Source of the DNA: Eubacteriales bacterium | GTDB taxonomy: Bacteria > Bacillota > Clostridia > Oscillospirales > CAG-382 | Assembly: GCA_028702135.1 (NCBI GenBank) | Contig: JAQVPJ010000008.1 | Coordinates: 11,861-75,860 of the forward strand | Direction of reading: 5' to 3' | Length of the DNA: 64,000 nucleotides | In this document: positions 1-64,000 of the stretch, piece after piece | How the letters are laid out: the number at the start of each line of letters is the position of its first letter | Position numbering within the stretch: the first letter of the stretch is position 1 | The notes under the pieces: generated by a model | Seen by the model: only the letters and a program-made list of their open reading frames with translations | Told to the model about the DNA's origin: nothing | The model's database searches: none | Position numbers and translations under genes: made by a program

Positions 1-141
1 CCTAACCTCCGGAGATGACAGAGTCAGTCTGTTGTCGCAGTATATGGGACTTTTTATTCCGCTTGCCCATATGAATGGCTGATGCGGTCTTAAAAAAACA
101 GCTCCTATTGACAATAAATCGCCTGCTATCTCTTTTTTCAT
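1..141 (-). CDS. pyrE: orotate phosphoribosyltransferase, N-terminal 47 codons (runs off the window)
   Basis: Hand translation of the minus strand gives [47 protein letters not shown], with the ATG at 141 directly after the pyrF stop. This is the conserved PyrE N-terminus ([12 protein letters not shown]). The fragment is too short for the ORF track. Confidence 0.8.
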
Positions 142-849
142 TTAATCTTCTCCCAAAAAATCCCTGACGGCTCTTTCGTATGCTCTGACAGGATCTGCCG
201 CCTCGATTATCGGTCTGCCCATAACGATAAAGTCGGTACCCGTTTCCCTTGACCTCGCCGGTGTTGCCACACGCTTCTGGTCATCCGAACTGTTTTCTTC
301 AAATCGTATTCCGGGAGTTACTGTCAAAAATCCTTTTCCGCATAATTCCTTTACTCCCGCCGCCTCAAGAGGAGAGCAGACAACACCGTCAAGACCTGCC
401 GAAGCGGCGTTTTTTGCATAATGCAGAACTGTTTCATTCATACTCTTATCTATTAACAGCTCGCTGTGCAGCTTGTTCTCGTCGGTGGAGGTGAGCTGTG
501 TTACCGCTATCAGCAGCGGTCTTGCCCCGCCCTCTGCCGTCAACCCTCTCATCGCCGCTCTCATCATTTCGGTCGTCCCCGCAGCATGCACGTTGCACAT
601 ATCGATTCCAAGCGCAGAGAGGCGTCTCATCGCTTTTTCCACGGTATTTGGTATGTCATGCAGCTTTAAATCAAGGAAAACTCTGTGTCCTCTATCCTTT
701 ATTTCCCTGACCGCCTGCGGTCCTTCGGAATAAAATAGCTCCATCCCGATTTTTACAAACGGCTTCTTGTCCCGAAACAGCTCAAGAAACTCTTTTGTTA
801 TGACCCATGAAGGGAAATCACAGGCAATAATTACATCCTTTTTTTTCAT
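142..849 (-). CDS. pyrF: orotidine 5'-phosphate decarboxylase
   Basis: Motifs KIGMELF and DLKLHDIPNT, and position in the pyr operon. The ATG at 849 is preferred over the TTG at 855, which overlaps the pyrD stop. Confidence 0.93.
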   Translation of the reverse strand: MKKKDVIIACDFPSWVITKEFLELFRDKKPFVKIGMELFYSEGPQAVREIKDRGHRVFLDLKLHDIPNTVEKAMRRLSALGIDMCNVHAAGTTEMMRAAMRGLTAEGGARPLLIAVTQLTSTDENKLHSELLIDKSMNETVLHYAKNAASAGLDGVVCSPLEAAGVKELCGKGFLTVTPGIRFEENSSDDQKRVATPARSRETGTDFIVMGRPIIEAADPVRAYERAVRDFLGED

Positions 850-851
850 AA

Positions 852-1763
852 TCAATGTGCCGCTCCTATTATTTCTTTTAAGCTGCTTATTCCGTACTTT
901 TCAGCTACTGCCGGAAGCAGCTCTATTATTTCTTTGCAGATATAGGGGTTTTTGAGCGTTGCCGCTCCGATTTGAACCGCTGCCGCCCCTGCCATCATCA
1001 TCTCTATCACATCCTCGGCGGAGGAAATTCCGCCCGCACCGATAATAGGTATATCCACCGTTTCAAAAACCTGATATACCATCCTGAGAGCAACCGGGAA
1101 TACTGCCGGGCCGGATAATCCTCCGGTTTTGTTTGCAAGAAGCGGCTTTCTACCTTTTACATCGATTCTCATACCCAAAAGCGTATTGATAAGACACAAA
1201 CCATCCGCGCCTGCCTTCTCACACGCTTTTGCGATAACGGTTATGTCGGTGACATTAGGGGAGAGCTTTATATATACGGGCTTTTTGCTAACCGCTTTTA
1301 CTGCGCGTGTTACCTCATATGCGCTTTTTTCATCCGTTCCGAAACTCATCCCGCCGTCGTGAATGTTGGGGCAGCTTATGTTTACTTCTATTATCCCCAC
1401 TTTTGGAATTCCGTTCAGTTTTTCGGTGCAATATACATATTCATCAATCGAAAATCCGCTGATATTCGCGATAACTTTTTTGCTGAAATATCCGCTCATC
1501 CTTGGCAGTACCTCCGAAACCACCTTCTCGATTCCGGGATTCTGCAGACCGACCGAGTTGAGCATACCAGAGGATGTCTCTGCGATTCTCGGCGTTGGAT
1601 TTCCATAGCGCGGCTCTTTTGTAGTGCCCTTGAAGGAAAACGAACCGAGTATGTTTATATCATACAACTCCGAGAATTCCTCCCCATAACCGAAACACCC
1701 GCTTGCGGGAATAACCGGATTGTCAAGCTCCAATCCGCTCAGATTAACCGAAAGGTCTACCAT
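852..1763 (-). CDS. pyrD: dihydroorotate dehydrogenase B, catalytic subunit
   Basis: 303 aa class 1B DHODH (GCFGYG, NISCPN, GGISSAEDVIEMMMAGA). Overlaps the pyrK stop. Confidence 0.93.
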   Translation of the reverse strand: MVDLSVNLSGLELDNPVIPASGCFGYGEEFSELYDINILGSFSFKGTTKEPRYGNPTPRIAETSSGMLNSVGLQNPGIEKVVSEVLPRMSGYFSKKVIANISGFSIDEYVYCTEKLNGIPKVGIIEVNISCPNIHDGGMSFGTDEKSAYEVTRAVKAVSKKPVYIKLSPNVTDITVIAKACEKAGADGLCLINTLLGMRIDVKGRKPLLANKTGGLSGPAVFPVALRMVYQVFETVDIPIIGAGGISSAEDVIEMMMAGAAAVQIGAATLKNPYICKEIIELLPAVAEKYGISSLKEIIGAAH

Positions 1764-2485
1764 ATAATTTCCTCCCTTTCAAGCACCGGCCCATCCCTGC
1801 ATATTCGCTTGTAACCGTACTTTGTCTTACAGGTACATCCCATGCAAGCGCCGATTCCGCACGCCATCCTCTCCTCAAACGAAAACTGACCGCCCGTTTC
1901 CGTGTTGTCATAAACTGCTTTAAGCATAGGCATAGGCCCGCAGGTAAAAACATAATCGTAATCGTATTGGTAAAGAGCATCCGTGACAACTCCTTTTATA
2001 CCTGCACTGCCGTCGATAGTGGAAACAAGCGTTCTGCAACCGAGAGCTTCAAATTCCTCTCTTAGAAAAACCTCCGCCGATTTGTTGAATCCTATTATGA
2101 CAGATGGTTTTTTACCCGCCTCTATAAGCCTTTTCGCGAGCAGATACAGCGGGGGGACCCCGACACCGCCACCTATTAGAACAGGTTTTTCGCCTGATTT
2201 TTCGATAGAAAATCCGTTACCTAAACCGGATAACACATCAAGCTCCTTACCTTTCTTATACGAGCTCATCGACTTCGTTCCACCGCCGAGTATTTTGTAT
2301 ATTATTGTTGTTTTGTCTGCGCTCAAATCGCATACCGAAAAGGGACGACGCAGAAAAAATCCGTCGAGCCCGATGGAAATGAACTGCCCCGGTTTTGTGA
2401 TTTTTTCGGTATTGCCCTGCAGGACCATCCTGTATATATTTTCGGCGATAACATTATTTGATATAACCGTGTACTTTTCTGACAT
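1757..2485 (-). CDS. pyrK: dihydroorotate dehydrogenase B electron-transfer (FAD/2Fe-2S) subunit
   Basis: 242 aa with an FNR-like fold and a C-terminal CGIGACMGCTC cluster motif. Lies between carB and pyrD. Confidence 0.9.
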   Translation of the reverse strand: MSEKYTVISNNVIAENIYRMVLQGNTEKITKPGQFISIGLDGFFLRRPFSVCDLSADKTTIIYKILGGGTKSMSSYKKGKELDVLSGLGNGFSIEKSGEKPVLIGGGVGVPPLYLLAKRLIEAGKKPSVIIGFNKSAEVFLREEFEALGCRTLVSTIDGSAGIKGVVTDALYQYDYDYVFTCGPMPMLKAVYDNTETGGQFSFEERMACGIGACMGCTCKTKYGYKRICRDGPVLEREEIIW

Positions 2486-2497
2486 AAACAGTTCTCC

Positions 2498-5400
2498 TTA
2501 ATCAGAATCGATAGTGGAAACACATATCGTTATCTCCTCAAGCACGTCAAGAAGCACTCTTACGGTATCGAGCGAGGTGAACATAGCCACATTGTTTTCA
2601 ACAGCACAGCGGCGAATCGCATAACCGTCCGTTGCCTGCGATAAGACATCCATATCCCTTGTGGAAATAACATAATTTACATGTCCGCGTCTGATGGAAT
2701 CAAGAATTTCGGAGCTGCCTGAACTCAGCTTCTTTTTGGTTCGGGTTTTTATGCCGTGCTTTTTGAGAAAATCCGCCGTTCCCTTAGTCGCTTCAATATT
2801 AAAGCCCAGATTATAAAAACGCTTTATAAGGGGAAGGGCCTCCTTTTTATCTTTATCTGCTATTGTAACGAATATTGTACCGTAGTTCGCAACATTCATT
2901 CCCGAGGCCTGTAGCGCTTTATATAAAGCTCTTGTTAGCGATTTATCATAGCCGATAGCCTCGCCGGTTGACTTCATTTCGGGTGACAGGTAAGCATCGA
3001 GTCCACGAATTTTAGAGAAGGAAAAAGCGGGAGCTTTTACATACCATCTTTTCTTTTCCTGAGGATAAACACTTGTAAAGCCCTGTTCCCTCAAGCTTTT
3101 ACCAAGTATGATAAGAGTGGCTATATCCGCCAGAAAGTAACCTGTTGCTTTTGATATAAAGGGTACGGTTCTCGAGGAACGCGGATTAACCTCAATAACA
3201 TAAACATTTTCGTTGTCATCGACGATAAACTGAATATTATAAAGTCCGATTATACCTATGCCGAGTCCGAGCTTTACTGTGTACTCAAGAATCGTCCTCT
3301 TCACCTTTTCACTCACGCTGAATGTGGGATACACGCTTATGCTGTCGCCAGAATGGATTCCGGTACGCTCCACATGCTCCATAATTCCGGGAACGAATAC
3401 ATCCGTACCGTCACAAACTGCGTCCACCTCAAGTTCCTTACCCTCGATGTAGCGGTCGACAAGCACGGGCTGCTTCTCATCTATCTCCACCGCGGAACGG
3501 AGATATACCTTCAAAGCACTCTCGTCCGCTACAATCTGCATCGCCCTGCCCCCCAAAACATAGCTGGGCCGGACAAGCACGGGATAGCCTATCTCATTGG
3601 CTGCTTTTATTCCGTCTTTAATGTTTGAGACAGCGATTCCTTTTGGCTGAGGGATGTCAAGCTTCTCCATTATTTTTTCAAAACAGTCGCGGTTCTCTGC
3701 GTTCTCTATTGCCTGAACATCGGTGCCTATGATTTTTACTCCGCGTTCCATCAGAGGCTTTGCAAGATTAATCGCTGTCTGTCCGCCGAGAGAGGCGATT
3801 ATGCCCATGGGCTTTTCAAGGTTTACTATATTCATAACATCCTCAACAGTCAACGGTTCAAAATACAGCTTATCGCTTGTTGTGTAGTCTGTCGAAACTG
3901 TTTCGGGATTGTTATTTATTATTATCGCTTCATATCCGCTGTTCTTGATGGTCTTAACCGCATGTACTGTAGAATAATCGAATTCTACGCCCTGCCCGAT
4001 ACGGATAGGACCAGAGCCGAGAACGATTATTTTCTTTCTATCACTTACAACAGATTCGTTTTCAATCTCATATGTTGAATAGAAATACGGCACATAACTT
4101 TCAAATTCGCTTGCGCAGGTATCGATCATCTTATAAACGGGGATTATGCCGTTTTCTTCACGCAGTTCGTAAATTTCCGTTTCCGATATGCCCCATACTT
4201 CCGAAAGGTACCTGTCACTTATACCCATGCGCTTTGCTTTTTTCAAAACGCCGATATCGAGCGGATTTTCTTTTATAACCTGTTCAAAATCGACGATGTT
4301 CTTAAATTTATCGAGAAAGAGCATATCTATCTTAACAATATTGTATATCAGGCCGAGATCGACCTTGTTCCGTATAAGCTGTGCGATTGCAAACAGTCTG
4401 TCATCCCTGCCGTATTTGATATACTCCATCAGCTCGTCGTTCGTATATAAATCAAATTTAGAGCTGTAAAGATGGTATACGCCCGTCTCCAAAGAACGGA
4501 TTGCCTTTAACAGACTTTCTTCAATCGTCCTCCCTATGCTCATTACCTCGCCGGTTGCCTTCATCTGAGTGCTGAGCATATTCGACGCCGCTGCAAACTT
4601 ATCGAACGGGAAACGCGCTATTTTCGTCACTACATAGTCAAGCGTAGGTTCAAAGCTTGCGGGAGTGTTTGCGATTCTTATCTCATCAAGACGCATACCG
4701 ACTGCTATCTTTGCGGATACCCTTGCAATCGGGTAGCCGCTAGCCTTGCTCGCAAGCGCTGAGGAGCGGGATACCCTGGGGTTAACCTCAATCAGGAAGT
4801 ATTTGAATGAGAGCGGATCGAGTGCAAACTGAATGTTGCAACCTCCCTCGATTTTTAAAGCTCGGATGATTTTCAACGCACTGTCGCGAAGCAGCTGGTA
4901 CTCCTTGTTGGTGAGCGTCTGGCTCGGGCATATTACAATGGAATCACCCGTATGTATGCCAACCGGATCGATATTTTCCATATTGCATATCGTAATCGCG
5001 GTGTCGTTTGAGTCTCTGATAACCTCATATTCAATCTCTTTATAACCCCGGATGCTCTTTTCGACAAGCACCTGACCGACAGGAGAGAGCTCAAGAGCGC
5101 TCTTCATCAGTTCTGCTAACTCATCGGCATTTTCAACAAAACCCCCGCCTGTTCCTCCGAGAGTGAAAGCGGGTCGCAAAACGACCGGATAACCAATCTC
5201 CCGGGCTGCCCTTAAACCGCCTTCGATACTTGTGGCAATCTCTGAGGGCAGTACAGGCTCCCCGAGCGAAACACATAATTCTTTGAACTTTTCCCTGTCT
5301 TCCGCCATCTCGATACTCTCGAATTTAGTTCCGAGCAGCTCCACCTGACATTCGTCAAGTATTCCCTTTTTATATAGCTGCATTGCAAGGTTAAGTCCGG

Positions 5401-5680
5401 TTTGACCTCCGATTCCGGGAACGATTGCATCCGGACGTTCAAAGCGAATTATTTTTGCCACATACTCAAGCGTAAGAGGCTCCATATATACCTTGTTTGC
5501 AACCGTTGTGTCTGTCATTATCGTGGCGGGATTGGAATTGGCGAGGATAACCTCATATCCCTCCTCCCTGAGTGCAAGACAAGCTTGTGTTCCCGCATAA
5601 TCAAACTCTGCAGCCTGCCCTATAACAATGGGTCCGGAACCGATTACCATTACCTTTTTTATATCTGTTCTCTTCGGCAT
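2498..5680 (-). CDS. carB: carbamoyl-phosphate synthase large subunit
   Basis: 1060 aa with duplicated ATP-grasp halves and a typical N-terminus ([30 protein letters not shown]). Confidence 0.97.
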
Positions 5681-6771
5681 CAGCAGGCACCCCCTTTTTT
5701 CATCATATCGATGAAATTGTCAAACAGATGAACGCTGTCCTGCGGACCGGGAGCACTTTCGGGATGATACTGCACCGAAAAGATGTTTTCCTCAACGCTC
5801 TGCACGCCCTCAACGGTGTTGTCGAGCAGATTTATATGCGTTACTGAAAGGCAGGTTCCCTTTACTGAATCTAAATCCACGACATAACTGTGATTTTGGC
5901 TTGTCATCTCTATTTTATCGGTTAATAGATTTTTTACGGGGTGGTTTCCACCTCTGTGGCCGAATTTCATCTTGAAGGTTTTTGCACCGCATGCGAGGGA
6001 AATCAGAAGATGCCCGAGACATATTCCGAATATGGGGAGCTTTCCCCTTAGGTTTTTAACAAGCTCGATTACCGGCCTGACATTCACGGGGTTGCCCGGA
6101 CCGTTTGAGATAAAAACACCATCGGGCTTCAAATCCATTATCTCTTCATACCCTGTATTATACGGCACTATCGTTACATTACAGCTCTTTTCATTAAGCT
6201 TTCTTATTACGTTCAGCTTTATTCCGCAATCGACCGCGACCACATTATAATTGTGATTCGCGGTACGGGAATACCACCTTTTTTTGCAGCTTACCCTTGA
6301 AACGGCGTCCGTTGGGATTATATACGCATCCAATTTCGAAATTGCCTCGTTGCGGGGAGTGTTCGCATCCGTTATTAAACACTTGCAGCTCCCCTTGTCG
6401 CGGATTATTCTGGTAAGCATACGGGTGTCAACGCCGCTTATGGCGGGAATCGCATTTTCCTCAAGTATCTCTGACAGGGTTTTTGTATATCTGAAGTTGC
6501 TCGGAATATCGTTGTATTCCCTGACAACAATTCCGCCAATAGTAGGATTTTTTGTCTCGAAATCCTCATCGGTGATTCCGTAATTACCGATAAGAGGATA
6601 GGTCATTACGACCGTCTGATATATATAGGACGGGTCGGAGACCACCTCCTGATAACCGACCATCGAAGTGTTAAAAACAAGCTCGCTTATGACCTCCCGC
6701 TCAGCACCGAAACCCTCGCCGTAAAACTCCTGTCCGTTTTCCAAAACTATTTTCCTTTTTACTCCTGCCAT
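5680..6771 (-). CDS. carA: carbamoyl-phosphate synthase small (glutaminase) subunit
   Basis: 363 aa with the GATase motif [11 protein letters not shown] and HRGGNHPV. The stop overlaps the carB ATG (TGATG). Confidence 0.96.
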
Positions 6772-8021
6772 ACTATTTCCCCTCTGTGCAGCGTCATAAT
6801 GTTTTTTCCCGAAACTTGCATTTCTTCAAACGGAGTGCTCCTGCCCCTGGATATAAAGCGTTCCGGTTTTATTGTGTACTCCCTGTCCAAATCCAGGATT
6901 GCGATGTCCGCGCTTTGTCCCGTATTAAGTCCGCCGCCTATGCGGAATATTTTTCTCGGATTTAAGCACATAAGCTCTATGAGTTTTTCTATGGAAATGA
7001 TTCCGATTTTTACAAGCTTAGTGTAAAGTACCGGGAAAGCGGTTTCCAGCCCGACAACACCCATAAGGCTTCCGGATAACCCCTTCGATTTTTCCTCATT
7101 CGAGTGCGGCGCGTGATCTGTGGCGATAATATCTATTGTGCCGTCTATAATTCCCTCAACCAATGCGTCTCTGTCCTCCCTGCTCCGCAGTGGCGGATTC
7201 ATCTTGAAGCGTCCGTCCTCCTGTAAATCCTCATCGCATAACAGGAGATAATGCGGTGCGGTCTCCGCGCTCACCCTTACTCCCTCCGCTTTTGCTTTTC
7301 GTATAAGTGAGACGCTCCTGCTTGTAGACACATGGCAGACATGATAGCGGCAGCCGGTTTTTTTTGCAAGATTCAAATCTCGTTCAACCTGAATATATTC
7401 GCTCTCGGAGCTTATCCCCTTATGGCCATGCTCCCTTGCGTACCTTCCGTCGTGTATATAGCCGCCGTTTATGAGCGAATTATCCTCACAATGCGCTGCT
7501 ATTATACAATCATATTCGGCTGCTTTTTTCATGGCTTTTTCCATAAGTTCAATCGACTGCACACCCCTGCCGTCGTCCGAAAAGGCGATGACCTTGTCTT
7601 TCAGAGCCGCAAAGTCTACAAGTTCGCCATCTCCTTTTTGTCCCTTTGTTATCGATGCGTAAGGAAAAACCGTTATCACCGAGTCCTTTTCGATTATATC
7701 CGTTTGCTGTTTTAAATTATCAATGCAGTCGGGTGGCGGATTCAGGTTCGGCATCGCACACACGGCGGTATAACCCGCACTTGCAGCGGCGGATGTTCCG
7801 CTTTTTATCGTCTCTTTATAAGAAAAACCGGGTTCCCGCAGATGCACATGAACATCAACGAAACCCGGAATAATATATTTGTTTTTAAATGATAAGACCT
7901 TGGAAAAAGGGGAATAAATATGAGGTCCTATTTTGAAAACATTGAAATTACGAATAAGTATATCGGATTTTGAAAAGGAAAGCCCGTTAAATACCATTCC
8001 GCCGGTCAGCAAAAATTCCAT
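6759..8021 (-). CDS. pyrC: dihydroorotase
   Basis: 420 aa amidohydrolase (DVHVHLREPG, IATDHAPH). First gene of the pyr operon here. Confidence 0.92.
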   Translation of the reverse strand: MEFLLTGGMVFNGLSFSKSDILIRNFNVFKIGPHIYSPFSKVLSFKNKYIIPGFVDVHVHLREPGFSYKETIKSGTSAAASAGYTAVCAMPNLNPPPDCIDNLKQQTDIIEKDSVITVFPYASITKGQKGDGELVDFAALKDKVIAFSDDGRGVQSIELMEKAMKKAAEYDCIIAAHCEDNSLINGGYIHDGRYAREHGHKGISSESEYIQVERDLNLAKKTGCRYHVCHVSTSRSVSLIRKAKAEGVRVSAETAPHYLLLCDEDLQEDGRFKMNPPLRSREDRDALVEGIIDGTIDIIATDHAPHSNEEKSKGLSGSLMGVVGLETAFPVLYTKLVKIGIISIEKLIELMCLNPRKIFRIGGGLNTGQSADIAILDLDREYTIKPERFISRGRSTPFEEMQVSGKNIMTLHRGEIVWQE

Positions 8022-8054
8022 TTAAACCTCCACGCTCCTTTTCCTTTTCCGACT

Positions 8055-8083
8055 ATTATAACAAAAAAAGCGCGTATTGTCAA
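8055..8083 (-). promoter_or_regulatory. consensus sigma-A promoter of the pyr operon
   Basis: The minus strand reads TTGACA, a 17 nt spacer, then TATAAT (-35 at 8078-8083, -10 at 8055-8060). It sits about 34 nt upstream of the pyrC ATG, with a GGAGCGTGGAGG SD in between. Confidence 0.65.
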
Positions 8084-8138
8084 CTAAAATAATTATGAAC
8101 TTGCCATGAACTTTTGCCTGGGATTTTTTATGTGTAAT

Positions 8139-9737
8139 TTAATCAAACCATGGGAAAACAACCTTGTTGCCGTTATGAATCCACTTTTGCGGGCAGGTTG
8201 TTTCCACCCAATCAACCGGAACGAGCGTGTCCTGCTGAACCGAATTAACAGCAAATGCCTCTCTGACCTCCTGCGCCTGGTCATTACTGAGAATGTCCGG
8301 CTTGCAGGATACAAACAACGGTGAGCCGCTTATAGAGAGCAGTTTCAACCACAAACGATTCTTCTCCCACGGGACAAGCTCGGTTATTCCGACACAATCG
8401 GCGTCGCAGGCATAGAATATGTTGTTTTGAGGCAGACGAAAAGCGAGAGTATTGATGCCGAACTTTCGGGTGCGGAGCCAATCCTTGCCGCTCGTATCGT
8501 CTCCGGTGCGGTTGACCTGAACAAGCCCGGCGCAAAGGTGACTTATCGTATTGCAGCCGATGATGACAGCGTCCCCGGCGGCATCCTTTATCGCACGGTA
8601 AAAATCCAAAATTATCTCCGCACTTGTTCTGCCACGGTCATAAAACGACCAGCTATCATCCTCATCGGCAAGCGACTTTTTAAGATTGCACCCCCACGCT
8701 CCGAAAATATCAAATGTGGAATAATCGTGCTTGATTAGGCGGTAACCCCAATCAACGATACGCTTGGTGTCCTCTTTGATATGACCGATAACCTCCGGAT
8801 GCGACGGATCTAAAACGCTGTTGTTGCGTTTGAGTCTCGACTCATCTTTTATATTCGGCGTTTTGTGATTAGCGTCCGAAAGATAGCGAATCCATATCCC
8901 GGGCTTGACATCCATTTTTGTTATTTCCTCAGCAAGCCTTTTCATGTCAGGGAATTTTTGATTTCCCTTATGCCACGGCCCGTCGCAGTTGTTCGGCTGC
9001 CAGCCGTCGTCAATGACCATATACGGGCGGTTTTTAAGTCCCTTCGTGTAATCCGCAACGATGGAAGCGTCCCGCAGAATCTCCTCGTGCGAGCTTTTCC
9101 CGTAAGCATAGTACCAGTTGTTCGAACCGTAAACAGGCTCTTCGGGGAAAATTCCGTCGTCACACATTTTACTGCAAAAACTTCGTGCCGCCTCAAAAGC
9201 CGATATGTCTGAATATTCACGGAAAACAACGGTAGCAGCCTCAAGTGTTCGTCCGCCCAAAAGCACACCTGCACCGCCGTTTCTTATGTCAATCCAGAGC
9301 GTCACGCCTGCGGAGTCAAGATTCCAGTAGCAGAACGAGTTTGGGCGCACCCGCACTCCGAAAGCACATGTCCGGCAAATAAAATATGGGTTGTTTATAA
9401 TGTTCTCGCAGCAGGAGGAATTTGATATGAGGAAATACCACGGCATAAAGACATCCGGGTTGATGCTGCGCCACTCCATTGTACCGTATGCACGCTCCCA
9501 CTCGTCACCAAGCACCTTTGTTGATCCTGTTATAACTTCGTTCTCTCTGAAATTCCAGCGGAGAACTATGTACTTGAGGGGTGTTTTATCCGCCTGGATT
9601 TTAACCCCCATTTTATCGCTACCATACTTTACGCAGGAAAGTGAAACATCATTCTCTGTAAAACTGTTTCCGCCGATTCTCTCTACTTTCCCGCCTTCAT
9701 ATATTACAGTCTGTTTATCTGGTAATCTGATTTTCAT
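8139..9737 (-). CDS. putative alpha-galactosidase-like glycoside hydrolase (clan GH-D, GH36/GH27-like TIM barrel)
   Basis: Motifs YMVIDDGWQ, LIKHDYSTFD and NRTGDDTSG resemble melibiase-type enzymes. The start is set at MKIRLPDK (ATG 9737), which follows a GGAAAGGAATGG SD. The family assignment is by eye only. Confidence 0.55.
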   Translation of the reverse strand: MKIRLPDKQTVIYEGGKVERIGGNSFTENDVSLSCVKYGSDKMGVKIQADKTPLKYIVLRWNFRENEVITGSTKVLGDEWERAYGTMEWRSINPDVFMPWYFLISNSSCCENIINNPYFICRTCAFGVRVRPNSFCYWNLDSAGVTLWIDIRNGGAGVLLGGRTLEAATVVFREYSDISAFEAARSFCSKMCDDGIFPEEPVYGSNNWYYAYGKSSHEEILRDASIVADYTKGLKNRPYMVIDDGWQPNNCDGPWHKGNQKFPDMKRLAEEITKMDVKPGIWIRYLSDANHKTPNIKDESRLKRNNSVLDPSHPEVIGHIKEDTKRIVDWGYRLIKHDYSTFDIFGAWGCNLKKSLADEDDSWSFYDRGRTSAEIILDFYRAIKDAAGDAVIIGCNTISHLCAGLVQVNRTGDDTSGKDWLRTRKFGINTLAFRLPQNNIFYACDADCVGITELVPWEKNRLWLKLLSISGSPLFVSCKPDILSNDQAQEVREAFAVNSVQQDTLVPVDWVETTCPQKWIHNGNKVVFPWFD

Positions 9738-9919
9738 GATTTTGACCATTCCTTTCCGCGGTGGTTTATACCGCCCGAGGTGACAAATGCACATAAATGC
9801 TTCGTTTGGCGATTGCGCCGCTTAAGCTTTAGCCATAAGTACACCACTATATACAGTTTACAAAGCACAGGATACGTACACTCGTGAAAATACTTTTTTA
9901 ATTTACAGGGAGAATTTAA

Positions 9920-10738
9920 TTATAATTCCTCTATTTTGTCGGCCATATTATCAAGCCAGTCGCCCTCAAACAGCTCTATCAGACCACTGTCCGCCGCTCC
10001 GGCAAGCTTTGAACTTACGGGAAGTTTGGAAAGCGTATCTATTCCGAATTCCCCGGCAATGCCTTCAAGTCCGCTGACACCGAATATATTATGCTTTGTC
10101 TTACACTCAGGACACAGAAAATATGACATATTCTCGACAATGCCGATTATGGGAATATTCATCATCTGCGCCATTCTTACGGCTTTTTTTACAATCATGC
10201 CTACAAGCTCCTGAGGCGAGGTTACAATAACAATGCCGTCAACGGGAAGCGACTGAAATACGGTAAGCGGAACATCACCGGTTCCCGGAGGCATATCTAC
10301 AAACATAAAATCGACATCCTTCCAGACCACATCGCTCCAGAACTGCTTAACTGTTCCGGCAAGAATCGGTCCTCTCCATATAACGGGGTCGGTATTGTCT
10401 GGCAGCAGCAGGTTTATGGACATGATCTGTATTCCGCTTTTGGACAATACCGGCAGGATACCCTGTTCGCTTCCCTGTGCTTTACTGTTAATTCCAAATA
10501 TTTTTGGTATGGATGGACCTGTTATATCCGCATCAAGAACAGCGGTACTATACCCTCTGCGTCTGAATATAACCGAAAGCAGGGAGGTCACCATGGATTT
10601 GCCCACGCCTCCCTTTCCGCTTACAACGCCTATTACCTTTTTTATGCTGCTAAGCTCGTTCGTTTTTGCTAAAAAAGACTCTCTCTCAGAGCAGTTCTCG
10701 CTGCAGCTGCTGCAATTATGACTACAATTTTCGCTCAA
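9920..10738 (-). CDS. Mrp/NBP35 (ApbC-like) iron-sulfur cluster carrier ATPase
   Basis: 272 aa with the deviant Walker A SGKGGVGKS, a Cys-rich N-terminus (CSHNCSSCSENC) and a CPEC motif. Confidence 0.88.
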   Translation of the reverse strand: MSENCSHNCSSCSENCSERESFLAKTNELSSIKKVIGVVSGKGGVGKSMVTSLLSVIFRRRGYSTAVLDADITGPSIPKIFGINSKAQGSEQGILPVLSKSGIQIMSINLLLPDNTDPVIWRGPILAGTVKQFWSDVVWKDVDFMFVDMPPGTGDVPLTVFQSLPVDGIVIVTSPQELVGMIVKKAVRMAQMMNIPIIGIVENMSYFLCPECKTKHNIFGVSGLEGIAGEFGIDTLSKLPVSSKLAGAADSGLIELFEGDWLDNMADKIEEL

Positions 10739-10758
10739 TCTGCCATTTTCCCCTTTGA

Positions 10759-12159
10759 TTAAAATTCGATCTTTTTCTCTATATATGCGGATACCTCTTC
10801 AATCGGCAGCCTTATCTGCTCCATCGTATCCCTTTCGCGTACCGTAACGCAATTATCCTCAACACTCTGAAAATCGTAGGTTATGCAGAAAGGTGTTCCT
10901 ATTTCATCCTCTCTGCGGTAACGCTTTCCGATAGAACCGGCATCATCATAATCTACCATAAACTTTTTTGAGAGCATCGTATAGATATCGGTCGCCTTTT
11001 CGCTGAGTTTTTTGGATAGCGGAAGCACCGCTGCCTTATATGGCGCAAGCACGGGATGCAGGTGCAGAACCGTTCTGATGTCCTCGGTGCCGTCTTTTCC
11101 GATATTCTCCTCATCATACGCATCGACTAACAAAGCGAGAGCAATCCTGTCGCACCCTAAAGAAGGCTCTATTACGTACGGAACATATTTTTCGTTTGTT
11201 TCCGGATCAAAATATGAAAGGTCCTCGCCGCTTCTTTCCTGATGAGCTTTTAAATCAAAGTCAGTCCTGTCGGCAATACCCCAGAGCTCTCCCCAGCCGA
11301 ACGGGAACAAAAACTCAAAATCGGTTGTCGCCTTGGAATAATGCGCCAGCTCGGCCTTTTCGTGATCCCTGAGTTTTAACGAGTCCTCGCGGATTCCGAT
11401 TTGTAACAGGAAATTCTTGCAATAATCCTTCCAATAATAAAACCATTCAAGGTCAGTTCCCGGCTTGCAGAAGAATTCAAGCTCCATCTGCTCAAACTCC
11501 CTTATGCGGAAGATAAAATTACCGGGAGTAATCTCGTTTCGAAAGGATTTTCCGACCTGAGCCACTCCGAACGGTATTTTCCTTCGGGTTGAACGCTGAA
11601 TGTTTTTAAAGTTTACGAAAATTCCTTGGGCGGTCTCCGGGCGGAGGTAAACCTCCGCCTGACTATCCTCTGTAACACCCTGATGTGTTTTGAACATCAT
11701 ATTGAACTTCCGGATTGGTGTAAAATCACTCTTTCCGCAACCGGTACAGGGAACACTTTTTTCCTTAATATATTCGGAAAGCTGTTCGTTTGTAAGCCCT
11801 TCAATCTTCATATCGATGCTGTTTTTTTTGTTATATTCTTCGATAATGTGATCTGCACGGTAACGCATTTTACAGGATTTGCAATCAATAAGCGGATCGT
11901 TGAAGTTCACAACGTGTCCCGACGCTACCCAAACCTCGCGGTTCATAAGGATAGCACTGTCGAGCCCGACGTTATAGGGGGATTCCTGAACAAACTTTTT
12001 AAGCCACGCTTTTTTTATGTTGTTCTTGAATTCCACGCCCAAAGGACCGTAATCCCAGGAATTTGCAAGCCCGCCGTATATTTCGCTCCCGCTGAATATA
12101 AAGCCCCTGTTTTTGCAAAAAGAAACGATTTTATCCATTGTTTTTTCCGTATTGTTCAT
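10759..12159 (-). CDS. glyQS: glycine--tRNA ligase (single-chain alpha2 type)
   Basis: 466 aa. N-terminus [34 protein letters not shown], typical of GlyQS. Confidence 0.96.
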
Positions 12160-12195
12160 GTGATGTAATTATCCTCTCTGTCGCTATATAATACT

Positions 12196-12223
12196 ATTAT
12201 ATACACTTTATCAGAAAAATCAA
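12196..12223 (-). promoter_or_regulatory. sigma-A type promoter for glyQS
   Basis: The minus strand reads TTGATT, a 16 nt spacer, then TATAAT. It lies about 37 nt upstream of the ATG, with an AGAGAGGA SD. This leaves no room for a T-box leader. Confidence 0.5.
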
Positions 12224-12277
12224 TAATCTGCATTTATATGCAGGTGGTTTGATTCTTCATCTGTGGTGAATAACAGG

Positions 12278-14482
12278 CTATTTTGTTTTTATCAGCTTGC
12301 TCATCTGCCTTTGTGCCATGACCAGCTTATAATATCTGCCTTTTGATCTCATAAGATTGTCATGAGTTCCGACCTCCTCGATCATTCCCTTTTCAAAAAC
12401 GACAAGCTTTGTAGCGTTTCTGAGCGTGGAAAGACGGTGAGCTATTGCGATTGTGGTTCTACCCTCCGTGAGCCTGTTAAGCGCGTCTTGAATCAGCTTC
12501 TCTGTTTCAGTATCAAGCGCAGCAGTCGCTTCGTCTAAAATAAGCACCTTGGGGTTTCTCAAAATCGCTCTTGCAATAGCAATCCTCTGCCGCTCGCCTC
12601 CGGAAAGAGTATGTCCCTTGTCGCCGACATAAGTATTGTAACCATCGGGCTGTTTCAGTATAAACTCATGTGCATTTGCAAGCTTTGCAGCTCTTATCAC
12701 CTCGTCACGCGTTGAGTCGGGCTTTGCATAGATAATATTACTGAAAATTGTTCCGTTGAAAAGGAAGGTCTCCTGAAGAACAACGCCCATCTGAGTACGC
12801 AGTGCATGCTGTGAATACTTCCTGATGTCGATACCATCGAAGAACAGGTTTCCGGCGGTCAGGTCGTAAAGCCTCATAATCAGATTAATCGCAGTCGTTT
12901 TACCCACTCCGCTTCGTCCGACAAGTCCGACCATTTCGCCGTTTTTTATTTCTAAATTGATATTCTTTAAAACATACTCATAGCTGTTATAACCAAAATA
13001 TGCGTTACTGAATTTAATATCGCCGTTTATTTCTGACATTATGGGCTTCTCGTCCTCGTTCATCTCACTCTTCTCGTCGATAATCTCAAAAACCTTTGCA
13101 ATGGATATCGCTGTGTTTTGAATCCTTCTCGGAATGTGAGCCATCCAGCGCATCGGACCGTATACCAATGCGACATAGGAGAGAAACTGCGTCAGCTCGC
13201 CCAGCGTCATACTTCCGGTTATAATCCGGGAGCCGATTATGTAGATTACAGCGTATTCGCCGATTCCCATTATGAATGTAGCAAAGGGAACTATCAGATT
13301 CCAGGTAAGCTCATTCTTTTGAGAGGTATCGGCTAATTTTCTCGCGGTGGTCCTGAACTTGTTTTCTTCCTTTTTTTCGGTTCCGAATACTTTTACGACA
13401 CGCATTCCCGAAAAAACATCATAAAGCAGGGTTCCCAAGTCACTCTCTGCCTGCCACTGACGATGATAAAGCTTATGAGTGAAATTCCTGATCACCGTGA
13501 ACATAATGAACATAATGGGGACCGGCAGCATGATAATAAGCGTCAGCTTCCAGTCGAGGGTAAGCAAAATAATTGTTACGCTGATAACAATCAATCCCTG
13601 CTGCAGCAGTTCGGGCAGGGTGCTTACAATGAAATCTTTTAAATTCTTTGTATCCCTTGTGATTCTTGTAATAAGCTCTCCGGAGGAACGCCTTGTTATC
13701 CCGGTAAGGGAGAGTTGCTGAATCTTTTCATACAGTATCTTACGCAGGTTTACGAGAATCGCATTGCTTGATTTTGTGTATATAATCCGCTGAATCATTA
13801 CCGATACAGATCTTGCAAAACCGAAGGCAGCCATTGCGATTACGACTCCCACGAAGCCCTTTGTCACGGGGTTCTCCACTATAAGATACTCGTTGATGAG
13901 TTTTTTGGTAAGCACAGGTATGTAAACGTTTATTGCGCTTATGATAATTAACATCAAAGTCGCAAACGAGAGCTGCTTTGCATACGGTTTTGCATAAGGC
14001 ATGAGCCGCAGGAAAAGGTGCTTTTTATCGATACATTCCAAGCATACTGTTGAACCCTGCTTTAGCATCTTTCCGCATTTCGGGCAGATTGTAAAATCGT
14101 TTCCGCCAACCCCTCTGCCCTCTTTTGCTGCCATCATTTTTTTGACCGCTATCTGCATTGCAACCGCGTTACGCATATCGGAGCGGCAAAGCTCGAAGTC
14201 CTCGCCGCTTTTTGTGTATTCGATTGCGACACAGCCGCTGTTGTTTATGTACCTGAATTCTGTTACATCGTCAATAGTGAGCTTTATTTCCGTATCGTTA
14301 TCTTTGTTTGAGTTTTCGATAACAATATAAACAAACCCTCCGTTTATAACGGCGGCGCCGTAAATGTACTCGTTTTTTTCGTAAAGGTTGAAGTCAAAGC
14401 TGTAATCAGCATTTCCACCCGCCGCAGACATTACCTTTTCACGTACCCTAATACGCCCGGGTGGTATAATTTTCTTTTTCAT
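12278..14482 (-). CDS. ABC exporter half-transporter (TMD-NBD) with an N-terminal cytoplasmic beta-rich domain and a 4-Cys zinc ribbon
   Basis: Walker A GRSGVGKT, signature LSGGERQR, Walker B VLILDEATAALD, H-loop AHRLST, and six TM helices. About 165 extra N-terminal residues include CPKCGKMLKQGSTVCLEC. The start is set at MKKKIIPPG (ATG 14482), which follows a GGAAAGG SD. Confidence 0.85.
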   Translation of the reverse strand: MKKKIIPPGRIRVREKVMSAAGGNADYSFDFNLYEKNEYIYGAAVINGGFVYIVIENSNKDNDTEIKLTIDDVTEFRYINNSGCVAIEYTKSGEDFELCRSDMRNAVAMQIAVKKMMAAKEGRGVGGNDFTICPKCGKMLKQGSTVCLECIDKKHLFLRLMPYAKPYAKQLSFATLMLIIISAINVYIPVLTKKLINEYLIVENPVTKGFVGVVIAMAAFGFARSVSVMIQRIIYTKSSNAILVNLRKILYEKIQQLSLTGITRRSSGELITRITRDTKNLKDFIVSTLPELLQQGLIVISVTIILLTLDWKLTLIIMLPVPIMFIMFTVIRNFTHKLYHRQWQAESDLGTLLYDVFSGMRVVKVFGTEKKEENKFRTTARKLADTSQKNELTWNLIVPFATFIMGIGEYAVIYIIGSRIITGSMTLGELTQFLSYVALVYGPMRWMAHIPRRIQNTAISIAKVFEIIDEKSEMNEDEKPIMSEINGDIKFSNAYFGYNSYEYVLKNINLEIKNGEMVGLVGRSGVGKTTAINLIMRLYDLTAGNLFFDGIDIRKYSQHALRTQMGVVLQETFLFNGTIFSNIIYAKPDSTRDEVIRAAKLANAHEFILKQPDGYNTYVGDKGHTLSGGERQRIAIARAILRNPKVLILDEATAALDTETEKLIQDALNRLTEGRTTIAIAHRLSTLRNATKLVVFEKGMIEEVGTHDNLMRSKGRYYKLVMAQRQMSKLIKTK

Positions 14483-14551
14483 AATGATAATAGTGCCTTT
14501 CCAAGATATCTGCATTATTATAACACGCTTAATAATGAGTAAAGCGTCGTT

Positions 14552-15112
14552 CTATAAGTATAGCTCTATCTTTCTGTAGCTCTTGCTGTCAAGTGCAAGA
14601 ACGTCTTTTATGCCAAAACGGTTTCCGTCAACGTCTGTCAGCACAAGCCTTGTGTCGCTCACACGAGCGATGTTACGGTAGGTATCGTGCATAGAAAAGC
14701 TCATTTTTCCTTTGTCTGTTTCTACCTCCCAATAGGAGTACCCGAGCTTTTCCTTTAAAGAAATCACCTTTGTAATTTCGGGACAGAGATATTTCCTTGC
14801 AAGAAATTCGTTGATAATATCAGCGTCCTCGCCGGAAAAATCTGTAATATTGCGTATGATACCGTACTCGTTGCCGTCCTTGTCGAGCACCGAAATAAAC
14901 TCATCGGGTGCATCAAACGGAAACATTCTGTGAAAATATACTCTTCCGAGATCCTGCCAGTCGGGGGTATTGTCCTGCCCCTCCGCCAAATCGTCCTTTT
15001 TTATTGGCGGCATAAAGGCTTTCATCGCAGCAAAGCCGTTTTTTGTTTTATACATCTTTGCGTTATCGGAGGTGAAGTACTTCAACTCCGCTAAATCTAA
15101 AAAGTTTTTCAT
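14552..15112 (-). CDS. DUF1854 domain protein (ABC-transporter-associated, function unknown)
   Basis: The C-terminal part (FHRMFPFD...YWEVETDKG...RFGIKDV) matches my memory of DUF1854, which typically sits beside paired ABC exporters. The start is set at MKNFLDL (ATG 15112), which follows an AAGGAG SD. Confidence 0.7.
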   Translation of the reverse strand: MKNFLDLAELKYFTSDNAKMYKTKNGFAAMKAFMPPIKKDDLAEGQDNTPDWQDLGRVYFHRMFPFDAPDEFISVLDKDGNEYGIIRNITDFSGEDADIINEFLARKYLCPEITKVISLKEKLGYSYWEVETDKGKMSFSMHDTYRNIARVSDTRLVLTDVDGNRFGIKDVLALDSKSYRKIELYL

Positions 15113-15159
15113 ATATTGCTTGCTCCTTATAAAAAGATTGCCTGAACGGAAAAGAGGCG

Positions 15160-17454
15160 TCAATCCTCTATTCCGATTGTTTTTAATGCATCTGCCTGCA
15201 ACTTATACAGATTATAATAAACGCCCTTCTTTTTAAGCAGTTCCTTGGCAGTTCCGCTTTCCGGCATTTTACCGTTCTCGATAACGATCAGATTATCCGC
15301 ATCCCTGAGGGTGGACAATCGGTGTGCTATTATGATTGTCGTTTTACCCTTTGTAAGACGGTTCAACGCCTCCTGTATCTGGCGTTCAGTCTGTGTATCC
15401 ATTGCAGCAGTCGCCTCGTCGAGTATAAGGATCTGCGGGTTTTTCAATATTGCTCTCGCAATCGATATCCTCTGACGCTCGCCACCCGAAAGCTCCTTAT
15501 TGCCAAAGCCGATCTGTGTATGATAGCCGTCGGGATATTTTACAATAAATGAATGTGCGCTCGCTATTACGGAGGCGGCAATGACCTGATCTTCGGTCGC
15601 TTCGGGGCAGGCGTACTTAATGTTTTCGAGGATAGAGCCCCTGAACAGGTAAGTTTCCTGCGATACGATTGCCACTGACCTGCGCAGTGTTTCAAAGGAA
15701 AGGTCCTTTATATTCACACCATCTATTAAAATCTCGCCGTCCTCGGTGTTGTAAAGCCGTGTAAGAAGATTCGCAAGTGTGCTCTTACCCGCACCGGTAT
15801 GTCCGACTATACCGAGAGTGCTTCCGGAAGGTACCTCAAAACTGATGTTGTCGATAACCTTACGGTTTTCGATATATGAAAAGGACACATTCCTGAATTC
15901 CACGTCACCTTTGACCTTGTCAAGCGTAACCGGGTTCTCACATTCCTTTACCTCCACATTGGCGTCGGTAATCTCAAACAATCTCTGAAGGGAGTTGAGG
16001 CATTCCGACCACCAGTTGGATACATCAGCGAGGAACTCTAAAGGCCCGTAAATAAGGCCGAAATAAGCTATAAAAGTGGCAAGCTTTGCATAGTCCATCC
16101 CGCCGGTTCCCTTCATTACCTGCCAGCCGCCAATACCCCATACTATGTACGATCCAATCTTTAGCAGAAAAAACAGCATGGGGAATATCTTTGCCGATTT
16201 TATTCCAATATCCGCATCCGCATCCGCAGAAAGCTTGCTTCTCTTGTCAAAGCGTTTCATTTCGTCGTCCTCTCTTGAAAAAGATTTGACGACACGCATT
16301 CCGTTAAGAACATCGGCAATTAGCGAATTGAAAGAACGCCTTCTCGACCATGACTTTGCATACATTTTATCGAATATCAGGAAAATGAATTTGAACGAAA
16401 TAAAAAAGATGGGAACCGTTACAAACGCATAAACGGTAAGGATAGGGTTTATGATAAACATTATTATCATAAATACTATCAACTGTACTATATTGAGCAC
16501 GAAATAAGGGAACCCGTCACAGAAAAACCAATATATCATTGTAGAATCGTTGTTAATCTGTGTCATAAGTCCGCCGGTTTGCCTGTTTGTGAAAAACGAG
16601 AGCGAAAGACGGCTCAAAGTCTCGAAAATATTTTTTCTGAGATCATATGTAACTTCAGCCGATACCTTTGCCGAAATTGCACCATTGAGCAGGCTTATAA
16701 GCAGCGAGGCCACCCTCACAGCTATCATTACGAGAATTATATTGAGAATTTTCCCGTAATACCTGCCGCCTTCTTTTAAAACGTCAGCATAAAATATCTG
16801 GTTGCTCACATAGGGTGTGATTGCTCCAAGCATCGAAATAAGAGACAAGGAAAGCAGAATAAGCAGTATGTACCTTTTGTAGTGCAAAAACAGTTTCGAG
16901 AGCTTTTTGATAAGTCTGACTTTATCCATGCACTTAGGACAGATTTTACGGTCCGGGTCAGGGTATCTTCTGCCGCATTTCGGGCAGGAGTTTTTCTCAT
17001 AATCGGAATCCTTAAGCTTTTCCTCATCGATTTTGCCGTCTTTTTTAAGGCTCTCTGCCGCACGGCAGAACAAACCGGCATCATGCTTATAGGTGCTTGA
17101 AAAGTTGAATATCAGAACAGGCTCGTTATCGCGTAATGCCGTAACCCGGCCTGTAGAAATAAGCTGTTCGACTTTGATTTCCTCTAACTCCGAGAGCATA
17201 AAGCGCTCGTAACGCGCTTCCACAAAACCCTCAGCGCGTACAGGGTTGCCGTCGGAGCGAATTCTTTCGTGCTTAAACACGACTGTTCCCTCCGCCACCG
17301 TTACATACTCGGTGTCGACGACAATATAAACATCCTTGTAAACCGAATCAGCACCGATATCGCTTTTCATCGTCATAAGTGCACCGAGCATATCGATACC
17401 CTTTGCGGTGAAATATTCGCTTATCGCTGCCGGGAATTTTTCTAAGTTAATCAT
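15160..17454 (-). CDS. ABC exporter half-transporter (TMD-NBD) with an N-terminal cytoplasmic beta-rich domain and a 4-Cys zinc ribbon
   Basis: Walker A GHTGAGKST, LSGGERQR, ILILDEATAAMD and AHRLST. About 185 extra N-terminal residues include CPKCGRRYPDPDRKICPKC. It is a paralogue of the 12278-14482 product. Confidence 0.85.
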   Translation of the reverse strand: MINLEKFPAAISEYFTAKGIDMLGALMTMKSDIGADSVYKDVYIVVDTEYVTVAEGTVVFKHERIRSDGNPVRAEGFVEARYERFMLSELEEIKVEQLISTGRVTALRDNEPVLIFNFSSTYKHDAGLFCRAAESLKKDGKIDEEKLKDSDYEKNSCPKCGRRYPDPDRKICPKCMDKVRLIKKLSKLFLHYKRYILLILLSLSLISMLGAITPYVSNQIFYADVLKEGGRYYGKILNIILVMIAVRVASLLISLLNGAISAKVSAEVTYDLRKNIFETLSRLSLSFFTNRQTGGLMTQINNDSTMIYWFFCDGFPYFVLNIVQLIVFMIIMFIINPILTVYAFVTVPIFFISFKFIFLIFDKMYAKSWSRRRSFNSLIADVLNGMRVVKSFSREDDEMKRFDKRSKLSADADADIGIKSAKIFPMLFFLLKIGSYIVWGIGGWQVMKGTGGMDYAKLATFIAYFGLIYGPLEFLADVSNWWSECLNSLQRLFEITDANVEVKECENPVTLDKVKGDVEFRNVSFSYIENRKVIDNISFEVPSGSTLGIVGHTGAGKSTLANLLTRLYNTEDGEILIDGVNIKDLSFETLRRSVAIVSQETYLFRGSILENIKYACPEATEDQVIAASVIASAHSFIVKYPDGYHTQIGFGNKELSGGERQRISIARAILKNPQILILDEATAAMDTQTERQIQEALNRLTKGKTTIIIAHRLSTLRDADNLIVIENGKMPESGTAKELLKKKGVYYNLYKLQADALKTIGIED

Positions 17455-17471
17455 AATCCCTCTGTTTTATC

Positions 17472-17505
17472 AAAAAACCTACGGATTCAATAGTTGCATG
17501 AATCC
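17472..17505 (-). terminator. terminator-like hairpin immediately upstream of the ABC operon SD (candidate attenuator)
   Basis: The minus strand reads GGATTCA, a 9 nt loop, TGAATCC, then GTAGG and TTTTTT. It ends about 12 nt before the AGAGGGA SD of the 15160-17454 gene. There is no room for a promoter between the hairpin and the gene. Confidence 0.35.
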
Positions 17506-17703
17506 TGTTGTTAGTCATTTTGAACTTAAATCTGTCAAAATGAAGCCCGAATGCCTCATCCGAGCATAAAAATATACCGGATTGAGCATTTCTCTCAAAT
17601 AAATGCTTCACCCGGTAAAATCAATTTATACGCATTTAGTTCTGCGATGAAAGAGGAATTTGCACTACATTCACTTATTAAAAATTTTCCTCACTTGAAA
17701 AAC

Positions 17704-17856
17704 TCAAAATAAATCGACTGCAGTGGGTTTGCCTCTTCGGGTTTTTGATTTATCGGGGAGCAATCTCTTCTGCCGTTTAAATCCCACAGCTGTATTAATA
17801 TGTAAATGTGCCGCGAACAAAAACATCCGAGCGCCGGAATCTATACGGTTAACCAT
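17704..17856 (-). CDS. hypothetical 50-aa basic protein (candidate small gene or leader ORF)
   Basis: The ATG at 17856 is preceded by GGAGGAG at 5 nt spacing (17862-17868). Product: MVNRIDSGARMFLFAAHLHINTAVGFKRQKRLLPDKSKTRRGKPTAVDLF. I recognise no homology, and the only support is the strong SD. Confidence 0.3.
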   Translation of the reverse strand: MVNRIDSGARMFLFAAHLHINTAVGFKRQKRLLPDKSKTRRGKPTAVDLF

Positions 17857-18083
17857 TGAAGCTCCTCCATTTCTTTTTATTTGCCGGGAACACCTGTATA
17901 AAAACAGATGTTTCTCAGGCCGTTCGCTAATTATACACCATAATTTTATAAAATACAATACATTTTTAAAAATTTTATAAGTTTTTTTATTAACGCTTCA
18001 GAAGGGCGTATTATACATAAAAATACTTATAAGTATTGAAAAAATAAATTTTTTATGATATTGTATAAAGGATTACTTCATCT

Positions 18084-18102
18084 ATTATCACATATTATCA
18101 CA
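18084..18102 (+). repeat. tandem direct repeat ATTATCACA-T-ATTATCACA upstream of hom
   Basis: Two exact 9-mers with a 10 nt period, about 10 nt upstream of the GGGGG SD of hom. Possible operator or overlapping -10 elements (TATTAT). Confidence 0.5.
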
Positions 18103-18124
18103 AAATTTTCGGGGGAAATAAAAA

Positions 18125-19210
18125 ATGTTTAATATTGCAATACTCGGGTTCGGTGTCATCGGCAACGGCGTTTATGAGGTTATTGAAGAAAACAAGGAGA
18201 GAATCTCCGCAGTCTTCGGTAGCTCGGTCGGTTATACCAGGGACACCTCGATTCGGATAAAACATATCCTCGATAAACGTGAGTTCTTAGGACACCCTCT
18301 TGAGCGAAGGATAACTAATGATTTCAACAAAATTCTTTCCGACAGCTCCGTTTCGGTTGTCGTTGAAACGTTGGGTGGCACCTCCCCGGCATTTGAGTTC
18401 AGTAAAGCGGCTCTTGAGGCGGGAAAGAGCGTTGTCACCTCAAATAAAGAGGTTGTTGACAAGTACGGCGATATACTTCTTGAAACCGCTGACAAGCACG
18501 GAGTAAGCTATCTTTATGAGGCGAGTGTCGGCGGAGGGATTCCGATAATCGGACCTCTCGAAAGCTGCTTCTATTCAAATAAAATAACAAGAATAGCCGG
18601 AATTCTCAACGGTACAACCAATTATATCCTCTCAAGAATGAAAGAGGCCGGGATATCCCTTGAGGATGCTTTATCCGAGGCGAAGGGGATGGGCTACACC
18701 GAAGCAAACCCCCACTCCGACCTTGCAGGCTTAGACAGTGCGAGAAAACTCGGAATACTTGCCGGCATAGCTTTCAACAGATACATCCCGCATGAAAAAA
18801 TCACGTTCGTTGAGGGAATCATGAACGTAAAGCAGGAGGATTTTGAGTTAGCCGCAAAATTAGGATATAATATCAAGCTCCTTGCGGTCGCTGAATTGAT
18901 CGACAGACGTGCAAAACTTCTCGTTGCTCCTCATCTCGTAAAAAAGGGAAGTCTGCTTTCTGCCGTCAACGGCGTATTCAATGCAGTTAGCATAACTGGG
19001 AGCACATTGGGTGAGGTCGTTTTCTACGGACAGGGCGCAGGCAGCATGCCTACCGCAAGCGCAGTCGTAAACGATGTCATCACAATCTTTAAATTCAAGC
19101 CTAAAGCGATATGCAGGCAAAACCTTGAGGATGGCTTTTTGCTCTCGGAAAGCGAGTTCGGCGACGTTCCGCTAACTTTATCCAACGGTTCAAGTTACCG
19201 GGTATTGTAA
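18125..19210 (+). CDS. hom: homoserine dehydrogenase (short form without an obvious C-terminal ACT domain)
   Basis: 361 aa with NAD-binding ILGFGVIGNGV, the catalytic region VTSNKE...YEASVGGGIPII, and LNGTTNYIL. Confidence 0.88.
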   Translation: MFNIAILGFGVIGNGVYEVIEENKERISAVFGSSVGYTRDTSIRIKHILDKREFLGHPLERRITNDFNKILSDSSVSVVVETLGGTSPAFEFSKAALEAGKSVVTSNKEVVDKYGDILLETADKHGVSYLYEASVGGGIPIIGPLESCFYSNKITRIAGILNGTTNYILSRMKEAGISLEDALSEAKGMGYTEANPHSDLAGLDSARKLGILAGIAFNRYIPHEKITFVEGIMNVKQEDFELAAKLGYNIKLLAVAELIDRRAKLLVAPHLVKKGSLLSAVNGVFNAVSITGSTLGEVVFYGQGAGSMPTASAVVNDVITIFKFKPKAICRQNLEDGFLLSESEFGDVPLTLSNGSSYRVL

Positions 19211-19367
19211 CAAATAATTATATTAATCTAACAGAGCTGTTATAACAACTTTAGTTACTTTGCTCATTATTTGGTGTTGGTTTCCTTTTTTCCGGAATAT
19301 ATATTGGTTTACAGGGCGAGAATATAAATAAAAAAACCGGGCAAATGCGTTGCTGCAATGCTCGATT

Positions 19368-19442
19368 TGGTGACCCGTAGGGGAGTCGAACCCCTGCCTC
19401 CGCCGTGAGAGGGCGGCGTCTTAGCCACTTGACTAACAGGCC
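19368..19442 (-). tRNA. tRNA-Glu (anticodon CUC), CCA encoded
   Basis: Cloverleaf folded by hand. Acceptor GGCCTGT/ACGGGTC with two G-U pairs. Anticodon stem CCGCC/GGCGG with loop CTCTCAC (U33, CTC, A37). T-arm AGGGG-TTCGACT-CCCCT. Discriminator A followed by CCA. Confidence 0.85.
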
Positions 19443-19463
19443 GTATTTTTCAGGACGGGTGTC

Positions 19464-19492
19464 ATTTTATCACAAACTTTTGCGGTTGTCAA
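19464..19492 (-). promoter_or_regulatory. sigma-A promoter for tRNA-Glu
   Basis: The minus strand reads TTGACA, a 17 nt spacer ending in TGA, then TAAAAT (an extended -10). The -10 lies about 20 nt upstream of the mature tRNA 5' end. Confidence 0.6.
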
Positions 19493-19595
19493 TACGCTTT
19501 TGTAAAAAGTAGATTGGTCTGAAAAAATAAATCGAACAGAAGGGCAGGTGCGAACCCGCGCGAGCCTACGTTCCACATTTTGCAGGCGAGGGCGT

Positions 19596-20717
19596 ATGGG
19601 TGTATATATGCTTTTACCAAAGGAACCTTATAAAAAAATCGCCGTAGTATTATTTTATATCGCGGTGATCTGCCTTGCATTTTACTTATTTTTCAAATAT
19701 CTTTTCGGATTGATTATGCCGTTTTTAATCGCATACCTTCTTGCAGCAGCCCTTCAGCCTGTTGTTCGCTTTATAAGCAAGCACGCAAAAGTACCAAAAA
19801 AGCTCTCGGTCCTGGTATTGGTCATTGTTGTGACAACTCTGCTTGGGATGATTTGCTATTTTGCTATCGATCGTATTTATACCGAACTGACTGTTCTGTC
19901 ACAGAATGTTAAGGGTTTTATCGATCGTGTTCGCTCTGATGAGCAATATGCAAAGGATCTTATAGAAAAAATATCCAATGCCATACCGTTTGTGGATATG
20001 AGGCAACGGCTTAACGATATCTGGCAGAACCTGGACAGCTCGCTTGAATCGGCACTGTTATCCGTTGCTGATAAGTTGAGCGGTTCGGTACTCCCGATTT
20101 TAGGAAGCCTGATCGCCTTTGTTCCGAACGCCCTGCTTGCCATTGTTATCGTTATTCTTTCAACCTATTATTTTGCAGTTGATTTTCAAAAAATAAACCG
20201 CTTCATCATTGCACAGCTGCCCGAAAAAGCGGCAAAGAACCTTAAGCTTTTCCGCGAGGAGTTTATAGATACGATTTTAAAATTCCTTAGGGCATATGGT
20301 TTGATTACACTCATAACTTTTCTCGAATTATTTGTTGCATTTACTGTTTTAGGTATTAAATACGCTTTTCTTATTGCCCTGGTCATCGCCGTTATCGATA
20401 TACTACCGGTTCTCGGAACCGGCACGGTGTTGATCCCCTGGTCTATATTCCTGCTTTTGATAGGAGATTATTATACCGGAATCGCATTAATTATAGTTTA
20501 TATCGTTATCGCAGTGATACGGCAGATTATCGAGCCGAAAATTGTTGGTAAGTATATCGGCCTTTACCCTCTGCTTACTCTTGTTGCCATGTATACCGGC
20601 TTAAGGGTTATGGGTGTTTTGGGCTTAATAACGTTCCCGTTGATAATTATAATTGTTAAAAAGTTAAATGACGACGGAAAGCTGCATCTGTTTAAAAACC
20701 CGGACGAGGAAAAATAG
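19596..20717 (+). CDS. ytvI: AI-2E family transporter / sporulation integral membrane protein YtvI-like
   Basis: Polytopic membrane protein with the AI-2E/PerM-like layout. The track start at 19548 (GTG) is too close to the tRNA promoter region. ATG 19596 or ATG 19608 is more plausible. Confidence 0.75.
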   Translation: MGVYMLLPKEPYKKIAVVLFYIAVICLAFYLFFKYLFGLIMPFLIAYLLAAALQPVVRFISKHAKVPKKLSVLVLVIVVTTLLGMICYFAIDRIYTELTVLSQNVKGFIDRVRSDEQYAKDLIEKISNAIPFVDMRQRLNDIWQNLDSSLESALLSVADKLSGSVLPILGSLIAFVPNALLAIVIVILSTYYFAVDFQKINRFIIAQLPEKAAKNLKLFREEFIDTILKFLRAYGLITLITFLELFVAFTVLGIKYAFLIALVIAVIDILPVLGTGTVLIPWSIFLLLIGDYYTGIALIIVYIVIAVIRQIIEPKIVGKYIGLYPLLTLVAMYTGLRVMGVLGLITFPLIIIIVKKLNDDGKLHLFKNPDEEK

Positions 20718-20774
20718 TTATATAAATAAATTCATGTTTTTACTGCACTATTCCAAATAACCACATAAAAAATA

Positions 20775-20805
20775 ACCCGGCGGACAGAATCCGTCGGGTT
20801 TTATT
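20775..20805. terminator. bidirectional intrinsic terminator between convergent ytvI and DUF4956 genes
   Basis: ACCCGGCGGA, loop CAGAA, TCCGTCGGGT (10 bp stem with one G-U). An A-run lies on the left and TTTTATT on the right. Confidence 0.75.
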
Positions 20806-20811
20806 CACATT

Positions 20812-21486
20812 TTAAATCGGTGTGTTTCTGCAGTCGACAAGCGTGACATCCGTAACGTCAGGAATCTTCTTCAACGCCGAAACGAGCTTGTGATGCGATA
20901 AGCCTATTCTTATTTCATAAATCGCTTCGAAATGCCGCTCGTTCTCTGTTATGGAGGAAACCCTGTTTCTGATTCCGTTTTCAACGAACATTTTTGCGAC
21001 TATTCCAAGAGCGGCATCCGTGTTTGTACGTACAATCAAAAGATAGGAGGAAGCCGTATGGCTTATCAATTTAAGTGAAACAAAGGTCAGAAACCCTATG
21101 ACAAGTGTTCCTAATATGGTTAATATAAAATATCCCGCCCCCGCTGTAATGCCTGCAGCGACAGCCCAAAACATAAACGCGGTGTCAGACGCCTCCTTTA
21201 TCGCCGTTCTGAAACGGACGATGCTCAAAGCTCCGACCATACCGAGTGATAATGCAAGGTTTGATGAAATTGTCAGTACGATCAGGGCGCTTATCGTGGA
21301 AATCATAAGGAGGGTACCTTCAAAACTGCGGTTAAACGATATACCCTTAAACGTAATCCGGTAGATTAGCAGTATGAACAAACCCGCAAGAAAAGCTATT
21401 CCAAGTGAAAACAGAATGTCGGAAACGCTTATCTCCGCCGAAAAGCCCTCCAGCACGCTTTTTTTAATTGCATCTAAAATACTCAT
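20812..21486 (-). CDS. DUF4956 domain membrane protein
   Basis: 224 aa with several TM helices and the core MVGALSIVRFRTAIKEASDTAFMFWAVAAGITAGAG. Last gene of the cotH-VTC operon. Confidence 0.7.
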   Translation of the reverse strand: MSILDAIKKSVLEGFSAEISVSDILFSLGIAFLAGLFILLIYRITFKGISFNRSFEGTLLMISTISALIVLTISSNLALSLGMVGALSIVRFRTAIKEASDTAFMFWAVAAGITAGAGYFILTILGTLVIGFLTFVSLKLISHTASSYLLIVRTNTDAALGIVAKMFVENGIRNRVSSITENERHFEAIYEIRIGLSHHKLVSALKKIPDVTDVTLVDCRNTPI

Positions 21487-21503
21487 TAGGTATACTCCTT
21501 ATA

Positions 21504-22202
21504 TTAATATTTTCCCGCGGGCAGCCGTATGTTCTCGGTGCAGAGCGCGTATTTTGATACGGATAAGGGCAACACATCAGCACAGCAAAGCCTGCGTATC
21601 AGCGTTGGTAGCTTATTCCCGTATTTTATCTCCATTATTACGGAAATCGGATTAATTGCCGGGATTCCCTGACGCTTATCGTTAAAAAGGCTGTCCATGT
21701 CGCCGGGGACCGATTCCACTCTTGTATCAAAGGTTACTCTGACATCAGTACCCTCTAAAAAGAAAGCTTCTCTGCGGTAACGTACGGTTACGGCAGGGCG
21801 TACCCCCTTGGACTGCATTTCCGCCGCAAGCGGCATAAGCTTTTCGGAAAAACCCTCAACCGTAAACGGCGAATCCATCAATAAGCGCAGCTCGTCTTTC
21901 GATATGACCAGACTGCTTTTGCTTGTCACAATGCCGTTCTTTTTTTTCTTTTCTAATCTTATAAAATCATCCGAAAAATCATAGGTGCGTATACGGAACT
22001 TAGTATGAGCGGAAAGTCCGTCCGCTTTCTCATAATAAGCAGTTTTGTAAAAGTCGTCAAAATAAAGGCTTGTAACCGTATAGCTGCCGTTTATATAATG
22101 AATATCGGGACGAAGTGCAGAAGATACACGGCTTTTGACAAGGCTGTAAATTCTATAGTCGAGTATAAATTTTTCCTCACGCCTTGAACGCATATACTGC
22201 AA
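21504..22202 (-). CDS. VTC-domain (polyphosphate polymerase-like, CYTH/triphosphate-tunnel) protein
   Basis: 232 aa with an REEKFIL N-terminus, FRIRTY and LEKKKKNG strands typical of bacterial VTC-domain proteins. There is an 8 nt gap after the cotH stop. Confidence 0.7.
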   Translation of the reverse strand: MQYMRSRREEKFILDYRIYSLVKSRVSSALRPDIHYINGSYTVTSLYFDDFYKTAYYEKADGLSAHTKFRIRTYDFSDDFIRLEKKKKNGIVTSKSSLVISKDELRLLMDSPFTVEGFSEKLMPLAAEMQSKGVRPAVTVRYRREAFFLEGTDVRVTFDTRVESVPGDMDSLFNDKRQGIPAINPISVIMEIKYGNKLPTLIRRLCCADVLPLSVSKYALCTENIRLPAGKY

Positions 22203-22210
22203 TTCCCCCC

Positions 22211-25200
22211 TTATATTTGAAAACCAAGCTCCGTCATCTTTGCATCGTTCAGCGAAAAATAATTCTTAATATAGTTGTATAACTGTTCATGACGGTTTTC
22301 CTGAAAGGTTATCAGAATCTGGATTTGTTTATCCCAATAGCTGTAGGAATACTCCCATCTCTCGCAGTCCCGCTTCATATCATCGTTTATAAGCTCCTTA
22401 AGCTCATTGATACGGCCAAGCACCTTTTCGTTTGTCCATATATTCTGCATCTGCCAAGCCATTCTTGTAAGAAACTGCTCTTTGAAGTTCTGATTTTTTA
22501 AAAGAGAATTAATAAGCCTTGTGGAAAACGCGTTCATTGCACCGGTTCCCTCCGGATTAAGGTGCTCAAAAATCGAGTTGTGCCTGAAATCCAAAAAAGC
22601 CCAGTCAAGATCATAGAATATCCATCGCCATTTACCGTCAAGTTCGCTGCTCTTGAAAAAACGTATGTTGCCGTTGTCGGTATTGGCGACATACATCTCG
22701 GCACAGATATAATCAATATAGTTTTCTATATCTATTTTAGAGGCAACATAATTATAATGCTCCTCATCGGCCAGGTTATAACGGCTTACATACGATATGA
22801 GTTCCTTGTATTCTGCGCTTGAGTTTCCGTTCGCCACCGAAAGGATTACGGATTCCTCGGATATATTATAATTACCTGCGATATAGTTCTCGTTTATTTT
22901 TTCGCGTATATAGTATATACCCCAGTATTCGCCGTTGAGATATAAAATAACCGGACGGTATTTTTGAACGTCCACCGTTGTGTTTTCCGCAACAAGAGAT
23001 GTCATCATCTCATCACGAATTCTCGCCCTGTTGTAATCCTGACCCATATTTCTCAAGACAAACGCCTCGTAAACAGAAAGATCGCTGTCCTTGAAAAGCC
23101 GATATTTCAACTCTGAAGCTCCGTACTGTCCCCTGAAAAAGCAGGTAAAAGATTTCTTCTCGGCAGCCCTCGAATAAGCTCCGAATATTCTTATTCCACA
23201 GGGTTCCGAAAAACCGGTACCGTCCGACGCAAAAAAAGCAACCGTCGCTTTTTTCTCCCACTTTTGCCAAAAATTCGCTCCGACATACGGAAAGACGGGG
23301 TCGGCGTTCGGACCTTTTTCATAAATTCCGGTATAGTAGTTCCACAAATTTTCGGGTTCTGTCACAAGTGAAACTACCTCAAGCTTATCATTCTCATTTA
23401 TTATATAGCTAAGATCAAGCACCTCACTGGGAAGATGCCCCTGTTCAAAACAGCGTGCCCGTATAATCGTGGTTTTGTCTATTATGATAGGAGATTTATA
23501 AGCAGGTGAGGCTGCGGTAGGCTCGGTACAGTCGAGTGTATACCTGACAGTCCCTTTACCTCTGAGCTCTACGCTCAATGAGCCCGTGTTGTTATATACA
23601 CCCGGTTCCAGAACAGCTTCGGGCTTTTCTGCTCTCTCAGCTAATTCGGAAGCGTTTTCCTTTTTCGGAGTAGCCTCCGACAAATAGCCGAATCCATCCC
23701 TGCCACCAGCCCTTCCATATGACATTCCCCCCTCAAGTGCGGGAATTGCGATACAATCGATCACTTCTCCACCGCTTGAAAGGTAGACAGTCTCTCCCTG
23801 TGCCGAGAGTGCGAATGGTAGGACCTCATAACCGGAGGGAGTGTTAACACCGTCAGATGAGAGAATAAGAACGATATATCCCCCTGCGGCAACCTTTATA
23901 TCGGGCAGAGCCGCTAAATTCAGGTTGTCTGAATCATCAGATAAATATAGCCCTGAAAGTGACAGTTCCTTGTTTGAATTATTATGGAGCTCAATAAAAT
24001 CATGGTAGGTACCGTAAGGGCCGGGAATATACCGGTTGTTTACCGAAACTACTTCGGAAATCTCTATTCCCTCCGGTCTGACCTTTTTGTTATAGTCATC
24101 CCTGCCGAAATCATCGTTGGGAAAGCCGAGGCTCGGATTTTGAGCAATATAACTCCCGTCACCTGCGTCGTCAATATATTGCCAGCTTTTTCCTCTCCCC
24201 GCAGGAGCGACGCTTAATATCTCGCTCTGCTTCTTTTCGGGCGTCATGAGGTAAACACACTCACCCTGAGAAAGTGAAAAGTTGGCATGTATACCATCAT
24301 CAGGGGTTTTCCTGCTGTCCGCAATTATACATATGCATTCGTGAGCTTTTAAAATCGTCTCCGGGATACTGTACTTATACGGGTTTAATTCGTCGTCCGA
24401 CAAAAACCAGCCCTTTGTGGAGACCTCGTTTTCCGAGATATTCATGAGCTCTATCACATCACAAACCTTTCCGCCGTATGCGAGCTCATCCGTCGACAGA
24501 AGCAGCTCGCTTATTATAATAGCAGCGTTTCGGTCTATTCTGCTCTCGGTAAATGCGAGTATACCATCCTCGGTGTTGTCGAAGCCGGGGGAGGGACTCA
24601 TCTGCTTATAAACGATATTTCCGTCATCATCGGTTGTCCGGCAGATCGAAATGTTGTCCCCTATCCGTTCAACATCAACGCTTGTATACCTTCCGTCAGG
24701 TCCTGACAGCACTGCCACTTCCCCCTCCGACAACCCGAAGGATGCGTGAATCTCGCTGTCATTATAACTGCTCTTTCCGTCACAAAACACAAGAAGATAC
24801 TCACCGGGCATAAGGGTTATGTCAGGTAGAGCGTATCTGTGCGGATTTCCTAAATTGTCGGAAACATACCAGCCACTTGTCGATGCTGCCGCCGACGATA
24901 TATTTTTTATCTCAATTATATCAGAAAAGTTACCCTCTCTGTCAGGCAACGCAGATTTGTTTGATGTTATCAACTCGCTGATTGTAAAGATGCCTGAAAC
25001 ATCTGTAAGACTGCGTTGATAAGAGGCTATTCCCTCCTCTGTGTTCGGGTATCCGGGGCTCGCCTTTGCAGTAACCTCATATGTGCCGTCCTTCAACACC
25101 ATGACCATATCACTGTCCATCTCGATGGTAGTGACCGAAGCACACACGTCACCTCCGGGTGACAGAAAATATAAATTCTCTCCGCCCTCACCCTTCAGGG

Positions 25201-25585
25201 AAAATGCGACATTCGTACCGTCGAGGAAAATAAGCATATACTGCCCCGAAGCGAATTCCCTGCTGCCGAAAACGTATTTTACTTCCTTAAATGCGTTGTC
25301 GGACAGTGCGAAGCCGTTTAAATCAAAGCTGATTCCGGCGTTGTAGAGCTCTATATAATCACTGTATCTGCCGTTTGAATCGCATATTATTGAGCGGTTC
25401 CGAGTGCAGACCTCTGTAATGTTTACCTTTATATTCTCAATATTGCCATCAAAGACCACGGGCGTGCCAATGACGCGGGAAAGCAATACTCCTACGCATA
25501 CCGCAAGCATTACGCAGCAGGCAAGAAGAACTGCAATCATCGCATCCCGCTTCTGCGAGCGGGGAATTTTTCTCTTTAAATCCAT
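22211..25585 (-). CDS. cotH: membrane-anchored CotH-family atypical kinase with four lamin-tail domains and a chitobiase/Fn3-associated-like domain
   Basis: 1124 aa with an N-terminal TM anchor (residues about 15-37). Four LTD-like repeats (ISE..., D.IEL.N, GW.LSD). The C-terminal roughly 400 aa is CotH-like (FRGQYG...LRNMGQD...YLNGEYWGIYYIREK). Confidence 0.8.
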   Translation of the reverse strand: MDLKRKIPRSQKRDAMIAVLLACCVMLAVCVGVLLSRVIGTPVVFDGNIENIKVNITEVCTRNRSIICDSNGRYSDYIELYNAGISFDLNGFALSDNAFKEVKYVFGSREFASGQYMLIFLDGTNVAFSLKGEGGENLYFLSPGGDVCASVTTIEMDSDMVMVLKDGTYEVTAKASPGYPNTEEGIASYQRSLTDVSGIFTISELITSNKSALPDREGNFSDIIEIKNISSAAASTSGWYVSDNLGNPHRYALPDITLMPGEYLLVFCDGKSSYNDSEIHASFGLSEGEVAVLSGPDGRYTSVDVERIGDNISICRTTDDDGNIVYKQMSPSPGFDNTEDGILAFTESRIDRNAAIIISELLLSTDELAYGGKVCDVIELMNISENEVSTKGWFLSDDELNPYKYSIPETILKAHECICIIADSRKTPDDGIHANFSLSQGECVYLMTPEKKQSEILSVAPAGRGKSWQYIDDAGDGSYIAQNPSLGFPNDDFGRDDYNKKVRPEGIEISEVVSVNNRYIPGPYGTYHDFIELHNNSNKELSLSGLYLSDDSDNLNLAALPDIKVAAGGYIVLILSSDGVNTPSGYEVLPFALSAQGETVYLSSGGEVIDCIAIPALEGGMSYGRAGGRDGFGYLSEATPKKENASELAERAEKPEAVLEPGVYNNTGSLSVELRGKGTVRYTLDCTEPTAASPAYKSPIIIDKTTIIRARCFEQGHLPSEVLDLSYIINENDKLEVVSLVTEPENLWNYYTGIYEKGPNADPVFPYVGANFWQKWEKKATVAFFASDGTGFSEPCGIRIFGAYSRAAEKKSFTCFFRGQYGASELKYRLFKDSDLSVYEAFVLRNMGQDYNRARIRDEMMTSLVAENTTVDVQKYRPVILYLNGEYWGIYYIREKINENYIAGNYNISEESVILSVANGNSSAEYKELISYVSRYNLADEEHYNYVASKIDIENYIDYICAEMYVANTDNGNIRFFKSSELDGKWRWIFYDLDWAFLDFRHNSIFEHLNPEGTGAMNAFSTRLINSLLKNQNFKEQFLTRMAWQMQNIWTNEKVLGRINELKELINDDMKRDCERWEYSYSYWDKQIQILITFQENRHEQLYNYIKNYFSLNDAKMTELGFQI

Positions 25586-25653
25586 ATCAGCTCCGTAAAA
25601 AACCTATATACAACTATCCGCCGTTATTCGCGACAACGGAAAAAACAAATATA

Positions 25654-25685
25654 GCAGGATATAACAATATTTTGTCATATCCTGC
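25654..25685 (-). terminator. intrinsic terminator after nfnB
   Basis: GCAGGATAT, a 14 nt loop, ATATCCTGC. On the minus strand it is followed by TATATTTGTTTTTT. Confidence 0.55.
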
Positions 25686-25735
25686 ATTTTATTATATCCT
25701 TTTGTAAGTTTTATGTCAACTGAAAACAACAAATT

Positions 25736-27145
25736 TTATATTCTATTCGTATTGTATTCGTTTTTTGAAGATATATACTCATCTATCGCCGCAGCAGCCG
25801 TTTTTCCGGCTCCCATAGCAAGTATTACGGTTGCCGCGCCGGTCACGGCGTCACCTCCGGCGAAGACGCCCTCTCGCGAGGTCCTTCCGCTCTCATCTGT
25901 GATTATGCCTCCCCATTTTTCGGTGTCGAGTTTATCCGTGGTGGATTTAATAAGCGGGTTCGGAGAAGTTCCGAGAGCCATGATAACGCAATCGGCTTCG
26001 ATAACAAACTCACTGTCCGGCTTTACTACGGGTCTGCGTCTTCCGGATGCATCAGGTTCGCCTAAGGTCATCTCAACGCACTTGATTCCGCTGACAAAAT
26101 TCTTCTCGTCGGGTAAAATCTCTGTCGGATTGGTAAGAAGCTTGAAAATTACTCCCTCTTCCTTTGCATGCTCCACCTCCTCCGACCTCGCGGGCAGTTC
26201 AGCCTCCGAGCGGCGGTAAACAATATACACCTCGTCTGCGCCTAACCTTTTAGCACAGCGGGCGGCGTCCATGGCAACGTTTCCTCCGCCTACTACCGCA
26301 ACTTTTTTTGCGTTCATAACCGGCGTGTCGCTCTCGCTTCTGTATGCTTTCATCAGGTTAACCCTCGTCAGGAATTCGTTTGCCGAATAAACTCCCTTGA
26401 GATTTTCCCCGCTTATACCCATAAATTTCGGAAGCCCTGCCCCAGAACCTATAAAAACAGCCTCAAAACCATCCTCGAACAAATCGTCTATCGACAGCAC
26501 CTTTCCGATAACCATATTAGTTTCGATTTTCACTCCGAGATTCAGTAATCCCTCAACTTCTTTTTGCACTATCGCCTTTGGAAGTCTGAATTCGGGAATA
26601 CCGTATACAAGAACGCCTCCGGCAAGGTGAAGTGCTTCAAAAACTGTTACATCATAACCTTTTCTTGCAAGATCTCCTGCACAGGTAAGCCCTGCGGGAC
26701 CCGAACCTATCACTGCCACACGATGACCGTTGGAAGCAGGCTTTACGGCTTTTTCCGTATTGGCGAAGTTGTGTCTGTCTGCAACAAACCTCTCAAGCCT
26801 TCCGATAGCCACCGGTTCGCCCTTTATCCCCCGCACGCATACCTTCTCGCACTGGGTTTCCTGAGGGCAGACCCTGCCGCAGACTGCGGGTAGCGAGCTT
26901 GATTCGGCGATTATTTCATACGCTCTCTCAAAATTACCCTCGGTAATCTCCTTTATAAACGAGGGTATGTTTATGCTTACGGGACACCCTGCGATACATG
27001 GCATATGCTTGCAGTTAAGGCAGCGTTTTGCTTCGTCGACTGCCTGTTCTTCGGTATATCCGAGCGCAACCTCCGAGAAATTTTTATTTCTCTCGGACGG
27101 CTCCTGTACGGGCATCTCGTTCTTTTTTAACGACATATTCGGCAT
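25736..27145 (-). CDS. nfnB: NADH-dependent reduced ferredoxin:NADP oxidoreductase subunit B (GltD-like, 2x[4Fe-4S] + FAD)
   Basis: 469 aa with an N-terminal Cys cluster (CLNCKHMPCIAGCP...CGRVCPQETQCEKVC) and two dinucleotide folds (VAVIGSGPAG, VAVVGGGNVAMD). Paired with nfnA. Confidence 0.85.
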   Translation of the reverse strand: MPNMSLKKNEMPVQEPSERNKNFSEVALGYTEEQAVDEAKRCLNCKHMPCIAGCPVSINIPSFIKEITEGNFERAYEIIAESSSLPAVCGRVCPQETQCEKVCVRGIKGEPVAIGRLERFVADRHNFANTEKAVKPASNGHRVAVIGSGPAGLTCAGDLARKGYDVTVFEALHLAGGVLVYGIPEFRLPKAIVQKEVEGLLNLGVKIETNMVIGKVLSIDDLFEDGFEAVFIGSGAGLPKFMGISGENLKGVYSANEFLTRVNLMKAYRSESDTPVMNAKKVAVVGGGNVAMDAARCAKRLGADEVYIVYRRSEAELPARSEEVEHAKEEGVIFKLLTNPTEILPDEKNFVSGIKCVEMTLGEPDASGRRRPVVKPDSEFVIEADCVIMALGTSPNPLIKSTTDKLDTEKWGGIITDESGRTSREGVFAGGDAVTGAATVILAMGAGKTAAAAIDEYISSKNEYNTNRI

Positions 27146-27187
27146 TATATATTTATTCCTTTCCGCAAAAATAATTCTTAATGCAAT

Positions 27188-28021
27188 TTATTTATTAAGC
27201 AGATTGCACGTGCTTTCATAAGCATGCTTTTCAAAAGGTTTATACATCGACGCGCGATCCATCGCCTCGTCAAAGTCTACAAGATGACCGTCAAAATCAG
27301 GCCCATCTACGCAGGCAAACTTCACCTTGCCGCCAACGGTAACCCTGCACCCTCCGCACATCCCAGTGCCGTCTATCATTATGGGATTCATGCTTACTGT
27401 CGTCTTTACTCCGTATTCCTTTGTAAGAATGCATACAAATTTCATCATAATCATAGGACCGATGACAATGACCTCGTCGTATTTCTCGCCGCTGTCGAGC
27501 AGACGCTTGAGCGCATTTGTCACAACTCCCTTTTCCCCGTAGCTGCCATCGTCTGTCATAACGAACAGCTTGTCGGAAACGGCTCTGAACTCGTCCTCAA
27601 GTATAAGTAAGTCTTTGGTTCTTGCGCCGATTATTGAATGTACCTCGGTGCCCTGTGCGTACAGCTTCTTTGCGATAGGATAAGCTATCGCACAGCCCAC
27701 TCCTCCGCCTACAACGGCAACCTTTTTCAAACCTTCTGTCTCCGTTGCTTTTCCCAAAGGACCTACAAAATCGCTGATATATTCACCCTCGTTCTTCTCT
27801 CCGAGCTTTTTTGTCGTTGCACCGACAATCTGAAATATAATCGTAACAGTGCCTTTTTCCCTGTCAAAATCGGCGATAGTAAGCGGAATACGCTCACCCT
27901 CGTCGTCAACCCTTAAAATAACAAACTGTCCGGGCTCGGCTTTTTTTGCCACAAGAGGAGCATATATATCCATAAGGGTGACGGTGGGATTCAGACTGAT
28001 TTTCCTGTTTATTTTATACAT
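27188..28021 (-). CDS. nfnA: NfnA / sulfide dehydrogenase SudB-like ferredoxin-NADP reductase subunit
   Basis: PyrK-like FNR fold (GERIPLTIADFD) with a C-terminal CGGCRV...C cluster. The start is set at MYKINRK (ATG 28021). The upstream 28 codons of the track ORF look non-native. Confidence 0.82.
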   Translation of the reverse strand: MYKINRKISLNPTVTLMDIYAPLVAKKAEPGQFVILRVDDEGERIPLTIADFDREKGTVTIIFQIVGATTKKLGEKNEGEYISDFVGPLGKATETEGLKKVAVVGGGVGCAIAYPIAKKLYAQGTEVHSIIGARTKDLLILEDEFRAVSDKLFVMTDDGSYGEKGVVTNALKRLLDSGEKYDEVIVIGPMIMMKFVCILTKEYGVKTTVSMNPIMIDGTGMCGGCRVTVGGKVKFACVDGPDFDGHLVDFDEAMDRASMYKPFEKHAYESTCNLLNK

Positions 28022-28070
28022 TTTATACCCTGCCTCTCTTAATATACCTTTATAAATTATCATGCAAAAA

Positions 28071-28112
28071 ACTATCAATCGATAGTATAGCATATTAGTT
28101 TTCATCCTGCAA
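28071..28112 (-). promoter_or_regulatory. nfnAB promoter with an overlapping 16-bp near-palindrome
   Basis: The minus strand reads TTGCAG, a 17 nt spacer, then TATACT (28084-28112). The palindrome ACTATCGATTGATAGT (28071-28086, one mismatch) overlaps the -10 and +1 region. Confidence 0.45.
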
Positions 28113-28129
28113 GAATTTATTTTCCGTGG

Positions 28130-28158
28130 TTGATTTTACTATTTGTTTATTATATAAT
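28130..28158 (+). promoter_or_regulatory. sigma-A promoter for mtaD-ahcY
   Basis: TTGATT, a 17 nt spacer, then TATAAT. Lies about 100 nt upstream of the mtaD ATG, back-to-back with the nfnAB promoter. Confidence 0.5.
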
Positions 28159-28256
28159 GTTGTCAATTATACAAATATTTTATACTTATAAATTAAAATA
28201 CCTACAAATGAATTTAAAGATTAAACACTCCGATGAAAGGAATGTCATAAAATAAT

Positions 28257-29534
28257 ATGAAAATTCTACTAAAAGATATGCTCTGCGTTATCGATGATAA
28301 AGCAGTCAGGAGTGATATTTATATTAACGGCGGAACAATTTTAGCGGTTGGAGAGAAGCCTCTGGATTTTATTGCCGATAAAATCATTTCAGGCAGGGAC
28401 AGGCTCGCCATTCCCGCACTTATTAACTGCCATACACATTCGTATATGTCGGTATTCCGCAATATCGCTGATGACCTGCCCTTTAATGAGTGGTTGTTTG
28501 ACAGAATTATGCCGCTTGAGAATATTATAGATTCATCGGATGCATACTGGGGATGTCTGCTCGCCTGTATAGAGATGATACGGAGCGGTACTTCTACCTT
28601 CTGTGATATGCATATGTTCCCGAATACAACACCCGAGGCGGCCCTGAAAAGCGGAATGCGTGCCGTTGTCACAAGGGGACTTTCGGGAGGAGGCGGGGAT
28701 ACCGGCGGTTCGCGCCGGATTAACGAAGCGATCGCAGAAATAGAAATGTTTTCGGGCGAGGAGCTTTTGAGCTTTATGATAGCACCGCATGCCGTTTATA
28801 CCTGTGACAGGGAATATCTTCTGAAAGCAGTAAAGCTTGCGGAAAAGCTGTCTCTTCCGCTTAACACGCACCTTTCTGAATCCGCTTTCGAGGTTTCTTC
28901 CTGTATTTCCGAAAACGGACTCACTCCTGTCGGGTATCTTGACTCTCTTGGGTTTTTCAGGCAAAAAACACTTGCCGCACATTGTGTTCACATAACTGAG
29001 GAGGATATGGATATCCTCGCTGAAAACAGCGTCAGCGTTGCTGTAAACGCAAAGAGCAACCTTAAGCTCGGTAACGGTATAGCACCGGTGAAGCGACTGC
29101 TTGAAAAGGGAGTGAACATATGCCTCGGAACAGACGGCGCGGCTTCGAACAACTCGCTCAATCTGTTCTCGGAGATGAATTTCAATTCCCTTCTGCATAA
29201 AGGGATCAGCGGCGATGCTTCGGCAGTTTCAGCCGCCGATGTGTTCTCTTTTGCAACGGAGAACGCGGCGAACGCTCTTGGTATAGAAAAAACAGGTAAA
29301 ATAAAAGCCGGTTATAAAGCGGATATTGCGATTCTTGACACCTCTTGTCCGCAGATGCAGCCCATGAACAACCCTGTTAGCGCCCTGTGTTATTCCGCAA
29401 ACGGCGGAGAGGTTGTCACTACAATAATTAACGGAAAAATCGTTATGGAAGACCGCGTTTTAACCGAAATAGATGAACAAGAGGTCTATTATAACATTGA
29501 ACGAATCAAAAAGAAGCTAAAGGAGAAAAGGTAA
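28257..29534 (+). CDS. mtaD: 5-methylthioadenosine/S-adenosylhomocysteine deaminase (amidohydrolase)
   Basis: 425 aa with the metal ligands NCHTHSYM. HAVYTC, HLSES and GTDGAASNN are typical of MtaD/TM0936-type deaminases. Confidence 0.85.
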   Translation: MKILLKDMLCVIDDKAVRSDIYINGGTILAVGEKPLDFIADKIISGRDRLAIPALINCHTHSYMSVFRNIADDLPFNEWLFDRIMPLENIIDSSDAYWGCLLACIEMIRSGTSTFCDMHMFPNTTPEAALKSGMRAVVTRGLSGGGGDTGGSRRINEAIAEIEMFSGEELLSFMIAPHAVYTCDREYLLKAVKLAEKLSLPLNTHLSESAFEVSSCISENGLTPVGYLDSLGFFRQKTLAAHCVHITEEDMDILAENSVSVAVNAKSNLKLGNGIAPVKRLLEKGVNICLGTDGAASNNSLNLFSEMNFNSLLHKGISGDASAVSAADVFSFATENAANALGIEKTGKIKAGYKADIAILDTSCPQMQPMNNPVSALCYSANGGEVVTTIINGKIVMEDRVLTEIDEQEVYYNIERIKKKLKEKR

Positions 29535-30781
29535 TGCAGACATACGATATTAAAGATACCGGTCTGTGGAAGAGCGGAAAAATAAAGATAGAGTGGGTTA
29601 AACGAAATATGCCCCTTTTAAGAGGTATTGAGGAAGAATTTGCCGTAACAAAACCTTTTGCGGGCTTGAGAGTGGCTCTTTCTGTGCATCTTGAGGCAAA
29701 AACCGCATATCTCTGTAAGGTGCTCGCCTCCGGCGGTGCAGAGATGTATATTACCGGCAGCAACCCTCTCTCCACACAGGATGATGTCGCTGCCGCGCTC
29801 GTACATGACGGCATGAATGTTTATGCCGTTCACGGCTGCTCACAGGAGGTTTATGATGCAAACCTTTGCAGAGTGATAGAGCCGGCACCGAATATAATCA
29901 TAGATGACGGCGGCGATCTGGTTAGTCTGATACACACTAAATACCCCGAACTTATAAACAATGTTATCGGCGGTTGCGAGGAGACCACAACGGGAATAAT
30001 CCGACTTATTGCCATGAATAAGGAAAAAGCACTTAAATTCCCTATGGTTCTGGTAAACAACGCCGACTGTAAGCATCTGTTTGACAACCGATACGGAACC
30101 GGACAGTCTGTATGGGATGGTATAAACCGTACTACAAATCTTATCGTCGCGGGTAAGAACGTCGTCGTGGCGGGCTACGGTTGGTGCGGCAAGGGTGTTG
30201 CCATGCGCGCTAAGGGTTTGGGAGCGGAGGTTATCGTAACCGAGGTTGATCCGATAAAAGCAATGGAAGCTGTAATGGACGGTTTTAAAATTATGAGAAT
30301 GAGCGAAGCAGCGGCTATCGGCGACTTCTTCATTACCGTAACCGGCTGCTGCGAGGTTATAACCAAAGAGCATTTTCTTTTGATGAAGGACGATGCGATA
30401 CTCTCGAATGCGGGGCATTTTGATGTTGAAGTCGATATGGAAACGCTAAAGAAAATGGCTGTTTCAAAATACACTGCCCGCAACAATATAGAGGGATACC
30501 GGCTGGATAACGGAAAAACCGTTTTCGTCATCGCCGAGGGCAGGCTTGTAAATATCTGTGCGGGGGACGGTCACCCTGCCGAGATAATGGATATGTCATT
30601 TGCAATACAGGCTCTTTCTGCTCAGCATCTTGTAAAGAATCAAGGGAACTTTAAGGATATGATTATTGATGTCCCCCGCGAGGTCGATTTGGAGGTCGCT
30701 AAAAGAAAGATAAACTACTGGGGTTTTGAGATAGATACGCTTACCGAAAAACAGGAAAAATATCTTAATAACTGGCAGTAA
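29534..30781 (+). CDS. ahcY: adenosylhomocysteinase (short archaeal/Thermotoga-type)
   Basis: 415 aa with IIDDGGDL, EETTTG, VAGYGWCGKG (NAD fold) and GHFDVE. The ATG overlaps the mtaD stop (TAATG). Confidence 0.93.
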   Translation: MQTYDIKDTGLWKSGKIKIEWVKRNMPLLRGIEEEFAVTKPFAGLRVALSVHLEAKTAYLCKVLASGGAEMYITGSNPLSTQDDVAAALVHDGMNVYAVHGCSQEVYDANLCRVIEPAPNIIIDDGGDLVSLIHTKYPELINNVIGGCEETTTGIIRLIAMNKEKALKFPMVLVNNADCKHLFDNRYGTGQSVWDGINRTTNLIVAGKNVVVAGYGWCGKGVAMRAKGLGAEVIVTEVDPIKAMEAVMDGFKIMRMSEAAAIGDFFITVTGCCEVITKEHFLLMKDDAILSNAGHFDVEVDMETLKKMAVSKYTARNNIEGYRLDNGKTVFVIAEGRLVNICAGDGHPAEIMDMSFAIQALSAQHLVKNQGNFKDMIIDVPREVDLEVAKRKINYWGFEIDTLTEKQEKYLNNWQ

Positions 30782-30932
30782 GTTTTTATAGTACAACGGA
30801 ACTCTGTTTATTTTACAAAAAAATATTTTATGTCCTCAGGCGAAGCGGCTGTTATGTATGGACGTTCAATTAAAAACAGCATAAATGATGTCGAAAATTA
30901 TATTAAGAATAAATTAAGAAAGAAGATTTAAA

Positions 30933-31631
30933 ATGTCTACACCACATAATAAAGCAGAGATAGGTCAGATAGCTAAAACCGTATTTATGTGCGGTGACCC
31001 GCTGCGTGCCGAGTATATAGCAAAGAATTATCTAAAGGACGCTATTAAGGTAACCGAGGTTCGGAATATGTACGGGTTTACGGGCAGTTATAACGGCAGG
31101 GAGATTTCCGTTATGGGGCACGGCATGGGTATGCCTTCGATAGGAATATATACCTATGAGCTTTATAATCATTATGATGTTGACAGCATTATAAGGGTAG
31201 GCTCGGCCGGCGGACTTGCAGATAATATCAACCTCCGGGACATTGTAATAGGCATGGGCGCCTGCACAGACAGTAATTTCGCTTGGCAGTATGAGCTGCC
31301 CGGAACTTTTTCCGCAATAGCGGATTACTCCCTGATGCAAAGAGCCATAGCTTCGGCGGAAAAACAAGGCGTGCCTGTTGCGGTGGGAAATATTCTATCC
31401 ACCGACGTCTTCTACAGCCCGAAATCATCGAACGAAAAGTGGCGTTCCATGGGAGTGCTCGCGGTTGAGATGGAGGCAGCAGCTCTTTATATGAACGCTG
31501 CCAAATGCGGTAAGAAGGCGTTGTGCATCTGCACCATATCAGACCATCTTTTCAAATCGGAATTGTTATCGGTAGAGGAAAGGCAGACCGGCTTTGACAC
31601 CATGATAAAGGTTGCTCTCGGAATGCTTTAA
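30933..31631 (+). CDS. deoD: purine nucleoside phosphorylase, DeoD type
   Basis: 232 aa with MSTPHN...GDPLRA...HGMGMPS...VGSAGG...EMEAAALY. Confidence 0.93.
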   Translation: MSTPHNKAEIGQIAKTVFMCGDPLRAEYIAKNYLKDAIKVTEVRNMYGFTGSYNGREISVMGHGMGMPSIGIYTYELYNHYDVDSIIRVGSAGGLADNINLRDIVIGMGACTDSNFAWQYELPGTFSAIADYSLMQRAIASAEKQGVPVAVGNILSTDVFYSPKSSNEKWRSMGVLAVEMEAAALYMNAAKCGKKALCICTISDHLFKSELLSVEERQTGFDTMIKVALGML

Positions 31632-31676
31632 AACTTGAATTGAACCGCGGTACAACTCGTACGGAAGGAACAACAG

Positions 31677-33764
31677 ATGATAAACAGATCGGTAAAAACC
31701 TATATTTTATTATTCGCAGCGGTTTTCGCACTAACCTCCTGCAGCATTATTAAGGGCGGTGAGAGCGACACAGATGAAGCGTCAACCACTTCTCACGTCA
31801 GCGGGGATGAGAGTACCTATACAGTGGATATCGGGCTTGACTTGTCGATTGATCCTGTTACCGAGGACGAGGATGATGTCCTTGGCCCTGATGACGGCGT
31901 ATTGCAGAACGAAAAAGTAATTTTTTCTGAAAACGGGATCACAGTAGAGTCGGGAACCGGAGATATTCATGATGATAACGGGAGCGGAGCTTCGGTTTCG
32001 GATAGGACCGTTACCATCACGGAGCCCGGTGTTTATACTTTTAACGGAAGCCTCACTGACGGTCAGATTATTGTCGATGCCGACAAGGAGGATACTGTGG
32101 AGCTGGTTCTCGGCGGTGTTACGATAAGTAGCGATAAGGGCGCGGCGATTTACGGGAAGAGCTCCGGCAGGATAATAATTACGCTCGCAGACGGAACTGA
32201 TAACACCGTTTCGGACGCGGAAAGCTACGAGAATATTAACGATGACTCCAACGCTGCGATTTATTCAAAAGATGATATAGTAATAAAAGGAAAAGGGAGC
32301 CTTGTCGTAAACGGAAATTACGACAACGGAATATCTTCATCCAACGATATAAAGTTTATAGGCGGAAAGGTTACTGTAAACAGCGTTAATACGGCTATAC
32401 GCGGCAAGGACAGCGTGAAAATAGGAGAGGGAACCGAACTGACTGTAAGTTCGGGCGGAGATGCGATAAAAGCGACGGACGATACTTCACGGGACAGTGG
32501 TTTTATAACTATTACCGGCGGAGTGCTGACAATCAGGTGCGACGAGGACGGAATCGAAGCGTATAACCGTGTCGCTATTTCCGCAGGGATAATCGATATC
32601 ATCACAGGCGGCGGAAGCGGTAATACGGTCGCAGACGGCAGAAGCGCAAAAGCGGTCAAAAGCGATACTGCTATTGAAATCTCCGGCGGAAAGCTCAGTC
32701 TCAACTCGGCGGATAAGGCGATGAAATCCGACGGACATATCTCTATTACAGACGGCGAATTTAAAATAGATTCTTGTTTTGACGGAATTGAATCCGAGGG
32801 TATGCTGTCTATAGCAAACGGCAGCTATGAGATCAACGCAGGTGGTGGAAGTCCGGAATCATCGGAGAGCCGTAAAGCTCTAAAGAGCGATGCAGGCATT
32901 ATTATCGGCGGCGGCAGCTTTGTTATTGTTTCCTCAGACGATGCAGTTCACTGTGCGGAAAATCTCGAAATAAAAGGCGGATCATTTACAATTTCATCGC
33001 AAGACGATGCAATCCATGCGGACAAAGCGGTGTTGATATTTGGCGGTAAAATTGATGTATTAAGTGCCTTTGAGGGACTTGAAGGCAGCTCTGTAACTAT
33101 TTCCGGAGGTCATACAAGGATAAATGCGAGTGACGACGGCATCAACACCGCAGGCGGCTCCGATTCTAATGAAGCAGGCAAACCGGGTAAAGACAATTTT
33201 GCAGGAAGCGATTACAATGTTGCCATCAGCGACGGTTATGTCTTTATAGATGCGGATGGCGACGGTATCGATGCAAACGGCGCAATTGAGATAAGCGGCG
33301 GAACTCTTATCATTTGCGGCCCCACCGAAAACGATAACAGTACGCTTGACTATAATAAAGGGTTCAAGATGTCGGGGGGACTGCTTGTTGCTTCGGGAAG
33401 CAGCGGTATGGCTCAGGGTATCGGCACGAACTCCACACAATACGGAGTGCTTGCGGGCTTTGCTCCTCAGGCTGCGAACACATTGATAAGAGTTCAGGAT
33501 TCAGACGGAAATGATATTGTTACTTTCTCACCGAATAAGCAATATTCCTCTCTTGTAATATGCACGCCGAAGCTTGAAAAAGACAAAACCTATACTATTA
33601 TGCTGGGCGGCAGCTGCACAGGAGATGTAAAGGACGGCTTATATTCCGGCGGTGATTATTCGGGAGGCACGAAAAATGCGGAATTTACCGTTTCCTCTGT
33701 TTCAACAGTAGTCGGAGAAATCGGCGGTATGGGTGATCCGAGGGGACCGAACAAAAGACGCTGA
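31677..33764 (+). CDS. lipoprotein with a Cthe_2159-like carbohydrate-binding parallel beta-helix domain
   Basis: Lipobox LTSC at residues 19-22 followed by an acidic linker. More than 10 coil repeats of about 22-25 aa carry D(D/G)(A/G)I(H/K/E)(A/S) rungs (GDAIKA, EDGIEA, DDAVHC, DDAIHA, DDGINT, GDGIDA). Confidence 0.65.
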   Translation: MINRSVKTYILLFAAVFALTSCSIIKGGESDTDEASTTSHVSGDESTYTVDIGLDLSIDPVTEDEDDVLGPDDGVLQNEKVIFSENGITVESGTGDIHDDNGSGASVSDRTVTITEPGVYTFNGSLTDGQIIVDADKEDTVELVLGGVTISSDKGAAIYGKSSGRIIITLADGTDNTVSDAESYENINDDSNAAIYSKDDIVIKGKGSLVVNGNYDNGISSSNDIKFIGGKVTVNSVNTAIRGKDSVKIGEGTELTVSSGGDAIKATDDTSRDSGFITITGGVLTIRCDEDGIEAYNRVAISAGIIDIITGGGSGNTVADGRSAKAVKSDTAIEISGGKLSLNSADKAMKSDGHISITDGEFKIDSCFDGIESEGMLSIANGSYEINAGGGSPESSESRKALKSDAGIIIGGGSFVIVSSDDAVHCAENLEIKGGSFTISSQDDAIHADKAVLIFGGKIDVLSAFEGLEGSSVTISGGHTRINASDDGINTAGGSDSNEAGKPGKDNFAGSDYNVAISDGYVFIDADGDGIDANGAIEISGGTLIICGPTENDNSTLDYNKGFKMSGGLLVASGSSGMAQGIGTNSTQYGVLAGFAPQAANTLIRVQDSDGNDIVTFSPNKQYSSLVICTPKLEKDKTYTIMLGGSCTGDVKDGLYSGGDYSGGTKNAEFTVSSVSTVVGEIGGMGDPRGPNKRR

Positions 33765-33785
33765 AAAACGCATGGAGGTGATGGT

Positions 33786-34583
33786 GTGTCGTCAAATCAG
33801 GAAAAAATACTCAATCTTTACAGCGGAGGAACCGAAGAAAACAGGGATATAAAATCAAGGTACTCAGGCATGGAGTTTTACTATACAAAAAAGATTTTAT
33901 CCAAATATATAAAAAAGAACTCCGATGTTGTGGAAATAGGATGCGCAACGGGATATTACGGAATGCATTTCGCAAATAGCTGCAAGGAATATGTGGGCAT
34001 CGATTTATGCTCCGACAATATTGATGCTTTCAACGTCAAAATAAACAATTCCGTTATGAAAAATCTGCGAGCGGAAGTCGGGGACGCAACTTGTTTACAT
34101 AATGTTGCTGATAAGAGCTTCGATGTTGTATTGTGCTTAGGACCTATGTATCATCTGCCCGATGAGGAGAGAGAATCAGCTTTTAAGGAGTGCAAAAGAA
34201 TCGCAAGAGAGGGTGCTGTGATTGCGTTCTCGTACATAAACGGAATCGGTGTTTACGCCGGAGCTTGTGCCAATGATAAATGGAGAAGTATTTATCCGAA
34301 CAAAAATACTAACAAACACGTTTTTGAATACAAAACCGACGACGAAAAACCGGGTGTTTTCTTCTTTACCTCGCCGGAGGAAATGGAGGAAACAGCAAAA
34401 AGGCAGGGACTTGAGGTTTTAGAAAACCATGGTCTTGATTTCCTTTTCTTTGCAAGCGCTGTTGATATGATGAGCGACGAGAAGTACGGATGTTTTCTTG
34501 AGCTTACAGACAGGATGTGCGAGAACAGGTTCTGCACCGGTCTTGCAAATCATGCGCTTTTGATTTGTAAGAATACTAAATAA
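33786..34583 (+). CDS. class I SAM-dependent methyltransferase
   Basis: GTG start after a GGAGGTGA SD. Motif I is VVEIGCATGYYG, with a post-I acidic residue in GIDL. 265 aa. Confidence 0.8.
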   Translation: MSSNQEKILNLYSGGTEENRDIKSRYSGMEFYYTKKILSKYIKKNSDVVEIGCATGYYGMHFANSCKEYVGIDLCSDNIDAFNVKINNSVMKNLRAEVGDATCLHNVADKSFDVVLCLGPMYHLPDEERESAFKECKRIAREGAVIAFSYINGIGVYAGACANDKWRSIYPNKNTNKHVFEYKTDDEKPGVFFFTSPEEMEETAKRQGLEVLENHGLDFLFFASAVDMMSDEKYGCFLELTDRMCENRFCTGLANHALLICKNTK

Positions 34584-34609
34584 TATACATTTGTTTGCTG
34601 ATAAACATC

Positions 34610-34647
34610 GCAGGGCGGGATATTTGCTCCCGCCCTGCACTTTTTTT
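34610..34647. terminator. intrinsic terminator between convergent methyltransferase and nadA
   Basis: Perfect 11-bp stem GCAGGGCGGGA, loop TATTTGC, TCCCGCCCTGC, followed by ACTTTTTTT. Confidence 0.8.
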
Positions 34648-34665
34648 AGTTATTATTCTTTTGTA

Positions 34666-35583
34666 TCAGCCGCCTAACCGAATCATCTCGTCGATACAGA
34701 TTCTCGCCTTTGATATCGTTTCCTCGTCAAGCTCTATCGGATAGCCCCTGTCCTTTACCACCGCATTGTACACGTCCATAAGTGTGGTTAGCTTCATATT
34801 CGGGCAGATGAGCTTTTTTGACAACGGATAAAATTCCTTGTCCGGAAGGTCATACTGCAAATGCTCAGCTATGCTGTTCTCCGTACCGATAATAAATTCT
34901 TTATGATTGCTGTTTCTTGCGTATTCCATAATCGCACTTGTCGAGCCTATGAAATCAGCCAGATCGAGAACCTCTTTTCTGCACTCGGGATGCGCTAAAA
35001 ACAGAGCATTGGGATGATTTTTCTTTGCGTTCTGTGCATCACGGCGTGTCATTGCCGCATGAATGGGGCAACCGCCCTGTAATAATGCAATATTTTTTTC
35101 CGGGCATTGCTCGGCAACATAAGCTCCGAGATTGCAGTCGGGTATAAACAGAATGTTCTTGTCGGGCATCGCTTTGATAATCTTCACCGCGCTGGAACTT
35201 GTAACACATACATCGCAAACCGTTTTGAGAGAGGCTGTCGTGTTTATATACGTGACAACCTTATAACCTTTGTATGCGGATGCCTTAAGCTTCTCGATAT
35301 ATTCCTTGTCCATCTGCTCCGCCATAGGGCAACCCGCCTCTTTGCTGGCTAAATATACGTTCTTATCGGGAGCGAGGATCTTCGCTGTCTCTGCCATAAA
35401 CCTAACGCCGCACATCAGAATACTCCTCTGATTCGCATTTTTTGCCCAAACCGCGAGCTTATACGAATCGCCCACATAATCGGCAACCTCACAAATCTCA
35501 CGCGCCTGATAGCTATGAGCGATAATACATATATCTTTTTCTCTTTTAATTCTTATAATCTCATCCTGTAAATCCCTTATCAT
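34666..35583 (-). CDS. nadA: quinolinate synthase
   Basis: The start is set at MIRDLQDEIIRIKREKDICIIAHSYQ (ATG 35583, about 305 aa), the usual NadA N-terminus and length. The 47 upstream in-frame codons do not look native. Confidence 0.9.
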   Translation of the reverse strand: MIRDLQDEIIRIKREKDICIIAHSYQAREICEVADYVGDSYKLAVWAKNANQRSILMCGVRFMAETAKILAPDKNVYLASKEAGCPMAEQMDKEYIEKLKASAYKGYKVVTYINTTASLKTVCDVCVTSSSAVKIIKAMPDKNILFIPDCNLGAYVAEQCPEKNIALLQGGCPIHAAMTRRDAQNAKKNHPNALFLAHPECRKEVLDLADFIGSTSAIMEYARNSNHKEFIIGTENSIAEHLQYDLPDKEFYPLSKKLICPNMKLTTLMDVYNAVVKDRGYPIELDEETISKARICIDEMIRLGG

Positions 35584-35728
35584 AAAGCACCACACCTTTC
35601 CACTGAGCAGCGCCAATCTTATACCCCTTACGAGAAAGAGCATAATATAAAATATAATGCGCGAAAACAGCGATTTTATTTCGATGTAAATATCCGATTT
35701 TCCGTAATATTTTACCTGAAACATAAAT

Positions 35729-35757
35729 ATTATACTCTGTATTCATTTTTTTTGCAA
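35729..35757 (-). promoter_or_regulatory. sigma-A promoter upstream of nadA
   Basis: The minus strand reads TTGCAA, a 17 nt spacer, then TATAAT. This implies a leader of about 140 nt before the nadA ATG. Confidence 0.5.
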
Positions 35758-35858
35758 CTCATTTTTAAAGCGGTTTATTTTCGCTTTTCTTTTCAAAAAA
35801 ACGGTATATTTTTCCTGCAAATGATTATCATAATGAATGCAACGATTATTGGAAAGGA

Positions 35859-37145
35859 ATGAAAATCTTGAAGTCACTCAGAATTTTTTTCTTCTGCACT
35901 TTCATCGCCGTTTTGCTGATGACAGGGGTATCGGCGGCAAACAGCGACATATCTCCGGCAATAAGTTTTCTGCGTAAGACTACAACTCTTGACAAATGCT
36001 CGGTTGACGGCGAAACGGTCAGCTTCACAAAGGACGATTTTTTAGACACAGTGGGCGCCGATTTTGATTATATCGTAATCAGTACCCTGCCTTCGGACGG
36101 AGTTCTGACCCTCAATGGAGTTACTGTATCGACAGGACAGACAATTCCCGTCGCTTCGCTCGATTATCTGAAGTTTATGCCCTCCGGAAGCGAAGCGAAA
36201 ACCTGTAAATTCACCTTTACGACCCGTGCTTCCGGATGGGAGAACACCGATGTCGGATGCGTGATAAATATCCTTACGGACGACAATTTTTCACCGGTTG
36301 CATCCGGCGGCAGTCTTACAACAATGGAGAATATTACAGTATACGGAGAGCTTAAGGTTGTTGAGCCGGATAACGACAGCGTCACCTACAATATTATAAA
36401 ATTCCCGCGTAACGGTTATGCAAGAATAGGCGGCGACGGCAGTATAGTCTATACGCCAAGGAGAGGATATAACGGCTCCGATACGCTGATTTATACGGCG
36501 AGCGATAAATACGGCAACAAGTCCGCTGAAGCGAGGATTGACATTAAGGTTATAGAAAACGACAGCGGCATATACTTTGAAGACCTTAAAACGAGCAGAA
36601 TTCATCTCGACGCAATAGAAATGGCAAAAAACAATATTATGACATACTCATACGACAACGGCCTTTATCTTTTCAGCCCGTCCGCACAGGTCAGCCGCAT
36701 AGATTACCTTGTAATGCTAATGTCCGCTGCCGGACTTGATAAAGAGATGACGGCAGTCGCGGATACTGATTTTCTTGATGACGGTCAGCTCTCGACAGGA
36801 AGGAAGGGTTATCTTGCCAAAGCGCTTGCCCTTGGTATTGTCGATTTAGGACAGGGCATATTTGATCCGCTAAAAACAATAACAAAGGCAGAAGCCGCCG
36901 TAATGACCGCCTCTGCGCTATCTCTGCCCGAGCTTAGCGCAACACAGACTTTTGTCGATATAAATGAAGTTCCGCAATGGGCGGCAACAGCGGTTGCTTC
37001 ATCAACCAATTTAGGTATTTTTGAAGGCGACAAGGGGTATTTTTCACCAAATAAGCTGATGACCCGCGGAGATGTTGCGGGAGTACTGTCAAATGTGCTT
37101 TCGTATATCAAGGATAACAACGTAAAACCGATTGAAAACCTTTAG
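35859..37145 (+). CDS. secreted cell-wall-anchored protein with cadherin/Ig-like repeats and three C-terminal SLH domains
   Basis: Signal peptide ending VSAANS. Ig/cadherin-like module (DNDSVTYNIIKFPRNGYARIGGDGSIVYTPRRGYNGSDTLIYTASD). Three SLH-like segments (FEDL..., FLDD..., FVDINEVPQWA...). Confidence 0.75.
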   Translation: MKILKSLRIFFFCTFIAVLLMTGVSAANSDISPAISFLRKTTTLDKCSVDGETVSFTKDDFLDTVGADFDYIVISTLPSDGVLTLNGVTVSTGQTIPVASLDYLKFMPSGSEAKTCKFTFTTRASGWENTDVGCVINILTDDNFSPVASGGSLTTMENITVYGELKVVEPDNDSVTYNIIKFPRNGYARIGGDGSIVYTPRRGYNGSDTLIYTASDKYGNKSAEARIDIKVIENDSGIYFEDLKTSRIHLDAIEMAKNNIMTYSYDNGLYLFSPSAQVSRIDYLVMLMSAAGLDKEMTAVADTDFLDDGQLSTGRKGYLAKALALGIVDLGQGIFDPLKTITKAEAAVMTASALSLPELSATQTFVDINEVPQWAATAVASSTNLGIFEGDKGYFSPNKLMTRGDVAGVLSNVLSYIKDNNVKPIENL

Positions 37146-37166
37146 CAAGTCAAGATAGCCGAATAA

Positions 37167-37212
37167 AAGCCGCACTACCTTATTTCAGGTTGTGCGGCTT
37201 ATGTTTTTATTC
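37167..37212. terminator. bidirectional terminator between the SLH gene and ldhA
   Basis: AAGCCGCAC, a 16 nt loop, GTGCGGCTT. T-runs follow on both strands. Confidence 0.65.
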
Positions 37213-37224
37213 TGACAGGGATTG

Positions 37225-38265
37225 CTAAAAGCAGCGTTCTCCAGCTTTGCGCTTCTCGCAGTTTGCACCTATATCCCCCGTTTTACACTGATAGCAAATC
37301 TCGTTAGAGAGCTTTTCGCCCGAAAAGAACTCATCAAGATTACTGATCGTTGTTTTTGCAATATTTTCAAGCGCCTCGGTGGTCAGGAACGCCTGGTGCG
37401 ATGTAATGATAACATTCGGCAGCGTGACTAATAGTGAAAGTATATCGTCCTTTACAATAGTCTGCGAAAAATCCTCATAGAAAAATTCGCTTTCCTCCTC
37501 ATAAACATCCAGCCCCGCTCCGCCGATTTTACCACTCCTCAGAGCCACAAGCAGCTGTTCTGTATCAATAAGCCGGCCTCTTGAGGTGTTGATTATATAT
37601 GCGCCGTCCTTCATCTTTTTTATAGATTCTCCATTTATAATATGGTGCGTGCTCTCCGTCAAAGGACAATGCAGAGAAACAATGTCGCTGTTTGTCAGCA
37701 GAGTGTCCAAATCGACATATTCAAGACCGCTGTCTTTGGCAGGGAACGGGTCATATGCAAGTATTTTCATGGAGATACCCCTGCAAATATCCGCAAAAAC
37801 ACGCCCGATTTTACCCGTTCCTATAATGCCTATAGTTTTTCCGTGCAGATCAAAGCCGACCAACCCGCTCAGTCGGAAATCGAAATCCCTTGTTCTGTTA
37901 TACGCCTTATGGATTTTTCTGTTCAGCGTCAGAAGAAGGGCAAGCGCATGTTCGGCGACTGCATACGGCGAATACGCCGGAACCCGCACCACCGTTATTT
38001 TTTCAAAAGCAGCGTGGAAATCCACATTGTTGTACCCCGCGCATCTGAGCGCAACAACACGAACGCCGCCCTCATAAAGTCTATCTATTGTAGCAGCGGA
38101 CAGATCGTCGTTTACGAAAGCCACAACGCCGTCAAACCCTTTTGCAAGCGAAGCTGTGTCCGCATTGAGTTTGTTATCGAAGTATTTGATCCTGTAATTT
38201 GCTCCGAACTTTTTGAAATATGGGAGATCATACGGTTTGGTGTCAAAAAAAGCGATCTTATTCAT
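37225..38265 (-). CDS. ldhA: D-lactate dehydrogenase / D-isomer-specific 2-hydroxyacid dehydrogenase with a 4-Cys C-terminal tail
   Basis: 346 aa with the NAD fold GIIGTGKIG and the catalytic R/E/H context (SRGRL...DV...TSHQAF). The extra tail is ICYQCKTGDIGANCEKRKAGERCF. A GGAGG SD lies 46 nt after the rnfB stop. Confidence 0.85.
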   Translation of the reverse strand: MNKIAFFDTKPYDLPYFKKFGANYRIKYFDNKLNADTASLAKGFDGVVAFVNDDLSAATIDRLYEGGVRVVALRCAGYNNVDFHAAFEKITVVRVPAYSPYAVAEHALALLLTLNRKIHKAYNRTRDFDFRLSGLVGFDLHGKTIGIIGTGKIGRVFADICRGISMKILAYDPFPAKDSGLEYVDLDTLLTNSDIVSLHCPLTESTHHIINGESIKKMKDGAYIINTSRGRLIDTEQLLVALRSGKIGGAGLDVYEEESEFFYEDFSQTIVKDDILSLLVTLPNVIITSHQAFLTTEALENIAKTTISNLDEFFSGEKLSNEICYQCKTGDIGANCEKRKAGERCF

Positions 38266-38311
38266 TATAAACCTCCATAATTATTACATAAAGCATATAA
38301 TATGCATAAAT

Positions 38312-39100
38312 CTAATCCAAAACGATACAGTGCAGCCTGCACACTTCCTCACACTTCCCGCAGCCGGTACATTTGCTTCTGTCGATAACAGCAAGCCCTC
38401 CATCAAAAGAAACCGCTTCGTATTCGCAAACTTTAGCGCAGAGCTTACAACCTATACAGCCAGCGGTGCATATTTTTCTTGTAATCGCACCCTTATCGGT
38501 GTTTTTACAAAGTACCAATGCTTTTTCGTCCTCGGTAATCAAGCTTATTATACGCTTGGGACAGGAATTTACACATAATCCGCAGGCAACACACCTCGAT
38601 TTTTTCACAACGGCAACACCGTTCTTTACCGAAATGGCGTTATAGTTGCAAACCTTTACACAATCCCCCAGCCCGATACATCCGAATTTACATTCGCCAT
38701 CACCGCCAAACATGGCGGAAACGCTCTTGCAGGTTTTGATTCCCTGATATGAATAATCTTTGCTTGTATGCTCTGTGCTTCCCCGGCACAATACATAAGC
38801 AATCTTTTTTTCTGATACGGTAGGTTTTGTACCTAAAATCGCACTGATTTCCGCTGCGACCTTATCTCCACCCACTGTGCAGAGATTTGTCTTTACCTTT
38901 CCCGATGCCAATGCCTCCGCATACCCTTTGCATCCCGAAAAGCTGCAGGCACCGCAGTTTGCTCCGGGGAGCACTTTTAATATCTCCTCCGCTTTTTCAT
39001 TGGTTTGCACATTCATGTAAATACCTGCGATTGCAAGACCGATGCCGCAGAGAAGCCCGATTCCGGAAACTAACAATACCGCAAAAACGATGTCGTTCAT
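38312..39100 (-). CDS. rnfB: Rnf complex subunit B (polyferredoxin)
   Basis: N-terminal TM helix, CGACSFSGC, and several CxxCxxCxxxC motifs. Confidence 0.92.
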   Translation of the reverse strand: MNDIVFAVLLVSGIGLLCGIGLAIAGIYMNVQTNEKAEEILKVLPGANCGACSFSGCKGYAEALASGKVKTNLCTVGGDKVAAEISAILGTKPTVSEKKIAYVLCRGSTEHTSKDYSYQGIKTCKSVSAMFGGDGECKFGCIGLGDCVKVCNYNAISVKNGVAVVKKSRCVACGLCVNSCPKRIISLITEDEKALVLCKNTDKGAITRKICTAGCIGCKLCAKVCEYEAVSFDGGLAVIDRSKCTGCGKCEEVCRLHCIVLD

Positions 39101-39113
39101 CTCTTCGCCTCCC

Positions 39114-39713
39114 CTACATTAACCTGTCGACGATGCCCGAGAACCCGAGAAATGACAAAGCTACAAGAGAAGCACTTACAAGCGTTATCGGTAATCCTTT
39201 TAGGAATTCCGGAACCTCGCTGTTTTCGATTCTCTCGCGGACTCCGGCAAACAGAACCATCGCCACAAGATAACCCACGCCTGCGCCGAATGCATTTACG
39301 AGAGCTTGCAGATAACCATAATCGGGACCGCTCTTTTCAATTACAAGCAGTGCTACGCCGAGTACTACGCAGTTTGTCGTAATAAGCGGAAGATATATAC
39401 CAAGTGCTTTATAGAGTGATGGTATGTATTTTTTAAGGACAATCTCCACAAGCTGAACAAGTGCTGCGATTACGAGTATAAACAGTAGCGTCTGTAGATA
39501 TTCCAGCTTGTTCGGAAGTAAGATATACATATAAATAGGATAGGTCACCGCTGTTGCAAGCACGGTTACAAAGGTGACTGCAAGACTCATTCCAAGCGCT
39601 GTGTCGAGCTTTTTCGATACGCCGAGAAAAGAGCATATTCCAAGGAATTTTGAGAGTACATAATTCTCAGTCAGTACCGCCGCAAGAAAAATTGCAATCA
39701 GGGTTTTTATCAT
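39114..39713 (-). CDS. rnfA: Rnf complex subunit A
   Basis: 199 aa polytopic membrane protein in the RnfA/NqrE family, at the expected operon position. Confidence 0.92.
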   Translation of the reverse strand: MIKTLIAIFLAAVLTENYVLSKFLGICSFLGVSKKLDTALGMSLAVTFVTVLATAVTYPIYMYILLPNKLEYLQTLLFILVIAALVQLVEIVLKKYIPSLYKALGIYLPLITTNCVVLGVALLVIEKSGPDYGYLQALVNAFGAGVGYLVAMVLFAGVRERIENSEVPEFLKGLPITLVSASLVALSFLGFSGIVDRLM

Positions 39714-40429
39714 TTGTTACCGCCTCCTTTGCACGATTCGCAAGCTTCGGGTTCTTTCGAGCCGTCAAGCTTTGAACATGACGAAGCGGACGGACAGCTC
39801 TCACAGCCGAATTCTTTTTCGCCAAGCTTTCCGTTTTGCAGTTTATTTGACAAGGCAATCAAAATTCCGAACACAAAAAACCCGCCGGCAGGAAGAATGA
39901 ATATCGTTATCGGAGTAAATATGCTCTCGGGCAGGAGGGTAATCCCGAAAACCTTCCCTGTACCTAAAAGCTCCCGTATTATGCCCATGCAGAGCATTGC
40001 CGCCGTGAAGCCCACACCCATACCCGCGCCGTCGATAGCGGAGGCGATTACGGAATTTTTGGATGCAAACATCTCCGCTCTTCCCAATATAATACAGTTG
40101 ACCACGATGAGCGGAAGGAAGATACCAAGCGCTTCGTCTATCGCGGGCAAATACGCTTTTACCAGAAGCTGAACCATAGTAACAAATCCGGCGATAAGCG
40201 TTATATATGCGGGTATACGCACAGTATCGGGTATAAATCTCCTCAAAGCGGAAATTGCCATATTAGAGCAGACGAGCACTATCGTCGCAGCTGCTCCCAT
40301 CCCAAGTGCGTTTACAGCGCCGGTTGTTACTGCAAGCGTCGGGCAGGTGCCCAAGAGCAGACACAAAACGGGGTTTTCTTTTATTATCCCCTTTGTAAAC
40401 TCATAAGAAAGAGTTTTTTTGTTATTCAT
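39710..40429 (-). CDS. rnfE: Rnf complex subunit E with a Cys-rich C-terminal extension
   Basis: RnfE/NqrD-like core (LLGTCPTLAVT). The extra tail of about 44 aa is GCESCPSASSCSKLDGSKEPEACESCKGGGNK. Confidence 0.9.
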   Translation of the reverse strand: MNNKKTLSYEFTKGIIKENPVLCLLLGTCPTLAVTTGAVNALGMGAAATIVLVCSNMAISALRRFIPDTVRIPAYITLIAGFVTMVQLLVKAYLPAIDEALGIFLPLIVVNCIILGRAEMFASKNSVIASAIDGAGMGVGFTAAMLCMGIIRELLGTGKVFGITLLPESIFTPITIFILPAGGFFVFGILIALSNKLQNGKLGEKEFGCESCPSASSCSKLDGSKEPEACESCKGGGNK

Positions 40430-40958
40430 TTTCTTCCCCTTTCTTCAAATCGTCGTGTGACTCAATCGCTTCGTTGACAGCATCCGTGACAGCGCGGGAA
40501 GATATTGTTGCACCGGTTATTCCGTCTATTTCCTCGCCAAGCGACGCTTTTTTATTCAGACCCTTATACTGCGACAAAAAATCCGAGGTGTCTGTTTTTG
40601 CGCCCATACCCGGAGTTTCCGATTGTTTTAGGATACCGACTCCGCTTACCGAGCCGTCACTTGTGAAGCCCACCATTACTTCCATATCTCCGCCGTAACC
40701 CTTTTTGACAACGGTGATAATATATCCCGCAGCTCTGCCGTCAGAGGTTCTGCCAAAAACCGTACTGTCGTTTACAACCTCAAAAGTTTCCGCCTCCGGT
40801 AAAACCTCCCTGCGTGTATCGTTTAAACCAATTTCGGCGCGTTCTTTTATTTTTTCCGCGGTAAGCGTATAGGTTGCTGCGAGCAGTGCGGTTACTATAA
40901 AGCATACAATAAACAGTCTCAACGCCGGTTTGGTGATTTCTCTTATATCAATTCTCAT
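40422..40958 (-). CDS. rnfG: Rnf complex subunit G (FMN-binding)
   Basis: The start is set at MRIDIREITK (ATG 40958, forming ATGA with the rnfD stop). One TM helix and the flavinylation motif GITGATISS. Confidence 0.88.
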   Translation of the reverse strand: MRIDIREITKPALRLFIVCFIVTALLAATYTLTAEKIKERAEIGLNDTRREVLPEAETFEVVNDSTVFGRTSDGRAAGYIITVVKKGYGGDMEVMVGFTSDGSVSGVGILKQSETPGMGAKTDTSDFLSQYKGLNKKASLGEEIDGITGATISSRAVTDAVNEAIESHDDLKKGEENE

Positions 40959-41917
40959 TTCGCAGCCATCCTTTTCGACACTCCGAAAGATTTCGGAACT
41001 GTAAGCCTGTCTATGTGAGGAGTGATTATGTTCATCAATAAAATCGCATATGAAACGCCCTCTGGTAGCGATGCAAAAACGCGGATTATTAGCGTAATAA
41101 TGCCGCATCCCACGCCAAAAATTATTTTACCCTTGTTCGTAAGCGGGCTTGTGGAGTAGTCCGTCGCCATGAAAACGGCGGCAAAAAGCACTCCGCCGCT
41201 CATTATATGAAACAGCGGATCCTCCCCTAATGCAAAGGCGAGAACAGCGACTGTGCCTATATAACAAAGCGGAACAAACGGCTTTATCACCCTGCGCACC
41301 AAAAGGTAAGCAAAACCTATTAGTATGCAGATGACACATGTCTCTCCGATGCTGCCTCTTATATTTCCAATAAATAAATCCAAATAGCTCCATTCTCCGC
41401 CAGCCAGAGGTGTTGCAGTTGTAATGGCATCAACGGAATTAGTCGCCGAACTGATGGAATCGATGATTTCATTAACGTAAGACCAGTCCGTCATCTGTGT
41501 CGGAAAGGATACAACCATTGCGACCCTTCCCGCTATCGCAGGATTGACGAAATTGTTTCCGATTCCGCCGAAGAACTGCTTTACAACCACTATCGCCACC
41601 ACACATCCGAACAGCGCAAAAAGCAGATTGATCGTTACCGGCAGCGAGAGTGCGAGCAGCGTTCCCGTTACCAAAGCGGACAGGTCGTTTATCGTATTGT
41701 TCCTTTTCATGATTTTCCGCGATACATATTCCAATATGACGCACGATATGTCGCAGAAGGCCACTATCAAAAGAGACCTGAGTCCGAAAATGACCGCTGA
41801 TGCGATAACGACCGGCACAAGTGCTATCAAAACATCCGCCATTATTTTAGCTGTGCTGTTTTTACTCCTGAAATGAGGAGAAGAGGATATATATAATTTT
41901 TCTGACATGTCTCTCAT
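40955..41917 (-). CDS. rnfD: Rnf complex subunit D
   Basis: 320 aa polytopic RnfD/NqrB family protein with a TTATPL flavinylation-site context. Confidence 0.92.
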   Translation of the reverse strand: MRDMSEKLYISSSPHFRSKNSTAKIMADVLIALVPVVIASAVIFGLRSLLIVAFCDISCVILEYVSRKIMKRNNTINDLSALVTGTLLALSLPVTINLLFALFGCVVAIVVVKQFFGGIGNNFVNPAIAGRVAMVVSFPTQMTDWSYVNEIIDSISSATNSVDAITTATPLAGGEWSYLDLFIGNIRGSIGETCVICILIGFAYLLVRRVIKPFVPLCYIGTVAVLAFALGEDPLFHIMSGGVLFAAVFMATDYSTSPLTNKGKIIFGVGCGIITLIIRVFASLPEGVSYAILLMNIITPHIDRLTVPKSFGVSKRMAAK

Positions 41918-41923
41918 AGCTCC

Positions 41924-43264
41924 TTATCTCCCTGTTTTTTCTTTAAATAGCTGCTTCCCTGTTCTGATCGACTGCAGCAGATGCCTGTGTGCGGGACATA
42001 TATAACTGCAAGAACCGCATTCTATACAAGTCATAACGTCATACTTCCTGAGCTTTTCAATATCGCAATTATCCGCTGACGCCGAAAGGCATACAGGCAT
42101 TAAGCTCATTGGGCAGTTATCGATACACCTTCCGCAGCGTATGCAGGGATCAGCTTCGGGTATTTCGGCTTCCTTTTCACCGAAGGCGAGTATTGCGTTG
42201 GTCTGCTTCAAAACCGGAAGACTGTCATCACTTAAAGCAAGCCCCATCATCGGACCGCCGTAAATTATTTTCTTGGGCGGCTCTGAGTATCCGCCGCAGA
42301 ATTCTATTATATCCTTGATTTGGGTTCCTATCGGAACTATTACTGTCTGCGGATTCTTTATCGCACTGCCGTCCAGGGTGATTCTCTTTGACACCAGCGG
42401 CATTCCGGTCTTTAAATACTGAGCTAAAAACGACACACTCGTAATGTTCATAACCACGCATCCGACATCCGACGGGAGCTTCCCGGGCGGAACCGCTCTG
42501 CCCGTACAAGCCTTTATCAGCATTTTTTCCGCTCCCTGCGGATATAGTGCTTTAAGCGTCAGTACCCTTATTTCGTCCTTATAATCATACTTTTCATTCT
42601 CAGTCATGTTTTTCAAAAGCTCGATCGCATCGGGTTTGTTGCTTTCGATTCCTATAATAACACGGCGAACTCCGAGCAGTTCCTTGACCGCATATATTCC
42701 GGACATGACCCCCCAGGAGTTCTCGACAATCTCATGGTGATCGCTGGTTATATATGGCTCACATTCGGCACCGTTTATGATAAGGGTGTCGATTTCCCTG
42801 TCAGGCGGAACTCTCAACTTTACATGAGTCGGAAATCCCGCGCCGCCGAGTCCTACAAGCCCGCTTGCGCGTACAGCACGTAAAAGTTCCTCGCTGCTTC
42901 CAACTGCGGGAGAGCTATATTCTTTATGCTCCATAAGTCCGTCCGACTCTATTACGACGGTTTCAACACTCGCCCCGTTTGGCATCAAAAGACTGCCAAT
43001 CTCTTTTACAGTCCCGGAAACCGAGGCGTGAATGGGAGCACAGACAAAAGCCTCAGAGTCACCTATAACCTCCCCGACAAGAATGCGCTGGCCGGGCTTT
43101 ACAACAGGGATACAGGGTGCGCCTATATGCTGAACCATCGGTAAAACCACCGACCTTGGAGGCGGCATTATCACAGTTTGCATAGCTGCTGTATTCTTTT
43201 TGTGGGGAACATGAATACCGCCCCTTGTTATATAGGGCTTTTTCGGTAACGCTTCTTTTTTCAT
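41924..43264 (-). CDS. rnfC: Rnf complex subunit C (NADH-binding, 2x[4Fe-4S])
   Basis: 446 aa with GLGGAGFPTH, and the clusters CIRCGRCIDNCP and CIECGSCSYICP. Confidence 0.94.
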   Translation of the reverse strand: MKKEALPKKPYITRGGIHVPHKKNTAAMQTVIMPPPRSVVLPMVQHIGAPCIPVVKPGQRILVGEVIGDSEAFVCAPIHASVSGTVKEIGSLLMPNGASVETVVIESDGLMEHKEYSSPAVGSSEELLRAVRASGLVGLGGAGFPTHVKLRVPPDREIDTLIINGAECEPYITSDHHEIVENSWGVMSGIYAVKELLGVRRVIIGIESNKPDAIELLKNMTENEKYDYKDEIRVLTLKALYPQGAEKMLIKACTGRAVPPGKLPSDVGCVVMNITSVSFLAQYLKTGMPLVSKRITLDGSAIKNPQTVIVPIGTQIKDIIEFCGGYSEPPKKIIYGGPMMGLALSDDSLPVLKQTNAILAFGEKEAEIPEADPCIRCGRCIDNCPMSLMPVCLSASADNCDIEKLRKYDVMTCIECGSCSYICPAHRHLLQSIRTGKQLFKEKTGR

Positions 43265-43761
43265 TCCGACCTCCGTGATGTGATAGATAGTGTTAAGTGC
43301 AGTATTACACCTGTAAACGTGCCTGTAACTACGGATGCAGCGATTAAAAACGGCAGATAGTACAGCACTCCTTCGTTTGTTATAATAACGGCCACCAATA
43401 ATTGCGAGCAGTTATGCGCCGCGGCTCCGAGAACACCTATACCGACAGTGCCGTATTTGCTTTTCTTACTGTTTAGCAATGCTGCCGTTATTATCGTACT
43501 CGCAGCTCCTCCGAGAAAGCTCATAAAAAATGCGGTTGCCCCTCTTGTCGCGAGCACAAAAACAGATTTTACGACAACAATTGCCAGTGCGTTGTAAACC
43601 GTAAGGGTTTTTGACGCATACATAGTAACAATGTTGGAAAGTCCTATTTTTGCACCGGGCGGCATGAACGCCGCGGCGGGCAACAGCCCCTCCACAGCCG
43701 AAACGGCAACTGCAAGTGCTGAGAGCATCGCATTTAAAGTCAGTTTATTCAGCTTCTTCAA
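43261..43761 (-). CDS. Gx transporter family protein (Hpre_diP_synt_I-like small membrane protein)
   Basis: 166 aa with 5 TM helices. The N-terminus LTLNAMLSALAVAVSAVEGLLP is typical of the family. The stop overlaps the rnfC ATG. Confidence 0.7.
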   Translation of the reverse strand: MKKLNKLTLNAMLSALAVAVSAVEGLLPAAAFMPPGAKIGLSNIVTMYASKTLTVYNALAIVVVKSVFVLATRGATAFFMSFLGGAASTIITAALLNSKKSKYGTVGIGVLGAAAHNCSQLLVAVIITNEGVLYYLPFLIAASVVTGTFTGVILHLTLSITSRRSE

Positions 43762-43791
43762 AGTTAACCCCTGTTACAGAATTTTTGGTTT

Positions 43792-44151
43792 TCAACCGGT
43801 TATTCCGTCAAACTCCCGGCCGTTCCCCTCAATACGGATACTTACCCGCTGGGGAAGACAGATTGCAATCTGACCTACCTTACTAATCCTTCCGCTGTTT
43901 ACGCATACCTTTCCGGCGCAGACCGACTCCTTAAAATATGCGCCGTTTTTGTCAACGATTATAGTCGTTCCGTTTAAATAATAAGTAAAAATTTCTTCGT
44001 CTCCGAGCCCTGTGAAATTCACCTCAGTGAACAGGTTACCGTCGTATTCTATTAGAACGGTGCTTCCTTCCTTATTGCCGCTTGCAAAGTATAAAGCCGC
44101 AGAAAACATAAGCAGACATATTATAATAATTATGTCACGCACCTTTATCAT
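43792..44151 (-). CDS. NusG domain II-containing (DUF1312) membrane-anchored protein
   Basis: 119 aa with an N-terminal TM helix and the C-terminal C..KVCVNSGRISKVGQIAICLPQRVSIRI motif. Confidence 0.7.
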   Translation of the reverse strand: MIKVRDIIIIICLLMFSAALYFASGNKEGSTVLIEYDGNLFTEVNFTGLGDEEIFTYYLNGTTIIVDKNGAYFKESVCAGKVCVNSGRISKVGQIAICLPQRVSIRIEGNGREFDGITG

Positions 44152-45152
44152 CTGTATTCCACCTCAAAGTCCTCTTTTACACTGATAAAGTTTTTTAGTC
44201 CGGAGGTTATTATGATTTTTTTGTTTTTGGTAACAAAAACAGCGTCCGCATCGTTTTTTTCAAGAAGAGGAATACTCTTTTCTGTCCCGAGAGCAAAGCA
44301 TGCGGTTGAAAGCATATCACTTAGCATTCCGTTGTTGCAAACGATACTCACGGAAATCAATTCGTTATCGACAGGATAGCCGGTCGATGTATTGAAAATG
44401 TGGTGGTACCGGACGCCGTCCGACTCGAATTGCTTTTCATAACTACCGGAGGTGGATACAAAACCGGATTTCAGTTTTATACCTGCGAATGTTTCGGCGG
44501 CATTATCTGAAAAAGGATCCCTTATCCCGACAAAAAAGTACTCACCACCTGGTTTTGTACCGTTTACGCCGATACTGCCCCCGACTGCAACTATGCCATT
44601 TACGTCCGCATCCCTCAAGGACTGTACTGCCTTATCGCAGGCGTAACCCTTTCCCAATGCTCCAAGGTCGATACTTACCCCGCCGCCGAGGGTTATTTTA
44701 TTATTTTCACCGAAATATATGTTTTCGTAGCCCGTTTTTTCAAGAGCTTCTGTTATCTGTTCAGAAGACGGCACAAAACTCTTCTGACTGTCAAAGTCCC
44801 ATAAAGCGGTCAGCGAAAGCAGGGAAATATCGAAAAAACCCTCAGAAGCACCGCAAAATTCGACAGCTTCGTACAGCATGTTGTATGTTTCTGTATCGAA
44901 TGTTGCTGTTTTTTCTTTGTTTAGCGAGTATATATAAGAATTTTCAACCCTGTGGGATATTTTTTCCTCCACATTTTTTATGTCGGTTTTAATGGTCTCT
45001 AAAAGAGTGCTGTCAACGTCATAAATTGTTACCTGAATATAAGAGCCCATAGCGTAAAATGTGTCAGTCTCTTTTTCCTGCTCGCAGCCGCAAAAAAAGA
45101 CAGTAAGAAGGAAAAACGCAAGCGTTATTATGTTTTTACCGCAACGCTTCAT
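44148..45152 (-). CDS. apbE: FAD:protein FMN transferase (ApbE) lipoprotein
   Basis: Lipobox FFCGC and ApbE motifs (DLGALGKGYA, VSTSGSYE). First gene of the rnf operon. Confidence 0.88.
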   Translation of the reverse strand: MKRCGKNIITLAFFLLTVFFCGCEQEKETDTFYAMGSYIQVTIYDVDSTLLETIKTDIKNVEEKISHRVENSYIYSLNKEKTATFDTETYNMLYEAVEFCGASEGFFDISLLSLTALWDFDSQKSFVPSSEQITEALEKTGYENIYFGENNKITLGGGVSIDLGALGKGYACDKAVQSLRDADVNGIVAVGGSIGVNGTKPGGEYFFVGIRDPFSDNAAETFAGIKLKSGFVSTSGSYEKQFESDGVRYHHIFNTSTGYPVDNELISVSIVCNNGMLSDMLSTACFALGTEKSIPLLEKNDADAVFVTKNKKIIITSGLKNFISVKEDFEVEYR

Positions 45153-45207
45153 ATTAATCCCTTTCCCTGTCAGGCACTAACAGCAAACCACTTTCACCTG
45201 TCAAGAT

Positions 45208-45236
45208 ATTTTACCACTAAAATTCATAACTTTCAA
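45208..45236 (-). promoter_or_regulatory. sigma-A promoter of the apbE-rnf-ldhA operon
   Basis: The minus strand reads TTGAAA, a 17 nt spacer ending in TGG, then TAAAAT (an extended -10). The leader of about 55 nt carries two TGACAGG direct repeats 31 nt apart (plus-strand CCTGTCA at 45166-45172 and 45197-45203). Confidence 0.55.
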
Positions 45237-45269
45237 TACAAATAGCAAAAATGATTGTTTTACCCTGTG

Positions 45270-45298
45270 TTGACATATATTTCATAATTGTTTATAGT
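45270..45298 (+). promoter_or_regulatory. sigma-A promoter upstream of the ECF-like sigma gene
   Basis: TTGACA, a 17 nt spacer, then TATAGT. The 5' UTR contains a hairpin CACCTCT, 16 nt loop, AGAGGTG (45339-45368) just before the GGGGG SD. Confidence 0.55.
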
Positions 45299-45387
45299 AA
45301 AAACAATATATATTTATTAAAATATATGTCACATTTTGCACCTCTCGATTGTTGTATTAGTAGAGGTGAAAACGGGGGTAACCGCAA

Positions 45388-45954
45388 ATGGGGGATAAAC
45401 TATTTGTAAATGACATTTGCGAACAGTCGATTATAAAAATATCGGAGGGTGATATAAGTGCCCTTTCTGTAATTTACGACTGTGTCGGCAGATTAATTTT
45501 TACGGTAGCATTTTCCATATTAGACGATTATCAGTTGTCTCAGGATATTATGCAGGACACTTTTATCCAAATTGCAGACAAAGCCCACACCTATCAAAAG
45601 GGTACTAATGCAAGGGCGTGGATAGTTTCCATAAGCCGGAATTTAGCATTAAACGCACTAAAAAGCAAAAAGCGTGAGGTTCAGACTGATATTAATCCAA
45701 ACAATGCCTATTCCGTATTATCCGAGGATAAGCTAATCGCATCAATTGCTGTATCCGACGCACTTACTTGCTTGACAACACAGGAAAAGGAACTTGTTGT
45801 ATATAAAACCATGAGCAATTTGCCACACAAACAGATTGCTCAGATAATGGGGATTACTACTGCAAATTCAAGACAAAAATACAAAAGAGCAATAGAGAAG
45901 CTTCGGAACTTCTATCTTTCAGAAGGAGGAGTTACTAATGTTCAAAAAAAGTAG
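45388..45954 (+). CDS. ECF-type sigma-70 family RNA polymerase sigma factor
   Basis: 188 aa with region 2 (DIMQDTFIQIADKAHTYQKGTNARAWIVSISRNLALNALK) and a region 4 HTH (LPHKQIAQIMGITTANSRQKYKRAIEKLR). Confidence 0.88.
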   Translation: MGDKLFVNDICEQSIIKISEGDISALSVIYDCVGRLIFTVAFSILDDYQLSQDIMQDTFIQIADKAHTYQKGTNARAWIVSISRNLALNALKSKKREVQTDINPNNAYSVLSEDKLIASIAVSDALTCLTTQEKELVVYKTMSNLPHKQIAQIMGITTANSRQKYKRAIEKLRNFYLSEGGVTNVQKK

Positions 45955-47350
45955 AATCCGTAATTTACTAAAAAACGACCTTTATTCACTTTTTATACCT
46001 GAAAAAGAAAAGGTTTTGCCGGAGCAGGCATTACTGCCGAAAAGAAAAGAAAACGGAAGACAAATATTTCGGATTCGCCCGTTAAAAGCAGCACTGGCTT
46101 GTTTGTTACTAATAGTATTATGCACGAGTTTATATCTGCCTTTGAAGTATTCTGCACCTCCGGTTGTTGACGATACTTCGATAGATTCGAATATACCTTC
46201 AATCAACTCAACAGGTACAACTTCATCCGGTGTTGCCGAAGAACCAAAGTTTGTAATCTCAGCGGATGTTTATGATGGTTCTTTGAACAAAGACGAAGGC
46301 ATCCCGAATAGTTCAGAAATATATATATCCGACATGTTAAAAACAAAAATGGAGGAATACAAGGGTCAGGATGTATTGTTCAGGGTGTTAGTCGATTTAC
46401 CTGCAACTCAGGAAGAAACACAGAATTTTTTAGAAAATATACTTTTTGAGTCTGATGAATATACCAAATTTGCTAACAGAATCCGGGAATTGGAAGCTGA
46501 ACTTGAGACTTATAGCGAATATATCGAAATTGCAGCGGAATATCATCGTATTGCAACCGAAATAAAAGAAGAGACCATGGAGCCTAATCAGGAATTCGAG
46601 GAGCTAAAAAAAGAGTATGAGCGTATAAAACCTTTTAGTGACAGAGCGCGTGAGATTTATGAAGAAATTCACAGAATTAAAAGAATTTGTCTATTCAGGT
46701 ACTACGACGTGTTAAAATCCGAGAAACTTGAATTCGCCAAAAATTTAGGTGCTGTTATTGCAGAGCCGGAATACACAGATTCTGAGATTAAACTTTCCTA
46801 TTTCGGCAATACCGATGCTATTGTTATGAACTTGTCTGAGGGTATAATTACAGAGATGGCTGCACGCGGAGGCTTTGCTTTCAAGCTTGCTGCACCTGAC
46901 CGTGCGGAGGGATATGACGGTAAAATCTCAGATTCGCTCACCGTGCTTCTGGATCAAGCTTCGACAGACGATAAGTACCACGTTGCTGTTGTAACCGTAT
47001 TGGATAAGACCAACGGATTCGCTTCATATAGGTTTGCACAATATAATCCTAAATATAATACTTCACTAAACAAAGGCCTTCAGGGTGTATTAACTAACGA
47101 AAGAGTAAAAGAATTTATCGATGATATTCTGGCAAGAAACAGCATTTCCGAAATGCGGATAAAGAACAGTAATCTACCGGACTTTTGTATAGCAAACGAT
47201 GGAGAAACGAACGTTTTTATTGGGTATGCCGGTTTTGAGGCAGACCTGACAAAAGAGCAGATACTCACTTTAACCGAAGATCCGGATGTAAAGGTTATCT
47301 ATCCTATGAATGTTTCCGGTGCTGATGATTATGTCAATGGTGACGCTTAA
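45938..47350 (+). CDS. putative single-pass anti-sigma factor with an ectodomain of two subtilase-propeptide-like modules
   Basis: Overlaps the sigma gene by 17 nt. It has a short cytoplasmic N-terminus, one TM helix (LKAALACLLLIVLCTSLYL) and an ectodomain of about 400 aa. The ectodomain resembles the pro-region of the adjacent S8 protein, including a strong I9-like motif YAGFEADLTKEQILTLTEDPDVKVIYP. Confidence 0.6.
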   Translation: MFKKSRIRNLLKNDLYSLFIPEKEKVLPEQALLPKRKENGRQIFRIRPLKAALACLLLIVLCTSLYLPLKYSAPPVVDDTSIDSNIPSINSTGTTSSGVAEEPKFVISADVYDGSLNKDEGIPNSSEIYISDMLKTKMEEYKGQDVLFRVLVDLPATQEETQNFLENILFESDEYTKFANRIRELEAELETYSEYIEIAAEYHRIATEIKEETMEPNQEFEELKKEYERIKPFSDRAREIYEEIHRIKRICLFRYYDVLKSEKLEFAKNLGAVIAEPEYTDSEIKLSYFGNTDAIVMNLSEGIITEMAARGGFAFKLAAPDRAEGYDGKISDSLTVLLDQASTDDKYHVAVVTVLDKTNGFASYRFAQYNPKYNTSLNKGLQGVLTNERVKEFIDDILARNSISEMRIKNSNLPDFCIANDGETNVFIGYAGFEADLTKEQILTLTEDPDVKVIYPMNVSGADDYVNGDA

Positions 47351-47381
47351 TAATATGCCCCCCCTCTTTTCACATAACAAA

Positions 47382-47425
47382 GGAGCTTCCTTCCGGATAA
47401 TATTTCCGAGAGGAAGTTCCTTTTT
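47382..47425. terminator. bidirectional terminator between the anti-sigma and S8 genes
   Basis: GGAGCTTCC, a 21 nt loop, GGAAGTTCC, then TTTTT. The minus strand gives TTTGTTAT after the stem. Confidence 0.6.
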
Positions 47426-47456
47426 AGTCAGTATATTATTTCTGACAAGCTAAAGG

Positions 47457-49184
47457 TTACCACCATGCAACCCCGTAATAAACAACCTTGTCCGAATTGG
47501 AATACTGTTTAACCATTATTCTGTACTGCCCTACCATTGTAGGCTCAAAATCTACGATTTCTAAGTTATTGCTGCCGCTTGTCGCGTATTCAATAAGATT
47601 TCCGTTTGGATCGTAAACATACAGGTCAAGATCTGCAAGCCTGCCTAATGTAGGAGTTCCTGTCGTATGGCTTCCGGTAATATAGGAGTGCTTATCCCAT
47701 GTAAGAGAAACTCTTATTTGATCATCGGAGGAGGAAACGTTAAAATAATAGTTTACCGTCGAACCGTTTGCACTGTTTGCTGCAAATGTAGATGAAGCAT
47801 AACGTCCGTTAGCAACCGTATATCTGGAACCCTGCGCATCCACGAGTCCTGCTCCGTAAATATTGAAATTGGTCGTCTGCGATGTTTCATAATGAATGTA
47901 ATCATGGTTTACGGAAGCGGTTATTATCGCTTTTAATGCCGCCTGTTTCGTCTTCAATGTGGCGTTGAGATGCAGCATCTGTGCGACCACAGCAGTCACA
48001 TGCGGTGCGGCAAAACTAGTGCCTGAATCCGTTCCGGCGTCAGTCGTAATGTTGCTTCCGGGAGCAACTAAATCCGGCTTGGTTGTATTGCCCGATACTT
48101 GCGTATAGCTTGAATAGCTTGCAATTGCGTCATCGCTCTGATACGATGTGTTATTGTCGTCTATCGCTCCCACGGTTATCACATTGTATGCCATTCCCGG
48201 AGAGGCGACATATCCGCCGTTGTTTCCCGCAGCAACAACATAATGTACGCTGTGCATTATAGCTATATGATCCACCCACATATCGTTTGAACCATATGTT
48301 CCTGTAGAGCTGAATCCGTGACTCATATTAATCACATTGACGCCCTGGCTTAACAGCCACTCAACCCGTGCTTTCCAGTTTCCTGTCATTCTTGTTGAGT
48401 ATATCTGAACATCAGGTGCGATCTCAATAATTATACTTGCTACTTCGTTAGCATGTAAAGTGTTGTAATATGAAACATTAGGATCATATGTAATGTTTGC
48501 CGCGGCTAAATCCGGCGTTGCTGTTTTACTCGGCATTCCGCTTTCGATTTGCCCCACTTTTATTCCGCTACCCGTTAATCCGAAAGTGTCTCTCGTATAG
48601 TTTGCTCTAATAAGCGGAACGCTTACATTACAAGAGTCACTTCCTTGACATTCATCCCGGTAATAAATACTCAACACCCGGCTGTCCTGTGATAACTTCT
48701 CTATCTCGTTTTTTGTCAAATCCATGGAGATCATAGGTGCGTACTGGCTTTTAAATATAATTTTGCTCTCAAGACCTTCTAAGTCTACGGTTTTCAGGAA
48801 TTTTTCGTGCGCTATGTTCTGTTTTGCTTTCGAAATCTCCCTTTCCGCAAGGATATATGCATCATATTTTTTCGATTGTTTTGCAGTTGTCATATATCCG
48901 TTTATTTTAGCCGCTTGTTCCAAAGACTCTTTAGCCAGGGATTCCTTGTTATACCCCGTAACTGCCTTAACCTCACTCTCGATTTCAGCTTCGTCTACCC
49001 CTTTAAACCACACATCGACCGGAATGAGTTCCTCTTTTTCCCCGTTCTCAAGCACTTCTGCGAGTTTTTCTGTTATTTTGCTGCTGTCGCTTGCCATACT
49101 CTCGGCACTTACAAGATTACAGGGAATTGAAAACAATAATGTAAAAACCAATATCAAAGATAGCACTTTAATGTTTTTTTTCAT
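47457..49184 (-). CDS. secreted subtilase (S8) homologue with a pro-region, a C-terminal P/prepeptidase-like domain and an atypical catalytic-site sequence
   Basis: Signal peptide ending VSAES, GTSFAAPHVTA (Ser) and AAGNNGG (oxyanion Asn). The Asp motif reads VGQIESG and the His motif reads TLHANEVAS. ATG 49184 is preferred to TTG 49190. Confidence 0.8.
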   Translation of the reverse strand: MKKNIKVLSLILVFTLLFSIPCNLVSAESMASDSSKITEKLAEVLENGEKEELIPVDVWFKGVDEAEIESEVKAVTGYNKESLAKESLEQAAKINGYMTTAKQSKKYDAYILAEREISKAKQNIAHEKFLKTVDLEGLESKIIFKSQYAPMISMDLTKNEIEKLSQDSRVLSIYYRDECQGSDSCNVSVPLIRANYTRDTFGLTGSGIKVGQIESGMPSKTATPDLAAANITYDPNVSYYNTLHANEVASIIIEIAPDVQIYSTRMTGNWKARVEWLLSQGVNVINMSHGFSSTGTYGSNDMWVDHIAIMHSVHYVVAAGNNGGYVASPGMAYNVITVGAIDDNNTSYQSDDAIASYSSYTQVSGNTTKPDLVAPGSNITTDAGTDSGTSFAAPHVTAVVAQMLHLNATLKTKQAALKAIITASVNHDYIHYETSQTTNFNIYGAGLVDAQGSRYTVANGRYASSTFAANSANGSTVNYYFNVSSSDDQIRVSLTWDKHSYITGSHTTGTPTLGRLADLDLYVYDPNGNLIEYATSGSNNLEIVDFEPTMVGQYRIMVKQYSNSDKVVYYGVAWW

Positions 49185-49348
49185 TTTCAAAATTCCTTTC
49201 TTTTACCTTTTTGTCTGATGGCCTTATCAACTGTTTATTTGCTATGTTAAGGCGGCTCATGAATGCGTTCCGAAAACCGATACATACTGACTTCACCTCC
49301 TGTTTTTTTACATAATATCTTATGTTTTGTAAATAATTGCCATTAATA

Positions 49349-49368
49349 ACAAATATGTAAATATTTGT
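49349..49368. promoter_or_regulatory. perfect 8-4-8 inverted repeat at the predicted +1 of the S8 promoter (candidate operator)
   Basis: ACAAATAT-GTAA-ATATTTGT, located 10-30 nt downstream of the -10 box on the minus strand. Confidence 0.45.
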
Positions 49369-49377
49369 GTCCTTTTT

Positions 49378-49405
49378 ATTATACCACATTTTTTAAAATT
49401 GTCAA
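49378..49405 (-). promoter_or_regulatory. near-consensus extended -10 sigma-A promoter of the S8 gene
   Basis: The minus strand reads TTGACA, a 16 nt spacer ending in TGG, then TATAAT. This implies a leader of about 185 nt. Confidence 0.6.
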
Positions 49406-49460
49406 TATATGTAATATTAATTTTAATACGACAAAATTCTATCTTTTTTTCTAAAAAAGC

Positions 49461-49489
49461 TTGCTTATTTTTACCGGTGATATTAGAAT
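49461..49489 (+). promoter_or_regulatory. sigma-A promoter of the serine hydrolase gene
   Basis: TTGCTT, a 17 nt spacer, then TAGAAT. A GGAGG SD at 49511 and the ATG at 49521 follow. Confidence 0.45.
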
Positions 49490-49520
49490 GTTGGCGAAAA
49501 AACAACTTTCGGAGGAAAAC

Positions 49521-50933
49521 ATGAACAACATTCATCTGACAAGGGGAGCAAACCCGGGAGCAGTGTGTGATTTTATAAATAGCTGTTACGACTCGGGAAC
49601 AAATCTTCATTCCTTTCAATATGTGAAGGGTGGCAGGGTTGTAGCAAAAGTGGCTTTAAGTCCTTACTCTTTCATCGAAAAAATGCTGGTTTATTCGCTA
49701 TCCAAGTCATTTACCTCCGCTTGTGTCGGGGTGGCACAATCGGAGGGCATTTTGAACATCGACGAAAGGATTGTGGATATATTCCCCGATAAATGTCCCG
49801 ATATTATAAGTGAAAATCTCTCTGAAATGCGTATAAAGGATTGCTTGTGTATGACAAGCGGACATTCTGCTTGTGTTTTTGAGCATCTCCAGAACCAAAA
49901 AGACCCCGTCAGGTATTTTTTATCGCAACCTTTAGATTACCGTCCGGGAACAACATTTGTTTACAGTACTGCGGCGACATTCATCTGCGGAGCTGCCGTT
50001 ACAAAAAGAAGCGGGATGAACCTGCTTGATTATTTATACGAAAAAGTCCTGAAGAAAATGGATTTGGAAAAACCCGAATGGAGGAGCTGCCCCGATGGCA
50101 GCAAGTTCGGCGGCACGGGGCTTGTTATTTCCGGCGACAGTATAACCGAATTCGGAAAGATGATCTGCAACGGCGGCGTTTATAAGGGAAAGAAAATTAT
50201 CCCCGAGGAGTGGATAAAAACCGCGTCTTCGATTCATTCGGTCACTCCCAAAAACGGGACGGCTGACTGGACTGCGGGTTACGGATATCAGTTCTGGTTA
50301 AACGCGCGGGGAGGTTTTCGCGGTGATGGTGCATATGGTCAGCTTTGTATGATCTTTCCCGAACGAGATATTGTTTTTACCGTGCTGAGTGAATCCATAA
50401 ACATGCAGAAGGAGGTTGACTGTGTATATCGGCTTCTTGATGAAATAGACAAACCGGACGACGGCAGGATTGAAGAATTGAAGACTCTTGTTCAGACTCT
50501 TTATCTTCCAGAAAAGTGTAAGAGTGACTTTAAGAGAGTAGAGTACAAGCCAAAAAAAAATATCGCAGGTATATCTGCGATAGTGCTTGATCCGTGCGAC
50601 GACGGTATTGTTGTTAGCCTGGAATGTGATTACAAAACGCAAAAAATCCAGTGCGGCAATGGTTTTTACAAGAAAAACCAACTGCTACTAAAAAACCTTA
50701 CACCGGGCATCTGGACAAAATTTATTGAAGAAAAACCGCGTGAGATTAATGTTTATGCCTCGTACAACGACAGTTCGCAAAACGAAATAACCGTTACCCT
50801 GCGTCACATAGACGCTCCGCATACGCAGGTTTGGCATTTTCCCAAAAAAGAAGACGGGGATTGGTATATCACAATGCACTGCGGCGCATTAAATCCGCAG
50901 ATTGTGAAAACGCCCGTAATTATTAACCGATAA
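49521..50933 (+). CDS. serine hydrolase of the beta-lactamase (class C / esterase) family with a C-terminal extra domain
   Basis: SxxK motif SLSKSF near residue 60. About 470 aa from MNNIHLTRG. The start follows GGAGGAAAAC. Confidence 0.75.
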   Translation: MNNIHLTRGANPGAVCDFINSCYDSGTNLHSFQYVKGGRVVAKVALSPYSFIEKMLVYSLSKSFTSACVGVAQSEGILNIDERIVDIFPDKCPDIISENLSEMRIKDCLCMTSGHSACVFEHLQNQKDPVRYFLSQPLDYRPGTTFVYSTAATFICGAAVTKRSGMNLLDYLYEKVLKKMDLEKPEWRSCPDGSKFGGTGLVISGDSITEFGKMICNGGVYKGKKIIPEEWIKTASSIHSVTPKNGTADWTAGYGYQFWLNARGGFRGDGAYGQLCMIFPERDIVFTVLSESINMQKEVDCVYRLLDEIDKPDDGRIEELKTLVQTLYLPEKCKSDFKRVEYKPKKNIAGISAIVLDPCDDGIVVSLECDYKTQKIQCGNGFYKKNQLLLKNLTPGIWTKFIEEKPREINVYASYNDSSQNEITVTLRHIDAPHTQVWHFPKKEDGDWYITMHCGALNPQIVKTPVIINR

Positions 50934-50934
50934 A

Positions 50935-51417
50935 CTATTTATGATATTTTCTGCCGGTTATTATTGTAAAAGCTCTATAAATCTGTTCCGCCAGGATTGG
51001 TCGAATCATCTGGTGAGGAAAGGTCATTTCGGACAACGACAGCAAATAATCGCATTCTGTTTTAAGCCGCCCGTCGATACCGTGACTGCTTCCTATTATA
51101 AAAACAACATCACAATGCTCCTGCTGCGTTTTGTTGAGTAGATCTGCAAAACCTTCGCTCGACAACCCTCTGCCCTCGACGCAGAGGGCAATTTTATAAC
51201 AACGCTTTGGAATCTTCTGCCTTATGCGAACCGCTTCGGTTTTCAGCGCTTTTTCTATCAGAGCGGCATTATCCTCGTTTTCAGGCAATCTTTCATCCTT
51301 TATAGCGATTAAATTATAATCGCAAAAAGCCTTTAGCCGTTTACAATACTCCCTCTCTGATTGAATCAGACAATCCTCTTTACAATCTCCCACATGTATT
51401 ACGCTTATCGATAACAC
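50935..51417 (-). CDS. rlmH: 23S rRNA (pseudouridine1915-N3)-methyltransferase
   Basis: 160 aa SPOUT protein. The C-terminus LSEMTFPHQMIRPILAEQIYRAFTIITGRKYHK is diagnostic. Confidence 0.92.
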   Translation of the reverse strand: MLSISVIHVGDCKEDCLIQSEREYCKRLKAFCDYNLIAIKDERLPENEDNAALIEKALKTEAVRIRQKIPKRCYKIALCVEGRGLSSEGFADLLNKTQQEHCDVVFIIGSSHGIDGRLKTECDYLLSLSEMTFPHQMIRPILAEQIYRAFTIITGRKYHK

Positions 51418-52025
51418 TAATCCGCCTCCGACCGGTTTTGTTTCCGTGTTGTGTTTGCATGTTTATTTTTCTTTTTCACAGAGAATCCGAACGAACCTAT
51501 TTTCTTGCCGAGAATATAGTATGAGCCATGAGAATAGGCGAACAAACCCGCTTTTTCAAGCCTCAACCTCCCGTTTTCATCGATAAGATGCTCCTCGACA
51601 TCAACAGCAACAATATCGGCAATAAACATATCGTGCGAGCCGAGCTGGATCACCTCGACAACCTTACACTCAATAGCAACCGGACATTCCGCAATTACAG
51701 GGCAGGATATTACGGATGCTTTTTCGGGATTAATATCAAGTACGGCAAATTTATCGACTTCTCTGCCGCTTTTTACTCCACAGAAATCCACAATACGCAC
51801 AAGATTAGAACTCGGAAGGTTAATGCAAAATTCTCCGGTTTTTGAAATAAGTTCATGTGTATACCGCGACGGGCGAACCGAAATATAGAGCTTTGCCGGG
51901 TTGGTATTCAGTATTCCCGTCCATGCGACGGTACAGACATTACGTTTTTCTCCATCTGCGCTTGTTACCAGAACCGCCGGCACGGGAGACAAAAGAGCTC
52001 CGCCTTTCCAGTTTGTTTTTGCCAT
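51417..52025 (-). CDS. flavin reductase-like FMN-binding protein
   Basis: 202 aa with a flavin reductase domain pattern (VLVTS...NVCTVAW...) and a basic C-terminal tail. Confidence 0.75.
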   Translation of the reverse strand: MAKTNWKGGALLSPVPAVLVTSADGEKRNVCTVAWTGILNTNPAKLYISVRPSRYTHELISKTGEFCINLPSSNLVRIVDFCGVKSGREVDKFAVLDINPEKASVISCPVIAECPVAIECKVVEVIQLGSHDMFIADIVAVDVEEHLIDENGRLRLEKAGLFAYSHGSYYILGKKIGSFGFSVKKKNKHANTTRKQNRSEAD

Positions 52026-52028
52026 ACT

Positions 52029-53798
52029 TTACTCCTTTTCTTTATCTTCGCTAACCTTAGGCATAACAGCGTCAACAAACGCTGTCCAGTATTTTTCATA
52101 TGTTACGAAACCCGGCGGCGAGCCGTTCGGTTTTTTTAAATAGCGTATCTGTGTGTAATCTACTCCGATATTTTCACTGCCTCGCTTCTCGGAATGATAT
52201 GCCGCTATCATCGCCGCTTCTGTATAATCCGTAGCGGACGGTTCTCTTCCCTCTGTATATAAAACCGTGTGTGAACCATGAAAGCCTTTTATATGGAACC
52301 ATATATCCAGTTTATCCGCAGATGATGTAATGCTGTCGTTATCCCTGTTGTTTTTTCCCACCCTTACGGCGAAACCTCCCGAGGTGGTAAAAGCCAAGGG
52401 CTTTAACACGGGGGTTCTCTGCTTTTTTCCTTTTGCTCTGTCGGCAATATAACCGGTGACGACAAGCTCTTTTCTGATCTCGCTGAGTTCATTGACGTTA
52501 GTCGAGCGAGTAATAAAATCGAGCACACTCTCAAGATACTTGATCTCGGTCTCTGCTTTGGTAATCTGGTCTCTCAGAATTGCCTCCGCATTCTTTAGCT
52601 TTGTGTATTTTTTATATCGATTTTGAGCATTTTTAGCAGGAGTAATCCTTAAATCAAGGTTCAGCTCTACCTCAATTTCCTTCTCGTAATCATATAAACG
52701 AATCCTTGTATCTCCCTGTTTTAAACGGTACAAGTTAGCGGTTATAAGGTCTCCCTCTTTTTTGAAAATGTCCCGTTTCCCACATTCCTCAAGCTCCTCC
52801 CTCTGTAAATTTATCTTCTTGTGCAATCTTGTCAAGGAGTTATTCACCACTTTGAGGATATCTGAGGCATATTGCTTTATACCCGCTCTTTCGGTTTTGC
52901 TTCCATAATATTCTATAAGAAGCTCAGAGAAGCTCTCTTTTTTTTCGCTTACCGCAAGAGGTGCGTACTGCTCTATCTCAATAAAGGAATATTCTATCCC
53001 CTCGCCGTCCTTATTGCGTACGATTATGGGTGTGAAATCCTTTTTCTCCACAATGTCGTCAAGCTTTCTTATCTGATCATAAAAGCTTTCCTTACCAAGC
53101 TCAAAAACACAAGCGTCAGTTCTGCCACAGGCCCTGTAAACCACTTCACGCGCCACAAGTGGAGAAAAAGCGAAAAAGTTCGAAACCAAAAAGTCGTCCG
53201 CGCGCTTTTGACCGTCCCGTTCAAGGAGAGAATAAAACGCTTCTTTTGAGCTTACAGCATACGAAACAGAGACTTTGTTCTGCTTCGGAGGCGTCTGATA
53301 GGGCATTCCAGTCATAATCTGACGCGCCGAAGCTGTTATATCGGACAACGAGGATGCGCCGAGTATTCTGTCATCCTCGCCGCATAACAGAATATTCGAG
53401 TATTTCCCCATCATTTCAGCGTAAATAAACCGCTTTTTCATATAGCCCATATCATCTGTACCGCTAAATTCAAATCGGATTATCCGCTCTTCCTTTAAGC
53501 ATGATACCGAAGCGATGTGAGCATTCAGAAGATGCTTTCTGAACAGCATACATTGAGCCGTCGGTTGCTCCGGGCGCATTGGTTCGTCTTTACTCAGAGC
53601 GATTACAGGGTTGGAAGCAGTTGCGGAAATGATCAAATTAGAACGGGAGGATACTCTGCCGTCTTTGCAATCGGACGTTCTGTATAAAGAAAGGCACAAG
53701 GACGAGGGCGAGCTGAAAAACAGCTTGTCCACTCTTGCGCCTGCCCAATTATTCAATTCTGCCGCTACTGCAATACAGAAAAAACCGTCAAATGCCAT
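52029..53798 (-). CDS. rqcH: ribosome quality control protein RqcH (NFACT / FbpA family)
   Basis: N-terminus MAFDGFF and a coiled-coil middle region. The C-terminal NFACT-R region reads DIWFHIKGFHGSHTVL. Confidence 0.88.
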   Translation of the reverse strand: MAFDGFFCIAVAAELNNWAGARVDKLFFSSPSSLCLSLYRTSDCKDGRVSSRSNLIISATASNPVIALSKDEPMRPEQPTAQCMLFRKHLLNAHIASVSCLKEERIIRFEFSGTDDMGYMKKRFIYAEMMGKYSNILLCGEDDRILGASSLSDITASARQIMTGMPYQTPPKQNKVSVSYAVSSKEAFYSLLERDGQKRADDFLVSNFFAFSPLVAREVVYRACGRTDACVFELGKESFYDQIRKLDDIVEKKDFTPIIVRNKDGEGIEYSFIEIEQYAPLAVSEKKESFSELLIEYYGSKTERAGIKQYASDILKVVNNSLTRLHKKINLQREELEECGKRDIFKKEGDLITANLYRLKQGDTRIRLYDYEKEIEVELNLDLRITPAKNAQNRYKKYTKLKNAEAILRDQITKAETEIKYLESVLDFITRSTNVNELSEIRKELVVTGYIADRAKGKKQRTPVLKPLAFTTSGGFAVRVGKNNRDNDSITSSADKLDIWFHIKGFHGSHTVLYTEGREPSATDYTEAAMIAAYHSEKRGSENIGVDYTQIRYLKKPNGSPPGFVTYEKYWTAFVDAVMPKVSEDKEKE

Positions 53799-54552
53799 AT
53801 TCTCGCTCTGCCTCAAAGGGCATTATTTCTATTTCCAAATCGGGGAATTCCTCTAAAAGTAATACTTTTAACCTTTGGAGCACCACGTTCTCGGTCGCAT
53901 AATGAGTTCCACAGACCACGTTCAGACCGATTTCCCTTGCTTCGATAAGGCTCGAATGGTTCATTTCCCCGGTAAGAAAGGTGTCTGCCCCTGCTTTTTT
54001 CGCATCTGTTATATACTCTTTGCCGCTTCCGCTTACAACCGCAACCTTATTTACCGGTTTCCCGCAGTAAACACCGCTTGTACTGTTTATACCCAAAGCG
54101 TTCTTTACATGCCTGCGAAAATCATCATAGCTCATTTCTTCGTTAACAAAGCCTATTCTTCCGCAGGGCTCCATTTTTTGTGTGTCGAAAAGTCCGATTT
54201 TTTGCGATAGGCAATCACAAACACCGCCCTCGACCTCATCAAGACGGGTATGATAGGACAAAACGGATATGTCGCTTTTTACGCATTCCATCAAACGCTT
54301 TCCGTAAGCGTCCGAACCAACCAATCGGGTAAGCGGACTAAAGATAAGCGGGTGATGTGTTACTATTAATTCTGCCGAAATTTCTATTGCTTTTTTTATA
54401 ACAGCGCTTGTAGCGTCCAAAGCCACTATAACGCGTTTTATGCTCGCTTCATCGTTAGTGTTTACCATTACGCCATCGTTATCCCACGGCTCTGAGAGTG
54501 ATTCAGGCAGTATTCTGTCAAAATATTCTATTATATCCTTAATTTTTGCCAT
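53788..54552 (-). CDS. Nif3-like dinuclear metal centre protein
   Basis: 254 aa with LIVTHHPLIF and CGTHYATE motifs. Confidence 0.88.
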   Translation of the reverse strand: MAKIKDIIEYFDRILPESLSEPWDNDGVMVNTNDEASIKRVIVALDATSAVIKKAIEISAELIVTHHPLIFSPLTRLVGSDAYGKRLMECVKSDISVLSYHTRLDEVEGGVCDCLSQKIGLFDTQKMEPCGRIGFVNEEMSYDDFRRHVKNALGINSTSGVYCGKPVNKVAVVSGSGKEYITDAKKAGADTFLTGEMNHSSLIEAREIGLNVVCGTHYATENVVLQRLKVLLLEEFPDLEIEIMPFEAEREYGI

Positions 54553-54568
54553 ATAACACGCCTTTCTT

Positions 54569-55528
54569 TTACCTGAATAACGCCTTTACCTTGGCAGCTA
54601 TTCCCGCTGCGTTAAGATTAAAGTAATCGAGAAGCTCGGCGGCTTTTCCGCTGGTTCCGAAGCAGTCCTCGATTCCAACCCTTGCCATTCTTGTCGGACA
54701 TAGCTCGCTTGTAACCTCAGCAACTGCACTTCCCAAACCACCGATGACAGTATGTTCCTCAGCAGTTACAATCCTGCCCGTCTTTTCGGCGTATTTTACT
54801 ATTATTTCCTTATCAATCGGTTTTATCGTATGAATATTTATAACAGCCGCATCTATACCCTCCGCGGTAAGCAAATCTCTTGCCTCAAGAGCAGCTGCGT
54901 TCATAATTCCTGTTGCAAAAATGGCGACGTCGCTGCCGTCTGCGAGCACGATACCCTTACCAAGCTCAAAGCTGTAGTTTTCCTTGTCAAAGATTACAGG
55001 AACCGCAAACCTTCCCAGTCTCATATAAACCGGACCGTCGTGATTGAGAATCGCCTCTACCGCAGCATATGCCTCGGTTGCGTCGGCAGGGTTGATCACA
55101 GTCATTTGCGGGACCGAACGCATAAGTGCAATATCCTCACAGAATTGATGAGTCGCTCCGTCCTCGCCCACGGTAACACCGGCGTGAGAAGCGCATATTT
55201 TTACGTTTAATTCCGGATAAGCAACGGAATTGCGTATCTGTTCAAATGCTCTGCCGCAAGCGAACATTGCGAAAGAGGAAGCGAATGCGGGAGTGCCCGC
55301 TGCAGCGATTCCCGCCGCAATAGAGATCATATTTTGCTCGGCAATACCGCAATTAATAAACCTTTCAGGGTATTTCTCTCCGAAAATCGCCGTCTGTGTA
55401 GAGCCTGACAGGTCAGCATCCAAAACAAAAAAGCTGTATTTTTCACCGAGGTTGGCAAGTGCGTTTCCGTATGCTGCACGGGTTGCTACGCGTTTGGAGT
55501 TTTTATCCGCTAAAATCATATTACCCAT
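54569..55528 (-). CDS. transketolase, C-terminal (pyrimidine-binding) subunit
   Basis: 319 aa. Part of a split transketolase, overlapping the upstream N-terminal subunit gene. Confidence 0.92.
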   Translation of the reverse strand: MGNMILADKNSKRVATRAAYGNALANLGEKYSFFVLDADLSGSTQTAIFGEKYPERFINCGIAEQNMISIAAGIAAAGTPAFASSFAMFACGRAFEQIRNSVAYPELNVKICASHAGVTVGEDGATHQFCEDIALMRSVPQMTVINPADATEAYAAVEAILNHDGPVYMRLGRFAVPVIFDKENYSFELGKGIVLADGSDVAIFATGIMNAAALEARDLLTAEGIDAAVINIHTIKPIDKEIIVKYAEKTGRIVTAEEHTVIGGLGSAVAEVTSELCPTRMARVGIEDCFGTSGKAAELLDYFNLNAAGIAAKVKALFR

Positions 55529-56375
55529 TTATGCGTGCCTCCCTTGCTTTTTCGTATGCCGCTTTTAACTCTGCGGCTGCTTTTTCGTAATCGTCCTTTT
55601 TTGGAGCTTTTCCGTGCCAGGTGTGGTTGTTTTCCATAAATGAAACACCTTTACCCTTAACGGTATTACATATAATTACACTCGGTTTGTCTGATTTATA
55701 GGCATTATTGACAGCATAGTCTATCTCTTTTATGCTGTGACCGTCTATCACCTGCACATACCAGCTAAAAGCGGCAAATTTTTCGTCAAGCGGTGTCGGG
55801 TTCATAACACTCCTGACATCGCCGTCTATCTGAAGATGGTTATAATCAAGAAAAACTATAAGGTTGTCGAGCTTGTAATGTGCAGCAAACATAGCTGCCT
55901 CCCAGACCTGTCCCTCCTGAGATTCACCGTCACCGATAATAGCAAAGACCTTGTAATCCTCTTTGCAACGCTTTGCCTTTATCGCCATTCCGCAGGCAGC
56001 GGAAATTCCCTGTCCCAAAGAGCCGGTGGACATATCCACTCCGGGTATCTTATACATTACGGGATGTCCCTGAAGCCTGCTGCCGAGGTGGCGGAAAGTA
56101 GGTATCTCCGTCTCCGGAAAAAAACCTCTCATCGCAAGTACCGAATACAAAGCGGGGCAGGCATGCCCTTTTGACAGAACCATTCTGTCTCTGTCCGGCT
56201 TTTGTGGATTCTTGGGGTCGATGTTCATTTTTTCAAAATAGAGATAAGCAAGTATTTCAGCAATTGATAGTGAGCCCCCGGGATGACCCGACTCGGCGTT
56301 ATAGACAGCATCCAGGGATAAGCAACGAATCCCGGCAGCTGCTTCATCAAGGCAAAGTAGCTTTTCTCTTTCCAT
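55521..56375 (-). CDS. transketolase, N-terminal (TPP-binding) subunit
   Basis: 284 aa with SGHPGGSLS and the GDGESQEGQVWEA TPP motif. Confidence 0.92.
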   Translation of the reverse strand: MEREKLLCLDEAAAGIRCLSLDAVYNAESGHPGGSLSIAEILAYLYFEKMNIDPKNPQKPDRDRMVLSKGHACPALYSVLAMRGFFPETEIPTFRHLGSRLQGHPVMYKIPGVDMSTGSLGQGISAACGMAIKAKRCKEDYKVFAIIGDGESQEGQVWEAAMFAAHYKLDNLIVFLDYNHLQIDGDVRSVMNPTPLDEKFAAFSWYVQVIDGHSIKEIDYAVNNAYKSDKPSVIICNTVKGKGVSFMENNHTWHGKAPKKDDYEKAAAELKAAYEKAREARING

Positions 56376-56448
56376 ATAAAAATTCCTTTTCTTCGGCGAT
56401 GCTGTTTTTATTGACAGCGTTCATCCAGTCGCCGATCGGATGAACGTT

Positions 56449-57366
56449 TTAATATGCTCTCTTTAATTTTTCAAGCACGGCTTCAAAAAAATCCGGTCTT
56501 TCCGCCTCAAAAACCATCCTTTCACCGGTTTTAGGGTGATCAAAACCTATACGGCATGCAAAAAGACACTGACCCTGCAGTTTAAATGTGTTTTTTGTGT
56601 CGCCGTAAACATTGTCCCCCACAACGGGATGTCCGATCGACGCCATATGCACGCGTATCTGGTGCGTTCTACCGGTTTTCAGGGTAAGCTCCAAATGTGT
56701 ATATCCGTTGAATCTCTGAAAAACTCTGTAAAAAGTAATCGCCTCTTTAGAGTTTTTTTCTGTGACCGCCATTTTTTTGCGATCGGTTTTATGTCTGCCT
56801 ATCGGTCTTTCTATGGTTCCGCTGTCATCAGTTATATTGCCCAAAACAACCGCTTCATATTTTCTTTCAAAGGAATGTGTCGAAATCTGCTTGGCAAGTG
56901 ATATGTGCGCATCATCTGTTTTTGCAACGATTAAAAGACCGGCGGTGTTTTTATCAATGCGATGCACGATTCCAGGTCGGATTTTACCGTTTATCGTGGA
57001 TAATCTTCCGGCGCAGTGGAAAAGAAGCGCATTTACTAACGTCCCGTCGGGGTTTCCGGCGGCGGGATGCACTACCATTCCCTGTGGCTTGTTGACTACT
57101 AAAAGAGAATCGTCCTCATAAATTATCTCAACAGGAATATCCTGCGGTAAAGCTTCTATCGCACGGAGTTCCGGCAATTCCGCTTCAATGACCTCTCCAC
57201 CCTTAATAAGATAGTTTTTTGCAATATTACAGCCGTTGACCTTTACACGCAGAGTAGCTATAAGCTCCTGCGCCAAGGAACGGCTGATCGAAAGCTTTTC
57301 CGAAAGATATGAATCGATTCTTTTTGCCTTATCGCTCGGGAGTGTGTGTAATATCATCGTCATCAC
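56449..57366 (-). CDS. rluD: RluA-family 23S rRNA pseudouridine synthase (RluD-like, with S4 domain)
   Basis: HRIDKNTAGLLIVAK catalytic motif and an S4-like N-terminus. Follows lspA, as in Bacillus. Confidence 0.9.
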   Translation of the reverse strand: MMTMILHTLPSDKAKRIDSYLSEKLSISRSLAQELIATLRVKVNGCNIAKNYLIKGGEVIEAELPELRAIEALPQDIPVEIIYEDDSLLVVNKPQGMVVHPAAGNPDGTLVNALLFHCAGRLSTINGKIRPGIVHRIDKNTAGLLIVAKTDDAHISLAKQISTHSFERKYEAVVLGNITDDSGTIERPIGRHKTDRKKMAVTEKNSKEAITFYRVFQRFNGYTHLELTLKTGRTHQIRVHMASIGHPVVGDNVYGDTKNTFKLQGQCLFACRIGFDHPKTGERMVFEAERPDFFEAVLEKLKRAY

Positions 57367-57871
57367 TATCTCTCTCTACAGTTTTCGCCGCTCCGGCTTT
57401 TTTGGAAGCGTTGAATGTTCTATCGTAAAAAATAAGATAAACGCCCAATATAATCGCACCGAAGGTAATAAACATATCTGCGACGTTGAAAATAGCGAAC
57501 TCCACAAATGTAAACTCAAAGAAATCGACAACGGTATACCTGAAAATGCGGTCTATCATATTGCCAATACCGCCACCGAGAATAAAGGCAAGGCCGATCG
57601 TCAAAAGGGTATGCCTCTTTTTGTTGAGAAGTAAAAATATTATAATCCCTATTATTGCAACTGCAGAAAGAAGCATAAACACCCAGCGGCTATCGGAAAA
57701 CATTCCGAAGGATGCTCCCTCGTTTTCAACATGCGTCAGATTTATAAACCACGGGATAAAACCTACTTCTGTATGGAGCGGAATAAACTGTGTGACAAGA
57801 TACTTTGTTATCTGGTCGAGTGTGACAACAGCAAAAACGATGATTAGCGTTAACATGTTACGCTTTTGCAT
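57329..57871 (-). CDS. lspA: lipoprotein signal peptidase II
   Basis: TM-rich protein of about 180 aa with NEGASFG and FNVADMFIT motifs. ATG 57871 is preferred to TTG 57880. Confidence 0.9.
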   Translation of the reverse strand: MQKRNMLTLIIVFAVVTLDQITKYLVTQFIPLHTEVGFIPWFINLTHVENEGASFGMFSDSRWVFMLLSAVAIIGIIIFLLLNKKRHTLLTIGLAFILGGGIGNMIDRIFRYTVVDFFEFTFVEFAIFNVADMFITFGAIILGVYLIFYDRTFNASKKAGAAKTVERDSDDDDITHTPER

Positions 57872-60660
57872 CTCGAACAAATCGGCTGCCCCTGCTCGTC
57901 ATGGAAAACATTATCGAAATATGTCCAGCATCTAACACACTTTTCGCCATCTGCATTACCAACCGAAACAGCAATTCCGCTTTCGGTTTCAGTAAAGGCA
58001 TCGGCTGCAGGCTTTTCATAACTTAGCTCGACTTTGCTTACAATGAATATTGTTTCAAGAAGCTCCTTGTTATTCTCCAGCAGCTTCATCGTTTCGTTAT
58101 CCTTATCTCCGTATATTTTTATTTTAGCCTCAAGTGACTTGCCGATCGCTTTGTTAGCTCTTGCAATCTCAAGCGCTTTCATAACATCATCCCGGTGCTC
58201 AAAAAGTGCGTTATATTTTTCCTCCGCCTCATCAAAGCATAGTTTTTCATCAAAAACAGGCATCTCGTTGTAAAACACACTGCTTGCGTTATCGCTGTCC
58301 ATATGGCTTATATACGACCAACCCTCCTCGGCGGTAAAGGACAGTATAGGCGCAAGAAGCCTCAGCAGAGAAATCGCAATGAGATACATCGCTGTCTGAG
58401 CACTCCGGCGCTCCTTTGAGTCTTTACGCTCGCAGTAGAGTCTGTCTTTTGTTATGTCTATATATAATTTTGAAAGCTCTATAGAGCAGTAATTATGAAT
58501 ATCGTGGTAAATCAAGTGGAACTGATATGAATCGTACGCACTCCTTACCCTACGAACAAGACGGTTGAGCTTGGAAACCGCCCACTTGTCGATATCGATA
58601 AGCTCATCAAGCGGCAACATATTCCTGTTTGGATTGAAATCCGTGTCGGGAGAGCCGAGATTTGCGAGCAAAATTCGCAGAGTGTTGCGGATTTTACGGT
58701 ATATCTCAGAGAGCTGTTTTAAAATCTCATGCGACATGCGTACATCAGATGTATACTCAACCGAGGAAACCCAAAGTCTCAGCACATCTGCACCATATTC
58801 TTTTATAACCTCCTGCGGATCGATGACGTTTCCGAGAGATTTTGACTGTTTTTTGCCCTCTCCGTCAACCACCATTCCGTGAGTGATTACCGTTTTGTAA
58901 GGAGCAACTCCTCTTGTCGCAACGCTTGTAAGCAACGAGGACTGGAACCATCCCCTGTACTGGTCGTTGCCCTCAAGGTAAACATCCGCAGGGAACCTGT
59001 GATCCGGATATTCATCAAGCACAAAGGCATATGAAGAGCCGGAATCGAACCATACATCCATGATATCCTGCTCCGCGCGAAGCTTTCTGCTTCCGCACTT
59101 GGGACATTCAGCCGCGTCGCCGAGTATCTCCTCCGGCGTATATTTACACCAGGCACCGGATCCCTCTTTGTCAAAAAGCTCCGCTATCCGGTCTATAGTT
59201 TTCTCGCTCAAAATAGGTTCTTTACAGTCCTCACAATAAAAAATCGGAATCGGAACGCCCCATTTGCGCTGACGTGAAATACACCAATCGGAACGATCCC
59301 TTACCATATTTTCAATGCGAACCTCGCCCCATGCGGGTATCCAGTTCACGCTCTTTATTGCCTCAAGCGCTTTATCCTTAAATCCATCTATCGAACAGAA
59401 CCACTGCTCTGTTGCGCGGAAGAGTATGGGAGATTTGCACCGCCAGCAATGAGGATACTGATGGATGATCTGCTCCATTGTGAGAAGGTTGCCGCTCTCT
59501 TTAAGCGTCTCTAATATGGATTTGTTCGCCTCTGAAGTCGTCTGCCCCTCAAACTGTCCCGCAAGCGAAGTCATCCTGCCCTTTTCATCGACGGGGACGA
59601 CTACGGGGAGTTCGGGATAATTTTTGCAAACGATAAAGTCGTCGACGCCGTGACCGGGTGCTGTATGCACGCAACCTGTTCCGCTTTCAAGCGTTACGTG
59701 TGCGCCATTTATAACAAGGCTCTCCCTGTCAAGGAAAGGATGTGCCGTTTTAATTCTCTCAAGCTGCGAACCCTTGAATTCCGCAACCGCGTAAAGCTCA
59801 TTTATTCCTGCAGCTTTTTTTACACTTTCCGCAAGCTCTGTCGCTATAAGAATATATTCGCCGTTCGTTTTGTAAAGAGTATAGGAAAAATCAGCATTAA
59901 GGCAAATAGCCACGTTACCGGGCAATGTCCATGTAGTTGTGGTCCATATTACAAAAAACACATTGTCGAGCTTGCCGGTGAAGGGAGTGAACAGACCCTT
60001 GTCATCGGTAACCCTAAACTTTACATATATGCTGTCGCACTCGTCCTCGGCATACTCAATCTCCGCTTCGGCAAGAGCCGTCTCGTCGTGAGGGCACCAA
60101 TAAACAGGCTTTAATCCTTTATAAATATAGCCTTTGCGAGCCATTTCTCCGAAAATACGTATCTGTTTGGATTCAAAGCGGGGCAATAACGTAAGGTATG
60201 AGTTTTCCCAATCGCCGATAACGCCAATCCGCTGCTGCTGCTCCATCTGACGTGCGACGTTCTCACGGGCAAACCGTTCGCATCTTGCGCGGAATTCGGT
60301 GACACTTACATCAGTGCCGACCTGTCCGTGTTTTTTTATCATCTGATTTTCTATCGGAAGCCCGTGTGTATCCCAGCCGTGAATATACGGCGCTTTGTAT
60401 CCGCCCATATTGCGGCTTTTTATGATAAAATCCTTTAACAGCTTATTGAGTGCGTGGCCTATGTGCATATCCCCGTTTGCATACGGTGGCCCGTCGTGCA
60501 TAACGAACAAGGGCTTACCCTCATTTGCCCTCAATATACCGTGATATAGATCCTCTTTGTCCCATTTAGCCTTTATTTCCGGCTCCTTTAAGGGAAGATT
60601 TGCCCTCATCGGAAAATCCGTAGAGGGCAGATTTAATGTATCTTTATAATCTGCTTGCAT
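57850..60660 (-). CDS. ileS: isoleucine--tRNA ligase
   Basis: HIGH (MHIGHAL) and KMSKS (KQSKSLGN) motifs and a C-terminal zinc finger. The start is set at MQADYKDTLNLPSTDFPMRANL (ATG 60660), the canonical IleS N-terminus. Confidence 0.96.
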   Translation of the reverse strand: MQADYKDTLNLPSTDFPMRANLPLKEPEIKAKWDKEDLYHGILRANEGKPLFVMHDGPPYANGDMHIGHALNKLLKDFIIKSRNMGGYKAPYIHGWDTHGLPIENQMIKKHGQVGTDVSVTEFRARCERFARENVARQMEQQQRIGVIGDWENSYLTLLPRFESKQIRIFGEMARKGYIYKGLKPVYWCPHDETALAEAEIEYAEDECDSIYVKFRVTDDKGLFTPFTGKLDNVFFVIWTTTTWTLPGNVAICLNADFSYTLYKTNGEYILIATELAESVKKAAGINELYAVAEFKGSQLERIKTAHPFLDRESLVINGAHVTLESGTGCVHTAPGHGVDDFIVCKNYPELPVVVPVDEKGRMTSLAGQFEGQTTSEANKSILETLKESGNLLTMEQIIHQYPHCWRCKSPILFRATEQWFCSIDGFKDKALEAIKSVNWIPAWGEVRIENMVRDRSDWCISRQRKWGVPIPIFYCEDCKEPILSEKTIDRIAELFDKEGSGAWCKYTPEEILGDAAECPKCGSRKLRAEQDIMDVWFDSGSSYAFVLDEYPDHRFPADVYLEGNDQYRGWFQSSLLTSVATRGVAPYKTVITHGMVVDGEGKKQSKSLGNVIDPQEVIKEYGADVLRLWVSSVEYTSDVRMSHEILKQLSEIYRKIRNTLRILLANLGSPDTDFNPNRNMLPLDELIDIDKWAVSKLNRLVRRVRSAYDSYQFHLIYHDIHNYCSIELSKLYIDITKDRLYCERKDSKERRSAQTAMYLIAISLLRLLAPILSFTAEEGWSYISHMDSDNASSVFYNEMPVFDEKLCFDEAEEKYNALFEHRDDVMKALEIARANKAIGKSLEAKIKIYGDKDNETMKLLENNKELLETIFIVSKVELSYEKPAADAFTETESGIAVSVGNADGEKCVRCWTYFDNVFHDEQGQPICSRCKSVTC

Positions 60661-60769
60661 ACTTAAAACCAAGAACCGCTCTTTCTTTCCGGTCCTTACC
60701 TTTCGGTTCCTATGGAACATTTGTAGTTAACTTTTTTACGTATAAAAAAGTCAGAACAGTGTATTATTG

Positions 60770-61522
60770 CTACTGCTCGTCATCTTCCTGCATGGCGCGG
60801 ATAAATTCGTCTTCACCATCTTCAGTAAGGTCGTTCTCTATTGCCGCATCCTCTTTTATGAACGCATCCATAATATCCGCTTCGGCAGCTTCCGGTTTAT
60901 CCTCGGGAACAGGTTCACCCTCCGGCTCCGGCTCTGTATTTGTGACCGCCGCGGGATCCTCCGCTATCTGATCTTCCGATGCGCTCTTTTTTAGATCGTC
61001 CTCTATCGTGCCCTTAACATCAGTAAAGATTTTCGATATTATAACGTTCTCGTCGGGAAGAACGATATCCTCTATTTCGTTTACGGATAAAGCCTGAAGC
61101 TCCTCAATTTGCTTGCGATAAAGCTCAAAAACGCCTTTCTTGAAGTCGAGGATGCGGGTTCTTATCATCCACATTTCCTCCTTCTCCTTCTGAAGCTCAT
61201 CCTTGAACTCGGCTATTACGGCATCGCATCTATCTTTTATCGCACCCGTGATGATTTCGGCACGCTCGTTTGCGTCCCGGATTATCTTCTCGCTCATCTT
61301 CTGTGCAGAGATAAGGGTGCTGCGGATGGATTCCTCCTCATCCTTTATCTCGTCAAGGTTGTTTACAACAACTCTCAGTTTTCTTTCGAGCTCGTTGTTT
61401 TCTCTGTATGCCTCTGTGTATTTGCCGATAAGAAACTCGATATAATCGTCAACTTCTGCTGCGTTATATCCTTTCAGACTTTTTGAAAAAGCCTTGTTTT
61501 TCAATTCATGAGGTGCAAGCAT
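60770..61522 (-). CDS. divIVA: DivIVA domain-containing cell-division protein
   Basis: The start is set at MLAPHELKNKAFSKSLKGYNAAEVDDYIE (ATG 61522), the canonical DivIVA N-terminal domain. A coiled coil and an acidic C-terminal tail follow. Confidence 0.88.
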   Translation of the reverse strand: MLAPHELKNKAFSKSLKGYNAAEVDDYIEFLIGKYTEAYRENNELERKLRVVVNNLDEIKDEEESIRSTLISAQKMSEKIIRDANERAEIITGAIKDRCDAVIAEFKDELQKEKEEMWMIRTRILDFKKGVFELYRKQIEELQALSVNEIEDIVLPDENVIISKIFTDVKGTIEDDLKKSASEDQIAEDPAAVTNTEPEPEGEPVPEDKPEAAEADIMDAFIKEDAAIENDLTEDGEDEFIRAMQEDDEQ

Positions 61523-61602
61523 CTTTTCTTTCCGTCCTTTCCGCCCGGTTTTCAAGTCGAAATTTTTCTATTACGAGGGGTTTATAAAGCTCGTAATTTA
61601 TA

Positions 61603-61887
61603 TCAAAGGTAATGAGTTATTGTCGGAAGCATCAATCTTACGATTGACAGCAGAATAAAGGTGGCTAAATAGGAAAAATCCAGAGGACTTTCGGATAAAG
61701 CGTCTATACGGGATAAAACACTGCGAACCGGAGCAACAACCGGCTCGGTAAGGGCATAACAAAACTGATAGGTCTTGGATTCCTCATCGGAAAACACCTG
61801 AACAAGCACCCTTGCCAAAATCAAATAACTCAAGGCGGTGACAAACACCGCCACAGTTGATGTTAATACTGCTATAAGTTCTGCCAA
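61603..61887 (-). CDS. YggT family membrane protein
   Basis: 94 aa with two TM helices, positioned between sepF and divIVA. Confidence 0.85.
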   Translation of the reverse strand: MAELIAVLTSTVAVFVTALSYLILARVLVQVFSDEESKTYQFCYALTEPVVAPVRSVLSRIDALSESPLDFSYLATFILLSIVRLMLPTITHYL

Positions 61888-61921
61888 AATGAATTCACCT
61901 TTTTAATGTTCTGTAAGTCAG

Positions 61922-62368
61922 TTAAAAAAGCTCTCTTTGCGACCTGACTTCCTGCTGCTCGGGCTGGTCGCCCGAAACATCGACGTTTTTAGGTGTGATT
62001 ATATAAGTCGAGTTTGCGACGCGTTTAATCTGTCCCTCTATGGCAAAAGCAACACCGGAGCAGAAATCAATGATTCTTCTGACGGTTTCCTTGTTTGTAT
62101 CCTCAAGGTTAAGTACAACAGTTCGGCGTGCCAAAAGATGATCGCCTATCAATGTAACCGATTCAAATCTTTCGGGCTTAATTACTTTCATCTCAAGTGC
62201 GGACGACGAACCTATACCCCCGGTAGCTCTCATGGGCGCAGCCTGACGCGCCGCCATCTGCGGTGCAGACTGATCCTCGGGTATCTCCTCCTCATAGCCG
62301 CTCTCATAGCCTTCCTCGTATTCTTCCTCGTTCTTGAATAAATCAGAAAAACGATTGAACAGTCCCAT
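61922..62368 (-). CDS. sepF: cell division protein SepF
   Basis: 148 aa. The C-terminal domain (VVLNLEDTNKETVRRIIDFCSGVAFAIEGQIKRV) is typical of SepF. Confidence 0.9.
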   Translation of the reverse strand: MGLFNRFSDLFKNEEEYEEGYESGYEEEIPEDQSAPQMAARQAAPMRATGGIGSSSALEMKVIKPERFESVTLIGDHLLARRTVVLNLEDTNKETVRRIIDFCSGVAFAIEGQIKRVANSTYIITPKNVDVSGDQPEQQEVRSQRELF

Positions 62369-62442
62369 AGTAAACCTCCAGTTATTTTATAAAAAATACT
62401 CTTTGTTTCTTTTTTAAGAACCCGTTTAAATCAACGATACGG

Positions 62443-63123
62443 TCATTGTCTATCCCTCTCGCCGAATATAGCCGAACCGATACGCACAAGATTTGATCCG
62501 TTTTCCACCGCGGACATATAATCGCCGCTCATACCTATCGATAATAAACCTATAGTATCATTATCTACTATTTTATGAGATATGTCAATGAATTTTTTGC
62601 TTATTTTCTTAAAATAAACACTGTTTCCGTAAGAATTTTCGCTTTTTGGAGGAATTGACATCAATCCCCGCAGTCTCAAATTATCAAAACTGCGTATTTT
62701 TCCTACAAATTCATCGATTTCTTCGAATAAAATGCCCGACTTTGTAGGTTCATTCGCGATGTTGACCTCGATAAGCACATCCATCCGCTTTCCGGCTTTA
62801 TACGCCTGGCGGTCAATCTCCTGTGCAAGCCTCAGACTGTCAACCGAATGAATAAGGCTAACCTTATCTATTATATATTTTACCTTGTTTGTCTGCAGAT
62901 GCCCGATAAAATGCAGCTCGAGCCGCTCTCTGTCTATTTGCCCGTACTTTTCCATCAACTCGTTTACTCTGTTTTCCCCGACTACCCGTATTCCGCAGTC
63001 TGCGGCATGATTTATTATATCCGGAGGAACTGTCTTTGTTGCGGCAAGCAAAGTAGCCCTGCTTGCAAGCTCCTTTGTGATGCGTTCGATATTCGATTTT
63101 ATCAAGGCCTTATCATATATCAT
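62443..63123 (-). CDS. YggS/YlmE family pyridoxal-phosphate homeostasis protein
   Basis: 226 aa with LLAATKTV (PLP lysine), FIGHLQTNKVK and SIGMSGDY. Confidence 0.92.
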   Translation of the reverse strand: MIYDKALIKSNIERITKELASRATLLAATKTVPPDIINHAADCGIRVVGENRVNELMEKYGQIDRERLELHFIGHLQTNKVKYIIDKVSLIHSVDSLRLAQEIDRQAYKAGKRMDVLIEVNIANEPTKSGILFEEIDEFVGKIRSFDNLRLRGLMSIPPKSENSYGNSVYFKKISKKFIDISHKIVDNDTIGLLSIGMSGDYMSAVENGSNLVRIGSAIFGERDRQ

Positions 63124-63139
63124 ATTTGCCGCTTTCCGT

Positions 63140-64000
63140 TTATGTTAATATTTTTCCGGCATAAATGTTTCTGCCCGAGGTGATAACCTGATCATATAGA
63201 GAAACGCTGTTATCCGAAACATATGCTTTATCTTTTCTTGACGGATACTGCGGGTCTACGGGAAGTGCACAGATATAGTAGTCGTTCTGCTCATATAAAA
63301 CAACTGCTTTTTTAAAAATAATCTTGTTACCGTCAAGCGCAAAAACCCCTGTCTGACCGTCAACACTTCTCATCGCGGGTACGGGCACTTTCAATCCCTG
63401 ATAGGTTTTTGCAACAAGCTCCACTTTCTGCGTTCGTGTATAATTAAAGCCGTCCGGCATGAAATTGGTGTTAAAAATCAACACAACCTCGTTTAAATTT
63501 GTCTGGCTTATCGTTCTTTGCAGTTTCATGCCAAGATTTCTGCCCGAGAAGTAGGGAAAAACAAAATCGTAAGTCGAACCCACGGCGTAAGCGCTTGCTG
63601 TCCTTTTATCAACCTTGCATACCAGAAACCATCTTGCGTCAACAACAAGCTTTCCGACCGAATTTTCAATCAGTCTTTGGTCGGGCGTCTCCTTCGCAAG
63701 CTCGTTATATTCCTGTATGGTAAGGTTTTGTAGCTTTTCCATTGTAAAAACATTCTCATACCCATCTATCGCAGAGTAAAAATATCCCGAACTTGTTGTT
63801 GTATGTATAACGCTCGCTCCTGTCAGCGACGCTTCAAGTGAGCTTTTTTCGGTTGTAAGGGAGGCTATCTGTGCTTCGTAGTCTGTCTGCTTATCGGTTT
63901 CGGTCGGCGGCGTTATAAGGGCCTGTCTGCGGTTTATCTGCACGGTAAGATCGTTCTTAAGCCTAAGAGCCTTGTCGAGGTCGTTGTCGTTGACCGCACG
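63140..64000 (-). CDS. HlyD/membrane-fusion-like protein, C-terminal part (open to the window edge)
   Basis: The reading frame has no stop up to position 64000 (RAVNDNDLDKALRLKNDLTVQINRRQ...). It has a coiled-coil segment followed by a beta-rich C-terminal domain. The family call is tentative. Confidence 0.45.
   Translation of the reverse strand, partial: RAVNDNDLDKALRLKNDLTVQINRRQALITPPTETDKQTDYEAQIASLTTEKSSLEASLTGASVIHTTTSSGYFYSAIDGYENVFTMEKLQNLTIQEYNELAKETPDQRLIENSVGKLVVDARWFLVCKVDKRTASAYAVGSTYDFVFPYFSGRNLGMKLQRTISQTNLNEVVLIFNTNFMPDGFNYTRTQKVELVAKTYQGLKVPVPAMRSVDGQTGVFALDGNKIIFKKAVVLYEQNDYYICALPVDPQYPSRKDKAYVSDNSVSLYDQVITSGRNIYAGKILT

What the first reader, a model, noticed from the sequence alone, without database searches (positions are those of the whole stretch)
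45270..49405. The anti-sigma ectodomain is built from two copies of the neighbouring subtilase's pro-region module
Three things are visible directly in the translations.

1. The 188-aa ECF-like sigma gene overlaps a 470-aa single-pass membrane protein gene by 17 nt. This is the classic sigma / anti-sigma arrangement.

2. The ectodomain of that protein contains two tandem modules with the same layout as the pro-region of the convergent S8 subtilase, which lies 100 nt away.

The start of each module aligns as follows:
- S8: KITEKLAEVLENGEKEELIPVDVWFKG
- module 1: YISDMLKTKMEEYKGQDVLFRVLVDLP
- module 2: KISDSLTVLLDQASTDDKYHVAVVTVLD

The end of each module aligns as follows:
- S8: YAPMISMDLTKNEIEKLSQDSRVLSIYY
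- module 1: NTDAIVMNLSEGIITEMAARGGFAFKL
- module 2: YAGFEADLTKEQILTLTEDPDVKVIYP

3. The shared core, DLTK-EI--L--D--V--IY, is the hallmark C-terminal beta-alpha-beta of subtilisin propeptides (inhibitor I9 fold).

Propeptides are tight-binding inhibitors and substrates of their cognate subtilases. I therefore infer that the anti-sigma either docks onto the neighbouring secreted subtilase or is cleaved by it. That would couple extracellular protease state to sigma release, acting as a protease-gated site-1 cleavage. I do not know of a described ECF group with a propeptide-mimic sensor domain.
Basis: partly seen in the sequence, partly recalled or inferred. Interest (0 to 1): 0.72.

Follow-up and report, generated by a model that had tools for sequence, protein, structure and literature searches.

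The report
Anti-sigma factor with protease-propeptide-like sensor
A membrane regulator that holds a bacterial sigma factor in check has an outer domain built from modules related to the "pro" segment of a secreted subtilisin-type protease encoded next door, which suggests the cell senses or restrains its own protease at its surface.

Summary
An ECF sigma gene (45388-45954) overlaps a 470-aa single-pass membrane protein gene (45938-47350) by 17 nt. A secreted S8 subtilase (47457-49190, minus strand) converges on them 106 nt away.

Pairwise BLASTP shows nothing, but profiles do. Module 2 (aa 323-456) aligns end to end with the S8 clade's pro-region (hhalign E 1e-5; z about 10-20 against shuffles). 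Pfam Inhibitor_I9 is the top family across the homologues. AlphaFold models give both modules and the S8 pro-region the same order of secondary-structure elements. Module 1 is a more divergent copy, supported only in segments.

New findings:
- The ectodomain belongs to a wider family (69 clusters) of membrane-tethered two-module proteins. Some lack the anti-sigma head and any sigma gene.
- A same-clade S8 gene, or in one case its pseudogene, is the immediate neighbour at 5 of 12 informative loci, in three different arrangements.
- A conserved ECF promoter (TGTCAC-N17-YGTT) precedes the sigma operon, not S8. S8 has a perfect housekeeping promoter.

Most likely this is a tethered propeptide-like decoy or inhibitor for the S8, fused here to an anti-sigma head. 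Cleavage-gated sigma release is plausible but untested. It is a new variant of ECF signalling.

The parts
45270..45298 (+). SigmaA-like promoter of the sigma/anti-sigma operon (TTGACA-N17-TATAGT, 11 of 12 matches)
   Evidence: Consensus scan; sequence read. Function is inferred.
45327..45357 (+). Conserved ECF-type promoter motif TGTCAC-N17-(T/C)GTT, the presumed autoregulatory promoter
   Evidence: Present in the same position upstream of sigma in 8 loci. It is the only zero-mismatch match in the 64-kb window and the only position-weight-matrix hit of 12 bits or more per locus.
45388..45954 (+). ECF sigma factor gene (188 aa; regions 2 and 4 only)
   Evidence: Pfam Sigma70_r2 E 6.7e-13 and Sigma70_r4_2 E 7.5e-9. 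TIGR02937 scores 73.3 bits against a cutoff of 42.9; no specific ECF model reaches its own cutoff.
45938..46078 (+). Cytoplasmic head of the putative anti-sigma (aa 1-47), with conserved motif IPEKEKVLPxQAL
   Evidence: Conserved in alignment A1 and in the L122 384-aa protein. No Pfam anti-sigma domain was found. Low pLDDT.
46079..46132 (+). Single transmembrane helix (aa 48-65)
   Evidence: AlphaFold helix at 48-65. Homologues show hydrophobic segments in the same place.
46250..46903 (+). Module 1 (aa 105-322): a divergent propeptide-like module carrying a four-helix coiled-coil insert (aa 158-269, nt 46409-46744)
   Evidence: AlphaFold elements H132-140, E146-153, four helices, E295-299, H301-310, E314-317, with pLDDT about 90. 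Segment hhalign z 3.9-9.7. Full-length and compact-form comparisons match only locally. Many homologues lack the insert.
46904..47305 (+). Module 2 (aa 323-456): I9/propeptide-like module homologous to the S8 clade's pro-region
   Evidence: hhalign E 1.2e-5 and 4.6e-5 over 130-133 columns, z about 10-20. Pfam Inhibitor_I9 matches 3 of 9 homologues, best E 1.7e-6. The S8 pro-region HMM hits only this ORF and the S8 in the whole window. The best PDB sequence match is the N-terminal region of an S8 peptidase, 8jmw_A, E 0.015.
47306..47350 (+). Disordered C-terminal tail (aa 457-470) and stop codon; the protein ends about 14 residues after the last strand of module 2
   Evidence: pLDDT below 50 for aa 459-470. 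The family's median tail is 14 aa. The tail is acidic at its end in the anti-sigma subgroup; some other members have only 4-5 residues.
47379..47424 (.). Hairpin between the convergent genes, a probable bidirectional terminator
   Evidence: RNAfold gives -27 kcal/mol, with an A-tract before and a T-tract after the stem. The only Rfam hit here is a spurious miRNA hairpin.
47457..49190 (-). Secreted S8 subtilase gene (577 aa from the TTG start; homologue P0010 starts at the ATG at 49184). It has a signal peptide (aa 1-29), a catalytic domain and a PPC domain (aa 481-561).
   Evidence: Pfam Peptidase_S8 E 3.3e-25 and PPC E 8.7e-7. Aligns to subtilisin BPN'. 659 homologues found.
48636..49103 (-). 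S8 pro-region (aa 30-185): an I9/Tk-SP-N-pro-like propeptide with a three-helix insert
   Evidence: AlphaFold pLDDT 84, with elements H12-20, E27-33, three helices, E115-118, E124-129, H131-138, E143-148. 17 of the top 20 Foldseek hits are subtilase propeptide or pro-enzyme chains, the best being 8c4z_A at prob 0.96. Weak collinear Pfam hits to Tk-SP_N-pro and Inhibitor_I9.
48543..48545 (-). Glu216 codon at the position of catalytic Asp32 of subtilisin (His246, Asn323 and Ser392 are retained)
   Evidence: phmmer alignment to BPN'. 112 of 116 clade members have Glu here and 4 have Asp. Coordinates.
49378..49405 (-). Perfect sigmaA-type promoter of S8 (TTGACA-N16-TATAAT with a TG extension), followed by a leader of about 190 nt
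   Evidence: 12 of 12 consensus matches. The promoter is conserved in L001 but the leader is not. No ECF motif and no Rfam family.

Best explanation
The 470-aa protein is a membrane-tethered, two-module propeptide-like protein whose partner is the secreted Glu-His-Ser S8 subtilase encoded beside it. Its modules descend from the same ancestor as that S8 clade's own pro-region, and they sit on the outer face of the membrane. Subtilase propeptides bind, inhibit and are eventually degraded by their cognate mature enzymes. By that analogy, the ectodomain most likely binds mature S8 at the cell surface as a decoy or inhibitor.

In this locus the tethered protein is fused to a short cytoplasmic head and a TM helix, and its gene overlaps an ECF sigma gene, so it doubles as the anti-sigma. 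When S8 occupies or trims the ectodomain, the anti-sigma would be destabilised (site-1 cleavage followed by intramembrane proteolysis) and sigma released. Sigma then drives the conserved TGTCAC-N17-YGTT promoter of its own operon. The one output seen here is more anti-sigma, which means more tethered inhibitor. That would be a homeostatic loop matching surface protection to protease load.

**Shown:** the gene arrangement, the homology of module 2, the shared fold layout, recurrent S8 adjacency, the autoregulatory-type promoter, and the separate housekeeping promoter of S8.

**Inferred:** binding, inhibition, cleavage, sigma sequestration and release.
For: **Homology of the ectodomain to the S8 pro-region.**
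- hhalign E about 1e-5 end to end, and 1e-8 on the core, with shuffle controls.
- The alignment includes a shared insert helix, V..YI.....R. This ties module 2 to this clade's pro-region rather than to I9 domains in general.
- Inhibitor_I9 is the top Pfam family across homologues.
- The AlphaFold element order matches, and both models have subtilase propeptides among their top Foldseek hits, with the same first hit.

**Recurrent gene linkage.** A same-clade S8 or its pseudogene is the immediate neighbour at 5 of 12 informative family loci, in three arrangements. The partner S8s are spread across the clade. Background was 0 same-clade S8 in 672 kb.

**Sigma-less tethered forms next to S8.** P0180 is a lipoprotein and P0136 is signal-anchored. 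This points to an S8-directed role that does not depend on signalling.

**Sigma linkage.** A sigma gene lies directly upstream, overlapping or abutting, at 10 of 12 informative loci.

**Promoter evidence.** The ECF-type promoter is conserved in 8 loci, only in front of the sigma operon.

**L122.** This gene cluster encodes sigma, an anti-sigma family member and a second head-less paralogue 18 nt further on. That fits a regulon whose output is tethered module protein.

**Published precedents.**
- Propeptides are selective inhibitors of cognate subtilases (PMC10580911).
- A stand-alone propeptide-like inhibitor of a subtilase exists in Plasmodium (PMC6993865).
- An anti-sigma can act as a direct receptor for an enzyme: RsiV binds lysozyme (PMC4183432).
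Against: - No biochemical or modelling evidence of binding or cleavage.
- Seven of 12 informative loci have no S8 in the flanks available. Some flanks are only 2-3 kb, but P0002, P0004, L122 and L125 have 6-8 kb on each side.
- The S8 clade (659 or more hits) is much larger than the module family (69 clusters). Most S8s therefore lack such a partner nearby.
- No known anti-sigma domain was detected in the 47-aa head.
- Module 1 homology is weak.
- A subgroup has only 4-5 residues after the last strand. That is probably too short to reach an active-site cleft in the way a propeptide C-terminus does.
- Foldseek E-values never reach 1e-3.
- Only the autoregulatory promoter was found, so the regulon is unknown.
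Confidence: 0.45

Rival explanations
1. The protein is a tethered inhibitor or chaperone only. The ectodomain binds or inhibits S8, or helps it fold or stay at the surface, but this does not gate sigma. The anti-sigma is inactivated by some other cue such as envelope stress, and its job is simply to scale expression of the tethered protein.
For: Sigma-less lipoprotein and anchored family members sit next to S8. S8 transcription is independent of the ECF motif. L122 carries an extra head-less paralogue in the sigma gene cluster.
Against: Fusing the sensor-side domain to an anti-sigma head at 10 of 12 informative loci is the standard way of coupling ligand state to sigma release. No other candidate sensor domain is present in the protein.
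Confidence: 0.2
2. The domain was co-opted and the linkage is historical. The modules arose by ancient duplication of an S8 pro-region, but now form a generic small alpha/beta sensor domain that binds something unrelated. Under this view, S8 adjacency is a remnant of the duplication event and is not selected.
For: The sequences have diverged beyond BLAST detection. Seven of 12 informative loci lack an adjacent S8, and one adjacent S8 is a pseudogene. The fold is a common ferredoxin-like one, and Foldseek also hits MORF proteins and ribosomal protein S6.
Against: Adjacency persists through rearrangements (convergent, co-directional, upstream) and across family members only 20-35% identical to each other. 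The partner S8s span the clade. Gene order without selection rarely survives that much divergence; this last point is established general knowledge, not tested here.
Confidence: 0.2
3. The resemblance is chance or compositional similarity between helix-rich, charged regions, and the 470-aa protein is an ordinary anti-sigma factor with an uncharacterised ectodomain.
For: Pairwise BLASTP is negative. Foldseek E-values are all 0.03 or higher. The window protein's own Inhibitor_I9 hit is sub-threshold.
Against: Profile-profile scores are 10-20 SD above column-shuffled nulls and near zero for reversed profiles. The alignment is collinear over 130 columns. The S8 pro-region HMM picks out only this ORF among all window ORFs. 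Adjacency recurs in independent loci.
Confidence: 0.03

Closest known systems
Subtilase propeptides and stand-alone propeptide-like inhibitors (MEROPS/Pfam Inhibitor_I9). Examples: the subtilisin BPN' prosegment 1SPB, the Plasmodium SUB1 propeptide-like inhibitor (PMC6993865), and, from my own knowledge, yeast PBI2 and plant SPI-1.
   Same: The core is a small alpha/beta module ending in strand-helix-strand, and both modules and the S8 pro-region fit this. Inhibitor_I9 is the top Pfam family across the anti-sigma's homologues. Subtilase propeptides are among the top Foldseek hits for both models, with the same first hit. The module sits at the protein's C-terminus, so it ends with a free C-terminal tail, as a cleaved propeptide does. 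It is encoded separately from, and next to, a subtilase.
   Different: There are two tandem modules, each with an extra N-terminal helix and a helical insert; module 1's insert is a 110-aa coiled coil. The protein is membrane-tethered by a TM helix, signal anchor or lipid. Here it is fused to an anti-sigma head. The window sequence is below Pfam's threshold. Inhibition has not been tested.
ECF sigma with a single-pass anti-sigma controlled by regulated proteolysis, especially SigV/RsiV, where the anti-sigma ectodomain is a direct receptor for an enzyme, lysozyme (PMC4183432). From my own knowledge, also SigW/RsiW-PrsW.
   Same: The sigma and anti-sigma genes overlap. The anti-sigma is single-pass with its N-terminus inside. 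There is an autoregulatory ECF-type promoter. The proposed ligand is an extracellular enzyme.
   Different: The ectodomain is unrelated to RsiV or RsiW. The head is only 47 aa and matches no known anti-sigma domain. The proposed ligand is the cell's own secreted protease rather than a host enzyme. The -35 element is TGTCAC rather than the usual AAC type.
SigI/RsgI systems of Clostridium thermocellum (PMC10328401)
   Same: These are Firmicute anti-sigma factors whose modular extracellular domains are borrowed from the secreted-enzyme repertoire they regulate. In RsgI the modules are carbohydrate-binding; here they are propeptide-like.
   Different: The sigma family differs (SigI-type there, ECF here). 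RsgI relies on autoproteolysis of a conserved periplasmic domain that is absent here. The sensing modules are different.

Membership tests
ECF sigma factor (sigma-70 group 4) | Only regions sigma2 and sigma4, and a score above the TIGR02937 cutoff | tested here: met
   Sigma70_r2 and Sigma70_r4_2 are the only sigma domains found. TIGR02937 scores 73.3 bits against a cutoff of 42.9.
ECF sigma factor (sigma-70 group 4) | Assignment to a defined, characterised ECF group | tested here: not met
   All 99 specific NCBIfam ECF models score far below their cutoffs, for example 69 bits against 261. The ECF Hub HMMs were not available, so this is not a full test.
ECF sigma factor (sigma-70 group 4) | An autoregulatory promoter with group-specific -35 and -10 elements upstream of its own operon | tested here: met
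   TGTCAC-N17-(T/C)GTT is conserved in 8 loci directly upstream of sigma. Its function is inferred.
Membrane anti-sigma factor | Gene adjacent to, overlapping and co-directional with the sigma gene | tested here: met
   17-nt overlap. The arrangement is conserved at 10 of 12 informative loci.
Membrane anti-sigma factor | A recognisable cytoplasmic anti-sigma domain (class I ASD, zf-HC2, RskA and similar) | tested here: not met
   No such Pfam or NCBIfam hit at E <= 1 in the window protein or any of 8 homologues. The head is only 47 aa, though it is conserved.
Membrane anti-sigma factor | Physical binding and inhibition of the cognate sigma | not testable with these tools
   Needs complex modelling, a two-hybrid assay or pull-downs.
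Inhibitor_I9 / subtilase propeptide fold | Pfam PF05922 hit above the gathering score | tested here: inconclusive
   The window protein scores 13.3 bits against a cutoff of 21.2 (E 0.14). Three of 9 homologues match, best E 1.7e-6. Four of 22 S8 pro-regions match weakly.
Inhibitor_I9 / subtilase propeptide fold | Beta-alpha-beta-beta-alpha-beta core that is structurally similar to solved propeptides | tested here: inconclusive
   The AlphaFold element order is compatible, with added helices. Foldseek top hits are subtilase propeptides, but E is 0.03 or higher.
Inhibitor_I9 / subtilase propeptide fold | Homology to a bona fide subtilase N-terminal pro-region | tested here: met
   Module 2 against the S8 clade's pro-region gives hhalign E 1e-5 to 1e-8 and z 10-20. 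Module 1 matches only in segments.
Inhibitor_I9 / subtilase propeptide fold | Inhibits, or is processed by, a cognate subtilase | not testable with these tools
   Needs biochemistry or multimer modelling.
Peptidase S8 (subtilase), for the neighbouring gene | Pfam PF00082 above threshold, and homology to subtilisin | tested here: met
   89.4 bits against a cutoff of 21.8. phmmer to subtilisin BPN' gives E 4e-12.
Peptidase S8 (subtilase), for the neighbouring gene | Asp-His-Ser catalytic triad | tested here: not met
   The Asp32 position is Glu216. His246, Asn323 and Ser392 are present. Glu is found in 112 of 116 clade members.

The most novel reading that the evidence does not exclude
This would be an ECF pathway whose sensor is a decoy copy of a protease's own propeptide. 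The cell reads the activity of its own secreted Glu-His-Ser subtilase at the membrane surface: the subtilase destroys the tethered decoy, which acts as protease-gated site-1 cleavage. The cell responds by making more tethered inhibitor. That would be a self-protease homeostat and a previously undescribed class of anti-sigma sensor domain.
Probability: 0.3. Interest if true: 0.8.

Novelty: new variant of a known kind. Interest (0 to 1): 0.62.

Why it matters
For most ECF sigma/anti-sigma pairs in Firmicutes the signal is unknown. Here the sensor domain's ancestry names a specific candidate ligand, encoded next door, which makes the signal directly testable.

If the link holds, it would add three things:
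- Bacteria would join the organisms that use free-standing propeptide-like subtilase inhibitors. In the literature retrieved here these are described for Plasmodium, and from my own knowledge for fungi and plants.
- It would show a new way of generating site-1 cleavage, by the cell's own exoprotease acting on a propeptide mimic.
- It would define a family of surface-tethered two-module proteins (69 clusters at 50% identity) that currently has no annotation.

The partner enzyme clade is also unusual, because it carries Glu in place of the catalytic Asp.

Tried and rejected
- **Pairwise BLASTP** of module 1, module 2 and the S8 pro-region found no alignment.
- **Full-length hhalign of module 1** against the S8 pro-region or module 2 was not above the shuffle null. 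A profile of compact, insert-free module 1 forms aligned only over the C-terminal strand-helix-strand (z 4.3 and 2.8).
- **Foldseek** of both models against the PDB gave no hit at E <= 1e-3.
- **The module 2 profile HMM against 1.84 billion representatives** recovered no S8 pro-regions. The link is visible only profile-to-profile and, marginally, against PDB sequences (8jmw_A, E 0.015). The S8 pro-region profile found nothing in the PDB.
- **S8 under the ECF sigma** was rejected for the window and L001. There is no motif upstream of S8, and S8 has a perfect sigmaA promoter instead.
- **A known riboswitch or leader RNA in the S8 leader:** Rfam found none, and the leader is poorly conserved.
- **Alignment-based locus scans** failed with diverse alignments. 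The genome scan returned only two loci I already had. The third homologue search added only P0180. The metagenome pattern scan gave 105 stretches, of which only 3 were family loci.
- **Literature searches** for an ECF or anti-sigma link with I9, propeptide or S8 found nothing relevant. A search for Glu-His-Ser subtilases also found nothing.
- **No classification against ECF Hub groups** was possible.

Full report
**What is there**

The window encodes a 188-aa sigma factor (45388-45954, +). Its gene overlaps by 17 nt the gene for a 470-aa protein (45938-47350, +). A 577-aa protein (47457-49190, -) is encoded convergently, 106 nt away.

- **Sigma.** It has only Sigma70_r2 and Sigma70_r4_2 and passes the general ECF model TIGR02937 (73 bits against a cutoff of 43). 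It reaches no specific ECF model's cutoff.
- **S8.** The 577-aa protein is a Peptidase_S8 with a C-terminal PPC domain and an N-terminal Sec-type signal sequence ending VSA|ES, read directly from the translation.
- **The 470-aa protein.** It has no above-threshold family hit. AlphaFold gives one TM helix at aa 48-65 and a disordered linker to about aa 100. The ectodomain is confident, with pLDDT about 85-95 over aa 120-458.
- **Intergenic region.** Between the convergent genes lies a -27 kcal/mol hairpin flanked by an A-tract and a T-tract, a probable bidirectional terminator.

**Checking the claimed similarity**

Pairwise BLASTP of module 1, module 2 and the S8 pro-region finds nothing.

With family profiles the picture changes. 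I aligned the 470-aa protein with its 8 full-length homologues and aligned the pro-regions of the S8 clade.

*Module 2 (aa 323-470) against the S8 pro-region:*
E is 1.2e-5 with my own run and 4.6e-5 with the tool's.
- Column-shuffled versions of the module 2 profile score 12.3 +/- 2.5 (maximum 21) against a real score of 37.9. A reversed profile scores 10.7.
- With only the conserved N- and C-terminal segments, E is 1e-8 and z about 20.
- The alignment also pairs an insert helix carrying V..YI.....R in both families. Canonical I9 domains lack this helix, so it ties module 2 to this S8 clade's pro-region in particular.
- When the S8 pro-region HMM is scanned over every six-frame ORF of the window, it hits only the S8 and module 2 (E 0.006, full module length).
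- The best match of the module 2 profile among 177,635 PDB sequences is residues 88-143 of an S8 peptidase, 8jmw_A (E 0.015).

*Module 1 (aa 105-322) is much less certain:*
- Whole-module comparisons are not above the null.
- The C-terminal strand-helix-strand matches the S8 pro-region in register (z 7.2). The N-terminal helix-strand matches module 2 (z 3.9). The concatenated ends match module 2 at E 2.7e-4 (z 9.7). I chose those segments knowing the proposed alignment.
- A profile of insert-free module 1 forms from distant relatives again matches only the C-terminal part (z 4.3 and 2.8).

**Fold**

The AlphaFold model of the S8 pro-region (pLDDT 84) and the model of the anti-sigma give the same order of elements three times over: a one-residue bridge, a 9-residue helix, a 7-8-residue strand, a helical insert, one or two strands, a 7-10-residue helix, and a final strand.

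| Module | Helical insert |
|---|---|
| S8 pro-region | three helices |
| Module 2 | two short helices |
| Module 1 | four-helix coiled coil, about 110 aa (aa 158-269) |

Foldseek against the PDB gives no hit at E <= 1e-3 for either model. For the S8 pro-region, 17 of the top 20 hits are subtilase propeptide or pro-enzyme chains, including Proteinase T, cucumisin, Tk-subtilisin, BPN', CspB and Tk-SP. The anti-sigma model shares the same top hit (8c4z_A) and also 1spb_P, 8gkp_J, 3afg and 3whi.

Pfam Inhibitor_I9 is sub-threshold in the window protein (E 0.14, aa 429-456 on profile positions 48-75). It is still the most frequent family among the homologues (3 of 9, best E 1.7e-6) and among the S8 pro-regions (4 of 22), together with Tk-SP_N-pro.

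I conclude that module 2 is a true homologue of this S8 clade's I9-like pro-region. Module 1 is probably an older or faster-evolving copy of the same unit.

**A wider family**

The close family is tiny: 9 proteins among 5.8 billion, and 2 loci in 185,579 reference genomes. A module 2 profile nevertheless finds 69 cluster representatives at E <= 1e-3 among 1.84 billion.

Almost all of them have the layout N-terminal hydrophobic segment, module 1, then C-terminal module 2.
- Many have a compact module 1 without the coiled coil.
- Some have the 40-50-aa cytoplasmic head of the window protein.
- Many have only a signal anchor or lipoprotein signal. Examples are P0180 (…LSCFSGC) and P0136, whose true start appears to be an upstream GTG encoding a signal sequence.
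- Module 2 is always C-terminal, with a median of 14 residues after the last strand. A subgroup ends after only 4-5 residues.

**Gene neighbourhoods**

*Sigma.* At 10 of the 12 loci informative for the upstream side, an ECF sigma gene lies directly upstream, overlapping or abutting. P0008 sits at a contig start and is uninformative.

*S8.* A same-clade S8 gene, or its remnant, is the immediate neighbour at 5 of the 12 loci informative for S8. P0005's contig is too short to tell.

| Locus | Arrangement of S8 |
|---|---|
| Window | convergent, 106 nt away |
| P0003 | convergent |
| P0006 | co-directional, 185 nt downstream |
| P0136 | co-directional, 62 nt downstream; no sigma; this S8 is P0031 |
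| P0180 | directly upstream; no sigma; the S8 carries an internal deletion joining mid pro-region to just after the catalytic Ser, so it is a pseudogene seen on two contigs |

No S8 lies in the available flanks of P0002, P0004, L122 or L125 (6-8 kb on each side), nor of P0007, P0008 or P0009 (2-3 kb).

The partner S8s fall in at least three separate parts of the clade. In 102 unrelated metagenome loci (672 kb), four held some distant S8 and none held one of this clade. Adjacency is therefore far above chance, and it survives rearrangement.

In L122 the cluster is sigma, then a 384-aa family member with the anti-sigma head, then 18 nt later a second paralogue with only a signal anchor.

**Regulation**

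A motif, TGTCAC-N17-(T/C)GTT, lies 30-60 nt upstream of the sigma start codon in 8 loci whose proteins are only 30-50% identical. It occurs once in the window with no mismatch (45327-45357). It has the spacing of an ECF promoter, so I read it as the autoregulatory promoter. A sigmaA-like promoter lies just upstream of it (45270-45298).

The motif is absent upstream of S8 in the window, L001 and L006. S8 instead has a perfect TTGACA-N16-TGnTATAAT promoter (49405-49378), which is conserved in L001. It is followed by a poorly conserved leader of about 190 nt with no Rfam match.

S8 expression is therefore not visibly under this sigma in the window. At the co-directional loci, read-through from the sigma operon is possible.

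**How it most likely works**

From established knowledge, subtilase propeptides bind their mature enzymes tightly, inhibit them and are then degraded by them. Three published points are relevant:
- Cognate selectivity is documented (PMC10580911).
- Free-standing propeptide-like inhibitors exist (PMC6993865).
- An anti-sigma ectodomain can be a direct receptor for an enzyme, as with RsiV and lysozyme (PMC4183432).

Putting these together with the data, the family is best explained as surface-tethered propeptide-like decoys or inhibitors for the Glu-type S8 clade. In the window's version, the tether is also an anti-sigma. S8 occupancy or trimming of the ectodomain would start regulated proteolysis and free the sigma. 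The one promoter identified then makes more sigma and more tethered protein.

The S8 partnership looks primary, because it exists without sigma. The output looks homeostatic rather than an S8 induction circuit. Every functional step is inference; I put the overall model at about 0.45.

The rivals are:
- a tethered inhibitor whose sigma is gated by another cue (0.2);
- a co-opted domain with only historical linkage to S8 (0.2);
- chance resemblance (0.03).

**Comparison with what is known, and novelty**

The system works like a classical ECF sigma with a single-pass anti-sigma. It is most like SigV/RsiV in having an enzyme as the proposed ligand. It is like SigI/RsgI in borrowing a module from the secreted-enzyme repertoire (PMC10328401).

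It does not meet the membership tests for any characterised ECF group or anti-sigma domain. As an Inhibitor_I9 member it is borderline by Pfam but clearly homologous to a real pro-region. Literature searches found no anti-sigma with a propeptide-like sensor.

I rate it a new variant of a known kind, with interest 0.62. The homology and linkage are solid and make a specific signal testable. The mechanism is unproven and the family is rare.

Noticed in passing
window 48543-48545 (-), S8 residue 216: The neighbouring S8 has Glu where subtilisin has catalytic Asp32 (GQIESG against AVIDSG). His, the oxyanion Asn and Ser are kept. Of 116 clade members, 112 have Glu and 4 have Asp, so this is a predominantly Glu-His-Ser subtilase clade. 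No paper describing one was found.
   Followed up: partly
L014 5969-6873 and L015 1-695: Next to the lipoprotein family member P0180, the same-clade S8 is a pseudogene. An internal deletion joins the middle of the pro-region to the sequence just after the catalytic Ser, leaving a 123-aa pro-fragment ORF and a 134-aa PPC-domain ORF. The same structure appears on two independent contigs.
   Followed up: partly
L122 5303-8218; L044 257-1890: Family genes occur as tandem paralogues. In L122, sigma and an anti-sigma-type member (384 aa, compact module 1) are followed 18 nt later by a second member that has only a signal anchor (P0143). L044 also shows two adjacent family ORFs on a short contig.
   Followed up: partly
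window 49247-49285 (-), within the S8 leader: A 12-codon ORF (MYRFSERIHEPP) with a strong Shine-Dalgarno sequence (AGGAGGTGA) sits in the roughly 190-nt leader between the perfect sigmaA promoter and the S8 start. The leader matches no Rfam family and is poorly conserved in L001, apart from a CGGTTTT block and the ribosome-binding site.
   Followed up: partly
window 44001-50000: GC content drops to 0.39-0.40 across the sigma/anti-sigma/S8 cluster, against 0.44-0.48 in the flanking DNA. This could mean the cluster was acquired separately, or it could simply reflect the composition of secreted-protein genes.
   Followed up: no
proteins P0182 and P0186 (629 and 646 aa): Two distant relatives carry two module-2-like copies in tandem. 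The second copy is matched over its full length by the S8 pro-region HMM (E about 1e-5), so the number of modules varies within the family.
   Followed up: no
L125 4292-5855: Just upstream of the P0148 sigma/anti-sigma pair lies another pair, in the order 351-aa protein then ECF sigma. The 351-aa protein has a short cytoplasmic head and one TM segment, and none of my module HMMs hit it.
   Followed up: no
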